From contig CBDCDS010000003.1 in NCBI GenBank assembly GCA_965215365.1, positions 1,120,001-1,184,000 of the forward strand: 64,000 nt of DNA, read 5' to 3'. The notes beneath the pieces were generated by a model that saw only the letters and a list, made by a program, of their open reading frames with translations, was not told where the DNA came from and did not search any database. This document shows, in pieces, positions 1-64,000 of the stretch (the stretch's first letter is position 1; each line of letters begins with the position of its first letter). Both the position numbers and the translations under genes were made by a program. The DNA is from Gammaproteobacteria bacterium (GTDB taxonomy: Bacteria > Pseudomonadota > Gammaproteobacteria > Eutrophobiales > Eutrophobiaceae).

Positions 1-130
1 TTATGCAGCCTGGAAGATCGGCCGTCATACCGGCGTAGAGATAGAGGTGACCCCTCGACTACGCCGTTATCCGCTGCTGTTCGGCTGGGGCGTGTTCCTG
101 AAACTAGTGAGGCGGGGTGTGCTACGGTGA
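1..130 (+). CDS. 3' end of a conserved hypothetical protein (partial, runs off window start)
   Basis: Frame from nt 2 reads YAAWKIGRHTGVEIEVTPRLRRYPLLFGWGVFLKLVRRGVLR*. Its TGA (128-130) overlaps the next GTG start (GTGA coupling). Not in the ORF track. Confidence 0.6.
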   Translation, partial: YAAWKIGRHTGVEIEVTPRLRRYPLLFGWGVFLKLVRRGVLR

Positions 131-864
131 ACCATGACAAAAAACAACGGCGCTTCAGCGTCACCCTGGGCTTGTGGATCATCAAGCGCATAGAGCGCGC
201 TTTGATCAGGTATTCCCGGGTCCCCGACACGCCGTTCCTGGCGCCGGATGAATTTCCCTGGGTGGCAGCGCTGGAAGCCGCATGGAAGCCGATACGCGCG
301 GAACTGCAACAATTGCTGGAAGCCCCCGAGCGCATTCCCAATTTCCAGGACATCTCGCGCGACCAGATAAACCTCAGCAGGGACGACAAATGGAAGTCTT
401 ACTTCCTCTATGGCTATGGCTACAAGATGGAAAATAACTGCCGCGCCTGCCCGCAAACAACGCGTATCATCGAGTCCATACCGGGTATGTTCACCGCCTT
501 TTTTTCGGTGCTGGCGCCCGGTAAACACATCCCCGTACACCGCGGCCCCTATCGGGGGCTGCTGCGCTGCCACCTGGCGTTGCTGGTGCCTGAACCGCGC
601 CAGGATTGCTGGATAGAAGTGGGCGGCGCGACCGCCACCTGGGAAGAGGGCCGCTGTATCGTATTCGATGATACCTATCCGCACCGGGTGGAAAACAATA
701 CCGAGGCCCGGCGCGTGGTGTTATTCCTGGACATCAAACGGCCATTGAACTTCCCCGGCGCGCTGCTCAATCGTATCGTCCTGTTCCTGATCCGCCACTC
801 GCCGTACATACAGGATGCCCGCCGCAACCAGATAGCCTGGGAGAAACGCCTAGATTGCGTTTGA
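127..864 (+). CDS. Aspartyl/asparaginyl beta-hydroxylase family 2OG-Fe(II) dioxygenase (LpxO-like)
   Basis: Motifs FFSVLAPGKHIPVHRGPY and WEEGRCIVFDDTYPHRVEN...RVVLFLD. Confidence 0.85.
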   Translation: MNHDKKQRRFSVTLGLWIIKRIERALIRYSRVPDTPFLAPDEFPWVAALEAAWKPIRAELQQLLEAPERIPNFQDISRDQINLSRDDKWKSYFLYGYGYKMENNCRACPQTTRIIESIPGMFTAFFSVLAPGKHIPVHRGPYRGLLRCHLALLVPEPRQDCWIEVGGATATWEEGRCIVFDDTYPHRVENNTEARRVVLFLDIKRPLNFPGALLNRIVLFLIRHSPYIQDARRNQIAWEKRLDCV

Positions 865-886
865 GGCCTTGAGTATTGTCCGCAAT

Positions 887-1840
887 TCATCTGCGCGTTA
901 ACCCGGCTGCGAATTGCAGGGCTGTTGTCGCCAGCTCAACTCTGTTCTGCAAGGAACGCATGACCGTATTGGCAACCCTTACCTCAATGCCCGACTTCTC
1001 AATGGCCAGCGCTTCGTGAGCGTCGATGTTGTCGATGACGAGACCGTTCAGAAAGTCACGGTAGTAGCCGGCGAGCGCCAGGTTGGTTGCCGGCAGGTGC
1101 AGTTCTGCCATGATCTTCGCGGCCGGGCCTTTCAGAGCCTTGCCGCCGACGATGGGAGAGACGGCGATGACCGGCGCCCGTGTCGATTGCAGGCCGGCGC
1201 GTACTCCCGGCAGCGACAGGATCGGGTCGATACTCAGAAACGGGTTGGACGGGCACAGGATCACCGCGTGCGGAGCGTCGTGGCTCAGCAACTCGGCAAA
1301 GTCCGGGTGCGGACGCGCCGTGTCGGCGCCGGCATAGCGCAGCGCCCGCACCCGCGGGCGGCAAGCCAGACGCACGAAGTAATCCTGAAACGGCAGCTCG
1401 CCCTGGTCGGTGCAGACAATCGTCTGCACCGGGTCATCACTCATGGGTACGAGCCGCTGCACAACCCCGAAGGAAGTGCACAGTGACTGCATGACTGCGG
1501 TCAGGCCCAGGCCCCGTTGCAGCCCCCAGGTGCGGTAGCTGTGGGTGGCGAGGTCCTGGTCGCCCAGGTTGAACCAGTCCGGTCCGCCTAGGCGGGACAG
1601 CGCGCGCATGAAGTTCCAGGTCTCGCCGGCCAGACCCCAGCCCCGTTCCGGGTCGGCTACCCCGGCCAGCGTGTACATGACGGTATCCAGGTCGGGCGAG
1701 ATATGCAGGCCCAGATGCCGGAAGTCATCGCCGGTGTTGACCACCGTCAACAGTTCAGCCGGTTGCAGTAGCCGGCTGAGGCCAAGCACCAGCTTGGCGC
1801 CACCGACGCCACCGCACAGAGCAAGGATGCGGGTTGTCAT
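887..1840 (-). CDS. cofD: 2-phospho-L-lactate transferase (F420 biosynthesis)
   Basis: Motifs [53 protein letters not shown]. Confidence 0.92.
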
Positions 1841-1916
1841 GGGCTGCGTGTCAGTCAGGAACGGATTTCAAGGCTGCCCCAAGTCCACCACAGAGCCGGG
1901 GTCGTCAGGGTTACCA

Positions 1917-2693
1917 TTACCTGAACAAGTCTTTGACCGGGTCTCTTATCAGAGCCGACGCGTTACTGGCAGGACCATCCAAATCCAGGCCCTTGACCAG
2001 CGCCGCGGGAATGCCCTGCGCCGCTTGTCCCATCACCAGCGAGGCTGCGGCGGCAATCTCGTCGGCGATACCCACCTCGGTCACCCGCAACGGATTGCCG
2101 TGCCGGTCCTGGGCGCCGCGCAGATCCAGCAGGCAGGGCAGGCCGGCAGCGCCGATGGCAATGCCGGTGACGCCGTTGCGCCAGGCGCGTCCGGCGCTGT
2201 CGTTGATGATGACGCCTAGATTGACGCCCAGACTTCGTGACAAACGGGTTTGCAGCTGCGCGGCGCTGGCATCGGGGTCTTGCGGCAGCAGCAGTACCCG
2301 TTCCGAACGGTTGTTACGGGGGATATTTGAATGATCGATACCGGCATTGGCATGAATAAATCCCAGTTTGTGCTCCACGATCAAGACATGCTGCCGATAC
2401 CTGACCACACGCTTGGACTGGGACAGGATCAGCTCGACCAGACGCGCGTCCTTGCCTGTTGCCGCGGCCAGTTGCAAGGCTTGTGCCGAAGGCGTTACCA
2501 TAGCCAGATGCACGTACCGGTTCTCCGCCTTGGACACGATCTTCTGGGCGATCACCACAATATCGCCGGCACTGACAGAGTGCGCTTGCAGACACGCCGT
2601 CAACAGCGCCGCCAGATCATCACCCGGCATGACCTCAGGTATGCCGGGTAGCGGCAGCAGCTGTATTCCGGCACCAGACTTTTTACTGTTCAT
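1917..2693 (-). CDS. cofE: Coenzyme F420-0:L-glutamate ligase
   Basis: Motifs [61 protein letters not shown] at 2693 preferred over the ORF-track start 2714. Confidence 0.92.
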
Positions 2694-2730
2694 AGGGTTA
2701 TAATACCTTGTCAAACGATAGCAGGTTAAA

Positions 2731-2823
2731 GGTCACCTCTCACAAACATGAGGTGACCGAGCAGCACAGGGATGTGCTGCTCGGGGCCAGCTACGCTGTC
2801 CAAATTCGTTCCGGACGAATTTG
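2731..2823. repeat. Cluster of three short hairpin repeats (REP/BIME-like)
   Basis: GGTCACCTC-N10-GAGGTGACC (2731-2758); GAGCAGCAC-AGGGAT-GTGCTGCTC (2759-2782); CAAATTCGT-TCCGG-ACGAATTTG (2801-2823). Confidence 0.75.
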
Positions 2824-2838
2824 TGCACAGCCACAGGC

Positions 2839-2975
2839 TGCCTGCAGGCAGCACCAAGACCCGCGAAGGCGCATCAAGCGTAGTGGGTTATGGGGAAAGA
2901 GCAGCAATATTATCATAACTTATTGAGAGCAATGATGTTTCACAAGGCAACAAGCGACTTGGTGAGAGCTGCGGG
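2839..2975 (+). mobile_element. Partial copy (right ~140 bp) of the 239-bp MITE
   Basis: Aligns by eye to ~13015-13150; ends GGTGAGAGCTGCGGG followed by TTAG. Confidence 0.8.
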
Positions 2976-2981
2976 TTAGCC

Positions 2982-4421
2982 ATGAACAGCAACAAAATTG
3001 TCACCCGCTTCGCCCCCAGTCCCACCGGTTTCCTGCATGTCGGTGGTATTCGCACGGCGCTGTTTTCCTGGTTGTATGCCCGCCGCCACGACGGGGAGTT
3101 CCTGCTGAGAATAGAAGACACCGACCGTGAACGCAGCACCGATGCGGCTCTGCAAGTTATCCTGGAGGGCATGAACTGGCTGGGGCTGACCCATGACCGG
3201 GACCTCGTATATCAGTCGCAGCGCACACAACTGTACCAGGATGCGATACAGCGATTGCTGGAGCTGGACCGGGCCTATTATTGTTTTTGCAGCAAGGAAG
3301 AAATCGACGCCATGCGCGCAGAGGCCCTGAGCAAGGGCGAGAAACCCCGTTATAACGGCAAGTACCGCGACCTGGGCCGCCAGCCTGTGGCCGGTGAGAC
3401 ACCCGTAGTACGTTTCAAAAATCCCCTGCACGGCGAGGTGGTCATCGACGACCTTATCCAGGGCCGGGTGATGATCAGCAACCGGGAACTGGATGATTTA
3501 ATCATCGCCCGCGCCGACGGGTCACCGACCTACAACCTGACCGTGGTAGTGGACGATGCCGAGATGGGCATCACTCACGTCGTGCGCGGGGACGATCATC
3601 TCAATAATACGCCCCGTCAGATGAATATCTTCAACGCGTTGGGCTTTGCGGCGCCGAACTACGCCCATATCCCCCTGATCCTGGACCCGCAAGGCAAAAA
3701 ACTGTCCAAACGCCACGGCGCCGCCAGCGTGTTGGAATACCGTGAGCAGGGCTACCTGCCGGAGGCCTTGCTGAACTATCTGGCGCGCCTGGGCTGGTCC
3801 CATGGCGACCAGGAACTATTCAATGTGGACGAATTGATTGCACTGTTTGACCTGGGCCGGGTGAACAAAGCCGCCGCCGCGCTGAACCCCGACAAGCTGG
3901 CCTGGCTGAACCAGCATTATCTCAAAGATAGCAAGGCCGAACGGATTGCCGGCCTGCTGGAAGAAAAACTGGTCGGACTCGGCGTTGACGTAAGCGGGCC
4001 GCCTGCTCTCAGGGAGGTGGCCCGGATACAGCAAGAGCGTGTGAAGACTGTTGTGGAAATGGCTGAACAAAGCCGGTTTTTCTACCAGGAGTTCGCCGAG
4101 TATGAGCCAACGGCTGCAAAAAAACACCTGCGTCCGGTGGCGCTGGAGCCGTTGCGGCAGGCGCGCGCGGCATTGGCCGGACTGGAAACCTGGGGGCGGG
4201 AGGCGCTGCATCGGACTGTTGACAATGTTGCACAGCAGCTGGATATCAAATTCGGCAAAATCGCCCAACCATTGCGAGTGGCAGTCACCGGCAGCGCCGT
4301 CTCCCCCGCCATCGACGTCACCCTGGAGTTGCTGGGCCGGAACCGGACTCTGTCCCGCCTAGCGCGCGCGCTGGCATGGATTCAGAAGCGGAGCGATGCA
4401 TCCGGATTTGACAGTCAATAA
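2982..4421 (+). CDS. gltX: Glutamate--tRNA ligase
   Basis: RFAPSPTGFLHVGG (HIGH-type motif), LLRIEDTD, KLSKR; next to tRNA-Ala and tRNA-Glu. Confidence 0.97.
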   Translation: MNSNKIVTRFAPSPTGFLHVGGIRTALFSWLYARRHDGEFLLRIEDTDRERSTDAALQVILEGMNWLGLTHDRDLVYQSQRTQLYQDAIQRLLELDRAYYCFCSKEEIDAMRAEALSKGEKPRYNGKYRDLGRQPVAGETPVVRFKNPLHGEVVIDDLIQGRVMISNRELDDLIIARADGSPTYNLTVVVDDAEMGITHVVRGDDHLNNTPRQMNIFNALGFAAPNYAHIPLILDPQGKKLSKRHGAASVLEYREQGYLPEALLNYLARLGWSHGDQELFNVDELIALFDLGRVNKAAAALNPDKLAWLNQHYLKDSKAERIAGLLEEKLVGLGVDVSGPPALREVARIQQERVKTVVEMAEQSRFFYQEFAEYEPTAAKKHLRPVALEPLRQARAALAGLETWGREALHRTVDNVAQQLDIKFGKIAQPLRVAVTGSAVSPAIDVTLELLGRNRTLSRLARALAWIQKRSDASGFDSQ

Positions 4422-4468
4422 TGCCTGGTCTATACTGCGCCCGCACGTTAGCCGGTCAGTGTGCTCGA

Positions 4469-4511
4469 GAGAACCTCTGAAAATGCCCTCCGTGGCATTT
4501 TCAGGGATGCC
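4469..4511. repeat. 43-bp hairpin repeat, inverted homologue of 23704-23745
   Basis: GAGAACCTCTGAAAATGCC-CTCCGT-GGCATTTTCAGGGATGCC. Confidence 0.7.
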
Positions 4512-4528
4512 TTGGAACTGTTCAGTGC

Positions 4529-4604
<76 letters not shown>

Positions 4605-4617
4605 GAGTTTTCCACCT

Positions 4618-4693
4618 GTCCCCTTCGTCTAGAGGCCCAGGACATCGCCCTTTCACGGCGGCAACAGGGGTTCGACTCCCCTAGGGGACGCCA
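4618..4693 (+). tRNA. tRNA-Glu(TTC)
   Basis: GTCCCCT...AGGGGACGCCA; anticodon loop CTTTCAC. Confidence 0.97.
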
Positions 4694-4704
4694 TTTAAGG
4701 CAAA

Positions 4705-4734
4705 GACAGCCGAAGCGTCATGGCTTTGGCTGTC
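4705..4734 (+). terminator. Hairpin downstream of the tRNA pair (possible terminator or processing stem)
   Basis: GACAGCCGAAGC-GTCATG-GCTTTGGCTGTC; no U-tract follows. Confidence 0.4.
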
Positions 4735-4787
4735 CTGGCAGCCTGCTAGAGAGGCAGTAATTGGGATTAGCCCGCGCGAAAAAGAGC

Positions 4788-6344
<1,557 letters not shown>

Positions 6345-6345
6345 A

Positions 6346-7497
6346 GTGGATTCGATGCATATAATGAAGTTCAGAGATTTTATAACTCTTCAAAGAGGGT
6401 TTGATCTTCCAAAGAAGATGCGACGGAATGGTATTTTCCCTGTGGTTGCATCAGCATCAGTTCAAGGATTTCATGATGAATACAAGGTGCAAACTCCTGG
6501 CGTTGTGACTGGACGAAGCGGATCACTTGGACATGTTCTCTTTATCGAGCAACCGTTTTGGCCGCTGAATACCACGCTCTGGGTTAAAGATTTTAAGCAC
6601 AATAATCCACGATACGTATGCTATCACTTACAAACCCTTCGTCTTGAACGCTACAACTCTGGGGCGGGTGTGCCCACGCTCAACCGAAATCATCTTAATG
6701 AAATTGAAGTGGGGGTTCATGTCATCGAATCCCAACAAAAAATCGCCGCCATCCTCTCCGCCTATGACGACCTGATCGAGAACAACCTGCGGCGCATCAA
6801 GATACTGGAGGAGATGGCCCAGAACCTCTACCGCGAGTGGTTCGTCAAGTTCCGCTTTCCCGGCCATGAACAGGTGCGCATGGTCGACTCTCCACTGGGG
6901 AAGATTCCGGAGGGGTGGGAGGTTAGAAGACTATCTGAAGTCTGCAATCTGGTGATGGGTCAATCCCCAAAATCTGAATTTTACAATGACGTAGGTGAAG
7001 GTTTGCCTTTCCATCAGGGTGTAACAGACTTTCGTGACAGATTTCCGATCACACGACTTTACTGCACCGTTCAAAACAGGTTAGCGGAAGCTGGAGATAT
7101 TCTCTTCTCAGTACGCGCACCGGTGGGCCGCATCAATATTGCACCGACACAAATGATTATCGGTCGTGGCTTAAGTGCTATTCAGCATTCCGCTGGATAT
7201 CAGTGGTTTGCATTTCACTTGCTTAAGGAGAAATTCAAAGAAGAAGATTCAATAGGGGGAGGTACGATATTCAAAGCAGTAACAAAAGCAGATATGCAGG
7301 GCATAGAGCTTCTTTCCGCTGATGATGAAACTCATAGACGGTTCGAGGAGATCGCTTCACCGATTGAGAGCCAAATTAAGAATATGACAAAAAAGAATGA
7401 AACCCTCCGCCAAACCCGCGACCTCCTCCTCCCCAAACTCATCTCCGGTGAATTGGATGTATCGAAACTCGACATCGACATCAGAGAGGCGGCATGA
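6346..7497 (+). CDS. hsdS: Type I R-M specificity subunit
   Basis: Two TRDs, central [18 protein letters not shown]...GKIPEGW and terminal [17 protein letters not shown]. Confidence 0.95.
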
Positions 7498-8648
7498 GCG
7501 CCCGGGTTCCGGTCAATCCCGATTTGCTCCACTGGGCACTGGAACGCGCCGGCGCGAGCACTGAAGCGTTCGCGGAAAAGTTTCCGAAACTGAACGACTG
7601 GCTGGGGGGCGAGCTTGCGCCCACTTACAAGCAACTGGAAGCCTTTGCCAGGGCGACCCATACCGCCATCGGTCTGCTGTTTCTGCCGCAACCACCCGAA
7701 GAGCCATTGCCGATACCAGACTTTCGCACGCTGCCCGAGACGCGGTTGTCCCGCCCGAGCGCCAATCTTTTGGATATGATCTACCTCTGCCAGCAGCGCC
7801 AGGCCTGGTATCGGGACTATCAACGCTTGCAAGGCGAGGCGGCGGTTACTTTTGTCCGTTCCGCCTCGGTGGCGGATCAGGTGCCCGGGGTGGCGGCCGG
7901 AATCGCCCAAGCCATTGGTTTCGACCTTGCCGAGCGACAACAGTCGCCGAACTGGTCCGAAGCGCTGCGTCGCTTCATCTCCCGCGTCGAACAGGCCGGG
8001 ATCTTGGTCATGGTCAGCGGCGTGGTGGGCAGCAATACCCGTCGCCCCTTGAATGTGGAGGAGTTTCGCGGTTTTGCCCTAGCTGATCCCCTTGCGCCGC
8101 TAATCTTCATCAACGGCAGGGATTCCAAGACGGCGCAGATGTTCACCCTGGCCCATGAACTGGCCCATCTGTGGCTGGGAGAGAGCGGCGTCTCCAATGT
8201 CCAGGCCGCGACCCGGCCGGATGAGCGAATCGAGCGCTGGTGCAACGCGGTGGCGGCGGAATTGCTGGTTCCGCTTGAACAGCTTCGCCCGAATTACGCT
8301 CCGGAAAATGAGCTGCATGAAGAAATGCAGCGCCTCGCCCGCCGATTCAAGGTCAGCACGCTGGTCATCGTCCGCCGCTTGTTCGATCTGGGGGTGTTCG
8401 ACCAAGAGACGCTGTGGGCGACCTATCGCGCGGAGCTTGAGCGCGTCAAGGCGCTGTCCGCCAGAGAGGGCGGTGGCGGTGATTTCTACAACACGCTGTC
8501 TGCCAGAACCGGAAAGCGGTTTGTAAAAGCGCTTGTAGCCAGCACGCTGGAGGGGCAAACCCAGTTTACCGATGCGTTCAGGATGCTGGGTATCAGGAAA
8601 ACCGCCACTTTCTACGAGGAGGCCCGGCGTTTGGGATTGCACGGATGA
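7494..8648 (+). CDS. HTH + ImmA/IrrE family metallopeptidase
   Basis: N-terminal XRE-like HTH ([10 protein letters not shown]), FTLAHELAH (HEXXH), [17 protein letters not shown]. Confidence 0.9.
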
Positions 8649-9139
8649 AATACTTGCTGGACGCCAACGTCTTCATGGCGGCGAACAATCTTCACTATGG
8701 CCTGGATTTCTGTCCCGCGTTCTGGGACTGGCTGATCGCGGGCAATGCGCAACGGAAGGTGTTCAGTATCGAGAAAGTGGGAGATGAAATCTCGGCTGGT
8801 GGCGATGCTTTGACCGGGTGGGCTGAAGGGCCCGGTAAACATCTGTTTCGCAAGCCGGACCCGGAAGCCCTGAAAAGTATGGCTCAGGTCAGCCAGTGGG
8901 TGACGGAAAACGACTATACCCCCGCGGCGGTGAACACCTTCTTGCAGGTGGCGGACTACTGGCTGGTGTCCCACGCGCTGGCGCATGGTTTGGTGGTGGT
9001 CACCCACGAGAAACCCGCGGATACGCGCAACAAGGTGAAAATCCCCAATGTTTGTGTAGGGCTGGGCGTGAAGGTGATGACGCCGTTCGAAATGCTGCGC
9101 CATGAGCGGGCGCGTTTTGTCTTGGGTGGCGCGGCGTAA
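8645..9139 (+). CDS. DUF4411 family PIN-like protein
   Basis: YLLDANVF, FWDWL, ADYWLVSHA, VVTHE, KIPNVC; overlaps the ImmA stop (ATGA). Confidence 0.85.
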   Translation: MKYLLDANVFMAANNLHYGLDFCPAFWDWLIAGNAQRKVFSIEKVGDEISAGGDALTGWAEGPGKHLFRKPDPEALKSMAQVSQWVTENDYTPAAVNTFLQVADYWLVSHALAHGLVVVTHEKPADTRNKVKIPNVCVGLGVKVMTPFEMLRHERARFVLGGAA

Positions 9140-9165
9140 CGCTCCGGGAATAGAAGGAAAAACCG

Positions 9166-12100
9166 ATGTCCGACTACTCCGAAGACGCGCTGGTCGAACA
9201 GCCCGCCATCGCCCTGTTCGCGGCGATGGGATGGGAGACGGCCAATGGTTTCCATGAATTTGATCAGACGGGTGGCAGTACCTTGGGGCGGGAGACGAAA
9301 TCCGAGGTGGTGCTTGGAGGGCGGTTGCGGTCGGCGCTGCAGCGGCTGAATCCCGGTTTGCCGGCGGACGCTTTCGACCAGGCCATCGAGGAGTTGGTCC
9401 GCGACCGCAGCGCCATGGCCCCGGTGCGGGCCAACCGAGAAATCCATCTGCTGCTGAAGAACGGCGCGCGGGTAAAGATTTCCGACCCTGACGGCACGGG
9501 CGAGACGGTGGAGTCGGTCAGGCTGATCGACTGGAACACACCGACCAACAACGATTTCCTGCTGGTCAGCCAGTTCTGGGTGACCGGGGAGATGTACACC
9601 CGGCGGGCCGACCTGGTGGGCTTCGTCAATGGCATTCCGCTGGTGTTCATCGAGCTGAAGGCGGCCCATGCCCGGCTGGAGACGGCTTACACCGGCAATC
9701 TGAGCGACTACAAGAACGCCATTCCCCAGCTCTTTTGGTACAACGCCCTGATCATGCTCTCCAACGGCAGCGAAAGCCGCATCGGCAGCATGACCGCAAA
9801 CTGGGAGCACTTCGTCGAGTGGAAGAAGATCAACCGCGAGGGCGAGGAGGGGGTGGTCTCGCTGGAAACCATGATCCGGGGTGCCTGCGACAAGGCGCGG
9901 CTGCTGGACCTGGTGGAGAACTTCACCCTGTTCATGGAGGTGCAAGGTGGCCCCATCAAACTGTTGGGCAAGAATCACCAGTACCTGGGGGTGAACAACG
10001 CCATCGAGGCACTGCGGGACATCGAGCGCCGCGCTGGCCGGCTGGGCGTATTCTGGCATACCCAGGGCAGCGGCAAGAGCGTATCGATGATCTGTTTCGC
10101 GCAGAAGGTACTGCGCAAGATCCCCGGCAACTGGACCTTCGTCATCATTACCGACCGGCAGGAGCTGGATCAGCAGATCTACAAGAGCTTCGCGGCAAGC
10201 GGAGCGGTGACCGAGCAAGAAGCGCGAGCCACTTCCAGCCATCATCTGCGTCAGCTTTTGACGGAAGATCACCGCTATGTCTTCACCCTCATCCACAAGT
10301 TCCGTACCGAGCGGGGCGAGCGGCATCCGGTGTTGTCGGAGCGCGCCGACATCATCGTTATCACCGACGAGGCGCATCGCAGCCAGTACGACACCCTAGC
10401 ACTGAATATGCGCACTGCCCTGCCCAACGCCTCTTTTATCGCCTTCACCGGTACGCCGCTGATCATCGGCGAGGAGAAAACGCGGGAGGTCTTCGGCAAC
10501 TATGTGAGCGTGTACGACTTCCGCCAGTCGGTGGAGGATGGCGCGACCGTTCCGCTCTACTACGAAAACCGCATCCCCGAATTGCAGCTTACCAACGAAA
10601 ATCTCAACGAGGACATGGAGCGCCTGCTGGAAGAGGCGGAGCTGGATGAGGAGCAGGAGAAGAAGCTGGAACGGGAATTCGCCCGTCAGTACCACCTGAT
10701 CACGCGCGAGGAGCGGCTGGAGACCATCGCCGGCGACCTGGTGAGCCATTTCATCGGGCGCGGGTTCCGCGGCAAGGCGATGGTGATCAGCATCGACAAA
10801 GCCACGGCAGTGCGCATGTACGACAGAGTGAAGGCGCACTGGACGGTGGAAATATCGCGCCTGATGGACGAGATGGCCAAGACGGTGGGCGACGAGCAGC
10901 GTCAAGTCATCAAGGAGCGGCTTCAGTTCATGGAATCTACCGATATGGCGGTGGTGGTCTCCCCGTCACAGAACGAGATCGAGGAGATGCAAGCCAGGGG
11001 GCTGGACATCGCGCCGCACCGCAAGCGCATGGTCAGCGAAGACCTGGAGACCCGGTTCAAGGACCCGGCCGATCCCTTCCGCATCGTCTTCGTCTGCGCC
11101 ATGTGGCTGACCGGCTTTGATGCGCCTTCCTGCTCCACGCTCTACCTAGACAAGCCAATGCGCAACCACACCTTGATGCAGACCATCGCGCGGGCCAACC
11201 GGGTGTTCAAGGAAAAAGTCAACGGCCTTATCGTCGATTACGTCGGGGTGTTCCGCAACCTGGAAAAGGCACTGGCGATCTATGGGACTGAGCGTGGCGC
11301 CGGCGGCGATTCTCCGGTCAAGGACAAGGCGGCGCTGGTCGCCTTGTTGCGGCAGTCGATTGCCGAGACGGAGAGGTTCTGCGCGGGAATGGGGGTCGAT
11401 CCGGGCGCCATCGAGGCAGCCAGCGATTTCGGGAAAATCAAGCTGTTGGATGACGCGGTGGAGGCCCTGATTGCCAATGACGACAGCAAAAAGCGGTATC
11501 TGGCGCAGGCCGCGACGGTCCGCAGACTCTACAAGGCCATATTGCCGGATAGCGAGGCCGAGGCGTTCGCCGCGCGGTGCCAGTTGGTTAGCGTGCTGGC
11601 GAAAAAGATTCGTGCACTTACTCCTCCGGCAGACATCTCCGAGGTGATGAATCAGGTAGAGGAACTGCTGGATACGTCCATTGCCGCCGAGGGTTATATG
11701 ATTCGGCAAACGCCTGCGACCTATGGGGCGGCGGGTGGTGCTGAGGGGCATTGGGTCGATCTCGCGCAGATAGACTTCGAGGCCTTGAAGGAGCGGTTCA
11801 CCAACGGCAGGAAGCGCACGGAGGCGGAAAAGCTCAAGGGCCAGGTGCACAGCAAATTGAAGCGGATGCTGCGCCTCAACCGCACCCGCATGGACTATCT
11901 GGAGCGGTTCCAGAAGATGATCGACGAATACAACGCCGGAAGCCTGAACATCGACGAGTTTTTCCGGCGCTTGCTGACTTTCGCTGAAAACCTGAACGAG
12001 GAGCAGCAGCGCAGTGTCGCGGAGCAACTATCGGAAGAAGAGCTGGCGTTGTTCGACATCCTGACCAGGCCCCGGCTTGATCTTTCCGACAAGGAGATCA

Positions 12101-12411
12101 AGCAGGTGAAGAAAGCGGCCAGGGAGCTGTTGGAAGCGTTGAAGCGTGAAAAGCTGGTTCTGGACTGGCGCAAGTTCCAGCAGTCCCGGGCCGCCGTGAA
12201 AATCAGCATCGAGGATGTGCTGGACGAGCGATTGCCGGACAGCTTCCCGCCGGAGCTTTTTCAGCACAAGGTCGGGGCTGTGTACCAGCACGTTTTCGAT
12301 TCCTACTACGGCGGCGGCCGAGGGGTGTATGCGTCTGCTAAAATGACAGAGTTGCATCCTTGTGAGGCGCCAGAAATGCTGGTTCGCTCACTGTCAACAG
12401 ACTGCGAATGA
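9166..12411 (+). CDS. hsdR: Type I R-M restriction subunit
   Basis: RADLVGFVNGIPLVFIELK nuclease motif, WHTQGSGKS, DEAH, FTGTP, MWLTGFDAP, QTIARANR. Confidence 0.95.
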   Translation: MSDYSEDALVEQPAIALFAAMGWETANGFHEFDQTGGSTLGRETKSEVVLGGRLRSALQRLNPGLPADAFDQAIEELVRDRSAMAPVRANREIHLLLKNGARVKISDPDGTGETVESVRLIDWNTPTNNDFLLVSQFWVTGEMYTRRADLVGFVNGIPLVFIELKAAHARLETAYTGNLSDYKNAIPQLFWYNALIMLSNGSESRIGSMTANWEHFVEWKKINREGEEGVVSLETMIRGACDKARLLDLVENFTLFMEVQGGPIKLLGKNHQYLGVNNAIEALRDIERRAGRLGVFWHTQGSGKSVSMICFAQKVLRKIPGNWTFVIITDRQELDQQIYKSFAASGAVTEQEARATSSHHLRQLLTEDHRYVFTLIHKFRTERGERHPVLSERADIIVITDEAHRSQYDTLALNMRTALPNASFIAFTGTPLIIGEEKTREVFGNYVSVYDFRQSVEDGATVPLYYENRIPELQLTNENLNEDMERLLEEAELDEEQEKKLEREFARQYHLITREERLETIAGDLVSHFIGRGFRGKAMVISIDKATAVRMYDRVKAHWTVEISRLMDEMAKTVGDEQRQVIKERLQFMESTDMAVVVSPSQNEIEEMQARGLDIAPHRKRMVSEDLETRFKDPADPFRIVFVCAMWLTGFDAPSCSTLYLDKPMRNHTLMQTIARANRVFKEKVNGLIVDYVGVFRNLEKALAIYGTERGAGGDSPVKDKAALVALLRQSIAETERFCAGMGVDPGAIEAASDFGKIKLLDDAVEALIANDDSKKRYLAQAATVRRLYKAILPDSEAEAFAARCQLVSVLAKKIRALTPPADISEVMNQVEELLDTSIAAEGYMIRQTPATYGAAGGAEGHWVDLAQIDFEALKERFTNGRKRTEAEKLKGQVHSKLKRMLRLNRTRMDYLERFQKMIDEYNAGSLNIDEFFRRLLTFAENLNEEQQRSVAEQLSEEELALFDILTRPRLDLSDKEIKQVKKAARELLEALKREKLVLDWRKFQQSRAAVKISIEDVLDERLPDSFPPELFQHKVGAVYQHVFDSYYGGGRGVYASAKMTELHPCEAPEMLVRSLSTDCE

Positions 12412-12796
12412 AATGCAGATAAGCCCCTTCTCCCAGCGGCGCGTCCATGCCTAATATTTCAATATCAGGCCCGGTAGTCTGCTGATCGTTACTACCAGGT
12501 CGCATTTTTTCCCAGGATAAATGTGCTTCCCAGTGGTAGTCTTCGGTGCGAGAGACTTGCAGGGTTACTTCCCAGGCCTGCTCAGGCCAATCATCCTGCG
12601 CGTCATGGCGGCGGATCACGCTGCCCGGTTGGCGCCGGTCCAGTTCCTGCGCCAGCGCGTCGCACAGGTTGGCGATGATCATGATACGGGTTTTCGGGCC
12701 ACCCTGGCATGAGAGCAACAGCGGCGTCGCGTGCGCCCCGGCACCGAACACGAACGTCCCAATAACAAGAGCGGTGGTCAGATATATGCAGCGCAT
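12338..12796 (-). CDS. Hypothetical exported protein
   Basis: 152-aa ORF with signal-peptide-like N-terminus ending AHA; no family recognised. Confidence 0.55.
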   Translation of the reverse strand: MRCIYLTTALVIGTFVFGAGAHATPLLLSCQGGPKTRIMIIANLCDALAQELDRRQPGSVIRRHDAQDDWPEQAWEVTLQVSRTEDYHWEAHLSWEKMRPGSNDQQTTGPDIEILGMDAPLGEGAYLHFIRSLLTVSEPAFLAPHKDATLSF

Positions 12797-12911
12797 GGAA
12801 ATCGACAGGTCAGGGGGTGCAATGCGCCAAGCATACTACGGCCCGGCAATGAAGCCAACAGCGTTTTGCTGTAACATGCAGTCATAAGGCGCTTGGACAG
12901 CGCGCCGTTAG

Positions 12912-13150
12912 CCCGCAGATCTCACCGGGTGATGCGAAGATCGCGCCGGATTGGTTCTGCCTGCGGGTGCCTGCGCCCGAAACCATAGCGGTAGCTATGG
13001 TTGAGGAAGCACGTGCCCGCAGGCAGAACCAAGACCAGCGAGGGCGCATCAAGCGCAGTGGGTTATGTGGAAAGAGTAGCAGTATTACCATAACTTATTG
13101 AGAAAAATCATGTTTCACAAGGTAACAAGCGACTTGGTGAGATATGCGGG
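12912..13150 (+). mobile_element. 239-bp MITE, full copy
   Basis: Terminal IRs CCCGCAGATCTCACC / GGTGAGATATGCGGG, TTAG duplicated on both sides, long internal hairpin. Confidence 0.88.
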
Positions 13151-13256
13151 TTAGGGATAAGAGAACCGCATCCGGCCCGGCCGCTGTCTTCGGGCGCGCC
13201 GGCACAGGTTGGCGCTGCAACAACGGCCGGTTTTTGACGACAAGGAGTGGTCGGCA

Positions 13257-14561
13257 ATGAATGTCGCCATGGTCGGGGCAGGTTATGTGGGGCTGGTTTC
13301 CGGTGCCTGTTTTGCCGAATTTGGCGCCAACGTGACCTGTATTGACCATGATCGGGAGAAGATCGACAAGCTCCGGGAAGGCGTTGTTCCCATCTATGAG
13401 CCTGGCCTGACAGACCTGATAAGCAAAAATCTGGAGCAGGGCAGAATGACGTTCAAGGCCGGCTATGACACCGCGGTCGGCGCCTGTGACCTGATGTTTA
13501 TCGCGGTGGGTACGCCCTCCCGCCGCGGTGATGGCCATGCTGATCTGAAATACGTATATCAGGCGGCGCGGGAGCTGGCGCCCTGGCTGCGCGGCTACAC
13601 GGTGATAGTAGATAAATCCACGGTGCCGGTCGGCACTGCCCGTAACGTCAAACGTATCATTAAGGAAGAAAATCCTGAAGCCGGTTTTGACGTGGCCTCC
13701 AATCCTGAGTTCCTGCGCCAGGGGTCGGCCCTGTCCTGTTTTATGCGACCGGACCGGGTAGTTATCGGCGTGGAGACGGCGCGCGCGGAACAACTGCTGC
13801 GCGAATTGTACCGGCCGCTCAACCTCATTGAAACACCCATGGTAGTAACCGGCCTAGAAAGCGCCGAACTCATCAAGTACGCGGCGAATGCGTTTCTGGC
13901 CACAAAAATCAGTTTTATCAATGAGATGTCGGCCCTGTGTGAAGCAGTGGGCGCGGATGTGCAGGCGCTGGCCAAGGGGATGGGCCTGGACGGGCGCATC
14001 GGCAGGAAGTTCCTGCGCCCGGGCCCCGGTTATGGCGGCTCCTGTTTCCCCAAGGATACTCGAGCGCTGGCGCTAATCGCGCAGGAAAATAACGTGAGCA
14101 GCCGCATCGTAGAGGCGGTGATGGAAGTCAACGAGGCACAGAAGGCGCGTATGATCAACAAGATCCGCACTGCCCTGGGCGGCAACGAAAACAGCAAGAC
14201 CCTGGCGGTGCTGGGTCTGGCCTTCAAGCCGGAAACCGATGACATGCGCGACGCCCCGGCCCTGTCCATCCTGCCCAAGTTGATCGAAAACGGGGCTACC
14301 ATCCATGCGCACGACCCCCAAGCCATGCCCGAAGCCAAGCGCCTGCTGCCTGACTCAGTATTGTATTTCGACGATATCCACGCCGCCCTGTCCGGGGCCG
14401 ACGCAGTGGTGTTGCTGACGGAGTGGAACGCCTACCGTGACCTGGATCTGACCCGCGTCAGGGCGCTCATGCGCGGCAATGTGTTCCTGGACCTGCGCAA
14501 CATGTACGAGCCGGATACGGCGCGCGCCGCCGGGTTTGAATATTATTGTGTGGGGCGCTAG
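13257..14561 (+). CDS. ugd: UDP-glucose/GDP-mannose 6-dehydrogenase
   Basis: GAGYVGL, AVGTP, KSTVPVG, SNPEFLR, PGPGYGGSCFPKD; ATG at 13257 after AAGGAG. Confidence 0.9.
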   Translation: MNVAMVGAGYVGLVSGACFAEFGANVTCIDHDREKIDKLREGVVPIYEPGLTDLISKNLEQGRMTFKAGYDTAVGACDLMFIAVGTPSRRGDGHADLKYVYQAARELAPWLRGYTVIVDKSTVPVGTARNVKRIIKEENPEAGFDVASNPEFLRQGSALSCFMRPDRVVIGVETARAEQLLRELYRPLNLIETPMVVTGLESAELIKYAANAFLATKISFINEMSALCEAVGADVQALAKGMGLDGRIGRKFLRPGPGYGGSCFPKDTRALALIAQENNVSSRIVEAVMEVNEAQKARMINKIRTALGGNENSKTLAVLGLAFKPETDDMRDAPALSILPKLIENGATIHAHDPQAMPEAKRLLPDSVLYFDDIHAALSGADAVVLLTEWNAYRDLDLTRVRALMRGNVFLDLRNMYEPDTARAAGFEYYCVGR

Positions 14562-14585
14562 CGCGTTCGGCTATGGCAAAATAAA

Positions 14586-14690
14586 ATGAGTATGAAAAAA
14601 CAAGCAGCGCCACGGGTAGCCGTTATCGGTTGTGGTTACTGGGGCAGGATATACTGGAACAGCACACTCGTCAGGGGACGGACGGCGTAA
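14586..14690 (+). pseudogene. N-terminal remnant of a Gfo/Idh/MocA (WbpB/WlbA-type) oxidoreductase
   Basis: MSMKKQAAPRVAVIGCGYWG followed by unrelated residues and a stop after 34 codons. Confidence 0.7.
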
Positions 14691-14707
14691 AAGTGGAGAC
14701 CCAACAA

Positions 14708-15274
14708 ATGACGGACTGTTTTATCCATGAAACGGCGGTGGTTGATAGTCATTGCCGGATTGGCAGGGGCACAAAAATCTGGCACTTCAGTCATATCCTG
14801 GCCAACTCCAGCATCGGGGAAGATTGCATACTGGGACAGAACGTCATGGCCGGGCCGGATGTCAGCATCGGCAATCGCTGCAAGATACAGAATAACGTCA
14901 GTATCTATAAGGACGTTACCTTGGAAGACGGCGTATTTTGCGGGCCTTCCTGCGTATTTACGAACGTGAATAATCCCCGTGCGGAACTGGAAAAGAAGGA
15001 CCAGTTTGCTCCGACCCTGGTCAGACAGGGCGCGACCATCGGCGCCAATGCGACCATCCTGTGCGGCATCGAGCTGGGGCGGTACTGTTTCATCGCAGCT
15101 GGCGCCGTGGTGACCAAAGACGTAAAGCCGTTCGCGCTGATGGTGGGCTCACCGGCAAGACAAGTCGGCTGGGTGGGGCATTACGGCGAGCGGTTAAGTG
15201 AAGATCTGGTGTGCCCGACAACGGGACAACGGTATCGCCTGGACCGCAACGGCGTGCTGACAGAAGATGACTGA
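14708..15274 (+). CDS. WbpD/WlbB-type hexapeptide-repeat sugar N-acetyltransferase
   Basis: IHETAVVD, TKIWHFSHI, LGQNV, KIQNNVSIY, CGPSCVFTNVNNPR. Confidence 0.88.
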   Translation: MTDCFIHETAVVDSHCRIGRGTKIWHFSHILANSSIGEDCILGQNVMAGPDVSIGNRCKIQNNVSIYKDVTLEDGVFCGPSCVFTNVNNPRAELEKKDQFAPTLVRQGATIGANATILCGIELGRYCFIAAGAVVTKDVKPFALMVGSPARQVGWVGHYGERLSEDLVCPTTGQRYRLDRNGVLTEDD

Positions 15275-15276
15275 CG

Positions 15277-15443
15277 TTGACAGGACAACCCCTGGAATTT
15301 ATCGACCTGAAGACGCAACAGGCGCGCCTGGGTGACAGGGTTCCGCGGGCAATCCAACGGGTGCTGGACCATGGTCGCTACATCATGGGCCCGGAAGTGC
15401 AGGAAATGGAGGCACAACTTGCCCGCTTCAGCGGCGGCCAATA
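15277..15443 (+). pseudogene. Truncated DegT/WbpE-type aminotransferase (first ~55 codons)
   Basis: FIDLKTQQ...VLDHGRYIMGPEVQEMEAQLARFSG; homology ends at the hairpin element at 15448. Confidence 0.8.
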
Positions 15444-15447
15444 TTCA

Positions 15448-15475
15448 GGTCACCTCTCACAAACACGAGGTGACC
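15448..15475. repeat. 28-bp hairpin element flanked by TTCA direct repeats
   Basis: One difference from 2731-2758. Confidence 0.8.
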
Positions 15476-15476
15476 T

Positions 15477-15851
15477 TCAGTACCTTAAATCCTCTGCGGC
15501 GACATTGAGCGCGCGGGCGATAGCAGCCAGGGTTTTTGTGGCAACGCAACGTCTGCCGGTTTCAATCTGTGACAGATAAACTGAATGAACCCGTACCAGG
15601 CTGGCAAGCTGCTGCTGTGTCATACCGCGAAACTTGCGGTACACCTTGAGTGGGCAGTTGCCGGCCAGAAGACTGTCTGCCACTGCAATGGGAAAAGCTT
15701 CATCAATACTGGATTTGGCTTCGTTGTACAGGTCTTCATCGGTGGGTGGTTGCACCGCACTGCCCATTCTCAGGCAATGATATACCCGCCAGGGAATCAC
15801 TGCGAACATCGGGCTGCCTGTACTGTCACGAATAATTTGCGGTTCTGTCAT
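15477..15851 (-). CDS. XRE-HTH antitoxin (HigA-like)
   Basis: PMFAVIPW N-terminus; PLKVYRKFRGMTQQQLA...YLSQIETG HTH; coupled to the upstream toxin. Confidence 0.8.
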   Translation of the reverse strand: MTEPQIIRDSTGSPMFAVIPWRVYHCLRMGSAVQPPTDEDLYNEAKSSIDEAFPIAVADSLLAGNCPLKVYRKFRGMTQQQLASLVRVHSVYLSQIETGRRCVATKTLAAIARALNVAAEDLRY

Positions 15852-16123
15852 GCCGGCTGGCCCTGTTTGCGCACATCTGCCCGCGCGCCGATGTGCAGAA
15901 CCTCGATCCGGCGAGCCTCGTCATCCCGGTCCAAAATTATCCGGTGGTCTTCGCTGAGCAGCTTGAAGCCCCGATTGCCGGGTAACGGCTTAAGCGCCAG
16001 ATCCCGCCGGTCAGGGTCTTCCGCCAGCCGCTCCAGCAACTGGCGTATGTGCTTCGCATACCTTGCCGGCATATCCAGTAATGCCTGCACGGCTCGTTTC
16101 CTTATGGTCAACTGATAAGTCAT
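15848..16123 (-). CDS. RelE/ParE family toxin
   Basis: YQLTIRKRAVQALLDMP...LKPLPG...HRII...IEVLHIGARADV; some typical catalytic-region residues look degenerate. Confidence 0.78.
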   Translation of the reverse strand: MTYQLTIRKRAVQALLDMPARYAKHIRQLLERLAEDPDRRDLALKPLPGNRGFKLLSEDHRIILDRDDEARRIEVLHIGARADVRKQGQPA

Positions 16124-16168
16124 ATTCCGTAGATACATTGGTTTGCTCTGTGGACTCCACAGGTTTAA

Positions 16169-16406
16169 CCCGCAGATCTCACCCAGTCGCTTGTTGCTTT
16201 GTGCAACATGATGGCTCTCAATAAGTTATGATCATACTGCTGCTCTTTCCACCTAACCTACTGCGCTTGATGCGCCCTCGCTGGTCTTGGTTCTGCCTGC
16301 AGGCACGTGCTTCCTCAACCAGAGAACCACTATGGTTTCGGTCGCAGGCACCCGCAGGCAGAACCAATCCGGCGCGATCTTCGCATCACCCGGTGAGATA
16401 TGCGGG
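16169..16406 (-). mobile_element. 238-bp MITE, full copy, inverted relative to 12912-13150
   Basis: Same terminal IRs; TTAA duplicated on both sides. Confidence 0.88.
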
Positions 16407-16441
16407 TTAAGTACCTGCAGCATTACCTAGGCAGGGTGGAT

Positions 16442-16496
16442 TGAAAAGCAAAAGATCATCAAAAATGTGGGAAAAGTCACATTTTTGTGAAAAAAG
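16442..16496. promoter_or_regulatory. Orphan copy of the CRP-like palindrome block found in the Uma2 array
   Basis: TGAAAAGCAAAAGATCATCAAAAATGTGGGAAAAGTCACATTTTTGTGAAAAAAG matches 25442-25496. Confidence 0.65.
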
Positions 16497-16514
16497 TTGA
16501 GCGAGGAGGTAGTT

Positions 16515-16529
16515 GGTGAGATATGCGGG
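16515..16529 (+). repeat. Isolated MITE terminal repeat
   Basis: GGTGAGATATGCGGG followed by CTAA. Confidence 0.75.
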
Positions 16530-16578
16530 CTAAACCGGCGAAGTCGGGAGCAAAACGAATTGAGGCTGCGCTTAGGTC

Positions 16579-16968
16579 TCAGCGAATACAACGTATATCA
16601 ACGCCCGGGAGGTTCAGTTGCTCCCAGGCCTTGTCAGCAGTAAGGACCGGGAGGCATGCAATGTATGCCGATGCAAGACAGGCGCGATCACCCAGCCCTA
16701 ATCCCAAGGATTGAGTTGCGACGCGATAGCGGCCGCTCAACAACGCAATATCGATATCAAACGGCAATATCCGAATGCCCAACTCCCTGAATACAAGCGA
16801 GACTTCCTCATCTCCCCAACCCTCCTGATGCAGGCGCGCGGCAACCTCTGCGGCATTGACGGCAGACATCGCCGCGCTGGAACGTAAGGCATCAACAACC
16901 ACATCGGCGCCTGTTTCTTCCAATATCGCCGCCAGCACGGCGGAGGCATCAAGAAGTGTTCCCGCCAT
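16579..16968 (-). CDS. vapC: VapC PIN-domain toxin
   Basis: LLDASAVLA, SAVNAAEV, LGLGDRACLA, VLTAD. Confidence 0.9.
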   Translation of the reverse strand: MAGTLLDASAVLAAILEETGADVVVDALRSSAAMSAVNAAEVAARLHQEGWGDEEVSLVFRELGIRILPFDIDIALLSGRYRVATQSLGLGLGDRACLASAYIACLPVLTADKAWEQLNLPGVDIRCIR

Positions 16969-16970
16969 TT

Positions 16971-17261
16971 TCAGTCTTGCGCCGCTTCAGCCCGGCGTGC
17001 GGCGATAAATTTATCAACGATGCTGCCGCTACGTTTGCGCTTGCGCCTTGCTATTTGTCTGATTCTCTTCAATCCGGCATCAATAGTCCGAAGCCTGATA
17101 CAGTCATCCTCAAGCGTGACGGTCAGGTCCTGCTCTTCCCGAATGTTCAAGGCCTTTCTCATCCCGGCAGGCACTACCACCCGTCCTGCCCGGTCGATAT
17201 GGACACATTGTGAGAATGCGCGCCCGGATAAGGCGGCGGCAATTTCAAATTTATCAGTCAT
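16971..17261 (-). CDS. AbrB/MazE/SpoVT family antitoxin
   Basis: IDRAGRVVVPAGMRKALNI; immediately upstream of vapC. Confidence 0.85.
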   Translation of the reverse strand: MTDKFEIAAALSGRAFSQCVHIDRAGRVVVPAGMRKALNIREEQDLTVTLEDDCIRLRTIDAGLKRIRQIARRKRKRSGSIVDKFIAARRAEAAQD

Positions 17262-17465
17262 GGTTTTTTTATATGTGCTTGAGCAACACTAAGGCTCCTT
17301 CCAAAAATTAGAGGTCGCTACTGTGGTATAATAACATTCAGTACCATAATTTCAATACGTGCCATAACATGAAGGCGCCTTGCAGGAAATCGGAGAGATG
17401 AAAAAGCTCACAGGTCGTATTCAGCGTCGGGCGCATACCGGCGGCGCTTGGGTCAGGACGAGGTG

Positions 17466-17495
17466 GGCAACAAGCGACTTGGTGAGATATGCGGG
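17466..17495 (+). repeat. MITE right-end fragment
   Basis: GGCAACAAGCGACTTGGTGAGATATGCGGG. Confidence 0.75.
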
Positions 17496-17541
17496 CTGGA
17501 GTTCAAGGAGCGGGAGCCATTTTTATTTTAGAATTAATCAG

Positions 17542-19437
17542 TTATCCTGATAGTCCGTGAAGTTTCTGCCAACGGGCAAAACAGATCCAGCGCCATATTT
17601 GTTGTGAGGAAAGCGCGCGTTGTCCGGACATTAAAATATCGAATTTACTAACCACGCGGGTATTGTCGATCCAAGACAAGTTCAAATCCTGGGACAACCA
17701 ACGTTTTATCTTTTCCGCATGTGGTTTCAACCAGTCATATTCCGGGGCCTCAAAACCAATTTTGTCCTTTCTCTCTAGGATTGCGTCAGGGACAATCCCG
17801 CGCATTGCCGCGCGTAATACGGACTTTGTCTCACCTTTATCGGAGACAAGGTGGGATTCGGGCAAACTCATTACGAAGTGTGCGAGTTCCGTTGTGAGAA
17901 AAGGTGTGCGTGTCTCAATTGAAAATGCCATGGAGTTACGATCGACGTGACGCAACAACAATGGCAATCCACGCCTCGTAGCGACATGTCGCTGGTATGC
18001 CGCTAAGCGTCTGCCTCGTGCATCATCAGCCGCAGCTATTCTGTTGTGAGGAACAGTTACTCCGAGATCATCTAACTTTTTGGCATCTACCCAGTCCGGG
18101 TATAACGGGTGGCCTCCAAGTCGTCTTACGAATGCATTCACACGTCCGGTCGTCATTTCGTCCACTGCTCGTTTCAGCTCCGTCATCCGGTTCCTGTCCG
18201 GCCACCTGGACCAATTTGAGAGAAAACGCACAGCCCGAATTAACTTGCCTGTTTCTAACAGTGAATGCAAGCGCGGCACCGGATAACCCATATATCCTGC
18301 AAGCATTTCGTCTGCTCCCTGTCCGTCAAGTATTACCTTGATGCCCGCAGAACGGATTGCGCGGCATACCCCGTACTGTGCATAGAGGCTGGTGCTGCCG
18401 AAGGGTTCACCCTGGCTGAGAATCAGCTGGTCAAGGTCAGCGATTAAATCATCAGGAGACAATATTATCTTATGGGGAATAGCACTGATGTGATGATTGA
18501 TTATGTTTACCCAGGGCTCTTCGGATTTTCCGCTTTCAGGCGCTATGAAACTGAAAGTATGTATGTCCATGTCAGGTTCAAGTGTGCGCATTGCACATAC
18601 GATTGACGATGAGTCCAGTCCTCCAGAGAGCATAGCCGCCAATGGAACGTCACTCCGCAGGTGTAGTCGAACCGATTTCAGGAAAATCTCTCGAAACTTC
18701 TCCGCGGTCTGCTGAAAGCTGACTCCTGAATTTTCGCTGATATCGAAATGATTCCATGGTGCTGGCGTTGCTGCCCGGCCACTAGCAAGATCGTAACGCA
18801 AAGTATGGCCGGGTAGCAGTTGATTGATGCCGGTAAAAAATGTTTCTTCATTCCTGTCGTAATATTCACGTACAAGATATTCATAGGCGCGTTGGTGATT
18901 GATTTCGGCAGGGGTGTTTTGGAGAGCGAGTACCGCGCGTATCTCCGATGCAAACAGTAGCGTTCCATTTTGAGAACTGTAAAAAAGAGGCTTGATGCCG
19001 AAAGCGTCTCGACACAGCATAACGTACGCTTCAACCCTGTCCCATATCACGAAAGCGAACATGCCGGTCAGCCGGGACAGGCAATCGACACCCCATTCGG
19101 CCCAGGCCTCTATAAGTACTTCTGTATCAGATGAGGTGCTGAAGTGATGTCCCAGTTCACTCAGTTCATTGCGTAACTCAAGATAGTTGTAGATCTCACC
19201 ATTATATGAAATTACATATCGGTTATCTGAGCTGACGAAGGGCTGTCTTGCCGCGACAGACAGGTCTATAATGGAAAGGCGTTTATGTCCCAATGCAATA
19301 AGGGAACCGGCATGTTCTTCAATCAGGGTTCCTCCGTCATCTGGACCACGATGCCCCAAAGCTTCCCCTGCAACTTCCAGGCGTTGCTCAGGCCTGTTCC
19401 GGTCTGAGGGAAAAACCCCACCGAAAACACCGCACAT
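17542..19437 (-). CDS. asnB: Asparagine synthase (glutamine-hydrolysing) family amidotransferase, polysaccharide-associated
   Basis: MCG start, HRGPD, RLSIID, NGEIYNY, SDTEV, LSGGLDSS, DGQGADE. Confidence 0.9.
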   Translation of the reverse strand: MCGVFGGVFPSDRNRPEQRLEVAGEALGHRGPDDGGTLIEEHAGSLIALGHKRLSIIDLSVAARQPFVSSDNRYVISYNGEIYNYLELRNELSELGHHFSTSSDTEVLIEAWAEWGVDCLSRLTGMFAFVIWDRVEAYVMLCRDAFGIKPLFYSSQNGTLLFASEIRAVLALQNTPAEINHQRAYEYLVREYYDRNEETFFTGINQLLPGHTLRYDLASGRAATPAPWNHFDISENSGVSFQQTAEKFREIFLKSVRLHLRSDVPLAAMLSGGLDSSSIVCAMRTLEPDMDIHTFSFIAPESGKSEEPWVNIINHHISAIPHKIILSPDDLIADLDQLILSQGEPFGSTSLYAQYGVCRAIRSAGIKVILDGQGADEMLAGYMGYPVPRLHSLLETGKLIRAVRFLSNWSRWPDRNRMTELKRAVDEMTTGRVNAFVRRLGGHPLYPDWVDAKKLDDLGVTVPHNRIAAADDARGRRLAAYQRHVATRRGLPLLLRHVDRNSMAFSIETRTPFLTTELAHFVMSLPESHLVSDKGETKSVLRAAMRGIVPDAILERKDKIGFEAPEYDWLKPHAEKIKRWLSQDLNLSWIDNTRVVSKFDILMSGQRALSSQQIWRWICFARWQKLHGLSG

Positions 19438-19438
19438 T

Positions 19439-20581
19439 CTATATTTCCACTTGATCTGTAAGCAATTTTTTATAAAGTCCAACTAATTTTTCTTCTTCAG
19501 TTTTCCAGTTATAGGATGTTTCCGTTGCCTCCCGGCCGCGTTGGCCCATAAGTTCTGCTTCGTCAGGATTATCCAGAATCCACTGTATGGCTTCGGCAAT
19601 AGCCGATGGGTCAAGGGGGTCGACCAATAGCCCACACCTGGCTTTGTCAACAATGCTTCGCCAGACAGGAAAGTTCGACGCGACGACAGGCAGGCCGACA
19701 GACATGTACTCGAATATTTTTGTAGGGTAGGCATTAAGGTAATTAGGTATCGGATGCAATACTACCAATCCAGCTCGAACGCTGTTCAGTATTTCAGATA
19801 CGCGGCCTCGATTTGCCCAGCCCGTGTATTCAACCCGTTGCCAACCAGCCTGTGCTTCCATTTCTGCCCTTAAACTGACCGGTTGAAACTTTCCGGCAAG
19901 TTGCAGACGGACATCTTTGCTGCTACTGTATTTCATGGCTTCAACCATTTCTCGGATACCTCGGGCTTGTTCAATTGCGCCGACATACGCAAAGTGTGGT
20001 GGTCGTTGTTTATATACATGAGTCCCAGGCCGAACGAGTTCATCAAGTATGGGAAAATTCTGTACCAGGACAGTTTTTCGAACTGGAAAACGCGCAGCAA
20101 TATGAGGTACTGCCGGGACAATAGCATGAAAGCTCTGGCCTGCCAGCCATTCGATAGCTGACATGGCCCAGGATATAGGATGTCGGATAACCGACGGTAG
20201 CCAGAATTTAGTCAGGATATCGCGGGGTACATCCTCATGTGCATCATAAACCACTTTAAGGCCGCAAATTTTGAAAACAAACCCCAACGGGATCAGTTCA
20301 GGGTCATGAAAATGCACGATCTCTGGTTTCAACGCAAAAACTGCTCGACCCATACGCCAAACTCCCAGCACCATTCTTGCCAATCTACCAACAGGAGGTG
20401 AACCTATATCGATTATCTTTATCATGTTGCCTGTTTCGACACTATCTCCCTTTCCGTCCTGGACGAATAAAGCAACCGGTTCTTTAAAGTGATTCGCAAG
20501 TGACCCCACTTGTTTTATTCTAATTCTTCCATCAACGCGTGGATGAACGGTAGTTAAATGGGCAATTCTCACTTTTTTCAT
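19439..20581 (-). CDS. Glycosyltransferase family 4
   Basis: HFHDPEL, YDAHED, PTKIFEYMSVGLPVVAS. Confidence 0.88.
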   Translation of the reverse strand: MKKVRIAHLTTVHPRVDGRIRIKQVGSLANHFKEPVALFVQDGKGDSVETGNMIKIIDIGSPPVGRLARMVLGVWRMGRAVFALKPEIVHFHDPELIPLGFVFKICGLKVVYDAHEDVPRDILTKFWLPSVIRHPISWAMSAIEWLAGQSFHAIVPAVPHIAARFPVRKTVLVQNFPILDELVRPGTHVYKQRPPHFAYVGAIEQARGIREMVEAMKYSSSKDVRLQLAGKFQPVSLRAEMEAQAGWQRVEYTGWANRGRVSEILNSVRAGLVVLHPIPNYLNAYPTKIFEYMSVGLPVVASNFPVWRSIVDKARCGLLVDPLDPSAIAEAIQWILDNPDEAELMGQRGREATETSYNWKTEEEKLVGLYKKLLTDQVEI

Positions 20582-20760
20582 ACTGATGTTCCCAGCCGGA
20601 CGTAACCAAAAAAGCCCGCAGCAAAGGGTGGAATAAGACCCATGGCCAGAAACTGGTGGTAGAACAGAAAGCCGGAGAAAAGTGAGAAGAAACTGATGAG
20701 CGCAATGAGTTGTGAACTTTTCAGCCCGGTCCCGGAAATTTGCGGGAAGCCGGTTAACAT
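20578..20760 (-). pseudogene. Short hydrophobic ORF, possible remnant of an O-antigen polymerase N-terminus
   Basis: FFSLFSGFLFYHQFLAMGLIPPFAAGFFG; ends abruptly, overlapping the GT start. Confidence 0.35.
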
Positions 20761-20872
20761 ATCAAGGCACTCATAAAGGACTACAGAATTCCGGTTTAAC
20801 GGACAACACTCATCCGTAGATGTTGGTTCTCCTGATGATTAATGGCTATGGCTGGAGTATAAGGTCGGCATG

Positions 20873-21040
20873 TCAGGCCGCCTCCTGTTGTTTGCTGCGC
20901 CCCCTGGTAAACCCCTCAAATAACCCTTCCAGCTTCGCCATGTGTTCACGAAGATCGACGATTGCCTTATGAATAAACATGGCAAGGCCACCGGCAGAAG
21001 CGATTATGGTAACTATCACAATAATAGTATCATGGTTCAT
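20873..21040 (-). CDS. 55-aa small membrane/coiled-coil protein
   Basis: MNHDTIIVIVTIIASAGGLAMFIHKAIVDLREHMAKLEGLFEGFTRGRSKQQEAA with RBS AGGGGAG; below the ORF-track cutoff. Confidence 0.65.
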   Translation of the reverse strand: MNHDTIIVIVTIIASAGGLAMFIHKAIVDLREHMAKLEGLFEGFTRGRSKQQEAA

Positions 21041-21139
21041 GACAACTCCCCTGTAATTTTGTTACTGACGGCTATGGAATAATGAAGCGCATTGCGGCGC
21101 ATTATACAATATTGTTCGGACGGAGGCACAACATGTTTA

Positions 21140-21166
21140 GGCCACCTCTAATTAATAGAGGTGACC
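21140..21166. repeat. 27-bp hairpin element flanked by TTA
   Basis: GGCCACCTCTA-ATTAA-TAGAGGTGACC. Confidence 0.7.
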
Positions 21167-21229
21167 TTACATCGGTTCGGAGTATTTCCCGCTTTCAACT
21201 GGGGCAATGGAGTACTGGCAGGACATTCA

Positions 21230-22504
21230 TCAAGGTGACCCACGGCTGGAAAAGTTTGCCACATCTTCTAGGTAATTTACAAAATTCTGGTAAATTATCT
21301 CGGCCTCGAAACGGCTTTTAAACAGGTTTAGAGCATTCTTGGAAAGTGTTTCCCTAGTCGATGGAGATTCAATGAGGCTGGTAATGCACTGTAACAACTC
21401 AGTGGCAGAATTATAGGTGTAGCCGCAATTATGTTGCTCAATAAGCTCTTTTGATATGCCCTGCAACCAGGAAATAACCGGCAAGCCACTACTGATATAC
21501 TCAAAAAATTTGTTGGACAGTGAATTCTGATAATCTTCGCGCCTTGCCACAGGTTGAATGCCCGCCAGACTGTGCTGCCTGAGCCAGTACAGATTATCGT
21601 GATCAATCTCACCCGGCAGAATAATATTGCCGCAACCTTCTGCCATACCGGTAACTTTATCTCTGTGCTGCCCACTGCCGCAGAATACAAACTTTACCCG
21701 CGGATGTGTCCGTTGCAAGGCTCTGGCTGCCTGTATTACAGGCTCAAACACTGAGGATATGGTGCTGTTCAATCTACCGGCGAAGTAAATGATCACGTCG
21801 TCATAAAAATTTACCTGTTGTTCCCGCCAGAACTTTGCAGAGATACTTTCATCAAGTTTCGTTGCTGTGGATTGGAAGCCCAGCTCAAACACGCAATCAA
21901 GCGAGCCTGCTTTCCGCTCAGCATAGCTCAACAGGTAATCCAGAAAAAAATCCGTGATACCAACCAGACCGGTTGCTGCTCTGCAAGCAAAACGCAGATC
22001 TTTCCTCATCAATGCTATGACGGGGCTTGCCAGCAGTGCCTTTGCTCCGGTCAGTTCGGTGGCTATGATGTCAGGCCACATATCCCTAGCATCCAGCACC
22101 AGTGGCACCTTGAATTGTCTCGCAAGCAAGGCGCAGGCCTTAGCTATTGACGGAGTTGGCATGGCGCTAACAATAAGGTCAGGTTTGTTTTGGTCGGCAG
22201 CTTTGACTGCCAGTTTATGGAACTTGTGGTAAAGCAATTGGTTATTCAACAGGCGCCTGAGTGAAACCGGTTTTTGGTAACTCACAGATGTATGCACGAA
22301 CCTGATGTCGTAGCCCGACTTATATTTGACCGTATGGTCTTTGCCGAACCTTTGCATCTTGGCAAGATGGTCGTAGTCCGAGCACCAACGCGTCACGCGA
22401 TGGCCCTTGCTGTGCAGTGCATCGGCCAGCATGGACATTCTGTAGGGTCGAAACACAGGGTCGGTCGGAACCTGTTCCTCTAGCTTTACCAGCCAGACAT
22501 ACAT
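21230..22504 (-). CDS. Glycosyltransferase family 4
   Basis: LDARDMWPD, FAGRL, SNKFFEYISSGLPVI. Confidence 0.85.
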   Translation of the reverse strand: MYVWLVKLEEQVPTDPVFRPYRMSMLADALHSKGHRVTRWCSDYDHLAKMQRFGKDHTVKYKSGYDIRFVHTSVSYQKPVSLRRLLNNQLLYHKFHKLAVKAADQNKPDLIVSAMPTPSIAKACALLARQFKVPLVLDARDMWPDIIATELTGAKALLASPVIALMRKDLRFACRAATGLVGITDFFLDYLLSYAERKAGSLDCVFELGFQSTATKLDESISAKFWREQQVNFYDDVIIYFAGRLNSTISSVFEPVIQAARALQRTHPRVKFVFCGSGQHRDKVTGMAEGCGNIILPGEIDHDNLYWLRQHSLAGIQPVARREDYQNSLSNKFFEYISSGLPVISWLQGISKELIEQHNCGYTYNSATELLQCITSLIESPSTRETLSKNALNLFKSRFEAEIIYQNFVNYLEDVANFSSRGSP

Positions 22505-22507
22505 GGG

Positions 22508-23623
22508 CTAGCAATCGTTTCGGCTTTCGCCAAAATATGTCCTGATACTGCTTATTACATACTGCACATTGTCGTCCGTCAGCTGTTCTCCCATAGGTAA
22601 ACTTAACAGCTGTGAGTCAGTGTGATTACAGAATGTATCCGCAGCTGCCTGTCCCAGATAGCGATAGGCCTCAAGTTTTGCCAGGGCCACCGGGTAGTGG
22701 ATGCCAGTTTGAATGCCTTTTTCATACAGATATGATTTCAGCCCGTCACGGTCTCCAACCCGGATGACAAACAAGTGATAAACATGCCGGCTCCACTGCG
22801 CTGCAACGGGCAGGATGCAGCCCGGGATATGGGCAAGCCCGCTTGCATACTGCCTAGCGATCTCGATCCTGCGCTCGGTCCAGCGCTCAAGATGTTGTAG
22901 TTTTACTGATAATACAGCAGCCTGAAGCCCATCCAGCCTGGAATTCCTGCCTTCAAATTCGTGGTTGAATTTGGAACTTCGCCCATGGTTGGCAATTTTT
23001 CTCAATTTGCCCGCCAGTGTTTCGTCCTTAACGGTGATGGCGCCAGCATCGCCATAAGCGCCCAGATTTTTGCCGGGATAAAAACTGAAGGCGCCGAAAT
23101 GCCCCATTGAGCCGACTTTCCGGCCCTTGTACTCAGCCCCATGAGCTTGCGCACAATCTTCAATTACCGCCAGATGATGTTTGTCTGCCAATTCCATAAT
23201 CGGGTCCATATCACACGGATGACCGTACAGGTGTACAGCGAGTATCGCCCCTGTTTTCGCGTTCAGGTGGGGTTCTGCGGTTTCGGCGCTGATAGTATAT
23301 GTGTCAGGGTCAACATCTGCGAACCTGACCGTATGATTGGTACGAGTAACCGCCTCGGCGCTGGCAATAAACGTATTGCCGGGGACGATAACCTCGCTAC
23401 ATGGGGGTAAATCGGCGGCTTGCAGTGCTATTTCGATGGCATCTGTGCCATTGCCAACCCCGATACAGTAGTTACTTTCACAATAGTCAGCAAACGCGGC
23501 TTCAAACTCTGCCAGTTTCTCACCACCGATAAATTCTGCTTTTTCAATGACTTCGAATACTGCTGCGTCTATTGCTGCTTTAATACTATGGTATTGAGCG
23601 GTCAGATCCAGGAATTTAATCAT
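22508..23623 (-). CDS. DegT/DnrJ/EryC1/StrS aminotransferase
   Basis: NGTDA, VHLYG, EDCAQAHG, SFYPGKNLGAYGDAG, NSRLDGLQAA. Confidence 0.92.
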   Translation of the reverse strand: MIKFLDLTAQYHSIKAAIDAAVFEVIEKAEFIGGEKLAEFEAAFADYCESNYCIGVGNGTDAIEIALQAADLPPCSEVIVPGNTFIASAEAVTRTNHTVRFADVDPDTYTISAETAEPHLNAKTGAILAVHLYGHPCDMDPIMELADKHHLAVIEDCAQAHGAEYKGRKVGSMGHFGAFSFYPGKNLGAYGDAGAITVKDETLAGKLRKIANHGRSSKFNHEFEGRNSRLDGLQAAVLSVKLQHLERWTERRIEIARQYASGLAHIPGCILPVAAQWSRHVYHLFVIRVGDRDGLKSYLYEKGIQTGIHYPVALAKLEAYRYLGQAAADTFCNHTDSQLLSLPMGEQLTDDNVQYVISSIRTYFGESRNDC

Positions 23624-23649
23624 CCAATTTCCGTCTCAATGCCGCTGGG

Positions 23650-23745
23650 TTGCGTCCATGGATGGATGCAATGAGGGAAATGAAAAATCATACTTTTTCA
23701 TTTCCGTCTCTAAAAATACCACGGAGGGTATTTTTAGAGGTTCCC
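23650..23745. repeat. Three abutting hairpins between the oxidoreductase and aminotransferase genes
   Basis: TTGCGTCC-ATGGAT-GGATGCAA; GGAAATGAAAAA-N6-TTTTTCATTTCC; CTCTAAAAATACC-ACGGAG-GGTATTTTTAGAG. Confidence 0.75.
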
Positions 23746-23791
23746 ATAAGTACTGGCGATAGCGATATTTTTCGATGCAGGGTATGTACTG

Positions 23792-24859
23792 TCATTTGCC
23801 CAAACGACACTTTGCAGGTGCAAAACGCAATTTTATTTCCTTGGATGTTTCAACGGATTCGTAGATTGCAGTGATCAGTTCTAGGCTGCGCCTGCCTTCA
23901 AGTCCGTCAACCAGATGCTGTTTCTGGTTGATGATAGCATCGACAACATGCTTGTAATAGGCCTTGTGACCAAATCCGTAAACATCAGGCGGGTTTACCG
24001 AATACTTTTCAACGACTTCGTGATCTTCGGCAGTTGCCTCAACAAACTCCCAGGTTTTCAACTGGTTAACCGCAAAACCACCAATTTCCACGCTACCCCG
24101 CTCGCCTAGTATGGATAATGAGCCTTCCAGATCTTTTGGCCTTGTGGCTGTGGTAGCTTCGATCAGGCCCAGTGCGCCATTGTTAAATCTCAGGGCGACG
24201 ACAGCCGTATCTTCCGCCTCAATATCAACCAGTGCCGTGGCGCTCATGGCAAAGACACTCTCTACATCCCCCATCATCCACTCAAGCAGGTCTATGTGGT
24301 GGCTCGCCTGGTTTGTCAACACACCGCCATCCAGGGCCCAGGTGCCACGCCATTGATCCTGATCGTAGTAGGACTGCGCCCGGCACCAGCGCACTCGCGC
24401 CGTTCCCAGTACCAGTTTGCCGAAGCGGCCGGCCTCCAGCGCCTCACGGGTCTTTACAACAGGTACATTAAACCGGTTTTGTTTGACAACAAACAGCTTG
24501 CAGCCAGATGAATCACAAGCCGTTATCATGGCATCGGCATCGTCCAGGGTCAAAGCCATGGGTTTTTCGACGATGATATGTTTGCCATAGCGCGCCAGAT
24601 CAATGACATGTTGTGCGTGCCGGCCACTTTCCGTTAACACAACAACAACGTCGATCTCCTCAGACTGCATCATGTCATGCATATTCTCATAGGCCGGCAC
24701 GTTGAATTGACCAGCTGTTTTCATCGCTTTGGCAAGCGTAGTGTCACAAACGGCAGCCAGACTGGCGCCGTCAATTTGATGGTGGCCCAACAGTTCGGAA
24801 TGGCGCTTAGCTATTCTGCCACAGCCAACTAGGGCAAATGTGAGAGTATCTTTTTTCAC
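23792..24859 (-). CDS. Gfo/Idh/MocA (WlbA/WbpB-like) oxidoreductase
   Basis: FALVGCGRI, EKPMAL, VKQNRFN, DGGVLTNQASHHIDL; GTG at 24859 preferred. Confidence 0.88.
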   Translation of the reverse strand: MKKDTLTFALVGCGRIAKRHSELLGHHQIDGASLAAVCDTTLAKAMKTAGQFNVPAYENMHDMMQSEEIDVVVVLTESGRHAQHVIDLARYGKHIIVEKPMALTLDDADAMITACDSSGCKLFVVKQNRFNVPVVKTREALEAGRFGKLVLGTARVRWCRAQSYYDQDQWRGTWALDGGVLTNQASHHIDLLEWMMGDVESVFAMSATALVDIEAEDTAVVALRFNNGALGLIEATTATRPKDLEGSLSILGERGSVEIGGFAVNQLKTWEFVEATAEDHEVVEKYSVNPPDVYGFGHKAYYKHVVDAIINQKQHLVDGLEGRRSLELITAIYESVETSKEIKLRFAPAKCRLGK

Positions 24860-25076
24860 AGCTATAAATTTAACGAATTTGGACAGCGCAGCTGGCCCCA
24901 TCGGGGCAAACTACACGGATGTAGTTTGCAAATCGTCTATCCTGACGATTTGTCATTTTCAAGCACTTACGTGCTTGCTGTTACTGGCAGCATATCCTTA
25001 TGCTGCACGGGTGCTTCTAATCGCACTGGCGACGCATTATATAATGATCCTGGGTACGGACATAGAATTCGATTCA

Positions 25077-25163
25077 GGTCGCAGCAGGGTGACGGCAACC
25101 TTCTTGGATTTGCAGGCAGAGTCAGGGGGGGGGCGGAAACTTGATGCCTCTCTTAACTTGCCT
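25077..25163 (+). pseudogene. Fragment of a Uma2 paralogue
   Basis: VTATFLDLQAESGGGRKLDASLNLP matches VTFLDLQAESKPMEIDMSLNLP in 27012-27803. Confidence 0.75.
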
Positions 25164-25166
25164 TCA

Positions 25167-25413
25167 GAGTATCTCCCGACTTCAACATGCCCATGCCAAA
25201 GGGGGTGGCTTGTAGGAGGTCACCAACCGGATGTCAAACCACCCCCTTGGCGCCCGCAGGCTGTCCTTGATCCGTGGCCACGGCCAATGGAAACCGGGCC
25301 CGCCTGCGGGCATGCAGGCAATCAGCAGTTCCAATTCCTTGCAGCTGATCCACCAGCCCCGGTTGCAGTTGCCAGGTGCAACCACTGGGCCCGTGACCTT
25401 GTTCCCTCAGGCA
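25167..25413 (-). ncRNA. Candidate structured ncRNA (~245 nt), present in all three repeat copies
   Basis: Four stems, minus-strand TAGAAT -10 box, and a frame-breaking but stem-preserving deletion in copy 2; no family recognised. Confidence 0.4.
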
Positions 25414-25462
25414 GTGGTGATTCTATCTGTTTCGGATAACCTGAAAAGCAAAAAATCATCAA

Positions 25463-25484
25463 AAATGTGGGAAAACTCACATTT
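25463..25484. promoter_or_regulatory. CRP-like palindrome AAATGTGG-N6-TCACATTT
   Basis: Core also at 26837-26852, 28186-28201 and 16466-16481. Confidence 0.6.
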
Positions 25485-25575
25485 TTGCGAAAAAAGATGG
25501 CTATTGTGCGCAGCTTCGGCTCCGACAAGACAACAGGGTATCCATTTGTTCGCCGTTCACCACCTAAAGAACTAA

Positions 25576-25590
25576 CCCGCAGATCTCACC
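25576..25590 (+). repeat. Isolated MITE terminal repeat
   Basis: CTAA followed by CCCGCAGATCTCACC. Confidence 0.7.
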
Positions 25591-25644
25591 CCTTGTCATT
25601 TCTGGTATACTCGGCGCAGGTTTTGTTAAAAGTGCGGCGGCCAC

Positions 25645-26463
25645 ATGAATAGCGTTACGGCATTATCGTCTAATCCTTTTTTGCACAGCATCGAAGACAG
25701 GCTGCGCGAGCAACTGAAGGAAACAAAACAGACTTCACTGGGGTCGGAGTATGTGGCGTTTCATGCCAGCCGGGACGATGTGGTTGCCTTGGCTGCATCA
25801 GATATGGTGAATACCTTCCGGCGTGTGGTGCTTGATCCGGTACGGGAACTGGTGGTGCTGATGGCGCCAAGTGGAAGGCACGAGTGGATTTCAGGCGATA
25901 TAGATCGTTTTGCCAGCAGTGTGTGTACCTTGAAGGGGATTAAGATGGAACAGCTGAGGGCCACCCGCTGGCGCCGGGAGAGCGATCCGAAGAACACCGG
26001 CAATGAAGCGGATTGCAGTTTTTATTTCGGCGAAAAAGCGCTTGGTTATGTTGCGGCGCGTGCGCGGAGTGAGGATGAGGATGATGCATATACGTTTCGA
26101 GTGCCGCCGGACCTGGTGGTGGAGATAGGGCTGACCCATGTATCGAAGGAGAAATATCTGAGTTACCGGGACAAGGGCGTAGCCGAATTCTGGCAGTTGA
26201 ATGCGCACCCGCGCAAACAGGGCGGAAGCATGGTAACGGTCGCCTTTCTGGATTTACAGGCACAGCCGAGGCCATTGAAAATTGACACATCACTTAATTT
26301 GCCTAGTGTCACTCCGGTGCACGTTAGCAGGTTTTTTCGCCTGCGGTCTGGAAAATTGCTGGATCATTATGAGGTTATCGAAGCAGTTCGCGCGCTCCTT
26401 GAAGATGACAACAGCGGCATGATGGTTCGTGAGGAAGCCGAAGAATATGAACTTGCAAACTGA
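25645..26463 (+). CDS. Uma2 (DUF820) family PD-(D/E)XK endonuclease, paralogue 1
   Basis: MAPSGRHE, EADCSFY, PPDLVVEIG, KYLSYRDKGVAEFW. Confidence 0.85.
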   Translation: MNSVTALSSNPFLHSIEDRLREQLKETKQTSLGSEYVAFHASRDDVVALAASDMVNTFRRVVLDPVRELVVLMAPSGRHEWISGDIDRFASSVCTLKGIKMEQLRATRWRRESDPKNTGNEADCSFYFGEKALGYVAARARSEDEDDAYTFRVPPDLVVEIGLTHVSKEKYLSYRDKGVAEFWQLNAHPRKQGGSMVTVAFLDLQAQPRPLKIDTSLNLPSVTPVHVSRFFRLRSGKLLDHYEVIEAVRALLEDDNSGMMVREEAEEYELAN

Positions 26464-26548
26464 AGCAAGGACTTACTCATAATACCTAGTCAGTCCTCCG
26501 GCAGCCGCGTTCACTGTCAGTAACAGCCACGATTTTTACCCATTCGGG

Positions 26549-26872
26549 GTATCTCCCGACTTCAACATGCCCATGCCAAAGGGGGTGGCTTGTAGGAGGT
26601 CACCAACCGGATGTCAAACCACCCCCTTGGCGCCCGCAGGCTGTCCTTGATCCGTGGCCACGGCCAATGGAAACCGGGCCCGCCTGCGGGCATGCAGGCA
26701 ATCAGCAGTTCCAGCTGATCCACCAGCCCCGGTTGCAGTTGTCAGGTGCAACCACTGGGCTCGTGACCTTGTTTCCCTCAGGCAATGACGATTCTATCGG
26801 TTTCGGATATCCTGAAAAGCAAAAAATCATCAAAAATGTGGGAAAACTCACATTTTTGTGAAAAAAGATGGC
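26549..26872. repeat. Non-coding repeat, copy 2
   Basis: Left part identical to copy 1; 10-bp loop deletion, 1-bp insertion and a few substitutions. Confidence 0.95.
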
Positions 26873-27011
26873 TATTATGTGCAGCTTCGGCTCCAACGGG
26901 ACAACAGGGCATCCATTTGTTCGCCGTTCATCGCATCAAGAATCGAATTCGTCCCCCGGTCATTTCTGCTACAATTAACGCAGGTTTAATTCAAGGTATG
27001 GGGACGGCGAT

Positions 27012-27803
27012 ATGAACAGTGTTACGGCCTTGCCTGCCAATCTTCTTTTGCAGGACAGGGAAGTTAAAAGTACATCTTTAGGGTCTGGATACGTCGCGTT
27101 TCATGCCAGCCGGGATGAGGTGGTTGCCTTGGCGGCCTCAGACCTGGTGAATACGTTCCGGCGGGTGGTACTCGATCCGGTGCGTGGCCTGGTGATGCTG
27201 ATGTCGCCGAGTGCCGGGCATGATGATGTTTCGGGGGTAATAGATGATTTTGTCGGCAGCGTTACCACCTTGAAGAAAATTAAGACAAAAAAACTGCGTG
27301 CTACCCGCTGGCGTCAGGAGAATGAACCGAAGAACACCGGTAATGAAGCAGATTGCAGTTTTTACTTTGGTGACAAGGCTCGGGGTTTCGCAAAAGCGAG
27401 TTCGATGAGTATTGAGGAAGGCGATGCTTACTCGTTCAAGGTGCCGCCAGACCTGGTGGTTGAGGTTGGGCTTACCCATGTATCAAAGCAGAAGTACCTG
27501 AGTTATCGGGACAAGGGAGTGGTCGAGCTCTGGCAGTTGAATGCCCGTTCTCACAGGCAGGGTCACAGGATAATGACAGTGACCTTTTTGGATTTGCAGG
27601 CGGAGTCGAAGCCGATGGAAATTGACATGTCACTTAATCTTCCCGATGTCACGCCTGCTCACGTTGCCAGGTTCATACGAGAACAGTCTGGAAAATTACT
27701 GGATCATTATGAGGTTATCGAAGCAGTTCGCGCACTCCTTGAAGATGACAACAGCGGCATGATGGTTCGTGAGGAAGCCGAAGAGTACGAGGCCGCAAGC
27801 TGA
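27012..27803 (+). CDS. Uma2 family endonuclease, paralogue 2
   Basis: MSPSAGHD, EADCSFY, PPDLVVEVG, KYLSYRDKGVVELW. Confidence 0.85.
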   Translation: MNSVTALPANLLLQDREVKSTSLGSGYVAFHASRDEVVALAASDLVNTFRRVVLDPVRGLVMLMSPSAGHDDVSGVIDDFVGSVTTLKKIKTKKLRATRWRQENEPKNTGNEADCSFYFGDKARGFAKASSMSIEEGDAYSFKVPPDLVVEVGLTHVSKQKYLSYRDKGVVELWQLNARSHRQGHRIMTVTFLDLQAESKPMEIDMSLNLPDVTPAHVARFIREQSGKLLDHYEVIEAVRALLEDDNSGMMVREEAEEYEAAS

Positions 27804-27886
27804 AGCAAGGGCTTACCTGTAATGTCTGGCAGGTCCTACGGCAGCCACGCTTGCCGGGAATGATAGCCAGGATTTTTATTGCCTCG

Positions 27887-28221
27887 GAGTATCTCCCGAC
27901 TTCAACATGCCCATGCCAAAGGGGGTGGCTTGTAGGAGGTCACCAACCGGATGTCAAACCACCCCCTTGGCGCCCGCAGGCTGTCCTTGATCCGTGGCCA
28001 CGGCCAATGGAAACCGGGCCCGCCTGCGGGCATGCAGGCAATCAGCAGTTCCAATTCCTTGCAGCTGATCCACCAGCCCCGGTTGCAGTTGCCAGGTGCA
28101 ACCACTGGGCCCGTGACCTTGTTCCCTCAGGCAGTGGTGATTCTATCTGTTTCGGATAACCTGAAAAGCAAAAAATCATCAAAAATGTGGGAAAACTCAC
28201 ATTTTTGTGAAAAAAGATGGC
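27887..28221. repeat. Non-coding repeat, copy 3
   Basis: One difference from copy 1 (offset 2720). Confidence 0.95.
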
Positions 28222-28360
28222 AGTCGCGCGCAGTTTTGCTCTTCAACAGGGCGAGAAGGCATCTGTTTGTTCGCCATTCACCGCCTGAAGAACCTGAAGC
28301 GCCGCTTGTCATTTCTGCTATACTCAACCTAGGTTTTATGCAAACTACGACGGCAGCTAC

Positions 28361-28576
28361 ATGAACAGCGTTACGGCGTTATCGGCTAATCCTTTTTTGC
28401 GCAGCATCGAAGACAGGCTACGTGAGCGACTGGGGGACATGCAATGCACTGCCTTTGGCTCGGAGTACGTTGCGTTCCATGCCAGCCGGGATGAGGCAGT
28501 TCGCAATCTCCTTGAAGACAGGAACAGTGGCATGATGATTCGTGAGGAAGCAGAAGAATACGAACTTGTAAGCTGA
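28361..28576 (+). pseudogene. Uma2 paralogue 3 with an in-frame deletion of the whole nuclease core
   Basis: N-terminus (...FHASRDE) fused directly to the C-terminal tail (AVRNLLEDRNSGMMIREEAEEYE). Confidence 0.85.
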
Positions 28577-28597
28577 GGCAAGGGCTTACCCATCTGC

Positions 28598-29470
28598 ATG
28601 CATCGTATAGCTATAACAGGAGCGGGCGGATTCATTGGAACGCACTTGAGCAGGCATTTGGACACCCGGGGTTTTAATTTTGTGACCATGAGGAGGACGG
28701 AAAATGATTTCATTTATCCGCCGAACCCGGAGGCATTTGACTCAATTATCCATCTGGCAGCCAGAGCGCATAAGAAAAAAAGCCAAAAGACCAAACTATC
28801 CTATACGTTGAACCTTGCCGAAAAGGCTATCAATTCCAACGTAAGGCAGTTCATCTTTATAAGTTCCATAGGGGTGTTGGGAGAGTTTTCCGGGAGTTCA
28901 CCCTTTAACTCCGATAGCCCATATAATCCTTATAACGATTATTCGATCTCAAAAATGGAGGCGGAAGAAGCGATAAAACGGGTCTTTCATGGTACTGATG
29001 TAAAGTGGACAATTATCAGACCCCCTCTGGTTTATGGCACTGGCGCAAAAGGGAACTTTAGAACGCTCAGTAATTTGGTCCAGAGAGTGCCGATTATGCC
29101 TCTGGGCTCAATCAAAGCAGTACGCTCCTTTTGTTCGGTAAACAATTTATGTGATCTGATTATTAATTGTTTGGGTAATGAGAGATCATATAGCCAGACA
29201 TTTCTTGTCAGTGATGACATTAGTTTAGCTCTGACAGATATGATTAAGATGCTTTACAGGAGTCTGGATAAGTCCTGTTGGCTCGTCCCCGTCCCTTATC
29301 CTCTCATGTATCTGGCGGGTTTGATTACCGGTAAAACTCAGGCCTTGAGAAAACTGAACAGTTCACTGACTCTGGACATCAGTCACACAAAAGAAACCTT
29401 GGGCTGGCGGCCACCTTATGCTATGGAAGCGGAAATCAGAAAGGCATTAAATGATGATCAGGCTGTTTGA
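28598..29470 (+). CDS. NAD-dependent epimerase/dehydratase
   Basis: TGAGGFIG, IHLAARAH, YSISK, RPPLVYG. Confidence 0.88.
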   Translation: MHRIAITGAGGFIGTHLSRHLDTRGFNFVTMRRTENDFIYPPNPEAFDSIIHLAARAHKKKSQKTKLSYTLNLAEKAINSNVRQFIFISSIGVLGEFSGSSPFNSDSPYNPYNDYSISKMEAEEAIKRVFHGTDVKWTIIRPPLVYGTGAKGNFRTLSNLVQRVPIMPLGSIKAVRSFCSVNNLCDLIINCLGNERSYSQTFLVSDDISLALTDMIKMLYRSLDKSCWLVPVPYPLMYLAGLITGKTQALRKLNSSLTLDISHTKETLGWRPPYAMEAEIRKALNDDQAV

Positions 29471-30017
29471 TATCTTACTATCCATTACTGCCCTGATCTT
29501 GCTGGCACCGTTCATGGTTGTGATTTATCTGTTGATTATGGCCGAAACCAGAGACCCCGTATACGTTCAGGAAAGGGTCGGTTATAAACAACGAGCATTC
29601 ATTCTTTATAAATTTCGCACCATGAAATCCAACACCCCCTCACTGGCTACACATCTGGTCAGTGAGAGTGCTTTGACGGTGACGGGCAGATTGTTGAGAA
29701 AAACCAAATTCGATGAATTGCCGCAACTGATTAACGTACTCAGGGGCGAGATGAGTCTGGTGGGGCCGAGACCATGTTTGTTCAACCAGTCGGAACTTAT
29801 TCTTGCCCGTGACAGGCTTGGGGTTTTCCAGGTGCTGCCTGGCATAACCGGTTTGTCTCAACTCAGAAAGATTGACATGTCCATGCCAGAACTGCTTGCC
29901 AGCTCGGATGCTGAGATGATTAGTGGTTTTTCGCTTGCCAGATATTTCCAATACCTTGTTTTAACAGCATTGGGTCTGGGCGCCGGTGATCGAGTTGATA
30001 AAAATCCCGTTAAGTGA
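29451..30017 (+). CDS. Bacterial sugar transferase (initiating phosphoglycosyl transferase)
   Basis: RLFDI, KFRTM, DELPQLINVLRGEMSLVGPRP, PGITG. Confidence 0.9.
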   Translation: MMIRLFDILLSITALILLAPFMVVIYLLIMAETRDPVYVQERVGYKQRAFILYKFRTMKSNTPSLATHLVSESALTVTGRLLRKTKFDELPQLINVLRGEMSLVGPRPCLFNQSELILARDRLGVFQVLPGITGLSQLRKIDMSMPELLASSDAEMISGFSLARYFQYLVLTALGLGAGDRVDKNPVK

Positions 30018-30076
30018 ATCATATTTGATCTTGTTGTAAAGTCATTGCTGCGGACTCCAACATCGAATAAGCAAAT

Positions 30077-31969
30077 TTGCAGGACCTGATGCTCAGTAAA
30101 CCGAAAATAAATTCTTCAGCCCTACACTCGTATATTCGTACCGGCGTATTTGTCCACGACCTCCTCATGATCCCCGCGGCCTGGTATCTGGCTTACTGGC
30201 TGCGCTTCAACTTAGGCACGATACCGGAGAATTCTTTATATGTGGCCACCGTAATGTTGCCGGTAGTGATCGTCTGCCAGACCGGCAGTTATGTGGCGTT
30301 CGGTTTGTATCGCGGCATCTGGCGTTTTGCCTCCATGTACGATTTTATGCGCATCGGTAAATCGGTTTACGTCGGCGCTTTGCTGGCGACTGTGGTGATC
30401 TTTGCCTTCACCCGCATGCAGCATGTGCCGCGGTCGGTGATACCCTTGTACATCATCCTGTTGTTTATCTTTCTGGGTGGGAACCGGGCCTGGTACCGCG
30501 CCTTCAAGGATCAACGCCTGCGCGCCAGCGACGGCAAGCGGGTGTTAATCATCGGCGCCGGCGAGTCGGCCCAGATGCTGGTGCGGGACATGCTGCAACA
30601 TGCCCGGAGGGAATACCTGCCCGTGGGCATGATCGATGACAACCCTGAGAAAATCAACCGGGAAATTCATGGGATACAGGTACTGGGCCGGTTTGATGAT
30701 ATTCCCGAGGTAGTCATGCGTCATGCCATAGACCTGATTGTCATCGCCATCCCCTCATTGAGTTCCGCCCGCATGCAACATCTTGTGAGTCTCTGCGAGG
30801 ACACCGGCACAGACTTCAAAACCCTGCCCAGGCTGGGCGACCTGATTTCCGGCCAGGTGACCGTGAATGCCATCCAGGAAGTTTCCATCGAAGATTTGCT
30901 GGGGCGGGAGAAGGTTGAGCTGGATCGGCCCGGTATGCGGGACGGATTGACCGGCAAAGTAATCATGGTAACCGGTGGCGGGGGGTCCATAGGTACGGAA
31001 CTGTGCCGCCAGATCGCCGGATTTGCACCGGAGGCTTTGATTATCTATGAGCGTAGCGAGTTCAACCTGTACCGGATCCAGAATGAAATCGAGCGCCGTT
31101 ATCCGCAACTCAATCTGGTTACGATATTAGGTGACGTATGCGAACAACGACTGGTTGAAAATGTCCTGCAACGCTATCAGCCCGACATGGTGCTGCACGC
31201 CGCCGCATACAAGCAGGTGCCGCTGTTGCAGGCGCACCCGGCCCAGGCCGTCAGGAACAACGTCATCGGCACCCGCATTTGCGCTGACGCGGCAGGTCGT
31301 AGTGGCTGCGACAAGTTCGTGTTCATTTCCACCGACAAGGCCGTTAACCCGACCAACATCCTCGGCGCCACCAAGCGCGCCGGCGAGATCTACTGCGAGG
31401 GCATGAATACGGTCTGTTCAACGCGCTTCATCACCGTCAGGTTCGGTAACGTGCTGGGCTCCGATGGTAGCGTGGTGCCGCTGTTCAGGGAACAAATCCG
31501 TGCCGGCGGGCCGCTGACGGTAACCCATCCCGACATGACCCGCTACTTCATGACCATCAGGGAGGCCTGTCAGTTGATCCTGCAAGCCAGCGTGGTGGAA
31601 CAGGAAGGGGGGATTTACGTGCTGGACATGGGCGAGCCGGTCAGCATCGACTATCTGGCAGAGCAAATGATCCGTCTGTCCGGCAAGGAGCCCGGAAAAG
31701 ATATTGCAATTCAATATACAGGCCTGCGAGCCGGCGAGAAATTGTATGAGGAACTGTTCTACAATGACGAAGCCAAGGAAACAACAATAAATGACAAGGT
31801 ATTCCGGGCAAGACATGCCAACGCCGACTGGCCCCGGATAAGGCAGGCCCTGGCGCGGTTGGAACAATCCCTGGACAAGTTGGGAGACGACGATATCAAG
31901 CGTGCATTGGCCGCGATTGTGCCGCAATACAAGGATGCGGATACGCCGGAAATCGTCAAGGTTGCCTGA
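30077..31969 (+). CDS. WbpM/CapD/PglF-type nucleotide-sugar 4,6-dehydratase
   Basis: N-terminal TM helices, IEDLLGRE, TGGGGSIG, ISTDKAVNP, VRFGNVLGS, TGLRAGEKLYEEL; start uncertain. Confidence 0.92.
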   Translation: MQDLMLSKPKINSSALHSYIRTGVFVHDLLMIPAAWYLAYWLRFNLGTIPENSLYVATVMLPVVIVCQTGSYVAFGLYRGIWRFASMYDFMRIGKSVYVGALLATVVIFAFTRMQHVPRSVIPLYIILLFIFLGGNRAWYRAFKDQRLRASDGKRVLIIGAGESAQMLVRDMLQHARREYLPVGMIDDNPEKINREIHGIQVLGRFDDIPEVVMRHAIDLIVIAIPSLSSARMQHLVSLCEDTGTDFKTLPRLGDLISGQVTVNAIQEVSIEDLLGREKVELDRPGMRDGLTGKVIMVTGGGGSIGTELCRQIAGFAPEALIIYERSEFNLYRIQNEIERRYPQLNLVTILGDVCEQRLVENVLQRYQPDMVLHAAAYKQVPLLQAHPAQAVRNNVIGTRICADAAGRSGCDKFVFISTDKAVNPTNILGATKRAGEIYCEGMNTVCSTRFITVRFGNVLGSDGSVVPLFREQIRAGGPLTVTHPDMTRYFMTIREACQLILQASVVEQEGGIYVLDMGEPVSIDYLAEQMIRLSGKEPGKDIAIQYTGLRAGEKLYEELFYNDEAKETTINDKVFRARHANADWPRIRQALARLEQSLDKLGDDDIKRALAAIVPQYKDADTPEIVKVA

Positions 31970-32008
31970 TGATTTTGCCAGCGAGGGCATAGCAGACCAG
32001 TGGCCAGC

Positions 32009-32875
32009 ATGATCAATAAAGCCGTCTTCCCTATAGCAGGTCTGGGCACACGCACTCTGCCGGCGACCAAAGCGCTGGCCAAGGAGATGTTACCCCTGGT
32101 AGATCGCCCGATCATCCAGCATGCCGTGGAAGAAGCGCTCAGTGTCGGCGTCAGGGAACTGATTTTTGTTACCGCAAGGAACAAGCAGATTATCCGTGAC
32201 CACTTCCAAGCCGACCCCCAGCTGGAGCGGGAATTAGCGCGGCGGGGCCAGCAGGAGTTGCTGGAGTTGGTGCAGAACATACTTCCCCGGGACGCCGTTT
32301 GCCACTATGTGATCCAGCGTCGCCCCTTGGGTCTGGGGCACGCGGTGCTATGTGCAAGATCCAAGGTTGGCAGCGAACCGTTTGCGGTAATACTGCCCGA
32401 TGATCTGGTCTGTCACCCCGACACGACCTGCCTGCAACAACTGATGACACTCTACCAGGAGCGCAATGCCAGCGTAGTGGCGGTGGAAAATGTCGCCCGC
32501 GAGCAGGTGTCCCGTTACGGCATCGTCGAGACCGCCCCGGCGCCGGGCGGCGCGTTGAAGATGAAGTCCGTTGTGGAAAAACCCGCCCCTGACGCAGCGC
32601 CCTCAACACTGGCAGTGGTCGGGCGTTATATCTTCACCCCGGCGCTCATGCCGTTGTTAAAAACCACACGCAGGGGCGCCGGCGACGAAATCCAGCTGAC
32701 CGACGCCATCGCCGCGCTACTGAGCCAGGAAGATGTCTATCTGTTCGAATTTCAGGGCCGGCGCTACGATTGCGGTTCACTCGTGGGGTACATGCAAGCC
32801 AACGTTGACTACGCACTGAAACATGAGACCATCGGCGCAGAGTTTCGCTCGTATATCACCGGTCTGTTGAAGTAG
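32009..32875 (+). CDS. galU: UTP--glucose-1-phosphate uridylyltransferase
   Basis: KAVFPIAGLGTRTLPATK, KEMLP, GLGHAVLCA, EIQLTDAI. Confidence 0.92.
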   Translation: MINKAVFPIAGLGTRTLPATKALAKEMLPLVDRPIIQHAVEEALSVGVRELIFVTARNKQIIRDHFQADPQLERELARRGQQELLELVQNILPRDAVCHYVIQRRPLGLGHAVLCARSKVGSEPFAVILPDDLVCHPDTTCLQQLMTLYQERNASVVAVENVAREQVSRYGIVETAPAPGGALKMKSVVEKPAPDAAPSTLAVVGRYIFTPALMPLLKTTRRGAGDEIQLTDAIAALLSQEDVYLFEFQGRRYDCGSLVGYMQANVDYALKHETIGAEFRSYITGLLK

Positions 32876-32920
32876 GGACAAAATCTGCCGGTTATTTCAT
32901 CGACAAATCCGGGACAGAGT

Positions 32921-32996
32921 TGGCTCCCCGGGACGGGCTCGAACCGCCGACCTAGTGATTAACAGTCACCCGCTCTACCGACTGAGCTACCGGGGA
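32921..32996 (-). tRNA. tRNA-Asn(GTT)
   Basis: Reverse complement TCCCCGG...CCGGGGAGCCA; anticodon loop CTGTTAA. Confidence 0.97.
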
Positions 32997-33012
32997 ATAG
33001 TTGCAGATAATT

Positions 33013-33220
33013 TCACGCCAGGGCGTTCCAGAGCAGGCCCATGGTCAACGCCATGTTTACGCCTACCATCCACTTAAGCACACGAATCTCAGCCTTGATT
33101 TCAGCTATATCGGCTTTCGTAGCAACCTGGTCCTGGCCTGATACAGACATCGCTGCCTTACCGTGCTTTTGCCTCCGGGGCATTGGCGCTGATAAGTGCA
33201 TCGTATAACTCCGTATTCAT
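33013..33220 (-). pseudogene. Frameshifted small coiled-coil/TM protein (DUF1640/CCDC90-like)
   Basis: MNTELYDALISANAPEAKAR then KAAMSVSGQDQVATKADIAEIKAEIRVLKWMVGVNMALTMGLLWNALA; one extra base at ~33160. Confidence 0.7.
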
Positions 33221-33302
33221 CGTGCTTTTCTTCTGAGTTTCCGTAGGTTATGTACTCCTGATTGGCACCGCTCCAATCAGGCTTGGCATTATACACACAA
33301 AA

Positions 33303-34487
33303 TCAACCCAGCGCATCCCCTAATCGATTTATGGCAGCCTCCAGGTTTTCCATACTGGTGGCATACGACAGCCGCATGTGGCCTTTCGCGCCGAAGGCCG
33401 AGCCTGGCACCAGAGCCACCTCGGCCCGCTCCAGCAGGAACTCGCCCAATTGTACGTCATTGCTGACACCGCCCAGTCTGTTGATCACGCCTTGCATATT
33501 CGGGAAGCTGTAGAAGGTGCCGTCTGACGGGGTACATTCCACGCCTTCGATCGCGTTCAGGCCGGCATGGACGAAGTCATGGCGCTGTTTGAAAACTGCC
33601 GTACTCTCGCTGATATAGGTCTGGTCGCCGTTCAGCGCCGCGAGGGTTGCGTACTGCGAGATCGAAGATGGATTGGACGTGCTTTGCGACTGAATTTTTT
33701 GTGCCGCTTGCACCAGCGCCCGCGGCCCGCCCAGGAACCCGATACGCCACCCGGTCATGGAATAGGCCTTGGACACGCCATTGACTACAACCGCCCTGTT
33801 GGCCAGTTCCGGACAGACATTAAGGATATTGCTGAAACTGTCCTGTCCCCAAAGGATGTGCTCGTAGATATCGTCCGTGAGTATGACGATGTCAGGATGC
33901 TTCCTCAGCACTGCGGCAAGCGCTTTCAGTTCTGTTTCGGAATAACTGACCCCGGTCGGGTTTGACGGGCTGTTCAGTACCAGCAGGCGCGAGTTGTCAG
34001 TGATGGCGCCTTCCAGTTGCTGGTCGGTGATCTTGAAACGCTGTTCAATGCCGGCCGGCACCACTACCGGTTCGGCGCCGGCCAGTTTCGCCATGTCCGG
34101 GTAGGAAACCCAGTAAGGCGCCGGGATGATGACCTCATCGCCCGGATTGAGCAGGGCCTGCATCAGGTTGTAGATACTGTGTTTGGCGCCGCAGGAAACG
34201 AGGATTTGGTCCGGGTGGTAGTTGAGGTTGTTTTCCCGCCGGAACTTGTCCGCGACCGCCTGTTTCAGTTCAGGCATGCCACCGGCTGCGGTATATTTGG
34301 TCTTGCCGTCCCGGACAGCTTTGATCGCAGCCTCTTTGATATGCTCCGGCGTATCGAAATCAGGCTCCCCGGCGCTGAGCGCGATAATATCCCGCCCCGC
34401 CGCTTGCAACTCCGCGGCCTTGGCGGTCACCGCAAGAGTGGGAGACGGTTTAATGCTTGCGGCGCGGTGCGCGATGTCGATGCTCAA
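33303..34487 (-). CDS. Class I/II PLP-dependent (aspartate) aminotransferase
   Basis: GEPDFDTP, PAPYWVSY, NSPSNPTG, DDIY, SKAYSMTGWRIG. Confidence 0.93.
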   Translation of the reverse strand: MSIDIAHRAASIKPSPTLAVTAKAAELQAAGRDIIALSAGEPDFDTPEHIKEAAIKAVRDGKTKYTAAGGMPELKQAVADKFRRENNLNYHPDQILVSCGAKHSIYNLMQALLNPGDEVIIPAPYWVSYPDMAKLAGAEPVVVPAGIEQRFKITDQQLEGAITDNSRLLVLNSPSNPTGVSYSETELKALAAVLRKHPDIVILTDDIYEHILWGQDSFSNILNVCPELANRAVVVNGVSKAYSMTGWRIGFLGGPRALVQAAQKIQSQSTSNPSSISQYATLAALNGDQTYISESTAVFKQRHDFVHAGLNAIEGVECTPSDGTFYSFPNMQGVINRLGGVSNDVQLGEFLLERAEVALVPGSAFGAKGHMRLSYATSMENLEAAINRLGDALG

Positions 34488-34532
34488 GATGGTTTCCTCT
34501 GTTCTGGTGGTGCCAGCTGGCCCTCTATTGTA

Positions 34533-35870
34533 CTACGACAACCGGTAACTTCGGCGCAGTATCAGGACTGCAAAAGGGATTGCCACCAAACCCCACACCA
34601 GAAAATATGACATATTGGCCCAGGCTGCGCCAACGGCTCCATATTCAGGCAACAGCAACAGCAAGACGCTGACCTGTGTCACCAGGGCGGCCAGGTGCCA
34701 GATCAGCGATGGCACAGCATGTCCTGTCGCTGCCGGCAGTATATAGAGCGCGGTGATACTTGTAAAAACCAGCGCGCCTGGGATCATGATTATTAACAAC
34801 CGGCCTGTATCAACAAACTCTTCCCCAAGCATGACGCTGATGATGGGCTGGTGAAACAGCAGTAGTAACAGGTAACCTGAGACAGCAAGCCCCAGTGCCA
34901 GGAAAGTAAAGCGGCGCGCAGTGGTACGCAGAGCGACGCCTTCACGGGCATACCAGCGCCTGCTGTATTCAGCTTGAAGCACCGGCGCTATCGGCTGGAA
35001 AGGCATCCTGGTGATAGCCAGAATTCGGGATGCAGCACGATACAAACCAACTTGTGACGGACTGGTCAAAGCGCCGAGCAACAGCATGTCTACATTGCCG
35101 CCCAATGTTCCGATTTTTGCCTGACAGAAGGAAATGGCCTGATAGCGCATAGTATCTTTTGGAATTTTAACTGACCACGACGTGAAGAGCTTGTCAATAC
35201 CCAGTGTGCGCGTGGCTATAATGGCCACAAGCAACATGCCGAAACCGTTTATGCAGGCGCCGGCAACCAACGCAAGGACCACCATCCCCAGGCTGCCATC
35301 AAGGGCCAGCGTAATTAACAGTCCGGCAAATTGTATGAGAATGGCCGTGCAGATAACGACAAACCCCCAGGACAGCCGACTGGCCAACCTGAGTACAGCC
35401 ATGGATTCACGATGTGCAGCCATACAAATACCGCTGAGTCCATATATCAGCATCGTATTCACATGGCTGTTATCAATGCCGAGCACACGGCTGACGGGAT
35501 GGGAGAAAACTGTCAACAAGCTGTACGTGAGCAGGGCCAGGATAAAACATGCCATGAAAATAAATCGCAGGATACGGGCAGCTTCCTCCCATTCTTCATT
35601 GACCATACTCCGGGTAACGTAGGTGGTAATCGCTTCATGACCCGGCATGGACATCAGGCCGTAAGACAGTGACGTGACAGCAATGAAGAGGGCCAGAATG
35701 CCGAATCCTTCCAGCCCCAGAATTCTGGTAACAAGTAATAGTTGCACAATGCTGCCCAAGAACTGGATTGCCAGTATCGCCGCCATCCACAGCATTTGCC
35801 CGGCTGTCCCCTGCTCTGACTGCGGGATGACTCGCTCCGGAAGAGTTCTTATTAAGGTCAGGTAATCCAC
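34533..35870 (-). CDS. Wzx-like oligosaccharide flippase
   Basis: Polytopic; TRILGLEGFG, DMLLLG...VGLYRAA, YGAVGAAWA. Confidence 0.82.
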   Translation of the reverse strand: MDYLTLIRTLPERVIPQSEQGTAGQMLWMAAILAIQFLGSIVQLLLVTRILGLEGFGILALFIAVTSLSYGLMSMPGHEAITTYVTRSMVNEEWEEAARILRFIFMACFILALLTYSLLTVFSHPVSRVLGIDNSHVNTMLIYGLSGICMAAHRESMAVLRLASRLSWGFVVICTAILIQFAGLLITLALDGSLGMVVLALVAGACINGFGMLLVAIIATRTLGIDKLFTSWSVKIPKDTMRYQAISFCQAKIGTLGGNVDMLLLGALTSPSQVGLYRAASRILAITRMPFQPIAPVLQAEYSRRWYAREGVALRTTARRFTFLALGLAVSGYLLLLLFHQPIISVMLGEEFVDTGRLLIIMIPGALVFTSITALYILPAATGHAVPSLIWHLAALVTQVSVLLLLLPEYGAVGAAWANMSYFLVWGLVAIPFAVLILRRSYRLS

Positions 35871-36988
35871 GACACTATGCTGCGGGCACGATCTATGCTG
35901 GTATATTCCTGTGCGGCTGTTAGCGCTGCCTTGGACATCTGCAAACGCAGGTCGTGGTTATCCACCAGTTTGAAAATAGCCTCGGAAAGCATACGCTGGC
36001 CCCATGGGTCTACCAGTATCGCGTATCTGGAGTCCACAACCTCGCTGTTTCCGGGAATGTCCGTGGCGATAATGGGTAATCCGCACGCTCTGGCTTCAGC
36101 CAGCGCGTTCGATGACATCTCAATCAAGCTGGTATGCACAAACACATCAGCAGCGCTGAGCCAGATAGGGACTTCATCGTAAGGAACACTGCCGGCAAAA
36201 AGCACTTGCTCGCCTCGTGGTTTCTGCACACCAGGTCTGCCCAGGAAAAAGACACCGATATCAGGTCTTCCCTTGACGGCATCCAGCACGAATAAGGGGC
36301 GTTTGTTAGCATCAAACGCCCCGACAAAGCCTATAATGGGTCGGTCCGGTGGAAGATTGAGTCGTTGCCTTGCTTCACTTTTTTCGAGAGGGTTGAATTC
36401 AAACGAATGGGCGTTCCGGGCCGTGAGGATTTTATGTTCCGGTATAGCGTAGTTGTTAATACACCGATTTTTGAGGTGGTCGGCAACGGAGACTATGAAA
36501 TCCATGGCATTCAAGGTTCGTTGTATTTTATCGACCCCAAGTTGTCGCTCATAACGATCGAAAAAACTCTCACCCAGGTCCACCACCGATTTACTACCCG
36601 TCTCCTTGGCAAGTTGTACCGCAACGTAACCCGGCGGGAACAAAAATTGTCCGTAGATATGTGATGGCGATGTTGGTAATTTTAATATTGCCTTACGCGC
36701 GGCCGCGTGGAAATTTCGAATGGTGAGCAGAAAAGTTGAACCGACCCCAGGTATCATTTTGCTGGAACAGGATAAATACGGTGGGCGCATCACCACCGGC
36801 TCATTCCCCTCGGCTTGCACACTATAATGGCCTGTATCCTTCCATCGCCAGATCCTCACCGGAGCAATAACCGTTGTTTTTATACTTAGTTTAATCAGGT
36901 CTCTGGCCAGTTTTTGCACAAATGAACTCGCCCACGGCTCACGGGAAGATGGGTAGCTGCTGGTAATAATAACTATATGAAGGGGCAA
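35858..36988 (-). CDS. Glycosyltransferase family 4
   Basis: GFVGAF, ADVFVHTSLIEMSSNALAEARACGLPII. Confidence 0.85.
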   Translation of the reverse strand: MPLHIVIITSSYPSSREPWASSFVQKLARDLIKLSIKTTVIAPVRIWRWKDTGHYSVQAEGNEPVVMRPPYLSCSSKMIPGVGSTFLLTIRNFHAAARKAILKLPTSPSHIYGQFLFPPGYVAVQLAKETGSKSVVDLGESFFDRYERQLGVDKIQRTLNAMDFIVSVADHLKNRCINNYAIPEHKILTARNAHSFEFNPLEKSEARQRLNLPPDRPIIGFVGAFDANKRPLFVLDAVKGRPDIGVFFLGRPGVQKPRGEQVLFAGSVPYDEVPIWLSAADVFVHTSLIEMSSNALAEARACGLPIIATDIPGNSEVVDSRYAILVDPWGQRMLSEAIFKLVDNHDLRLQMSKAALTAAQEYTSIDRARSIVSWIT

Positions 36989-37134
36989 TATTTACTCCTG
37001 ATCGACTGTGAATTACGCTCTTGTGCAAAGCAGCGCGAATAACGCTGCCGCTTGACAGCGTTATTCGATATGAATACCCTATTGTATCATCGTTGAAATT
37101 GTCGTAAGTGTTCTTTGCAATCGCTATTTTCCGG

Positions 37135-37371
37135 ATGCGACAGAATACAATCACCGTTATCTGTATATTATTACTGTCATACCTGCCGGCCGGCAAGGTT
37201 CACGCTTACTTGGACCCTGGCTCCGTGAGTCTGGCCTTGCAAGCCATTGCCGCGGCTGTAGCAGGCGCCATGCTCATGGGAAAATACTGGTTCTGGCAGG
37301 TTCTCGGTTGGTTCGGCATAAAGCGGAAAAACGATTCAGAGCAAAGCCCGTCAAACCCGGTTGATGAATAG
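37135..37371 (+). CDS. Small membrane protein with YLDPG motif
   Basis: Signal-like segment ending VHA, then YLDPGSVSLALQAIAA and a TM helix. Confidence 0.7.
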   Translation: MRQNTITVICILLLSYLPAGKVHAYLDPGSVSLALQAIAAAVAGAMLMGKYWFWQVLGWFGIKRKNDSEQSPSNPVDE

Positions 37372-38758
37372 AGCGCCGGGTTCCTTCAGAGACCCCGAAG
37401 CGCATGTTTATGCTACTTCGGACAGAGTTTTTCGTGGCATTTCCAGGGATAGGACCGATTGGTTCCGCAGCTTTTTACAATCATCATTTTTCAGGGAACG
37501 TGCCGGGATACATATTGTCAATACGCGAGAGATTTCTCCTGATGATGTGCTTGCAGCGGGTATTTCCATGGAAACCGTCTGGGCATACGGAATGTGGGTT
37601 GAACATGAGCCGTTGCCTTTCATATCGTACCCCTATGAGTGGTCTTTCGAGGCATTGAAGGCGGCTGCCCGTTTGACGCTGAGGTTGTTGATTGATGCTC
37701 TTGATAACGGTTACACCTTACAAGACGGGTCGGCATATAATGTACAGTTCATTCACTCCAATCCTGTATTCATGGATGTCCCTTCATTCTGCGAGTACCG
37801 GGAAGGCGAACCGTACCTCGGATACAAACAGTTTTGTGAGCATTTCCTAGCGCCGTTGTGTCTGACAGCATTTTCCGGTATTGATTTCAACCAATGGTTC
37901 CGGGGACGTCTGGACGGGCTTGATATAATGGAAGTATCTGCAGCGCTGCCCGTAAGCAGTTGTCTGCGTCCACAGGTGTTGATACACATCCATCTGCAGG
38001 CCTGGGCAATGTACAAAATGGAGGCAGCGGCGGATGACTCTCAGCGCCGTAAACCCAGGGTAGTGCCGCGCAAGAACCTACGTGCGCTTGCGCTCGGTTT
38101 GAGGAAATTTATTGGAGCGCTACAACGCAGACGCAGGTCATATTGGCAAAGATATGATGAACATAAGGTTTACGAAGATACCTCGCAAGCGGACAAGCTA
38201 CATATCGCCCGGGATTTCGTAAAAACTAACAAGTTACAGACGCTTGTAGACCTAGGCTGCAATACCGGAAAATATTGTGAGGCGGCGCTGAGAGCTGGTG
38301 TTAAGCAGATAATTGGCCTCGATCTTGATTGCGGCGCTGTTGATATTGCTTCCAGAGAGGCGCGGCACTGCGCTTGGCCTGCCCAATTCCTGCATTTTGA
38401 CATCGCCAATCCCACGCCTGACCAAGGTTGGGGACATGGGGAAAGAACAGCATTGGAAAAGCGTCTCGGACAGCGAGATGGATTGTTTTGCTTCGCTTTG
38501 ATCCATCACCTGGTCATAGGCAGAAATATTCCCATGCAAGAGTTGATTGACTGGGTTTGCGCCCTCGCACCGAGAGGTCTGATTGAGTTTGTCCCAAAAA
38601 CTGACCCCATGGTACAAGGCTTGCTAATTCATCGGGAGGATATATTTCGCGATTACACCCGGGATAATTTTGAAAGAAAGTTAGGTGATGCTTGTGTGCA
38701 GGTCAAAACGCACAAACTTCATGCCACGGACAGGGTAATTTATGAATATGCCAGATAA
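37361..38758 (+). CDS. NoeA-like SAM-dependent methyltransferase
   Basis: SFRDP, SYPYEWSF, DGSAYNVQF, DLGCNTG, ALIHHL, IEFVPKTDPMV. Confidence 0.8.
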   Translation: MMNRAPGSFRDPEAHVYATSDRVFRGISRDRTDWFRSFLQSSFFRERAGIHIVNTREISPDDVLAAGISMETVWAYGMWVEHEPLPFISYPYEWSFEALKAAARLTLRLLIDALDNGYTLQDGSAYNVQFIHSNPVFMDVPSFCEYREGEPYLGYKQFCEHFLAPLCLTAFSGIDFNQWFRGRLDGLDIMEVSAALPVSSCLRPQVLIHIHLQAWAMYKMEAAADDSQRRKPRVVPRKNLRALALGLRKFIGALQRRRRSYWQRYDEHKVYEDTSQADKLHIARDFVKTNKLQTLVDLGCNTGKYCEAALRAGVKQIIGLDLDCGAVDIASREARHCAWPAQFLHFDIANPTPDQGWGHGERTALEKRLGQRDGLFCFALIHHLVIGRNIPMQELIDWVCALAPRGLIEFVPKTDPMVQGLLIHREDIFRDYTRDNFERKLGDACVQVKTHKLHATDRVIYEYAR

Positions 38759-40262
38759 AATTCCGGCTCGGATAACCAAGGCAATCACTGAGCCGGTAGC
38801 TGCCGGCAAGAGCAAATTACTCCCGCTTATTTTTGTCCCGTTACAGCTTTATTTTGCTTGCAACATTCTCTCCTTCGGGTTCTGGAAGTCCAGTCGTTCC
38901 GAGTTTGAATACATGGTTTTATTTTTCGGGGCGTGGCTTGCCGGACTGAGCCTGTTGCTCATTCTGATTTTGAGAATGAACAATCATTTTGGCTTGGCGC
39001 GCTTTGGTCCTGTAATTTGTCTGGCCCTCAGCCTGCCGTTCTGTTTTGGTCTCTGGTTGCAGAGCTTGGGTGCCCATCCCTTGTTGTACTGGAATGCCAT
39101 CTGGGTCGTTCCCTTGTTGTTCGTTTATTTCCGTTTTGGTGTGGACTATCCCCTTCAGATTTCGACGCTCATGTTGGCACTTTGTGTGGTGTCATTTATG
39201 GGGCACTCAGGGTTTTTTGCTGAGGCTGAACCAGAGGAGCAACCGAATCTGACAGCTTCCGGGGTGGTAACGCTGGACAGAAAAATAAGTATTCATATCA
39301 TCATGTTGGATTCCCTGACACATTCGGACTATTCGAAATCCTTTCTCGGAGTGAGTAATCCGGCCGCCGATTATCTGGCTACGCGGGATGACGCGGTGTA
39401 TGCGGGCAACCGCGGATTTGTTGAGTATGTACCCACCCGTAACTCCTGGGCAGCCTTGTTTGAGCTGGAACGGGGGCGCGGGAACCACAGCGCCTTTTCC
39501 GGCCATGCTCCGAGTCTGTTGACAGATTTGCTGAATAGTAATGGCTATTATATCCAGACCGGGTACTCCGGCAGTTATCTTGGTGCGAGCCAAGGACAAT
39601 ACGTTAACAATTATGTCTTTGATGTGGCGGATTTGGAGCAATCACTGGTGTGTGCAGAGCAGGAGCCATTTTTTGGATTTTGTTCAGAACTGTCACGTTC
39701 GATTTACAACAACTGGTTCTGGAAGTTACTCAAGCGCTCGCAAAGACGGGCATGGCCTGAAGTCGTCATCAACATGATCGAGCAGGCAGAGCAAAACATA
39801 CCGGGGCCGGTATTTTCCGCTTTTTATATCTATGCCCCGGTCGGTCATACCGGCAGTGATTATGTAACTGGCGACCCGTATCTGTTTGCGAAGTATAAGG
39901 AGTTTTTCACCAGGCAGACTCGACGCGCACGCCAACTCGTGGAAGAGATAAATCATCTCAGGCGAAAATATCCGGATTCAATTTTTATTATTTCCGGTGA
40001 CCACGGCCCTTGGTTAAGCCGAACTGAAACAGAAGATAGGCGCTTTATCGTGCTGGATCGGCATGCTGTCGCATTGGCGCTACTGAATGCATCCAATTTG
40101 TGTGCCGGGTCAAAGGCTTGGTTGGAACAACAGAAATACCTGACACCGGCGCGGATGCTGGCTGCAGCGCTTGCCTGTGACGGCGAGAGCAGGGCGCTGA
40201 CGGACCATTTTAAGGACAATAAAGAATTTATACGTTACCTTCCCGCTTCCAAACCTCGATGA
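38742..40262 (+). CDS. Membrane-anchored sulfatase/alkaline-phosphatase superfamily protein
   Basis: About 5 N-terminal TM helices, IHIIMLDS, IISGDHG. Confidence 0.7.
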   Translation: MNMPDKIPARITKAITEPVAAGKSKLLPLIFVPLQLYFACNILSFGFWKSSRSEFEYMVLFFGAWLAGLSLLLILILRMNNHFGLARFGPVICLALSLPFCFGLWLQSLGAHPLLYWNAIWVVPLLFVYFRFGVDYPLQISTLMLALCVVSFMGHSGFFAEAEPEEQPNLTASGVVTLDRKISIHIIMLDSLTHSDYSKSFLGVSNPAADYLATRDDAVYAGNRGFVEYVPTRNSWAALFELERGRGNHSAFSGHAPSLLTDLLNSNGYYIQTGYSGSYLGASQGQYVNNYVFDVADLEQSLVCAEQEPFFGFCSELSRSIYNNWFWKLLKRSQRRAWPEVVINMIEQAEQNIPGPVFSAFYIYAPVGHTGSDYVTGDPYLFAKYKEFFTRQTRRARQLVEEINHLRRKYPDSIFIISGDHGPWLSRTETEDRRFIVLDRHAVALALLNASNLCAGSKAWLEQQKYLTPARMLAAALACDGESRALTDHFKDNKEFIRYLPASKPR

Positions 40263-41664
40263 CCGCGGCAAAGGCCAGTACCACCCACAGGTGACGCTCA
40301 AACAGATATGATGCAGTCAGGTTGGCTGCCAACATACCTGTAAATGCACTGCAAAATACAGCCTTCCATATAATGGTTTCACCGGACATATTCGGGGTAC
40401 GTTGAAACAGCAGGATGAATGTATATGCCAACAGCGCAGCCAATGGAATGGTTCCCAGTAATCCTGACTCGGATAACACCATCAGATAACCGCTGTGTGG
40501 ATCGGTAATTTTCGCGTCAGGAATACGAGCAAGCACCTCATTTGTAGAAGTGCCAAATCCGCTGCCCCCTAATGGATGTTCCAGAAAAACTTCCAGCGCG
40601 ATTTTCCAATTTCTCTGGCGACCTGAGTCTATGGTCATTCCCTTGTAGCGATTAGCGCGCCTGGCAATGATTTTATCCGGCATCGCCGCAGTTGCGGGCT
40701 TGGCGGTAGCGGCCGAATTCTTGTCGCACAGGCCGAAGTTAAGCGCATGGGACGATAATATGCGTGACAAGGAATCATTCTGGACGATTCGTTCCAGCGA
40801 AGTGACGCCAACGGGCAGCAGCCACAGCAGCAGGAATACCCCTGCCAGAATCGCCGAACCTGTAACTGCATAACCGCAGGCAGCTTTCCATGACCTTGTA
40901 TTGATCACGAAAAAGGTTAGACATGTTATCAGAACCGCCAAGGTTCCTGATCTGGAGCCGCTGAGAATGACCCAGAAAATAATCAGGATCATCATTAGCG
41001 CGGCAAGCGCTTTAGGAAGCAGGCGCTTGGATGTTTGTATCAGACCCATGCCTAATGCGATCGGCAGGATAGCGTAGAATGCCAGCCTGTTGGTGCCGTA
41101 CAGGTCGTCGATCGTTAAATGGCCCATGCGCAAATGGTTTATTTCTTTGCAAAAGTCATGCGAGACGTGCCATTGCTCGTCCAGCATTGTCAGGTCAATA
41201 CCAGAGTAATATTCAATCAGCATCAAAATAAACAGGAGGGCAATCGAACCCGAGGTCACCCAGGCAAAAAGTGTGAGCGTCGCTTTTCTGCGCATGGTGT
41301 CGATTACCACCGCCATGATCAAAAGGAAAGTGATTTTCTGCCCCAATGAAAGAAGGGAGGGATAGGAATGATCGCCCCATACCATGGTGATAGTCAGGCT
41401 GAGTACAAACAGGGCAGCGAGTTGCTGGGTCCGGGTGCCCAATACTGCGGTATTTGCCAAGCCTCTTATATCCCTGGTCTGAATGTATGTCGCCACAAGA
41501 AACAGGCAACAGATAGCAAGTGTCAGAATGTTGCCGACAATCCCCCAGTGGGCTATGATTACGCCTTGAAATGCGGCTTGAATCATCAGGATGTAACCCG
41601 GCAGCCATGGCTTTGACAGCAATACATCAAATGCCTGCCTGGGTAAGTTCACAAGCCTGTTCAT
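40228..41664 (-). CDS. O-antigen ligase / Wzy_C family protein
   Basis: LSGSRSG, GRQRNW...FLEHPLGGSGFG, PHSGYLMVLSESGLLG; ATG at 41664 preferred. Confidence 0.82.
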   Translation of the reverse strand: MNRLVNLPRQAFDVLLSKPWLPGYILMIQAAFQGVIIAHWGIVGNILTLAICCLFLVATYIQTRDIRGLANTAVLGTRTQQLAALFVLSLTITMVWGDHSYPSLLSLGQKITFLLIMAVVIDTMRRKATLTLFAWVTSGSIALLFILMLIEYYSGIDLTMLDEQWHVSHDFCKEINHLRMGHLTIDDLYGTNRLAFYAILPIALGMGLIQTSKRLLPKALAALMMILIIFWVILSGSRSGTLAVLITCLTFFVINTRSWKAACGYAVTGSAILAGVFLLLWLLPVGVTSLERIVQNDSLSRILSSHALNFGLCDKNSAATAKPATAAMPDKIIARRANRYKGMTIDSGRQRNWKIALEVFLEHPLGGSGFGTSTNEVLARIPDAKITDPHSGYLMVLSESGLLGTIPLAALLAYTFILLFQRTPNMSGETIIWKAVFCSAFTGMLAANLTASYLFERHLWVVLAFAAVIEVWKREGNV

Positions 41665-41713
41665 GGCCCCTTGATTACCGGGAGTGTGTGTTAAATTGTC
41701 GGTTGGCATAGTC

Positions 41714-43738
41714 GTGACAAAGAAATTCAAATTACATGCTGATTTTTCCCCGGCGGGCGATCAACCGGAGGCTATTACGCAATTATATCATTCGATCTGC
41801 GGTGGTATTGCCCGACAGACGCTGTTGGGCGTCACCGGTTCCGGTAAGACTTTCACCATTGCCAACCTGATCGAAAAAATTCAGCGCCCGACTCTGGTGT
41901 TGGCACCAAACAAGACGCTGGCGGCGCAGCTGTACGGCGAGATGCGCGAGTTTTTCCCTGACAACGCCGTGGAATATTTCGTATCGTATTACGACTATTA
42001 CCAGCCGGAAGCCTACGTGCCTTCCTCCGATACTTATATCGAAAAAGACGCGTCCATCAACGAACATATAGAACAGATGCGCCTGTCCGCCACCAAGGCC
42101 CTGCTGGAACGTCCGGATGCTGTGATCGTTGCCACCGTGTCTGCTATCTTCGGTCTGGGCGACCCCCAGGCCTACCTGAAAATGGTGTTGCACCTGGACC
42201 AGGGCGAGCGTATGGAACAGCGTTTCATGCTGCGCCGTCTGGCCGATATGCAGTACACCCGCAACGAGGTGGAGCTGCGCCGCGCCACCTACCGGGTGCG
42301 CGGTGATATCATCGACATTTATCCCGCCGAGTCCGAGCGCGAGGGCATACGGGTGGAATTGTTCGATGACGAGATCGATTCTATCTCTATCTTCGACCCG
42401 CTCACCGGCGAGATTCACAAGCAGGTGCCGCGCATCACCATTCATCCCAAGACCCACTACGTCACCGAGCGCCAGATCGTGCTGGATGCCATCGAGGCCA
42501 TCAAGGAAGAACTTGTGCAACGCCTGGAGCAGTTCCGGCAGGCCAACAAGCTGGTCGAGTTGCAGCGCTTGGAGCAGCGCACCCGCTTTGATCTGGAAAT
42601 GATGATGGAGATTGGTTATTGCACCGGGATTGAAAACTACTCCCGGCACCTGTCCGGCCGCCGCCCGGGGGAGCCGCCGCCGACACTGTTTGACTATCTA
42701 CCGCACAATGCTCTGCTGGTGGTGGATGAAAGCCATGTGACTGTTCCACAACTGGGCGCCATGTACCGCGGTGACCGTTCGCGCAAGGAAAATCTGGTGG
42801 AATACGGTTTCCGCCTGCCTTGCGCGCTGGACAACCGGCCGCTACGGTTTGATGAATTTGAGCATCTGGCGCCGCAGACAATATTTGTCTCCGCAACGCC
42901 CGGACCTTATGAACGGGAACGCTCTGACGAGATCGTCGAACAACTGGTGCGCCCGACCGGCCTGATCGACCCGGCAGTGGAAATACGACCGGTGGCAACC
43001 CAGGTGGACGACCTGTTGTCGGAAATTCGCCTGCGTGAACAGCGTAACGAACGCGTGCTGGTTACCACGCTCACCAAGCGTATGGCCGAGGATCTGACCG
43101 ATTATCTGGCCGAGCATGACGTCAAGGTACGTTACCTGCACTCCGATGTCGATACAGTAGAACGCGTGGAGATCATCCGTGACCTGCGCCTGGGCGTATT
43201 CGATGTGCTGGTCGGGATTAACCTGTTGCGCGAGGGGCTGGATATGCCGGAGGTATCTCTGGTAGCCATCCTAGATGCCGACAAGGAAGGTTTTCTGCGT
43301 TCCGAGACCACCTTGATCCAGACCATCGGCCGCGCCGCCCGCAACATCAACGGCCAGTCCATTATGTATGCTGATACGGTAACCGGCTCCATCGAACGGG
43401 CGGTACGGGAAACCGAACGGCGTCGCGAGAAACAGCAGCGCTTTAATGAGCAGCACGGCATTATCCCGCAGGGCATTCGCAAGGCGGTCACTGATATTCT
43501 GGAAGGCGCTTACCGCGATCAACGCACGCAACCGCGCCGTTATGCCAAGGTGGCCGAACCGCGCGCTGCTTATGCGGAATTGCCGCCCGACCTGCTGGTG
43601 AAAAAAATCGGGCAGTTGGAAAAACAGATGTATCAACATGCCCGCGACCTGGAGTTTGAACAGGCGGCGGAACTACGCGACGAGATCGCCCGCATCCGGG
43701 AGTTCTCTCTGGAAATCCACGACAGCAAAGCCGGCTGA
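41714..43738 (+). CDS. uvrB: Excinuclease ABC subunit B
   Basis: [31 protein letters not shown]-terminal UVR domain. Confidence 0.97.
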
Positions 43739-43764
43739 AGCCGTTGGAACCGAAAAAAACAATC

Positions 43765-46700
43765 ATGAAACTACCCATTTCCATCACCGACCTGCTGATC
43801 CTGGCCCTCACCCTGGCAGTGATCATCATCCTGCTGACCAACCGAGGCGTTGAGGTAGGTTATGACCTGTATGGCGGCGCCGATGCCGATACGCTCATCG
43901 GCGATGCCGGCGATAACCTTATCTGGGGCGGCGCCGGCGCCGACGTCATAGATGGCGGAGACGGCATCGATACCTTGGATTACGGCGGTTCGGATGCCGG
44001 TGTCAGGGTGAATTTGGCCGATGGCACCGCCGCTGGCGGTCATGCCGGGGGCGATACTATCACCAATGTTGAAAATATCTGGGGCTCGGACCTCAGTGAC
44101 GTTCTGACGGGAAACGGTGTCAGCAATACGCTCATCGGTAATTTTGGCGCAGATACCTTGATCGGCGGCGGTGATAATGACCTCCTGCAAGGGGGCGAGG
44201 ATACTGACAAACTACTGGGTGAAGCCGGTGATGACACTCTCGCCGGAGGAGCGGGTGCCGACGTTATTGATGGTGGTGACGGTACTGATACTCTTGACTA
44301 CAGGGATTCCGATGCCGCTGTCAGTGTTGATCTGGGTGAGAAGACCGCCAAAAGAGGCCATGCCCAAGGCGACGTAATTTCCAATATGGAGAATATGCTG
44401 GGTTCTGCGTTTGACGATAATCTTATCGGGGATATCGGCGATAACGTAATTTCAGGTGGACTGGGCGCTGACGTGTTGGATGGTGGCGCAGGTGAGGATA
44501 CTTTGAGCTACAGTCAGTCCGATGCGGCCATTGTGGTGAACCTTATTGACGCCACTGCCATGGGTGGCCATGCTGAGGGAGACCGGATCATTTCTATGGA
44601 ACGCATCTGGGCCTCGGAGTTTGCTGATACTGTTGTAGGTGATGAGAGAAATAATTCTGTTACAGGATTGGCCGGAGCAGACGTTATCGATGGTGGTGCA
44701 GGCGATGACAGCTTGTCAGGCGGTGAAGGAGATGATCATTTAATAGGTGGCCCGGGTGCGGATGGACTCGCAGGTGATGCTGGCGCCGACAGATTGACAG
44801 GTGGAGCCGGAGATGATCGGTTAGAGGGCGGTGGAGGTGATGATGTGCTGCGAGGCGAGTCAGGAAATGACATACTGGCCGGCGGTGCCGGCGCGGATCT
44901 GCTGGATGGTGGTGAGGGTGATGACAGGTTGGACTATCGCAAGTCGGATGCCGGGATAGTAGTGAATTTTGTGGATAATGTGGCTACAGGGGGTCATGCC
45001 GAAGGAGACAGGATTATTGATATGGAAGCCGTTATGGGCTCAGACTTTGCTGATGTATTTGTCGGTGCTGAGGATGCGGATGTTGCCTGGGGTTTTGCAG
45101 GGGCGGATGTATTGACTGGTGGTTCTGGTGCCGATGTGCTGGCCGGTGGCGATGGGGACGATGAGATACGGGGCGAGTCGGGGGATGACAGGCTGGCTGG
45201 GGAAGCAGGTGCTGACAGGCTGGAAGGTGGCCCTGGCGCCGACAGGTTGACGGGAGGGGAAGGAGATGACGGTTTACTGGGTGGGCCTGGGAACGATGTG
45301 CTCACAGGTGAAGCGGGGATGGACATACTCGCAGGTGGTGAGGGCGATGACGTAATGGCCGGTGGTGAGGGTGATGACGAACTACGCGGCGAGTCTGGCA
45401 AAGATTCATTGTCGGGCGAGACAGGGGCAGACTTGTTGGATGGTGGTGAAGGACCTGATAGTTTGTCAGGCGGTGAAGGAGATGATCATTTAACAGGTGG
45501 CCCGGGTGCGGACAGTCTTGCAGGTGGCGCGGGCGCCGACAGGTTGTCTGGTGGGGGGGGAGACGACCATTTACAAGGCGGAGAAGGCGATGATGAGATA
45601 CGAGGTGGGGCGGGAAACGACATGCTGGCCGGCGGTGCCGGCGCGGATCTGCTGGATGGTGGTAAGGGTGATGACAGGTTGGACTATCGCAAGTCGGATG
45701 CCGGGATAGTAGTGAATTTTGCGGATAATGTGGCTACAGGGGGTCATGCCGAAGGAGACAGGATTATTGATATGGAAGCCGTTATGGGCTCAGACTTTGC
45801 TGATGTATTTGTCGGTGCTGAGGATGCGGATGTTGCCTGGGGTTTTGCAGGGGCGGATGTATTGACTGGTGGTTCTGGTGCCGATGTGCTGGCCGGTGGC
45901 GCGGGGGACGACGAGCTACGGGGTGAGGCAGGCGCAGATATACTGAGAGGAGATGCGGGGAATGATCTACTGGAAGGGGGGGCTGGCACTGACAGGCTGG
46001 CTGGTGGTGAAGGTGACGATAAGTTACATGGGGGGGCGGAAAACGATGCGCTCGCAGGGGAAGCAGGTATGGACTTGCTGGTCGGTGGTGAAGGGAATGA
46101 CAACCTGAAAGGTGGTGACGGGAATGACGAATTACGGGGTGAGGCGGGCGACGACATACTGGCGGGTGAATCTGGCGCTGACGATATAGATGGTGGTGAG
46201 GGTATTGATATACTGAGTTACAACACATCAGATGCTGGAGTAGTGGTAAATTTCACAGACAATACGGCCTCCGGAGGCCACGCTGAAGGAGACAGGATTG
46301 CCGGAATTGAGCGCATAATCGGTTCTACTTTTAACGATATTCTCATAGGCGCTGAAGGGGATGATTTGTTATCGGGGCTTGCTGGTGTAGATATTATACG
46401 GGGTGCAGGAGGCAATGACCGTATCTGGGGCGGTGAGGGAAATGATGAACTGTCAGGTGAAGCAGGTGATGACGTATTATCCGGTGAGGCGGGAGCAGAT
46501 AGTATTGATGGGGGTGATGGTTTTGATATCCTCAGTTACACCGAATCAAATTCCGGGGTGGTGGTAAATTTCACAGACAATACGGCTGGTGCTGGTCATG
46601 CGGAGGGAGATCAAATCACCAATATCGAACGGATCTGGGGGTCAAACTTTGATGACAATTTTACCGGTGATGATCGTGATAATTCTATCGCTGGTCTTGC

Positions 46701-47052
46701 CGGCCAGGACCGTCTTGCTGGCGGCGCGGGAGATGATAGCTTGCAAGGTGGCGAAGGTGACGACATAATTTCCGGCGGCCCCGGTGCCGACAAACTGTAC
46801 GGCGGCCCCGGCGCCGACTCCTTTATTTTCACCCCCGGCGACAACAGCGCTGACTTCATTGCCGACTTCGCCGATAACGAAGACCGTATCGATCTTACCG
46901 CTTTCCCTGACCTCTCTTTCACTGACCTGGCAATCTCCGCAGCGGCCGCAGACACCGTCATCGACCTCGCTCCCCATAACGGTGGCCGGATCATATTGCG
47001 TAAGTTCAGTCCTGCCGACCTGGATGCCACTGATTTTATATTTGCCCGCTAG
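43765..47052 (+). CDS. Large RTX (hemolysin-type calcium-binding) repeat protein with N-terminal hydrophobic helix
   Basis: Dozens of GGxGxDxL nonapeptides, recurring GGHAEGD modules, T1SS-like C-terminus (IADF...DRIDL...DFIF). Confidence 0.9.
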   Translation: MKLPISITDLLILALTLAVIIILLTNRGVEVGYDLYGGADADTLIGDAGDNLIWGGAGADVIDGGDGIDTLDYGGSDAGVRVNLADGTAAGGHAGGDTITNVENIWGSDLSDVLTGNGVSNTLIGNFGADTLIGGGDNDLLQGGEDTDKLLGEAGDDTLAGGAGADVIDGGDGTDTLDYRDSDAAVSVDLGEKTAKRGHAQGDVISNMENMLGSAFDDNLIGDIGDNVISGGLGADVLDGGAGEDTLSYSQSDAAIVVNLIDATAMGGHAEGDRIISMERIWASEFADTVVGDERNNSVTGLAGADVIDGGAGDDSLSGGEGDDHLIGGPGADGLAGDAGADRLTGGAGDDRLEGGGGDDVLRGESGNDILAGGAGADLLDGGEGDDRLDYRKSDAGIVVNFVDNVATGGHAEGDRIIDMEAVMGSDFADVFVGAEDADVAWGFAGADVLTGGSGADVLAGGDGDDEIRGESGDDRLAGEAGADRLEGGPGADRLTGGEGDDGLLGGPGNDVLTGEAGMDILAGGEGDDVMAGGEGDDELRGESGKDSLSGETGADLLDGGEGPDSLSGGEGDDHLTGGPGADSLAGGAGADRLSGGGGDDHLQGGEGDDEIRGGAGNDMLAGGAGADLLDGGKGDDRLDYRKSDAGIVVNFADNVATGGHAEGDRIIDMEAVMGSDFADVFVGAEDADVAWGFAGADVLTGGSGADVLAGGAGDDELRGEAGADILRGDAGNDLLEGGAGTDRLAGGEGDDKLHGGAENDALAGEAGMDLLVGGEGNDNLKGGDGNDELRGEAGDDILAGESGADDIDGGEGIDILSYNTSDAGVVVNFTDNTASGGHAEGDRIAGIERIIGSTFNDILIGAEGDDLLSGLAGVDIIRGAGGNDRIWGGEGNDELSGEAGDDVLSGEAGADSIDGGDGFDILSYTESNSGVVVNFTDNTAGAGHAEGDQITNIERIWGSNFDDNFTGDDRDNSIAGLAGQDRLAGGAGDDSLQGGEGDDIISGGPGADKLYGGPGADSFIFTPGDNSADFIADFADNEDRIDLTAFPDLSFTDLAISAAAADTVIDLAPHNGGRIILRKFSPADLDATDFIFAR
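44875..45901 (+). repeat. Intragenic direct repeat, offset 750 bp
   Basis: 44875-45151 versus 45625-45901, two differences seen. Confidence 0.9.
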
Positions 47053-47081
47053 CTTAATTTATTATAGAGTATCCGCTCTGC

Positions 47082-47158
47082 AGGCGCGTAGCTCAGTGGG
47101 TTAGAGCACTACCTCGACACGGTAGGGGTCGTTGGTTCGAATCCAATCGCGCCTACCA
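47082..47158 (+). tRNA. tRNA-Val(GAC)
   Basis: AGGCGCG...CGCGCCTACCA; anticodon arm CTACC-TCGACAC-GGTAG. Confidence 0.93.
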
Positions 47159-47212
47159 CTTTTGGCCTGCGTCCCGGCGCCCCGGGCGCAGGCGAAAATC
47201 CGCAACGTTGAA

Positions 47213-47238
47213 GGGTGCCTCTGAAATCAGAGGTTACC
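47213..47238. repeat. 26-bp hairpin element flanked by TGAA direct repeats
   Basis: GGGTGCCTCTGA-AA-TCAGAGGTTACC. Confidence 0.7.
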
Positions 47239-47356
47239 TGAATATCTTTGCCCCGGCGCCTGCCGACAGGTACAAGCCGGGATAACAAGTGGCCTGTTGT
47301 GGGGGCCACCACTGGTTGCACCCGGACCTCCTGAACGCCCGGGTCAAGGAGACGAT

Positions 47357-49252
47357 ATGCCCGTTATTTCCCTGCCTGACGGCAGTCAGCGCAGTTTTGA
47401 CCAGCCGTTGTCGGTGTTGGATGTTGCCGCGGACATCGGTCCGGGTCTGGCGCGTGCGACTCTGGCCGGCGAAGTGGACGGCAAACTGGTCGATGCTTCG
47501 CACCTGCTCGACGCTGACGCCAGAGTGCGTATCATTACCGCGCGCGACGATGAAGGCGTGGAAATCCTGCGTCACTCCTGTGCGCACCTGCTGGCGCAGG
47601 CGGTCAAGGAGTTGTTCCCGCAGGCACAGGTGACCATCGGCCCCGTCATTGCAGACGGGTTCTATTATGACTTCGCCTTTGAGCGTTCCTTTACCCCGGA
47701 AGACCTGATCGCAATCGAGGAAAAAATGGGCGAACTGGCGCGTCAGGACCTGCCTGTGAGCCGCGCGGTCATGGCGCGCAACGAGGCTATCGCGTTTTTT
47801 CGCGAGCAGGGTGAGGAATACAAGGCGCAGATTATCGAGTCCATTCCCGAAGATGAGGAATTATCGCTCTACCGGCAGGGCGATTTTATCGACTTGTGTC
47901 GCGGTCCGCATGTGCCCGCCACCGGCAAGCTCAACGCGTTCAAGCTGACTCAGCTGGCGGGGGCGTACTGGCGCGGCGACTCCCGCAACGAGATGTTGCA
48001 ACGTATCTATGGCACGGCCTGGCCGGACCGCAAGGCGTTAAAACAACACTTGCAACGTCTGGCAGAGGCGGAGAAGCGCGATCATCGCAAACTGGGTCGC
48101 AAGCTCGATCTGTTTCATTTCCAGGAAGAAGCCCCTGGCCTGGTGTTCTGGCATCCCGATGGCTGGACCTTTTACAACCTCGTCAAGGATTATATTCGCA
48201 GCAAATTGGCGGCCCGAGACTACCGGGAGATCAATACCCCGCTGGTGCTGGACCGCAGCCTGTGGGAAAGATCCGGCCACTGGGACAAGTTCCACAGTGA
48301 CATGTTCACCACCAGTTCGGAAAACCGCGATTACGCCATCAAGCCCATGAACTGTCCCGGCCATATCCAGGTGTTCAACCAGGGTCTGAAAAGCTATCGT
48401 GACCTGCCGCTGCGCTTTGCCGAATTTGGTTCCTGCCATCGTAACGAAGCCTCCGGCACCCTGCATGGACTGATGCGGGTACGAGGGTTCACCCAGGACG
48501 ATGCCCACATCTTCTGCACGGAAGCACAAATCCAGGCCGAGGTGTCCGATTTCATCGATCTTCTGTTCGAGGTCTATGGCGATTTCGGCTTCCATGAAGT
48601 GCTCATGAAGCTGTCCACTCGCCCGCATAACCGCGTCGGGGACGATGCTATCTGGGACCAGGCCGAACAGGCCCTGGAGCAGGCGCTTGAGGCCAAGGGC
48701 GTGGACTGGGAGTTGCAACCGGGCGAGGGCGCGTTTTACGGACCCAAGATTGATTTTTCCTTAAAGGACAGCATCGGCCGTATCTGGCAATGCGGCACTA
48801 TCCAGGCGGACTTTTCCATGCCAGGTCGGCTGGGTGCTCAGTATGTGGGCGCTAACAGCGAGAAAAATACGCCGGTCATGTTGCACCGGGCCATCCTGGG
48901 CTCGCTGGAACGCTTCATTGGTATCATCATCGAGCATTACGCCGGCTCGTTTCCGTTATGGCTGGCGCCGGTGCAGGTGGTCGTGTCCTCAATTACGCAA
49001 CACCAGGCCGACTATGCCCGGTCTGTGGCGCAGGCGCTTGCCACCGAGGGGTGGCGGGTAAATTCAGACTTGAGAAATGAGACGATCAACCTTAAAATCC
49101 GTCAGCACACTTTACAACGGGTGCCTTACCAGTTGATCATCGGCGCGCGTGAGCAGGAAAATAACCGCGTTGCGGTACGTACCCGTGACGGGCAAGACTT
49201 GGGTATGCTGGAATTACCGGCTTTTATCAAGCAGGTGCGTGCAGAGCTGTAA
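47357..49252 (+). CDS. thrS: Threonine--tRNA ligase
   Basis: [31 protein letters not shown]; ATG after AAGGAG. Confidence 0.97.
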
Positions 49253-49304
49253 TCGGGTATAATCAGGTGTTTGCTTATATATCAGAACCCTGGAGGAACA
49301 TCGA

Positions 49305-49820
49305 ATAGCAATTAAAAAACAGAATCGCGTGAATGAAAAAATCACGGCCGCGCAGGTCAGGTTGATCGGGCCTCAGGGCGGACAGGTCGGTATCGTAGAG
49401 CTGGATGAGGCCATGAGACAGGCAGACGCTGCGGACCTCGATCTGGTCGAGATCGTCCCCAATGCGGAACCCCCGGTTTGCAGGATCATGGACTTCGGTA
49501 AGTTCCTGTTCGAGCAGAATAAAAAAAGGCATGCCGCAAAGAAAAAGCAGAAGCAGACTCAGGTCAAGGAAGTGAAGTTCAGGCCCGGCACCGACGCGGG
49601 GGATTATCAGGTCAAGCTGCGCAATATCGTGCGTTTCGTGGAAAATGGCGACAAGGTAAAAGTCACTTTACGCTTTCGCGGGCGCGAGATGGCCCACCAG
49701 GAGCTCGGCAGCAAGATGCTGGGCCGAATAGAATCGGACATGCGTCAAAGCGCGGATGTGGAGCAAAGAGCCAAACTCGAAGGTCGTCAGATGGTGATGA
49801 TCCTGGCACCGAAGCGCTAG
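49305..49820 (+). CDS. infC: Translation initiation factor IF-3 (non-canonical start)
   Basis: [25 protein letters not shown]; GGAGGA 7 nt before in-frame ATA (ATT at 49311 is an alternative). Confidence 0.93.
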
Positions 49821-49939
49821 TACTCTTTCCATTTAATGTTGCAACCGTTTCCGGACCTGCTGAACATGGCAATGTCAGGTTGCAAGGGTGCTGCTACGCT
49901 TTCAACCTGATAGAGTACCAAACACTGAAAACTGAAAAA

Positions 49940-50137
49940 ATGCCTAAATTGAAGACAAATCGTGGCGCCGCCAAGCGCTTCAGCAAGACCGCATCAGGCC
50001 GGTACAAGCATCGGCAGTCCCACCGCAGCCATATTTTGACCAAGAAAAGCACCAAGCGGCTCCGCAAGCTGCGCCAGATGCAGTTAATTAACAGGAGCGA
50101 CGAGAAAGCGCTGGCGCAGTTGCTGCCGTACAGCTGA
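49940..50137 (+). CDS. rpmI: 50S ribosomal protein L35
   Basis: [14 protein letters not shown]...HILTKK. Confidence 0.96.
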
Positions 50138-50149
50138 GGAATACCAGTT

Positions 50150-53608
<3,459 letters not shown>

Positions 53609-53630
53609 CCGCCCGTTCGAGAAAATCACA

Positions 53631-53936
53631 ATGACGACACTGACAAAAGCAGATATGGCCGAGCTGCTTCATCTTCAGGATGGCCTGAATAAACGCGAGT
53701 CCAAGGAGTTGGTGGAAATGTTCTTCGAAGAAATTCGCGCGACCCTGGAAGCGGGCAACAAGGTGAAACTCTCCGGCTTTGGCAACTTTGAATTACGCAA
53801 CAAAAATCAGCGACCGGGACGCAACCCCAAGACCGGGGAGGAAATCCCCATCAGCGCCCGGCGCGTGGTCACGTTTCGCCCCGGACAGAAACTGAAAGCA
53901 CGGGTTGAGGCCTATGCTGGAACCGACGCAAAATAG
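53631..53936 (+). CDS. ihfA: Integration host factor alpha
   Basis: [22 protein letters not shown]. Confidence 0.96.
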
Positions 53937-54270
53937 CGAGTTACCGGCAATCCCCACCAAACGCTACTTCACCATCGGGGAGGTCAGTGACTTGTGTGTG
54001 GTAAAGCCACATGTATTGCGTTACTGGGAGCAGGAGTTTCCACAGCTTAAACCACTGAAGCGGCGCGGCAACCGGCGCTACTACCAAAGGCAGGATGTCA
54101 TCCTGATCCGGCAGATCAGGAGTCTGCTGTATGAGCAGGGCTTCACCATCAGTGGTGCCCGGCATCGTTTGTCGAGCGATGAGGTCAGGGAGGATTCCAA
54201 CCAGAGCCAGCAGATCATCCGCCAGTTGTGCACTGATCTGGAAAAAGTCAGGGACTTGTTGCGGCGGTAG
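53914..54270 (+). CDS. MerR family regulator (ihfA-linked)
   Basis: [26 protein letters not shown]. Confidence 0.92.
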
Positions 54271-54328
54271 TCGCAAGCAGTTTCCTGCTCCCGTATCTGC
54301 GGGTATTATCATGTTGACAGAAAACGGC

Positions 54329-54405
<77 letters not shown>

Positions 54406-54406
54406 A

Positions 54407-54931
54407 GTCAAACTACTCGCTATCCCCTCGCTTTGCCTGCTCCTGCTCATGTCAGCCTGCGGCATCGAAAAAACCGCGCAACAGGCATTCGAGTCCGGTG
54501 ACTATGTGGTTGCCTACCAGCTGTTCAGAGCCCAGGCTGAAGCCGGCGATGCACAAGCGCAGAATTACCTGGGGGTGCACTACTACTTGGGGCTGGGTGT
54601 GCAACGGGATTGGCAGCAGGCGCTGCAATGGTACGACAAAGCGGCCACGCAGGGAGACTCCCTGGCGCAACTTAATTATGGTTTGATGTTCCAGAACGGC
54701 TATGGCGTCAGCCCCGACATGGTCGCCGCGTTCACCTGGTATTATGCTGCCTACCGGCAGGGCAACGAAACTGCCAGACGTTATCTGGATGCGTTAGCGG
54801 ACGACAACCTGCTCAGTCCAATCCAGATCGATGTGGCCAAGGTCCAGGCGGAACCGTATATCACCAATCCGGTCGTGGCTGCGCCGGCTGCACAGGGTGG
54901 TCTGTTTCGCAACAGGCCAGCTGCCATGTAG
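54407..54931 (+). CDS. Sel1-repeat putative lipoprotein (start uncertain)
   Basis: [34 protein letters not shown]; lipobox-like LMSAC. Confidence 0.75.
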
Positions 54932-55005
54932 GGCACCTTGAAGCTGAAGGAGAGCTCCTGCATCCACACCGCTGGCGCATTGAAGCACGGCCCGCTGGCA
55001 CAAAA

Positions 55006-55046
55006 AATCCGGCGCGATCTTCGCATCACTTGGTGAGATATGCGGG
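55006..55046 (-). repeat. MITE end fragment
   Basis: AATCCGGCGCGATCTTCGCATCACTTGGTGAGATATGCGGG followed by TTAA, which contains the next gene's stop codon. Confidence 0.8.
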
Positions 55047-55625
55047 TTAACGCAGCAGCCCCTGCACTTGCAGTGATAGTTCTTCGTCAGCGCCGCGAAT
55101 CCATTCGAACAGCACTGACTCCGCATCGCAGATGATGATGCCGGTCCGGGCCAGGCGCCGTAGTGCGATTTCGTAGTTTTCCCGTTGTCGGGAACAGACG
55201 CTGTCGGCTACAACGAACACGATGTAGCCGCGTTTATGCAGGTCCAGAGCGGTTTGCAGAATGCAGACGTGAGCTTCCATACCCACCAGTATCGCCTGTT
55301 TCCTCTTGGTTGCAGTCAGGTCTTCGGCAAAGTTCTTCGCGCCCATGCAGGTAAAAGAGGTTTTCTGATAGACCGGAGTGGTCTCCGGCAGCAGCTTTTG
55401 GACTTCCGGTTCCATCCGGCCCAGTCGTTCCGGTGAGCGTTCCGTGGCAAATATCGGCAACCCCAGACTGACGGCAGTTCTGATGAGCAGGCTCAGGTTC
55501 CGTTGCAGCCGGGCCAGCACCTTCAGCGGCGTGAGCGCAGTCAACTCCGTTTGTATGTCTATGACCAGCAACACGGAATTCCCGGCCTCACAGAGTGAGG
55601 TGTAATGTTCGGTATCGGCCTGCAT
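55047..55625 (-). CDS. Isochorismatase family hydrolase
   Basis: LLVIDIQ, KTSFTC, GMEAHVCILQTALD. Confidence 0.9.
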   Translation of the reverse strand: MQADTEHYTSLCEAGNSVLLVIDIQTELTALTPLKVLARLQRNLSLLIRTAVSLGLPIFATERSPERLGRMEPEVQKLLPETTPVYQKTSFTCMGAKNFAEDLTATKRKQAILVGMEAHVCILQTALDLHKRGYIVFVVADSVCSRQRENYEIALRRLARTGIIICDAESVLFEWIRGADEELSLQVQGLLR

Positions 55626-55692
55626 GTTAACTACCTGTCATAGCGATGCGATGATTGCGCCGGCGGGAACAGGACCAGCAACGGCGCATCGC

Positions 55693-57015
55693 TCATTCCA
55701 GCCAACGGTTCACTTTCCCCAAGTCATCTATCGACAGACTGCCGGCAGCCTGTTTCAAGCGCAATGTGTCCAGCAGGTAGTCATATCTGGCCCGGGCGTA
55801 GTCGCGCCGCGCTTCGGAGGTGGCGCGCTCTGCTGCCACCACGTCCACTGCGGTGCGGGTGCCCACGTCAAAACCGGCCTCGGTGGCTGCCAGCGCGGTT
55901 TCGCTGGAGACCACAGCCTGTTGCAGCGCCTTGACCTGGCTGATGCCGGAAATCACGCCCAGGTAGGCCTGGCGCGTCAGCCGTTGCGCCTGCCGGCGCG
56001 CCTGCTCCAGCCGTTCCAGTTCGGCGTTCAGGCGTTCCCGGGTTTCCCGTACCCGGGAACTCACGTAGCCACCCTGAAACAGCGGCATACTGACCTCAAC
56101 GCCGATGGAGTTGGTCGTGTTGTCGAGACTGCCGAAGCGTCCGCCGGTGCTGAAATAGCTGTGCCGGGCAACCATGTCCAGCGTCGGCAGGTGGCCGGCG
56201 CGGCGTTTCTGCACTTCCCGGCGCGCATTCTCTACGGCATGGCGCGCCGCCTGCACATCCAGGTTCTGCTCCAGCGCGGCGCCAGTCCAGGTTTCGATTT
56301 CCTCCGGTTGCGGGTTGACCAGGGGCATGGTCGCGCCCAGTAGCGCCAGCTCGGAAAAATAGCTGCCGGTGATCGCGCGTAACGCTTCCAGGGCATTGTC
56401 CACGTTGTTGCGCGCGGCGATTTGCGCGGCAACCGCCCGATCAAAGCCGGCCTGGGCTTCCTGTACGTCGGTGATGGCGCTCAAGCCCACTTCAAAACGC
56501 TGTTGCGCCTGTTCCAGCTGCCGGCTCAGGGATTTTTTCTCGGCCTCGGCGAAGCCCAGGTTGTCACGGGCGGCCAGCACCTCAAAATAAGCCCGGGTGG
56601 TGCGCACGATTAACTCCTGTCGGGCTGCGCTCAACTCGGCATCAGCCTGGCTGATCAAGCTGTCCGCTTGCAGGTAAGAGACAATCCGTTCGCCGTTGAA
56701 TAACGGCTGCACCAGATCCAGGCTGTAGCCGTGACTGCCGAAGCTGACCTTGTTGGGTCTGTCGATCGGGTTGAATACAGAGGTAATATCCTCTTCGTTG
56801 GTAAACGCATTGGCACTGATGCTTAATGCTGGCAGCAATCCTGCCCGCGCCTGCGGATGCTGCTCCAGCGTCGCCCGTCGGGCTGCGGCCACCTGCAGGT
56901 ATTGCGGGTCACTGTCCAGTGCATGGCCATATATTTCCATTAGGTCAGCCGGGTATGCGGGACTAGTGATGACAAGGCAGAGCAGGGCGCATAGAGTTTG
57001 GTAATAGCTGTTCAT
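55693..57015 (-). CDS. tolC: TolC family outer membrane protein
   Basis: Signal peptide, QARAGLLP, RFEVGL, GHLPTL, GFDVGTRT. Confidence 0.92.
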   Translation of the reverse strand: MNSYYQTLCALLCLVITSPAYPADLMEIYGHALDSDPQYLQVAAARRATLEQHPQARAGLLPALSISANAFTNEEDITSVFNPIDRPNKVSFGSHGYSLDLVQPLFNGERIVSYLQADSLISQADAELSAARQELIVRTTRAYFEVLAARDNLGFAEAEKKSLSRQLEQAQQRFEVGLSAITDVQEAQAGFDRAVAAQIAARNNVDNALEALRAITGSYFSELALLGATMPLVNPQPEEIETWTGAALEQNLDVQAARHAVENARREVQKRRAGHLPTLDMVARHSYFSTGGRFGSLDNTTNSIGVEVSMPLFQGGYVSSRVRETRERLNAELERLEQARRQAQRLTRQAYLGVISGISQVKALQQAVVSSETALAATEAGFDVGTRTAVDVVAAERATSEARRDYARARYDYLLDTLRLKQAAGSLSIDDLGKVNRWLE

Positions 57016-57016
57016 A

Positions 57017-57334
57017 TCAGTACCTCGGCATGTCCCCATCCACCCGTTCCGCCCAGGCATCGAGGCCGCCCTGCAGGTTTGCGACATCCTTGAACCCTGC
57101 TGCTGCGAGGTAGTTGCCGACCTCCATACTGCGCATACCGAAATGACAGATCGCTATCGTCTTGGCCTCCGGATCCAGCTCCTGCAGCCTTTGTTCGATC
57201 TCGTTCATGGGGATATTGACCGAGCCGGGCAGGCGGCAGAGGTCAACTTCCCAGGGATCGCGCACATCAAGCAGAACCAGCTGGTCCCACTCGGGCCGTA
57301 ACGCGGCCAGTTGTTCCACGGTAATACTTTGCAT
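57017..57334 (-). CDS. Rhodanese-like protein
   Basis: LLDVRDPWE, ICHFGMRS, NLQGGLDAW. Confidence 0.9.
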   Translation of the reverse strand: MQSITVEQLAALRPEWDQLVLLDVRDPWEVDLCRLPGSVNIPMNEIEQRLQELDPEAKTIAICHFGMRSMEVGNYLAAAGFKDVANLQGGLDAWAERVDGDMPRY

Positions 57335-57349
57335 GAACCTTATTCCTGA

Positions 57350-59311
<1,962 letters not shown>

Positions 59312-59313
59312 TT

Positions 59314-59507
59314 CGCAGATGACGCAGATTAACGCAGATTGTTTTTCGAAGTTTCGTGCCTTTTTGATTACTGGAGACGGAAAATCATACTTACCCTGAA
59401 TTGCCCCAAGAGCATCTGCGTCATCTGTGTCATCTGTGTCATCTGCGGATAAGTAATACAAAGAAAAACAATCTGCGTCATCTGTGTCATCTGCGGATAA
59501 GTAATAC
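59314..59507. repeat. 9-mer CAGAT/ATCTG tandem repeats in inverted and duplicated arrangement
   Basis: CGCAGATGACGCAGATTAACGCAGAT (59314-59339); (ATCTGYGTC)n-ATCTGCGGATAAGTAATAC at 59414-59459 and 59471-59507. Confidence 0.85.
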
Positions 59508-59509
59508 CA

Positions 59510-62134
59510 ATGATTGACTTCCAACGACTGATCGCGGCGGCGCCGGAACCGGAGGTTGCCGCGTTGCGGCTGGCGCGGATGCAGGAAGATGACACTCTGC
59601 GCGCGCAGCTGCAACGGTTGCCGGCCGAGCTGGCGGCGGACTTGGTCAACCTGGTCGGTTATTCCAACTTCCTGTTCAATTACCTCTGTCGGCATCCGCA
59701 AAATCTGCGGCTGTTGGGTCAGCCCTGCGAGCTTGATCCGGCACAACTGGATACAGTCGGCGACGCGCAGGCCTTGCGCCGTTTCAAGTACCAGCAGTTG
59801 TTGCAGATAAGCTGGATGGATGTGTCCGGTCGCTATCCCTACGAGGTGGTGCTGGCACGGCTGAGCCGGCTGGCTGATTTGATTCTCAGCAAGGCGTTTG
59901 AGCTGTGCTTCAAATCTGGCAATAACGGCGCGGTGGGCGAGCACCTGTGTATTTTTGCCCTGGGCAAGCTGGGTGCAAGTGAATTGAATTACAGTTCGGA
60001 TGTGGATCTGATCTTTGTCTGTCGCAACCATGATGAACTCTCCGGCTTGCCGGCGCCCGAATTGCAAGCCCTGCTCACCAAAGGGCTGCGACAATTCACC
60101 CGAATGCTGGAGGAGACGACCCGCAACGGCTTTTTGTACCGGGTGGACCTAAAACTGCGGCCCTGGGGCAAGAGCGGGCCGCTGTTTTTGACCGTGGACG
60201 AGACCGAGAACTATTATCAGGCCAGCACCGAAGCCTGGGAGCGGCTGACCTGGTTGCGCGCCAGGTGCGTAGCCGGCAACCCGGCGCTGGGCGCCGAACT
60301 GCTGACCAGATTGCGCCCGTTCGTGTTCATCCGTTCCATGAGCGCCACGGACCTGGAACGATTCGTCTCCATCAAGGGCGAAATGGCGAAAATCCGGGCG
60401 CGCAGCGGGCAATGGCACGTCAAACTGGGTCGGGGTGGCATCCGCGACATCGAGTTTTTCGTGCAGATCCTGCAACTGGTCAGCGCCGCCAAACACGCCG
60501 AACTGCGTACTACCAATACCCTGGAAGTATTGGAGAGCCTGCGCAAGCTCAACTTCATAGGCAGTGAGGAAGCGCAGCAGCTCAGGGCGGCCTACCTGTT
60601 CCTGCGACGCCTGGAAAACCGCTTGCAGATGGTCGATGAGAAGCAGGTTCATGCCTTGCCGGATGCAGCCGTCGGCAGGCTCAGGGTAGCGCGTTCCCTG
60701 ACTATGACAGCCGGCGCGGATGATGAAAAAATTCTGGCGGAGTTCGAACAAACTCTGCAGCAACACCGTGCCATAGCCGAGAAGTATTTTGAAAAAATTC
60801 TGCCGGAGGCGGAGGATGAGACCGCTTCGGGCAGCCCTCAAGTCAGCTTCGACGGTGCCTGGAACCGGGTCCAGGCGGAAGTCAGTTTTACCCGCTGGAG
60901 CGAATTGTGCGAGCAGGAGCAGTGGGGTGAGCGGCCCTTGGATAAGACCCTGCTGGTCAATATCTTTGGCGCAAGCTGGTATTTCACCCGTTATATTTTT
61001 TTCCGAGGCTATGAAATTACCGAATTGATCGACCACTACCGGGAGAAACCGATTAGCCCCGAGGAGATGCTGCGCACCTTGCAGGTGGACGCGTTCACTC
61101 AGGACGCCGAAACCGGATTGACGATCCTGTCATCGGTGAAAAACCAGTGGATGCTGTTGTTACTGATTCGTTTTCTGCAAGGCGAGATGGAACTGGCCGA
61201 GTTGGAGAAAAACCTGACCCTGCTGGCGGAATGCGTATTGGGTATGATGGTCAGGCAGCTGCCCGGGGAGCACAGAAAGCTGTTTGACAACGTGGCAGTG
61301 CTGGGTATGGGCCGTATGGCCGGCTATGAGATGATATTCGGCTCCGACCTGGATTTGATTTTCCTGTACCGGCCGCCGCCCGGCAGCGATACCTCCCGGG
61401 TGGCGCGCGAACTGCAAGTCCTGATGCGCCACCTGGCCCGGGTATCTCCCGCCGGCCTGCTGTATGAGGTCGATATGCGCCTGCGTCCGCACGGCGCCGC
61501 AGGTTCCCTGATCACGCCGCTGGATTCATTTATTGATTATCATCATTCCAACCGCGCAGTCTGGGAACGCCAGATGATGACCCGCTGCCGCCCCATCCAT
61601 GACCCGCAAGACCTGGGCCGGGAAGCCTTGCAGGCGATTGTCGGTTCCATCTACGGCGACCACAACCCGGCAACGCTGCAGGAAGAAATAGTAAACATGC
61701 GTGAACTCATAGAAGACACCCTGGGCAGCCCGCGCCACAAGCACGACATAAAGCGGGGCGCCGGCGGGATCATGGATATCGACTTCATTACCCATTTCCT
61801 GCAGCTCAGCCATGGTAAAAGTCACGCGCAACTGCAAACCGGCAGCACCAGAGTGGCATTGCAGCAACTGGCTGAACTGAACTACATCGACGCGAAAACC
61901 GCCGGGAGCTTACTTCAAGCCTACAATTTCCTGAAACAAGCGGAACTTTGCATGCGCCTGATTGACCTCAAACCCAACAGCACCATCCCCGCCGACCACA
62001 ACCAGAACGCAGTGCTGTCCCGCAGCATGGGCTACCCCGAGGGCGGCACTGAGGAATTTATGACAGAGTTCCTGCAGACCCGCACCCGGGTGCGGGCGGC
62101 ATTTACTCAGTTAGTCGGCACGCCGGCGGCATAA
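59510..62134 (+). CDS. glnE: Glutamine synthetase adenylyltransferase / adenylyl-removing enzyme
   Basis: Two nucleotidyltransferase domains: GKLGASELNYSSDVDLIF...GGIRDIEF and GRMAGYEMIFGSDLDLIF...GGIMDIDF. Confidence 0.88.
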   Translation: MIDFQRLIAAAPEPEVAALRLARMQEDDTLRAQLQRLPAELAADLVNLVGYSNFLFNYLCRHPQNLRLLGQPCELDPAQLDTVGDAQALRRFKYQQLLQISWMDVSGRYPYEVVLARLSRLADLILSKAFELCFKSGNNGAVGEHLCIFALGKLGASELNYSSDVDLIFVCRNHDELSGLPAPELQALLTKGLRQFTRMLEETTRNGFLYRVDLKLRPWGKSGPLFLTVDETENYYQASTEAWERLTWLRARCVAGNPALGAELLTRLRPFVFIRSMSATDLERFVSIKGEMAKIRARSGQWHVKLGRGGIRDIEFFVQILQLVSAAKHAELRTTNTLEVLESLRKLNFIGSEEAQQLRAAYLFLRRLENRLQMVDEKQVHALPDAAVGRLRVARSLTMTAGADDEKILAEFEQTLQQHRAIAEKYFEKILPEAEDETASGSPQVSFDGAWNRVQAEVSFTRWSELCEQEQWGERPLDKTLLVNIFGASWYFTRYIFFRGYEITELIDHYREKPISPEEMLRTLQVDAFTQDAETGLTILSSVKNQWMLLLLIRFLQGEMELAELEKNLTLLAECVLGMMVRQLPGEHRKLFDNVAVLGMGRMAGYEMIFGSDLDLIFLYRPPPGSDTSRVARELQVLMRHLARVSPAGLLYEVDMRLRPHGAAGSLITPLDSFIDYHHSNRAVWERQMMTRCRPIHDPQDLGREALQAIVGSIYGDHNPATLQEEIVNMRELIEDTLGSPRHKHDIKRGAGGIMDIDFITHFLQLSHGKSHAQLQTGSTRVALQQLAELNYIDAKTAGSLLQAYNFLKQAELCMRLIDLKPNSTIPADHNQNAVLSRSMGYPEGGTEEFMTEFLQTRTRVRAAFTQLVGTPAA

Positions 62135-63150
62135 TCCGTATCAGCGGCGGTTACCACAGCTTCACAGGGAAAGAATTTTTCCTCCGGCACGTAGTTCAAC
62201 AACGTATCCCGGCAAAACGATAACAGCTCCCGGCGGATGCTGTCCCGGTAAGCCACCATCCCGTCCGCGGTTTCCTCCAGGGGGGAGGCGAACAGGACTT
62301 CGTCCGGGTACAGCCGCGTCAGGTTGCGGTAAAACGATTTGGGCAGGCGGAAACTGCCCAGGCTGACTGAGTGCAGTCGCGCCGGCTCGACTACGTCAAA
62401 TACCTCTGTAAACAGCCGTCGGTATTGTTCCCGCGCGCCGTCCTGGTAAATCAATGGGTCAAAGCGCAGGCCGATTGGCCAGCCGTGCCGCTGTAAGCGC
62501 TGCAACGCCTGCAAACGCCTGGACACCGGCGGCGCCTTGTGCTCTACGGCGGCGGCAATCTCCGCCGGAGTAAAACTGAACGCGACCACACAGTTGGGCA
62601 ATGGCTCCTGCGCCAGTAGCGAGCGGATTTGCGTACTGCGGGTGCGCAGCTCCAACAGGGCTTGCGGATGCTCCCGGAACACGGGCAGGAAGGCCCGCAC
62701 GAAATCGGTCACCGGGTCCAGGGCCAGGCTGTCGCAGTCATAACCGGAAAAGAAATGCGCCGGGGCGGCGCCCGCCGCCCGGATCTTTTCCACAATGGCC
62801 TGGAAGAAGTCCTCGTAATTCACGAACAGCACGTAATGCGCCGAGCGGTACATGCCCTGCAGAAAGCAGTAGCGGCAGTCGTAAATACAATTCAGCATGT
62901 GTGAGAAATAATAATTCAAAGTGCCGCCGATAGCGTATTCAGGCGGCGCTGGCAGCACGTGATTGGCAAATTTCTCTGCCAGGATCAAGGCCGGCCGGCG
63001 CTTCTGCAAGCGGAAGTTCTGCGCCTTGCGATTGAAAATCTCACCATAGCGATCACACACCGTTACCGCCGCACGCGGAAACCGCCCCATTACCGCCTGC
63101 GCCCGCGGGTGTTCCAGCACGGCTTCCTCAATGTAAATCTGGTCGATCAT
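62107..63150 (-). CDS. Spore photoproduct lyase-like radical SAM protein
   Basis: NCIYDCRYCFLQGMY, DSLALD, LELRT, GLRFDP; ATG at 63150. Confidence 0.85.
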   Translation of the reverse strand: MIDQIYIEEAVLEHPRAQAVMGRFPRAAVTVCDRYGEIFNRKAQNFRLQKRRPALILAEKFANHVLPAPPEYAIGGTLNYYFSHMLNCIYDCRYCFLQGMYRSAHYVLFVNYEDFFQAIVEKIRAAGAAPAHFFSGYDCDSLALDPVTDFVRAFLPVFREHPQALLELRTRSTQIRSLLAQEPLPNCVVAFSFTPAEIAAAVEHKAPPVSRRLQALQRLQRHGWPIGLRFDPLIYQDGAREQYRRLFTEVFDVVEPARLHSVSLGSFRLPKSFYRNLTRLYPDEVLFASPLEETADGMVAYRDSIRRELLSFCRDTLLNYVPEEKFFPCEAVVTAADTDYAAGVPTN

Positions 63151-63161
63151 CACGCTGACAT

Positions 63162-63259
63162 TAACAATCCACAGATGACGCAGATGGGCGCAGATAAAAT
63201 GTTGAAGCCATAACAATCCACAGATGACGCAGATGGGCGCAGATAAAATGTTGAAGCCA
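63162..63259. repeat. Exact 49-bp tandem duplication containing CAGAT 9-mers
   Basis: TAACAATCCACAGATGACGCAGATGGGCGCAGATAAAATGTTGAAGCCA twice. Confidence 0.92.
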
Positions 63260-63294
63260 TGGGGTTTGCGGAACGTATTGAACGCAGGATATAA

Positions 63295-64000
63295 CTATCC
63301 GAACCTGACCGGAGTTTTCTCCAGTTTTTCCTGCAAGTGGCGCAATACCTCAGTCGCGGTGTTGTGGTGGCGCAGGCATGCGGTCAGGCTGGTATCACCG
63401 GGATGCAGTGCCTGCCATTTGCTGAGCAGGGTGTGCAGTTGGTGGCGCTGGCTGACGGTGAAGTGGTGGTGTCGGGTCAGTGCCGGGTAGTCCGGGCCTG
63501 ATTCTTCAAGTTGTTGCAGTAATGCTGACAGTGCCAGCAGTTGTGCCGTTACCTCCTTGATGACGGGCAGGTTTTGCGTTATCAGGCGCTTTACCAGAGC
63601 CGGGGTTATTGCAGCTAAGGATTGTCTGGCATTATCAGAGATAATTTTCATGGCTTGCGCCAGTTCCAGGGTGGCAAAACCGCTCACGGCCCGAAAGAAA
63701 CCGGCGCATTCCATATCATATAATTCCTGGCGATAATTGTGGTCGGGTTGTTCCAGGGTGAGCAGGCCGCGACACGGCAGCGGCGTGGCAAACACCCGCG
63801 ACGGGAACCAGGTCTGGCCGGATGCAGCGTCTGTTACCTTGTTCACCATCACTGCCTGACCGAGCGGCAGGTCGGCATGGCCGGCAATACCCAGGTTCAG
63901 CCAGGCATGGGTTTTATCGGCGTTGAATTGGGCCTGCGTGCGGGCCACCGCCGCGGCTGCGGCCGCTTGGCCGATACCGGATAAGGTGAGGGAGATACGG
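63295..64000 (-). CDS. Nucleoside phosphorylase (PNP/UDP)-like protein, 5' partial
   Basis: SGIGQAAAA, WLNLGIAG, YDME, KIISDN; frame open to the window end. Confidence 0.75.
   Translation of the reverse strand, partial: RISLTLSGIGQAAAAAAVARTQAQFNADKTHAWLNLGIAGHADLPLGQAVMVNKVTDAASGQTWFPSRVFATPLPCRGLLTLEQPDHNYRQELYDMECAGFFRAVSGFATLELAQAMKIISDNARQSLAAITPALVKRLITQNLPVIKEVTAQLLALSALLQQLEESGPDYPALTRHHHFTVSQRHQLHTLLSKWQALHPGDTSLTACLRHHNTATEVLRHLQEKLEKTPVRFG

Follow-up and report, generated by a model that had tools for sequence, protein, structure and literature searches.

Does the highly conserved non-coding repeat that alternates with Uma2-like genes in a bacterial tandem array encode an RNA partner of these putative nucleases, as an initial annotation of the locus had proposed, or does it represent a gene with a wider role? 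We addressed this question for an array located in a 64,000-nucleotide stretch of DNA (i.e., the window; all positions refer to it) from a genus of uncultured Gammaproteobacteria represented largely by metagenome-assembled genomes.

Organization and copy number of the array

The array consists of three copies of a repeat, each approx. 335 nt long, interspersed with diverged Uma2-like genes:

24900-25021, no strand: high-copy short repeat, MITE-like, unrelated to the RNA family (blastn and contig depth)
25077-25165, plus strand: Uma2 fragment (about residues 193-221), abutting copy 1
about 25164-25500: repeat copy 1
25645-26463, plus strand: Uma2-like gene 1, 272 aa (Pfam PF05685)
about 26549-26871: repeat copy 2
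27012-27803, plus strand: Uma2-like gene 2, 263 aa (70% identity to gene 1, tblastn)
about 27884-28220: repeat copy 3
28361-28576, plus strand: Uma2-like gene 3, 71 aa, internally deleted (tblastn)

The repeat coordinates and open reading frames agree with the alternating arrangement, with periods of approx. 1380 and 1340 bp, that had been described in the initial annotation (copy-to-copy spacings of 1380 and 1340 bp for the aligned segments 25164-25463, 26544-26843 and 27884-28183), and further details of that description were also reproduced. Copies 1 and 3 differ at a single base inside 25167-25501, copy 2 carries a 10-nt deletion (located in the loop of helix H3, see below), and the tblastn match of gene 3, which had been described as lacking its core, is limited to residues 1-47 and 246-270, indicating an internal deletion. 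Uma2/DUF820 (PF05685) genes encode putative PD-(D/E)XK nucleases. Gene 1 passes the Pfam gathering cut-off for this family (E = 2.4e-6; 27.6 bits vs. a cut-off of 27), while gene 2 showed no match of its own in Pfam or NCBIfam and is assigned to the family solely through its identity to gene 1. A relative at locus L039 scored 25.4 bits, slightly below the Pfam cut-off. The junction between the Uma2 fragment and the repeat was also found in genome G006 (L036 13204-13290).

The identity profile along the array confirmed that the non-coding part is better conserved than the coding part: positions 25204-25323 are 100% identical in all three copy pairs and copies 1 and 3 remain 97-100% identical until about 25500, whereas the Uma2 coding parts are only 58-85% identical. 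A search of the same genome with the 337-nt repeat yielded three copies (100, 99 and 94% identity over 337 nt) and no further full-length copies. This extreme identity is peculiar to this genome; the four copies in G006 are just 78-88% identical to window copy 1. The k-mer depth of contigs from independent assemblies (three runs from one study) was approx. 3x that of the unique flanks across 25169-25333 (89 vs. 28.8, 494 vs. 163 and 908 vs. 379) and approx. 2x that of the flanks over 25304-25469 (60 and 331). The three-copy number is thus real, and the approx. threefold depth rules out an assembly artefact, which the initial annotation had named as a possible source of the identity.

Fold, strand and promoter of the repeat

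Several features of the repeat suggest that each copy is probably a gene for a structured small RNA of approx. 230 nt, located on the minus strand and thus opposite to the Uma2 genes:

25187-25413, minus strand: small RNA copy 1, inferred transcript (covariance model R1 hit 25179-25419, 168.9 bits)
25420-25447, minus strand: promoter of copy 1, i.e., TTTTCA, 16 nt, TAGAAT (promoter scan)
25466-25481, no strand: palindromic box of copy 1, TGTGG-N6-TCACA, centre 48 nt upstream of the -10 box
26563-26784, minus strand: small RNA copy 2 (R1 hit 26559-26790, 167.5 bits)
26791-26818 and 26837-26852, minus strand: promoter and box of copy 2
27907-28133, minus strand: small RNA copy 3 (R1 hit 27899-28139, 168.9 bits)
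28140-28167 and 28186-28201, minus strand: promoter and box of copy 3

We infer transcription and both RNA ends from these features, with the predicted 5' end set from the -10 box and the 3' end from the last helix. The predicted fold would begin with the 5' hairpins H1, H2 and H3, followed by a three-way junction in which P0 closes P2 and a long P1 hairpin; overall, the structure comprises eight helices over approx. 230 nt downstream of the promoter (H1, H2, H3, P0, P2a, P2b and P1 were assigned in copy 1). We compared this structure, over 47 distinct sequences, against slid structures and shuffles. In alignments fitted to the models themselves, which favours pairing, 89.4% of the cells were paired as compared to 31.6-51.4% in the slid controls; as many copies are closely related, such cell counts exaggerate how many independent events took place. 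Both sides were changed in 33 of 59 pairs, as compared to 11-19 in the slid controls and a mean of 23.2 in the shuffles (0 of 500 reached 33), and the covariation score was 0.234 vs. 0.044-0.079 in the slid controls. Compensatory changes are present in all eight helices, among copies with only approx. 60-70% identity. The covariation analysis, which had been recommended in the initial annotation, thus bears out its structured non-coding element; its stems 1, 2 and 4 match helices P1, P2a and the top of H2, and its stem 3 corresponds to this lineage's own version of H3. The single-sequence fold of RNA copy 1 has a modest z of -2.5. Conserved parts of the repeat carry 1- and 2-nt indels and the open reading frames in the repeat have no Pfam match, which indicates that the family is non-coding.

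The minus-fitted alignment contains 176 G.U cells and 92 A.C cells, and the plus-fitted alignment shows the mirror of this result (101 G.U vs. 169 A.C). Compared to the plus model, the minus model gave more paired cells (89.4% vs. 86.5%) and a higher covariation score (0.234 vs. 0.185), and the minus-strand model gave the better score for 13 of the 14 divergent copies that were not part of the seed. At the centre of P2a, tandem G.A results if the minus strand is read, and U.C if the plus strand is read. The promoter scan found TTTTCA-16-TAGAAT on the minus strand of all three window copies and no plus-strand promoter in the window repeats. A minus-strand TAnnnT -10 hexamer occurs in 44 of 44 distinct copies (TAAAAT in 31, TACAAT in 5, TAGAAT in 4 and TAAGAT in 4). 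Together, the conserved promoter, the wobble bias and the model scores point to an RNA strand opposite to Uma2; relative to the RNA gene, the next Uma2 gene would therefore be divergent and the previous one convergent. No intrinsic terminator was found past the last helix.

A TGTGA-N6-TCACA-type box was found in 40 of the 44 copies, with a spacing of 48 nt between its centre and the first hexamer base in 40 of 40; only 9 TGTGA-N6-TCACA sites occur genome-wide (2.73 Mb). As divergent copies keep the TGTGA/TCACA core while their A/T flanks are non-complementary, the palindrome represents a DNA site rather than an RNA hairpin. The promoter appears to be of the sigma-70 type, with a weak -35 and a TAnAAT -10 box, and the 48-nt distance puts the palindrome at about -60/-61. 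Judged by the CRP consensus and the -61.5 rule for the position of class I activators, the box would fit the geometry of a class I, CRP/FNR-type activator-dependent promoter. The sole CRP/FNR-family protein in the genome (L119:1033-1764) matches the CRP model weakly (53 bits vs. an equivalog cut-off of 266). CyaR is a CRP-activated small RNA whose sigma-70 promoter is likewise preceded by a CRP-consensus-like site in an activator position; however, the RNA described here is much longer, more structured and multi-copy, and shows no sequence or Rfam similarity to CyaR.

Two other readings of the repeat itself were considered. Conservation at the DNA level only, i.e., of a regulatory or recombination region (a factor site plus hairpin-forming DNA) kept identical by gene conversion and giving no functional RNA, would account for the palindrome, which is clearly a DNA site, and for the 100% identity in this genome, which requires gene conversion rather than selection; moreover, the copies act as recombination substrates, as the array order of G000 differs from that of G006 at the repeat borders and one contig of run X5 links 26463 directly to 28424. 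We nevertheless judge this reading improbable, as it leaves unexplained the compensatory changes across all helices, the excess of wobble pairs on one strand and the fixed distance of the -10 box in every distinct copy, and terminal inverted repeats are absent. Even less credible is a plus-strand RNA, co-directional with Uma2, with UCC-rich loops pairing with ribosome-binding sites. The whole 337-nt repeat, palindrome included, does fold better on the plus strand (z = -4.4 vs. -2.9 for the minus strand), the plus model scores about equally on close copies, and the helices are mostly Watson-Crick and hence compatible with either strand. However, wobble bias, pairing percentage, covariation and held-out scores all favour the minus strand, and the plus strand has no conserved promoter, with plus-strand 5' flanks that represent at least five unrelated families.

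Distribution and gene neighbourhood of the RNA family

Among the 126 family genomes searched with R1 (20 of 126 with matches), the RNA family was found in 20 of the 23 genomes of the same genus (1-9 copies per genome) and in none of the 103 genomes from 33 other (sister) genera. Under stricter filters, there was no R1 match in G010, G012 and G017, which are genus genomes encoding CsrA. Half of the positive genomes (10/20) have a single match, and the single-match copies that were placed adjoin proS, an ilvB-like gene or both. At 7 loci, proS is located downstream of a divergent RNA copy; at five of these, the copy separates proS from an acetolactate-synthase-like gene. A TPP enzyme is encoded on the opposite side of divergent copies at 6 loci. 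No Uma2 gene was found near these syntenic copies. In line with the initial annotation, which did not recognize the RNA family, an Rfam search of window positions 24000-30000 gave no family match to the repeat at E<=1, and the proS-linked loci L065, L079 and L099 gave no relevant match at the same threshold. We rejected a T-box or other aminoacyl-tRNA-synthetase leader, as there was no Rfam T-box match and a separate promoter-like sequence, identified by eye as a TGn-extended TATAAT, intervenes between element and synthetase gene.

Linkage to Uma2 across relatives, a check suggested along with the proposed pairing, was found for a minority of copies: a Uma2 start lies within 450 nt of only 11 of 44 distinct full-length copies, from 4 genomes, and 6 of these 11 also face a Uma2 3' end, while 31 of the 44 have no Uma2 gene within 450 nt on either side. 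The dedicated RNA-nuclease pairing was thus not borne out, and the RNA is very probably not Uma2-specific. As the RNA gene is found genus-wide, mostly without a nuclease gene alongside, it probably serves as a general regulator and not as a nuclease partner.

It is accordingly improbable that the RNA is dedicated to the neighbouring Uma2 nuclease as its scaffold, antitoxin or regulator, be it throughout the family or only in the Uma2-linked subfamily. Also improbable is a portable promoter with a long 5' leader that acts in cis on the downstream minus-strand gene and is possibly CsrA-controlled through GGA, although the latter is slightly easier to reconcile with the data. In favour of the nuclease link, the block of repeat and Uma2 recurs in G000, G002, G006 and G018 and, in G018, also occupies one separate locus (L039). 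Moreover, an RNA running past the last helix would overlap in antisense with the 3' end of the Uma2 gene that precedes it, approx. 100 nt away. In addition, a DUF820 protein appears among the Synechocystis RNA-chaperone candidates from Grad-seq as reported in PMC8136920, although its authors describe this candidate as likelier to bind non-RNA nucleic acids. Against this link stand, besides the copies without Uma2 (including those at the proS/ilvB-like locus) and the opposite strand, the third Uma2 gene, which is internally deleted although the accompanying RNA copy is intact and has the same sequence as copy 1. For the leader, the next open reading frame on the downstream side of the RNA is co-directional in 25 of 42 copies (e.g., PIN, ParE, DUF3782/Hjc-like nuclease, DUF6338, a GFO/IDH/MocA oxidoreductase operon and proS), window copy 1 faces an oxidoreductase-DegT-glycosyltransferase operon, and the search past the last helix gave no terminator. 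Conversely, this reading frame is convergent in 17 of 42 copies, proS-linked copies have the separate promoter-like sequence ahead of proS, and the downstream genes are functionally unrelated, in contrast to those controlled by riboswitches or dedicated leaders.

The array resembles type III toxin-antitoxin systems (ToxIN-like) in that copies of a non-coding element are interspersed with putative nuclease genes. This candidate was rejected, as each gene is accompanied by one approx. 230-nt unit with its own promoter on the opposite strand rather than by an array of short direct repeats co-transcribed with the toxin, and as most members of the RNA family have no nuclease gene.

GGA motifs and a possible link to CsrA

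Four conserved A-N-GGA motifs are unpaired in the predicted fold. The loops of H1 and H3 contain one each, and the P2 internal loop contains the other two as the tandem CA-N-GGAUCA-N-GGACA. The H1 loop has a GGA in 40 of 43 copies and the H3 loop in 39 of 43; the P2 internal loop has at least one GGA in 43 of 43 copies and two in 42 of 43. Copies contain a mean of 6.4 GGA as compared to 3.6 TCC, and 199 of 277 GGA occurrences fall fully inside unpaired columns. A csrA gene is present in this genome and in 22 of 23 genus genomes. The genome-wide search for RsmY, RsmZ and CsrB (CsrC and RsmX lay outside it) gave scores below the Rfam gathering scores, and no UvrY/GacA orthologue was found at cut-off (best match 41 bits vs. 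280). We tentatively propose, from these sequence features, that the small RNA may bind CsrA. Known CsrA sponges have a higher GGA density; here the conserved density is low for a sponge (4 motifs per approx. 230 nt), and such long G+C-rich helices are not typical of sponges.

Like CsrB/CsrC and RsmX/RsmY/RsmZ, which are non-coding and often multi-copy, the RNA has A-N-GGA in hairpin loops or single-stranded stretches, a palindromic activator site upstream of its promoter and a host that encodes CsrA. It differs from them by the lack of an Rfam match, by having only four conserved GGA, long G+C-rich helices and a three-way junction, and by the lack of a UvrY/GacA orthologue at cut-off and of a detectable terminator. 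The GacA/UvrY box is TGTAAG-N6-CTTACA, whereas the box found here, TGTGA-N6-TCACA, has CRP-type spacing. Differential regulation of Salmonella CsrB and CsrC by CRP-cAMP is reported in PMC7591399, and control of Pseudomonas RsmY/RsmZ by GacA in PMC2375449.

We hypothesize, with about an even chance of being right, that the repeat belongs to a family of regulated small-RNA genes whose product acts in trans, possibly as a CsrA sponge, and that the array arose by duplication and gene conversion. The old form would be the one that is syntenic beside proS and the ilvB-like gene, from which a younger subfamily would have dispersed to variable regions with polysaccharide clusters, toxin-antitoxin genes and defence genes. 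Within a polysaccharide cluster, the block of RNA gene and Uma2 would then have been amplified by tandem duplication and unequal recombination, and the RNA copies homogenized via gene conversion, which would explain 100% identity beside coding DNA that is 58-85% identical. The RNA itself would offer its A-N-GGA motifs to CsrA as a sponge or decoy. Block duplication would also explain why Uma2 occurs beside 11 of 44 copies, above chance; a residual functional link to Uma2 may exist for the Uma2-linked subfamily, although block duplication accounts for that association as well. A more far-reaching version, which we regard as rather unlikely, is an undescribed, GacA-independent class of CsrA-titrating RNAs that is driven by a CRP/FNR-type box and multiplies as a cassette with PD-(D/E)XK nuclease, toxin-antitoxin and polysaccharide genes, its dosage tuning the CsrA regulon by tandem amplification and gene conversion within variable islands.

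If the trans-acting reading is true, the RNA would fill a gap in the Csr network of this genus, whose genomes encode CsrA yet have no recognizable sponge RNA and no GacA. Its covariation-supported fold would be unlike those of known Csr/Rsm RNAs, and a small-RNA gene would have spread out of a housekeeping locus into variable islands. The higher conservation of the non-coding part than of its neighbour genes would here result from gene conversion acting locally on an RNA gene that occurs genus-wide, and not from a new RNA-nuclease system.

The repeat shares with MITEs and REP/BIME-type repeats that it is repeated, hairpin-rich and non-coding. Unlike these, it has a conserved promoter, a syntenic housekeeping locus and 1-9 copies per genus genome. 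A MITE scattered genome-wide, the alternative named in the initial annotation, was rejected, as the genome has three copies with internal hairpins only and no terminal inverted repeats. The short repeat at 24900-25021, on the other hand, gave 65 blastn hits in the genome and a contig depth of 14-21x in study P1; it sits between RNA copy 1 and the oxidoreductase operon.

Repeat array and origin of its near-identity

Because strand comparisons and a promoter module agree, the repeats that alternate with Uma2-like genes in the window are best read as genes for an RNA of approximately 230 nt, which would be transcribed from the minus strand (in copy 1, from 25413 down to roughly 25187), and we rate them among bacterial regulatory small RNA genes. 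The array consists of the following features, in which the repeat recurs at intervals of 1380 and 1340 bp.

25077-25165, plus strand: Uma2 fragment, directly abutting repeat copy 1
25164-25500, proposed RNA on minus strand: repeat copy 1, direct repeat, ~335 nt
25645-26463, plus strand: Uma2-like ORF 1, 272 aa; Pfam Uma2 E = 2.4e-6, 27.6 bits (cut-off 27)
26549-26871, proposed RNA on minus strand: repeat copy 2, direct repeat of the ~335-nt family with a 10-nt deletion
27012-27803, plus strand: Uma2-like ORF 2, 263 aa; 70% identity to ORF 1 (tblastn), no Pfam match of its own
27884-28220, proposed RNA on minus strand: repeat copy 3, direct repeat, ~335 nt
28361-28576, plus strand: Uma2-like ORF 3, 71 aa; matched only at the first 47 and last ~25 residues

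The initial annotation had described this array correctly, as the positions, the spacings, the 10-nt deletion in copy 2 and the loss of the core of the third Uma2 gene were all recovered. Its claim that the non-coding part is more conserved than the coding part was also borne out; copies 1 and 3 are 97-100% identical as far as approx. 25500 and all three copies are 100% identical at 25204-25323, as compared to 58-85% identity for the coding DNA. This near-identity is not an assembly artefact, since contigs built independently for three runs of a single study covered the three-copy part at approx. 3x, and the part common to copies 1 and 3 at approx. 2x, the depth of the unique flanks.

In a relative of the same genus (G006), the same polysaccharide locus carries four copies that are merely 78-88% identical to window copy 1, and the junction between Uma2 fragment and repeat recurs there (locus L036, 13204-13290). 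Gene order in the two genomes differs exactly at the repeat borders (i.e., a three-gene operon lies between copies 3 and 4 in G006, and the array is contiguous in the genome studied here). Moreover, in run X5, from a related strain, a single contig connects 26463 directly to 28424 and lacks the 1960 bp in between. Its depth is 6.3, versus approx. 20 around it, and it suggests that a shortened array is present in that population. The breaks in gene order at repeat borders and this junction contig point to the repeat copies as substrates for homologous recombination. Gene conversion or unequal crossing-over in the recent past would best account for the 100% identity of the window copies beside old, diverged Uma2 genes; identity so exact is beyond what purifying selection can yield.

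The last ~70-100 nt of the Uma2-like genes (26380-26480, 27720-27820 and 28493-28593) are 83-93% alike, which exceeds the similarity of the remainder of the genes, and the third gene has retained this conserved 3' end despite its internal deletion. A run of nine Gs (25124-25132) marks the place where the Uma2 fragment meets copy 1, and the X5 run shows one base fewer. A copy of a short high-copy repeat (24900-25021; 65 blastn matches in the genome, 14-21x the flank depth in contigs of study P1) separates RNA copy 1 from the beginning of an oxidoreductase operon.

Structure, strand and promoter module

A protein-coding reading of the repeat was excluded because frame-breaking indels of 1 and 2 nt occur in conserved parts; the ORFs of the repeat also lacked Pfam matches. 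As RNAalifold gave poor consensus structures on plain MAFFT alignments, helices were written by hand on one reference and the copies were re-aligned with a covariance model, a procedure that leans towards structure. The eight helices comprise three hairpins at the 5' end (H1, H2 and H3), followed by a three-way junction that P0 closes around P2a/P2b and the long P1 hairpin. Covariation among 47 distinct sequences re-aligned to the model was compared with that for slid pairing partners and for shuffled alignments.

Pairing and covariation on the minus strand (model-fitted alignments with many closely related copies)
Measure: observed; slid partners; shuffles
Cells that pair: 89.4%; 31.6-51.4%; mean 81.3%
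Pairs changed on both sides (of 59): 33; 11-19; mean 23.2, with 0/500 reaching 33
Covariation score: 0.234; 0.044-0.079; mean 0.125

At least one compensatory pair was found in each of the eight helices, which, together with the covariation score as compared to slid partners, upholds the structured non-coding element proposed initially. Single-sequence fold z-scores were only about -2.5.

A mirror model built on the plus strand gave lower values than the minus-strand model (86.5% of cells paired and a covariation score of 0.185). Wobbles fitting the minus strand only outnumbered those fitting the plus strand only in both the minus-fitted (176 to 92) and the plus-fitted alignment (169 to 101), and of the 14 divergent copies not in the seed, 13 scored higher with the minus model. 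Read on the minus strand, the mismatch at the centre of P2a is a tandem G.A, and the earlier remark that a C.A mismatch becomes a G.U wobble on that strand was a good structural insight.

Alignment across the family begins abruptly at CATGCCC (position 25187 of the window for copy 1), and the plus-strand 5' flanks belong to at least five unrelated families. The opposite end of each copy bears a module that can be read as a minus-strand promoter: all 44 distinct full-length copies carry a TAnnnT hexamer (TAAAAT in 31, TACAAT in 5, TAGAAT in 4 and TAAGAT in 4), preceded in the window copies by a weak -35 hexamer, TTTTCA, with a spacer of 16 nt (promoter scan). A TGTG-N8-CACA box is present in 40 of the 44 copies and its centre lies exactly 48 nt from the hexamer in 40/40 of these, i.e., near -60/-61, the classic position for class I activation by CRP, for which the core consensus is TGTGA-N6-TCACA. 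Since divergent copies retain the TGTGA/TCACA core while their flanking A and T runs are no longer complementary, the palindrome is read as a protein-binding DNA site rather than an RNA hairpin; on the same grounds the minus-strand intrinsic terminator listed by a scan was rejected. Reading the palindrome as a GacA box was likewise unsupported, given the CRP-type spacing and the absence of a UvrY/GacA orthologue in this genome at the equivalog model cut-off. Only nine such box sites occur in the genome, all nine inside the same extended module, and its sole CRP/FNR-family protein (L119:1033-1764) matches the CRP model only weakly.

The promoter module also occurs solo. At 16423-16498 the box and TTTTCA stand without the structured RNA part, and further solo modules lie elsewhere in the genome (C3:644569-644638, C3:1554606-1554675, C3:1649579-1649648, C2:5173-5231 and C2:5879-5937). 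At C3:644569-644638 (locus L117) the box precedes a short hairpin with a U-run, and next comes a small gene that opens with a signal-peptide-like stretch; judged by eye, this gene resembles a ComEA-type DNA-uptake protein. Another apparent small RNA with GGA loops behind this promoter module (C3:1554459-1554689; loci L116/L128) was rejected as evidence, as its hairpins belong to a high-copy repeat (matched 34 times in this genome and 35 times in G006); in G006 the counterpart module occurs without this insert.

Distribution and genomic neighbours

BLAST against relatives found full-length homologues (70-88% identity, frequently arrayed) in the genus of the window only. An exact-pattern scan of approx. 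186,000 species genomes yielded 61 loci, 37 of which contained the element in a profile search (44 full-length candidates plus further divergent copies); the hosts of all loci found are metagenome-assembled Gammaproteobacteria. A covariance model seeded with 24 copies detected the element in 20/23 genomes of the genus (1-9 copies in each), and in 0/103 genomes from 33 other genera of the same family. The genome studied here has three copies, all within the window; this small number and the lack of terminal inverted repeats rule out a MITE, i.e., the genome-wide scatter against which the initial annotation had cautioned was not observed.

That annotation did not recognise the RNA family, and Rfam gave no match at E <= 1 on either strand of 24000-30000 and just two weak, irrelevant matches in six further loci. 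The repeats belong to no curated RNA family, and the literature retrieved by subject rather than by organism name (Uma2/DUF820, including PMC8136920; CsrA, GGA motifs and CRP sites) does not describe the element. Shortened members (L085 2938-3061, L103 2959-3083 and L107 2934-3076) consist chiefly of the P0-P2-P1 junction domain (model positions ~94-228), and a further subfamily (L086, L091, L067 and L100) shares longer flanks, one of its members adjoining an IS605 OrfB-type HTH fragment.

The pairing of RNA and nuclease proposed initially was not supported by linkage: 31 of the 44 copies have Uma2 on neither side and 13 have it on at least one side, with a Uma2 start within 450 nt for only 11 copies, from four genomes (the one studied here, G006, G018 and G002). 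Other neighbours include PIN, ParE, DUF3782/Hjc-like PD-(D/E)XK proteins, DUF6338, an MmeI-type enzyme, a D12 methyltransferase, DUF4143 ATPases, glycosyltransferases, DegT and a GFO/IDH/MocA oxidoreductase. A ToxIN-like array was rejected as well, as the proposed RNA is a single unit of ~230 nt that would be read on the strand opposite to Uma2 from a predicted promoter of its own.

The copies that diverge most share a conserved position among housekeeping genes: prolyl-tRNA synthetase (proS) lies on one side in 7 loci and an acetolactate-synthase-like TPP enzyme on the opposite side in 6, and 5 loci have both. Ten of the 20 genomes with a model match have a single match, and those that could be placed are at this locus. 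We read the proS-linked form as old and vertically inherited, and the copies in variable regions as a younger, expanded subfamily. A proS leader or T-box was unsupported, as three proS-linked loci gave no relevant Rfam match at E <= 1. In the genome studied here, proS is present without the element beside it.

Candidate function of the RNA

The closest working likeness of the element may be a decoy RNA of the Csr/Rsm type or a CRP-controlled small RNA (compare PMC7591399 and PMC2375449); the GacA box that characterizes Csr/Rsm RNAs is a feature that it fails to show.

Four conserved unpaired GGA motifs were found on the minus strand, i.e., in the H1 loop (40/43 copies), in the H3 loop (39/43) and in the P2 internal loop CA-N-GGAUCA-N-GGACA, where GGA is present in 43/43 and two motifs in 42/43 copies. 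The base preceding GGA varies, and the A before that base is kept along with GGA; CsrA/RsmA recognizes A-N-GGA motifs in loops. A csrA gene is present in this genome and in 22/23 genomes of the genus, and a genome-wide search found no RsmY, RsmZ or CsrB reaching Rfam cut-offs. On these grounds the mechanism we prefer, tentatively, is that the RNA would titrate CsrA. We hold it at this strength because a sponge would be expected to carry GGA motifs more densely, long G+C-rich helices are atypical of one, a search for a terminator of the RNA found none and three CsrA-bearing genomes of the genus have no element match.

The main alternative to a free small RNA, a cis-acting leader of the downstream gene, is in our estimate improbable: for 25 of 42 copies the first ORF downstream runs in the same direction as the RNA, but for the other 17 it is convergent, and in proS-linked copies a separate promoter-like sequence, identified by eye, lies between the element and proS.
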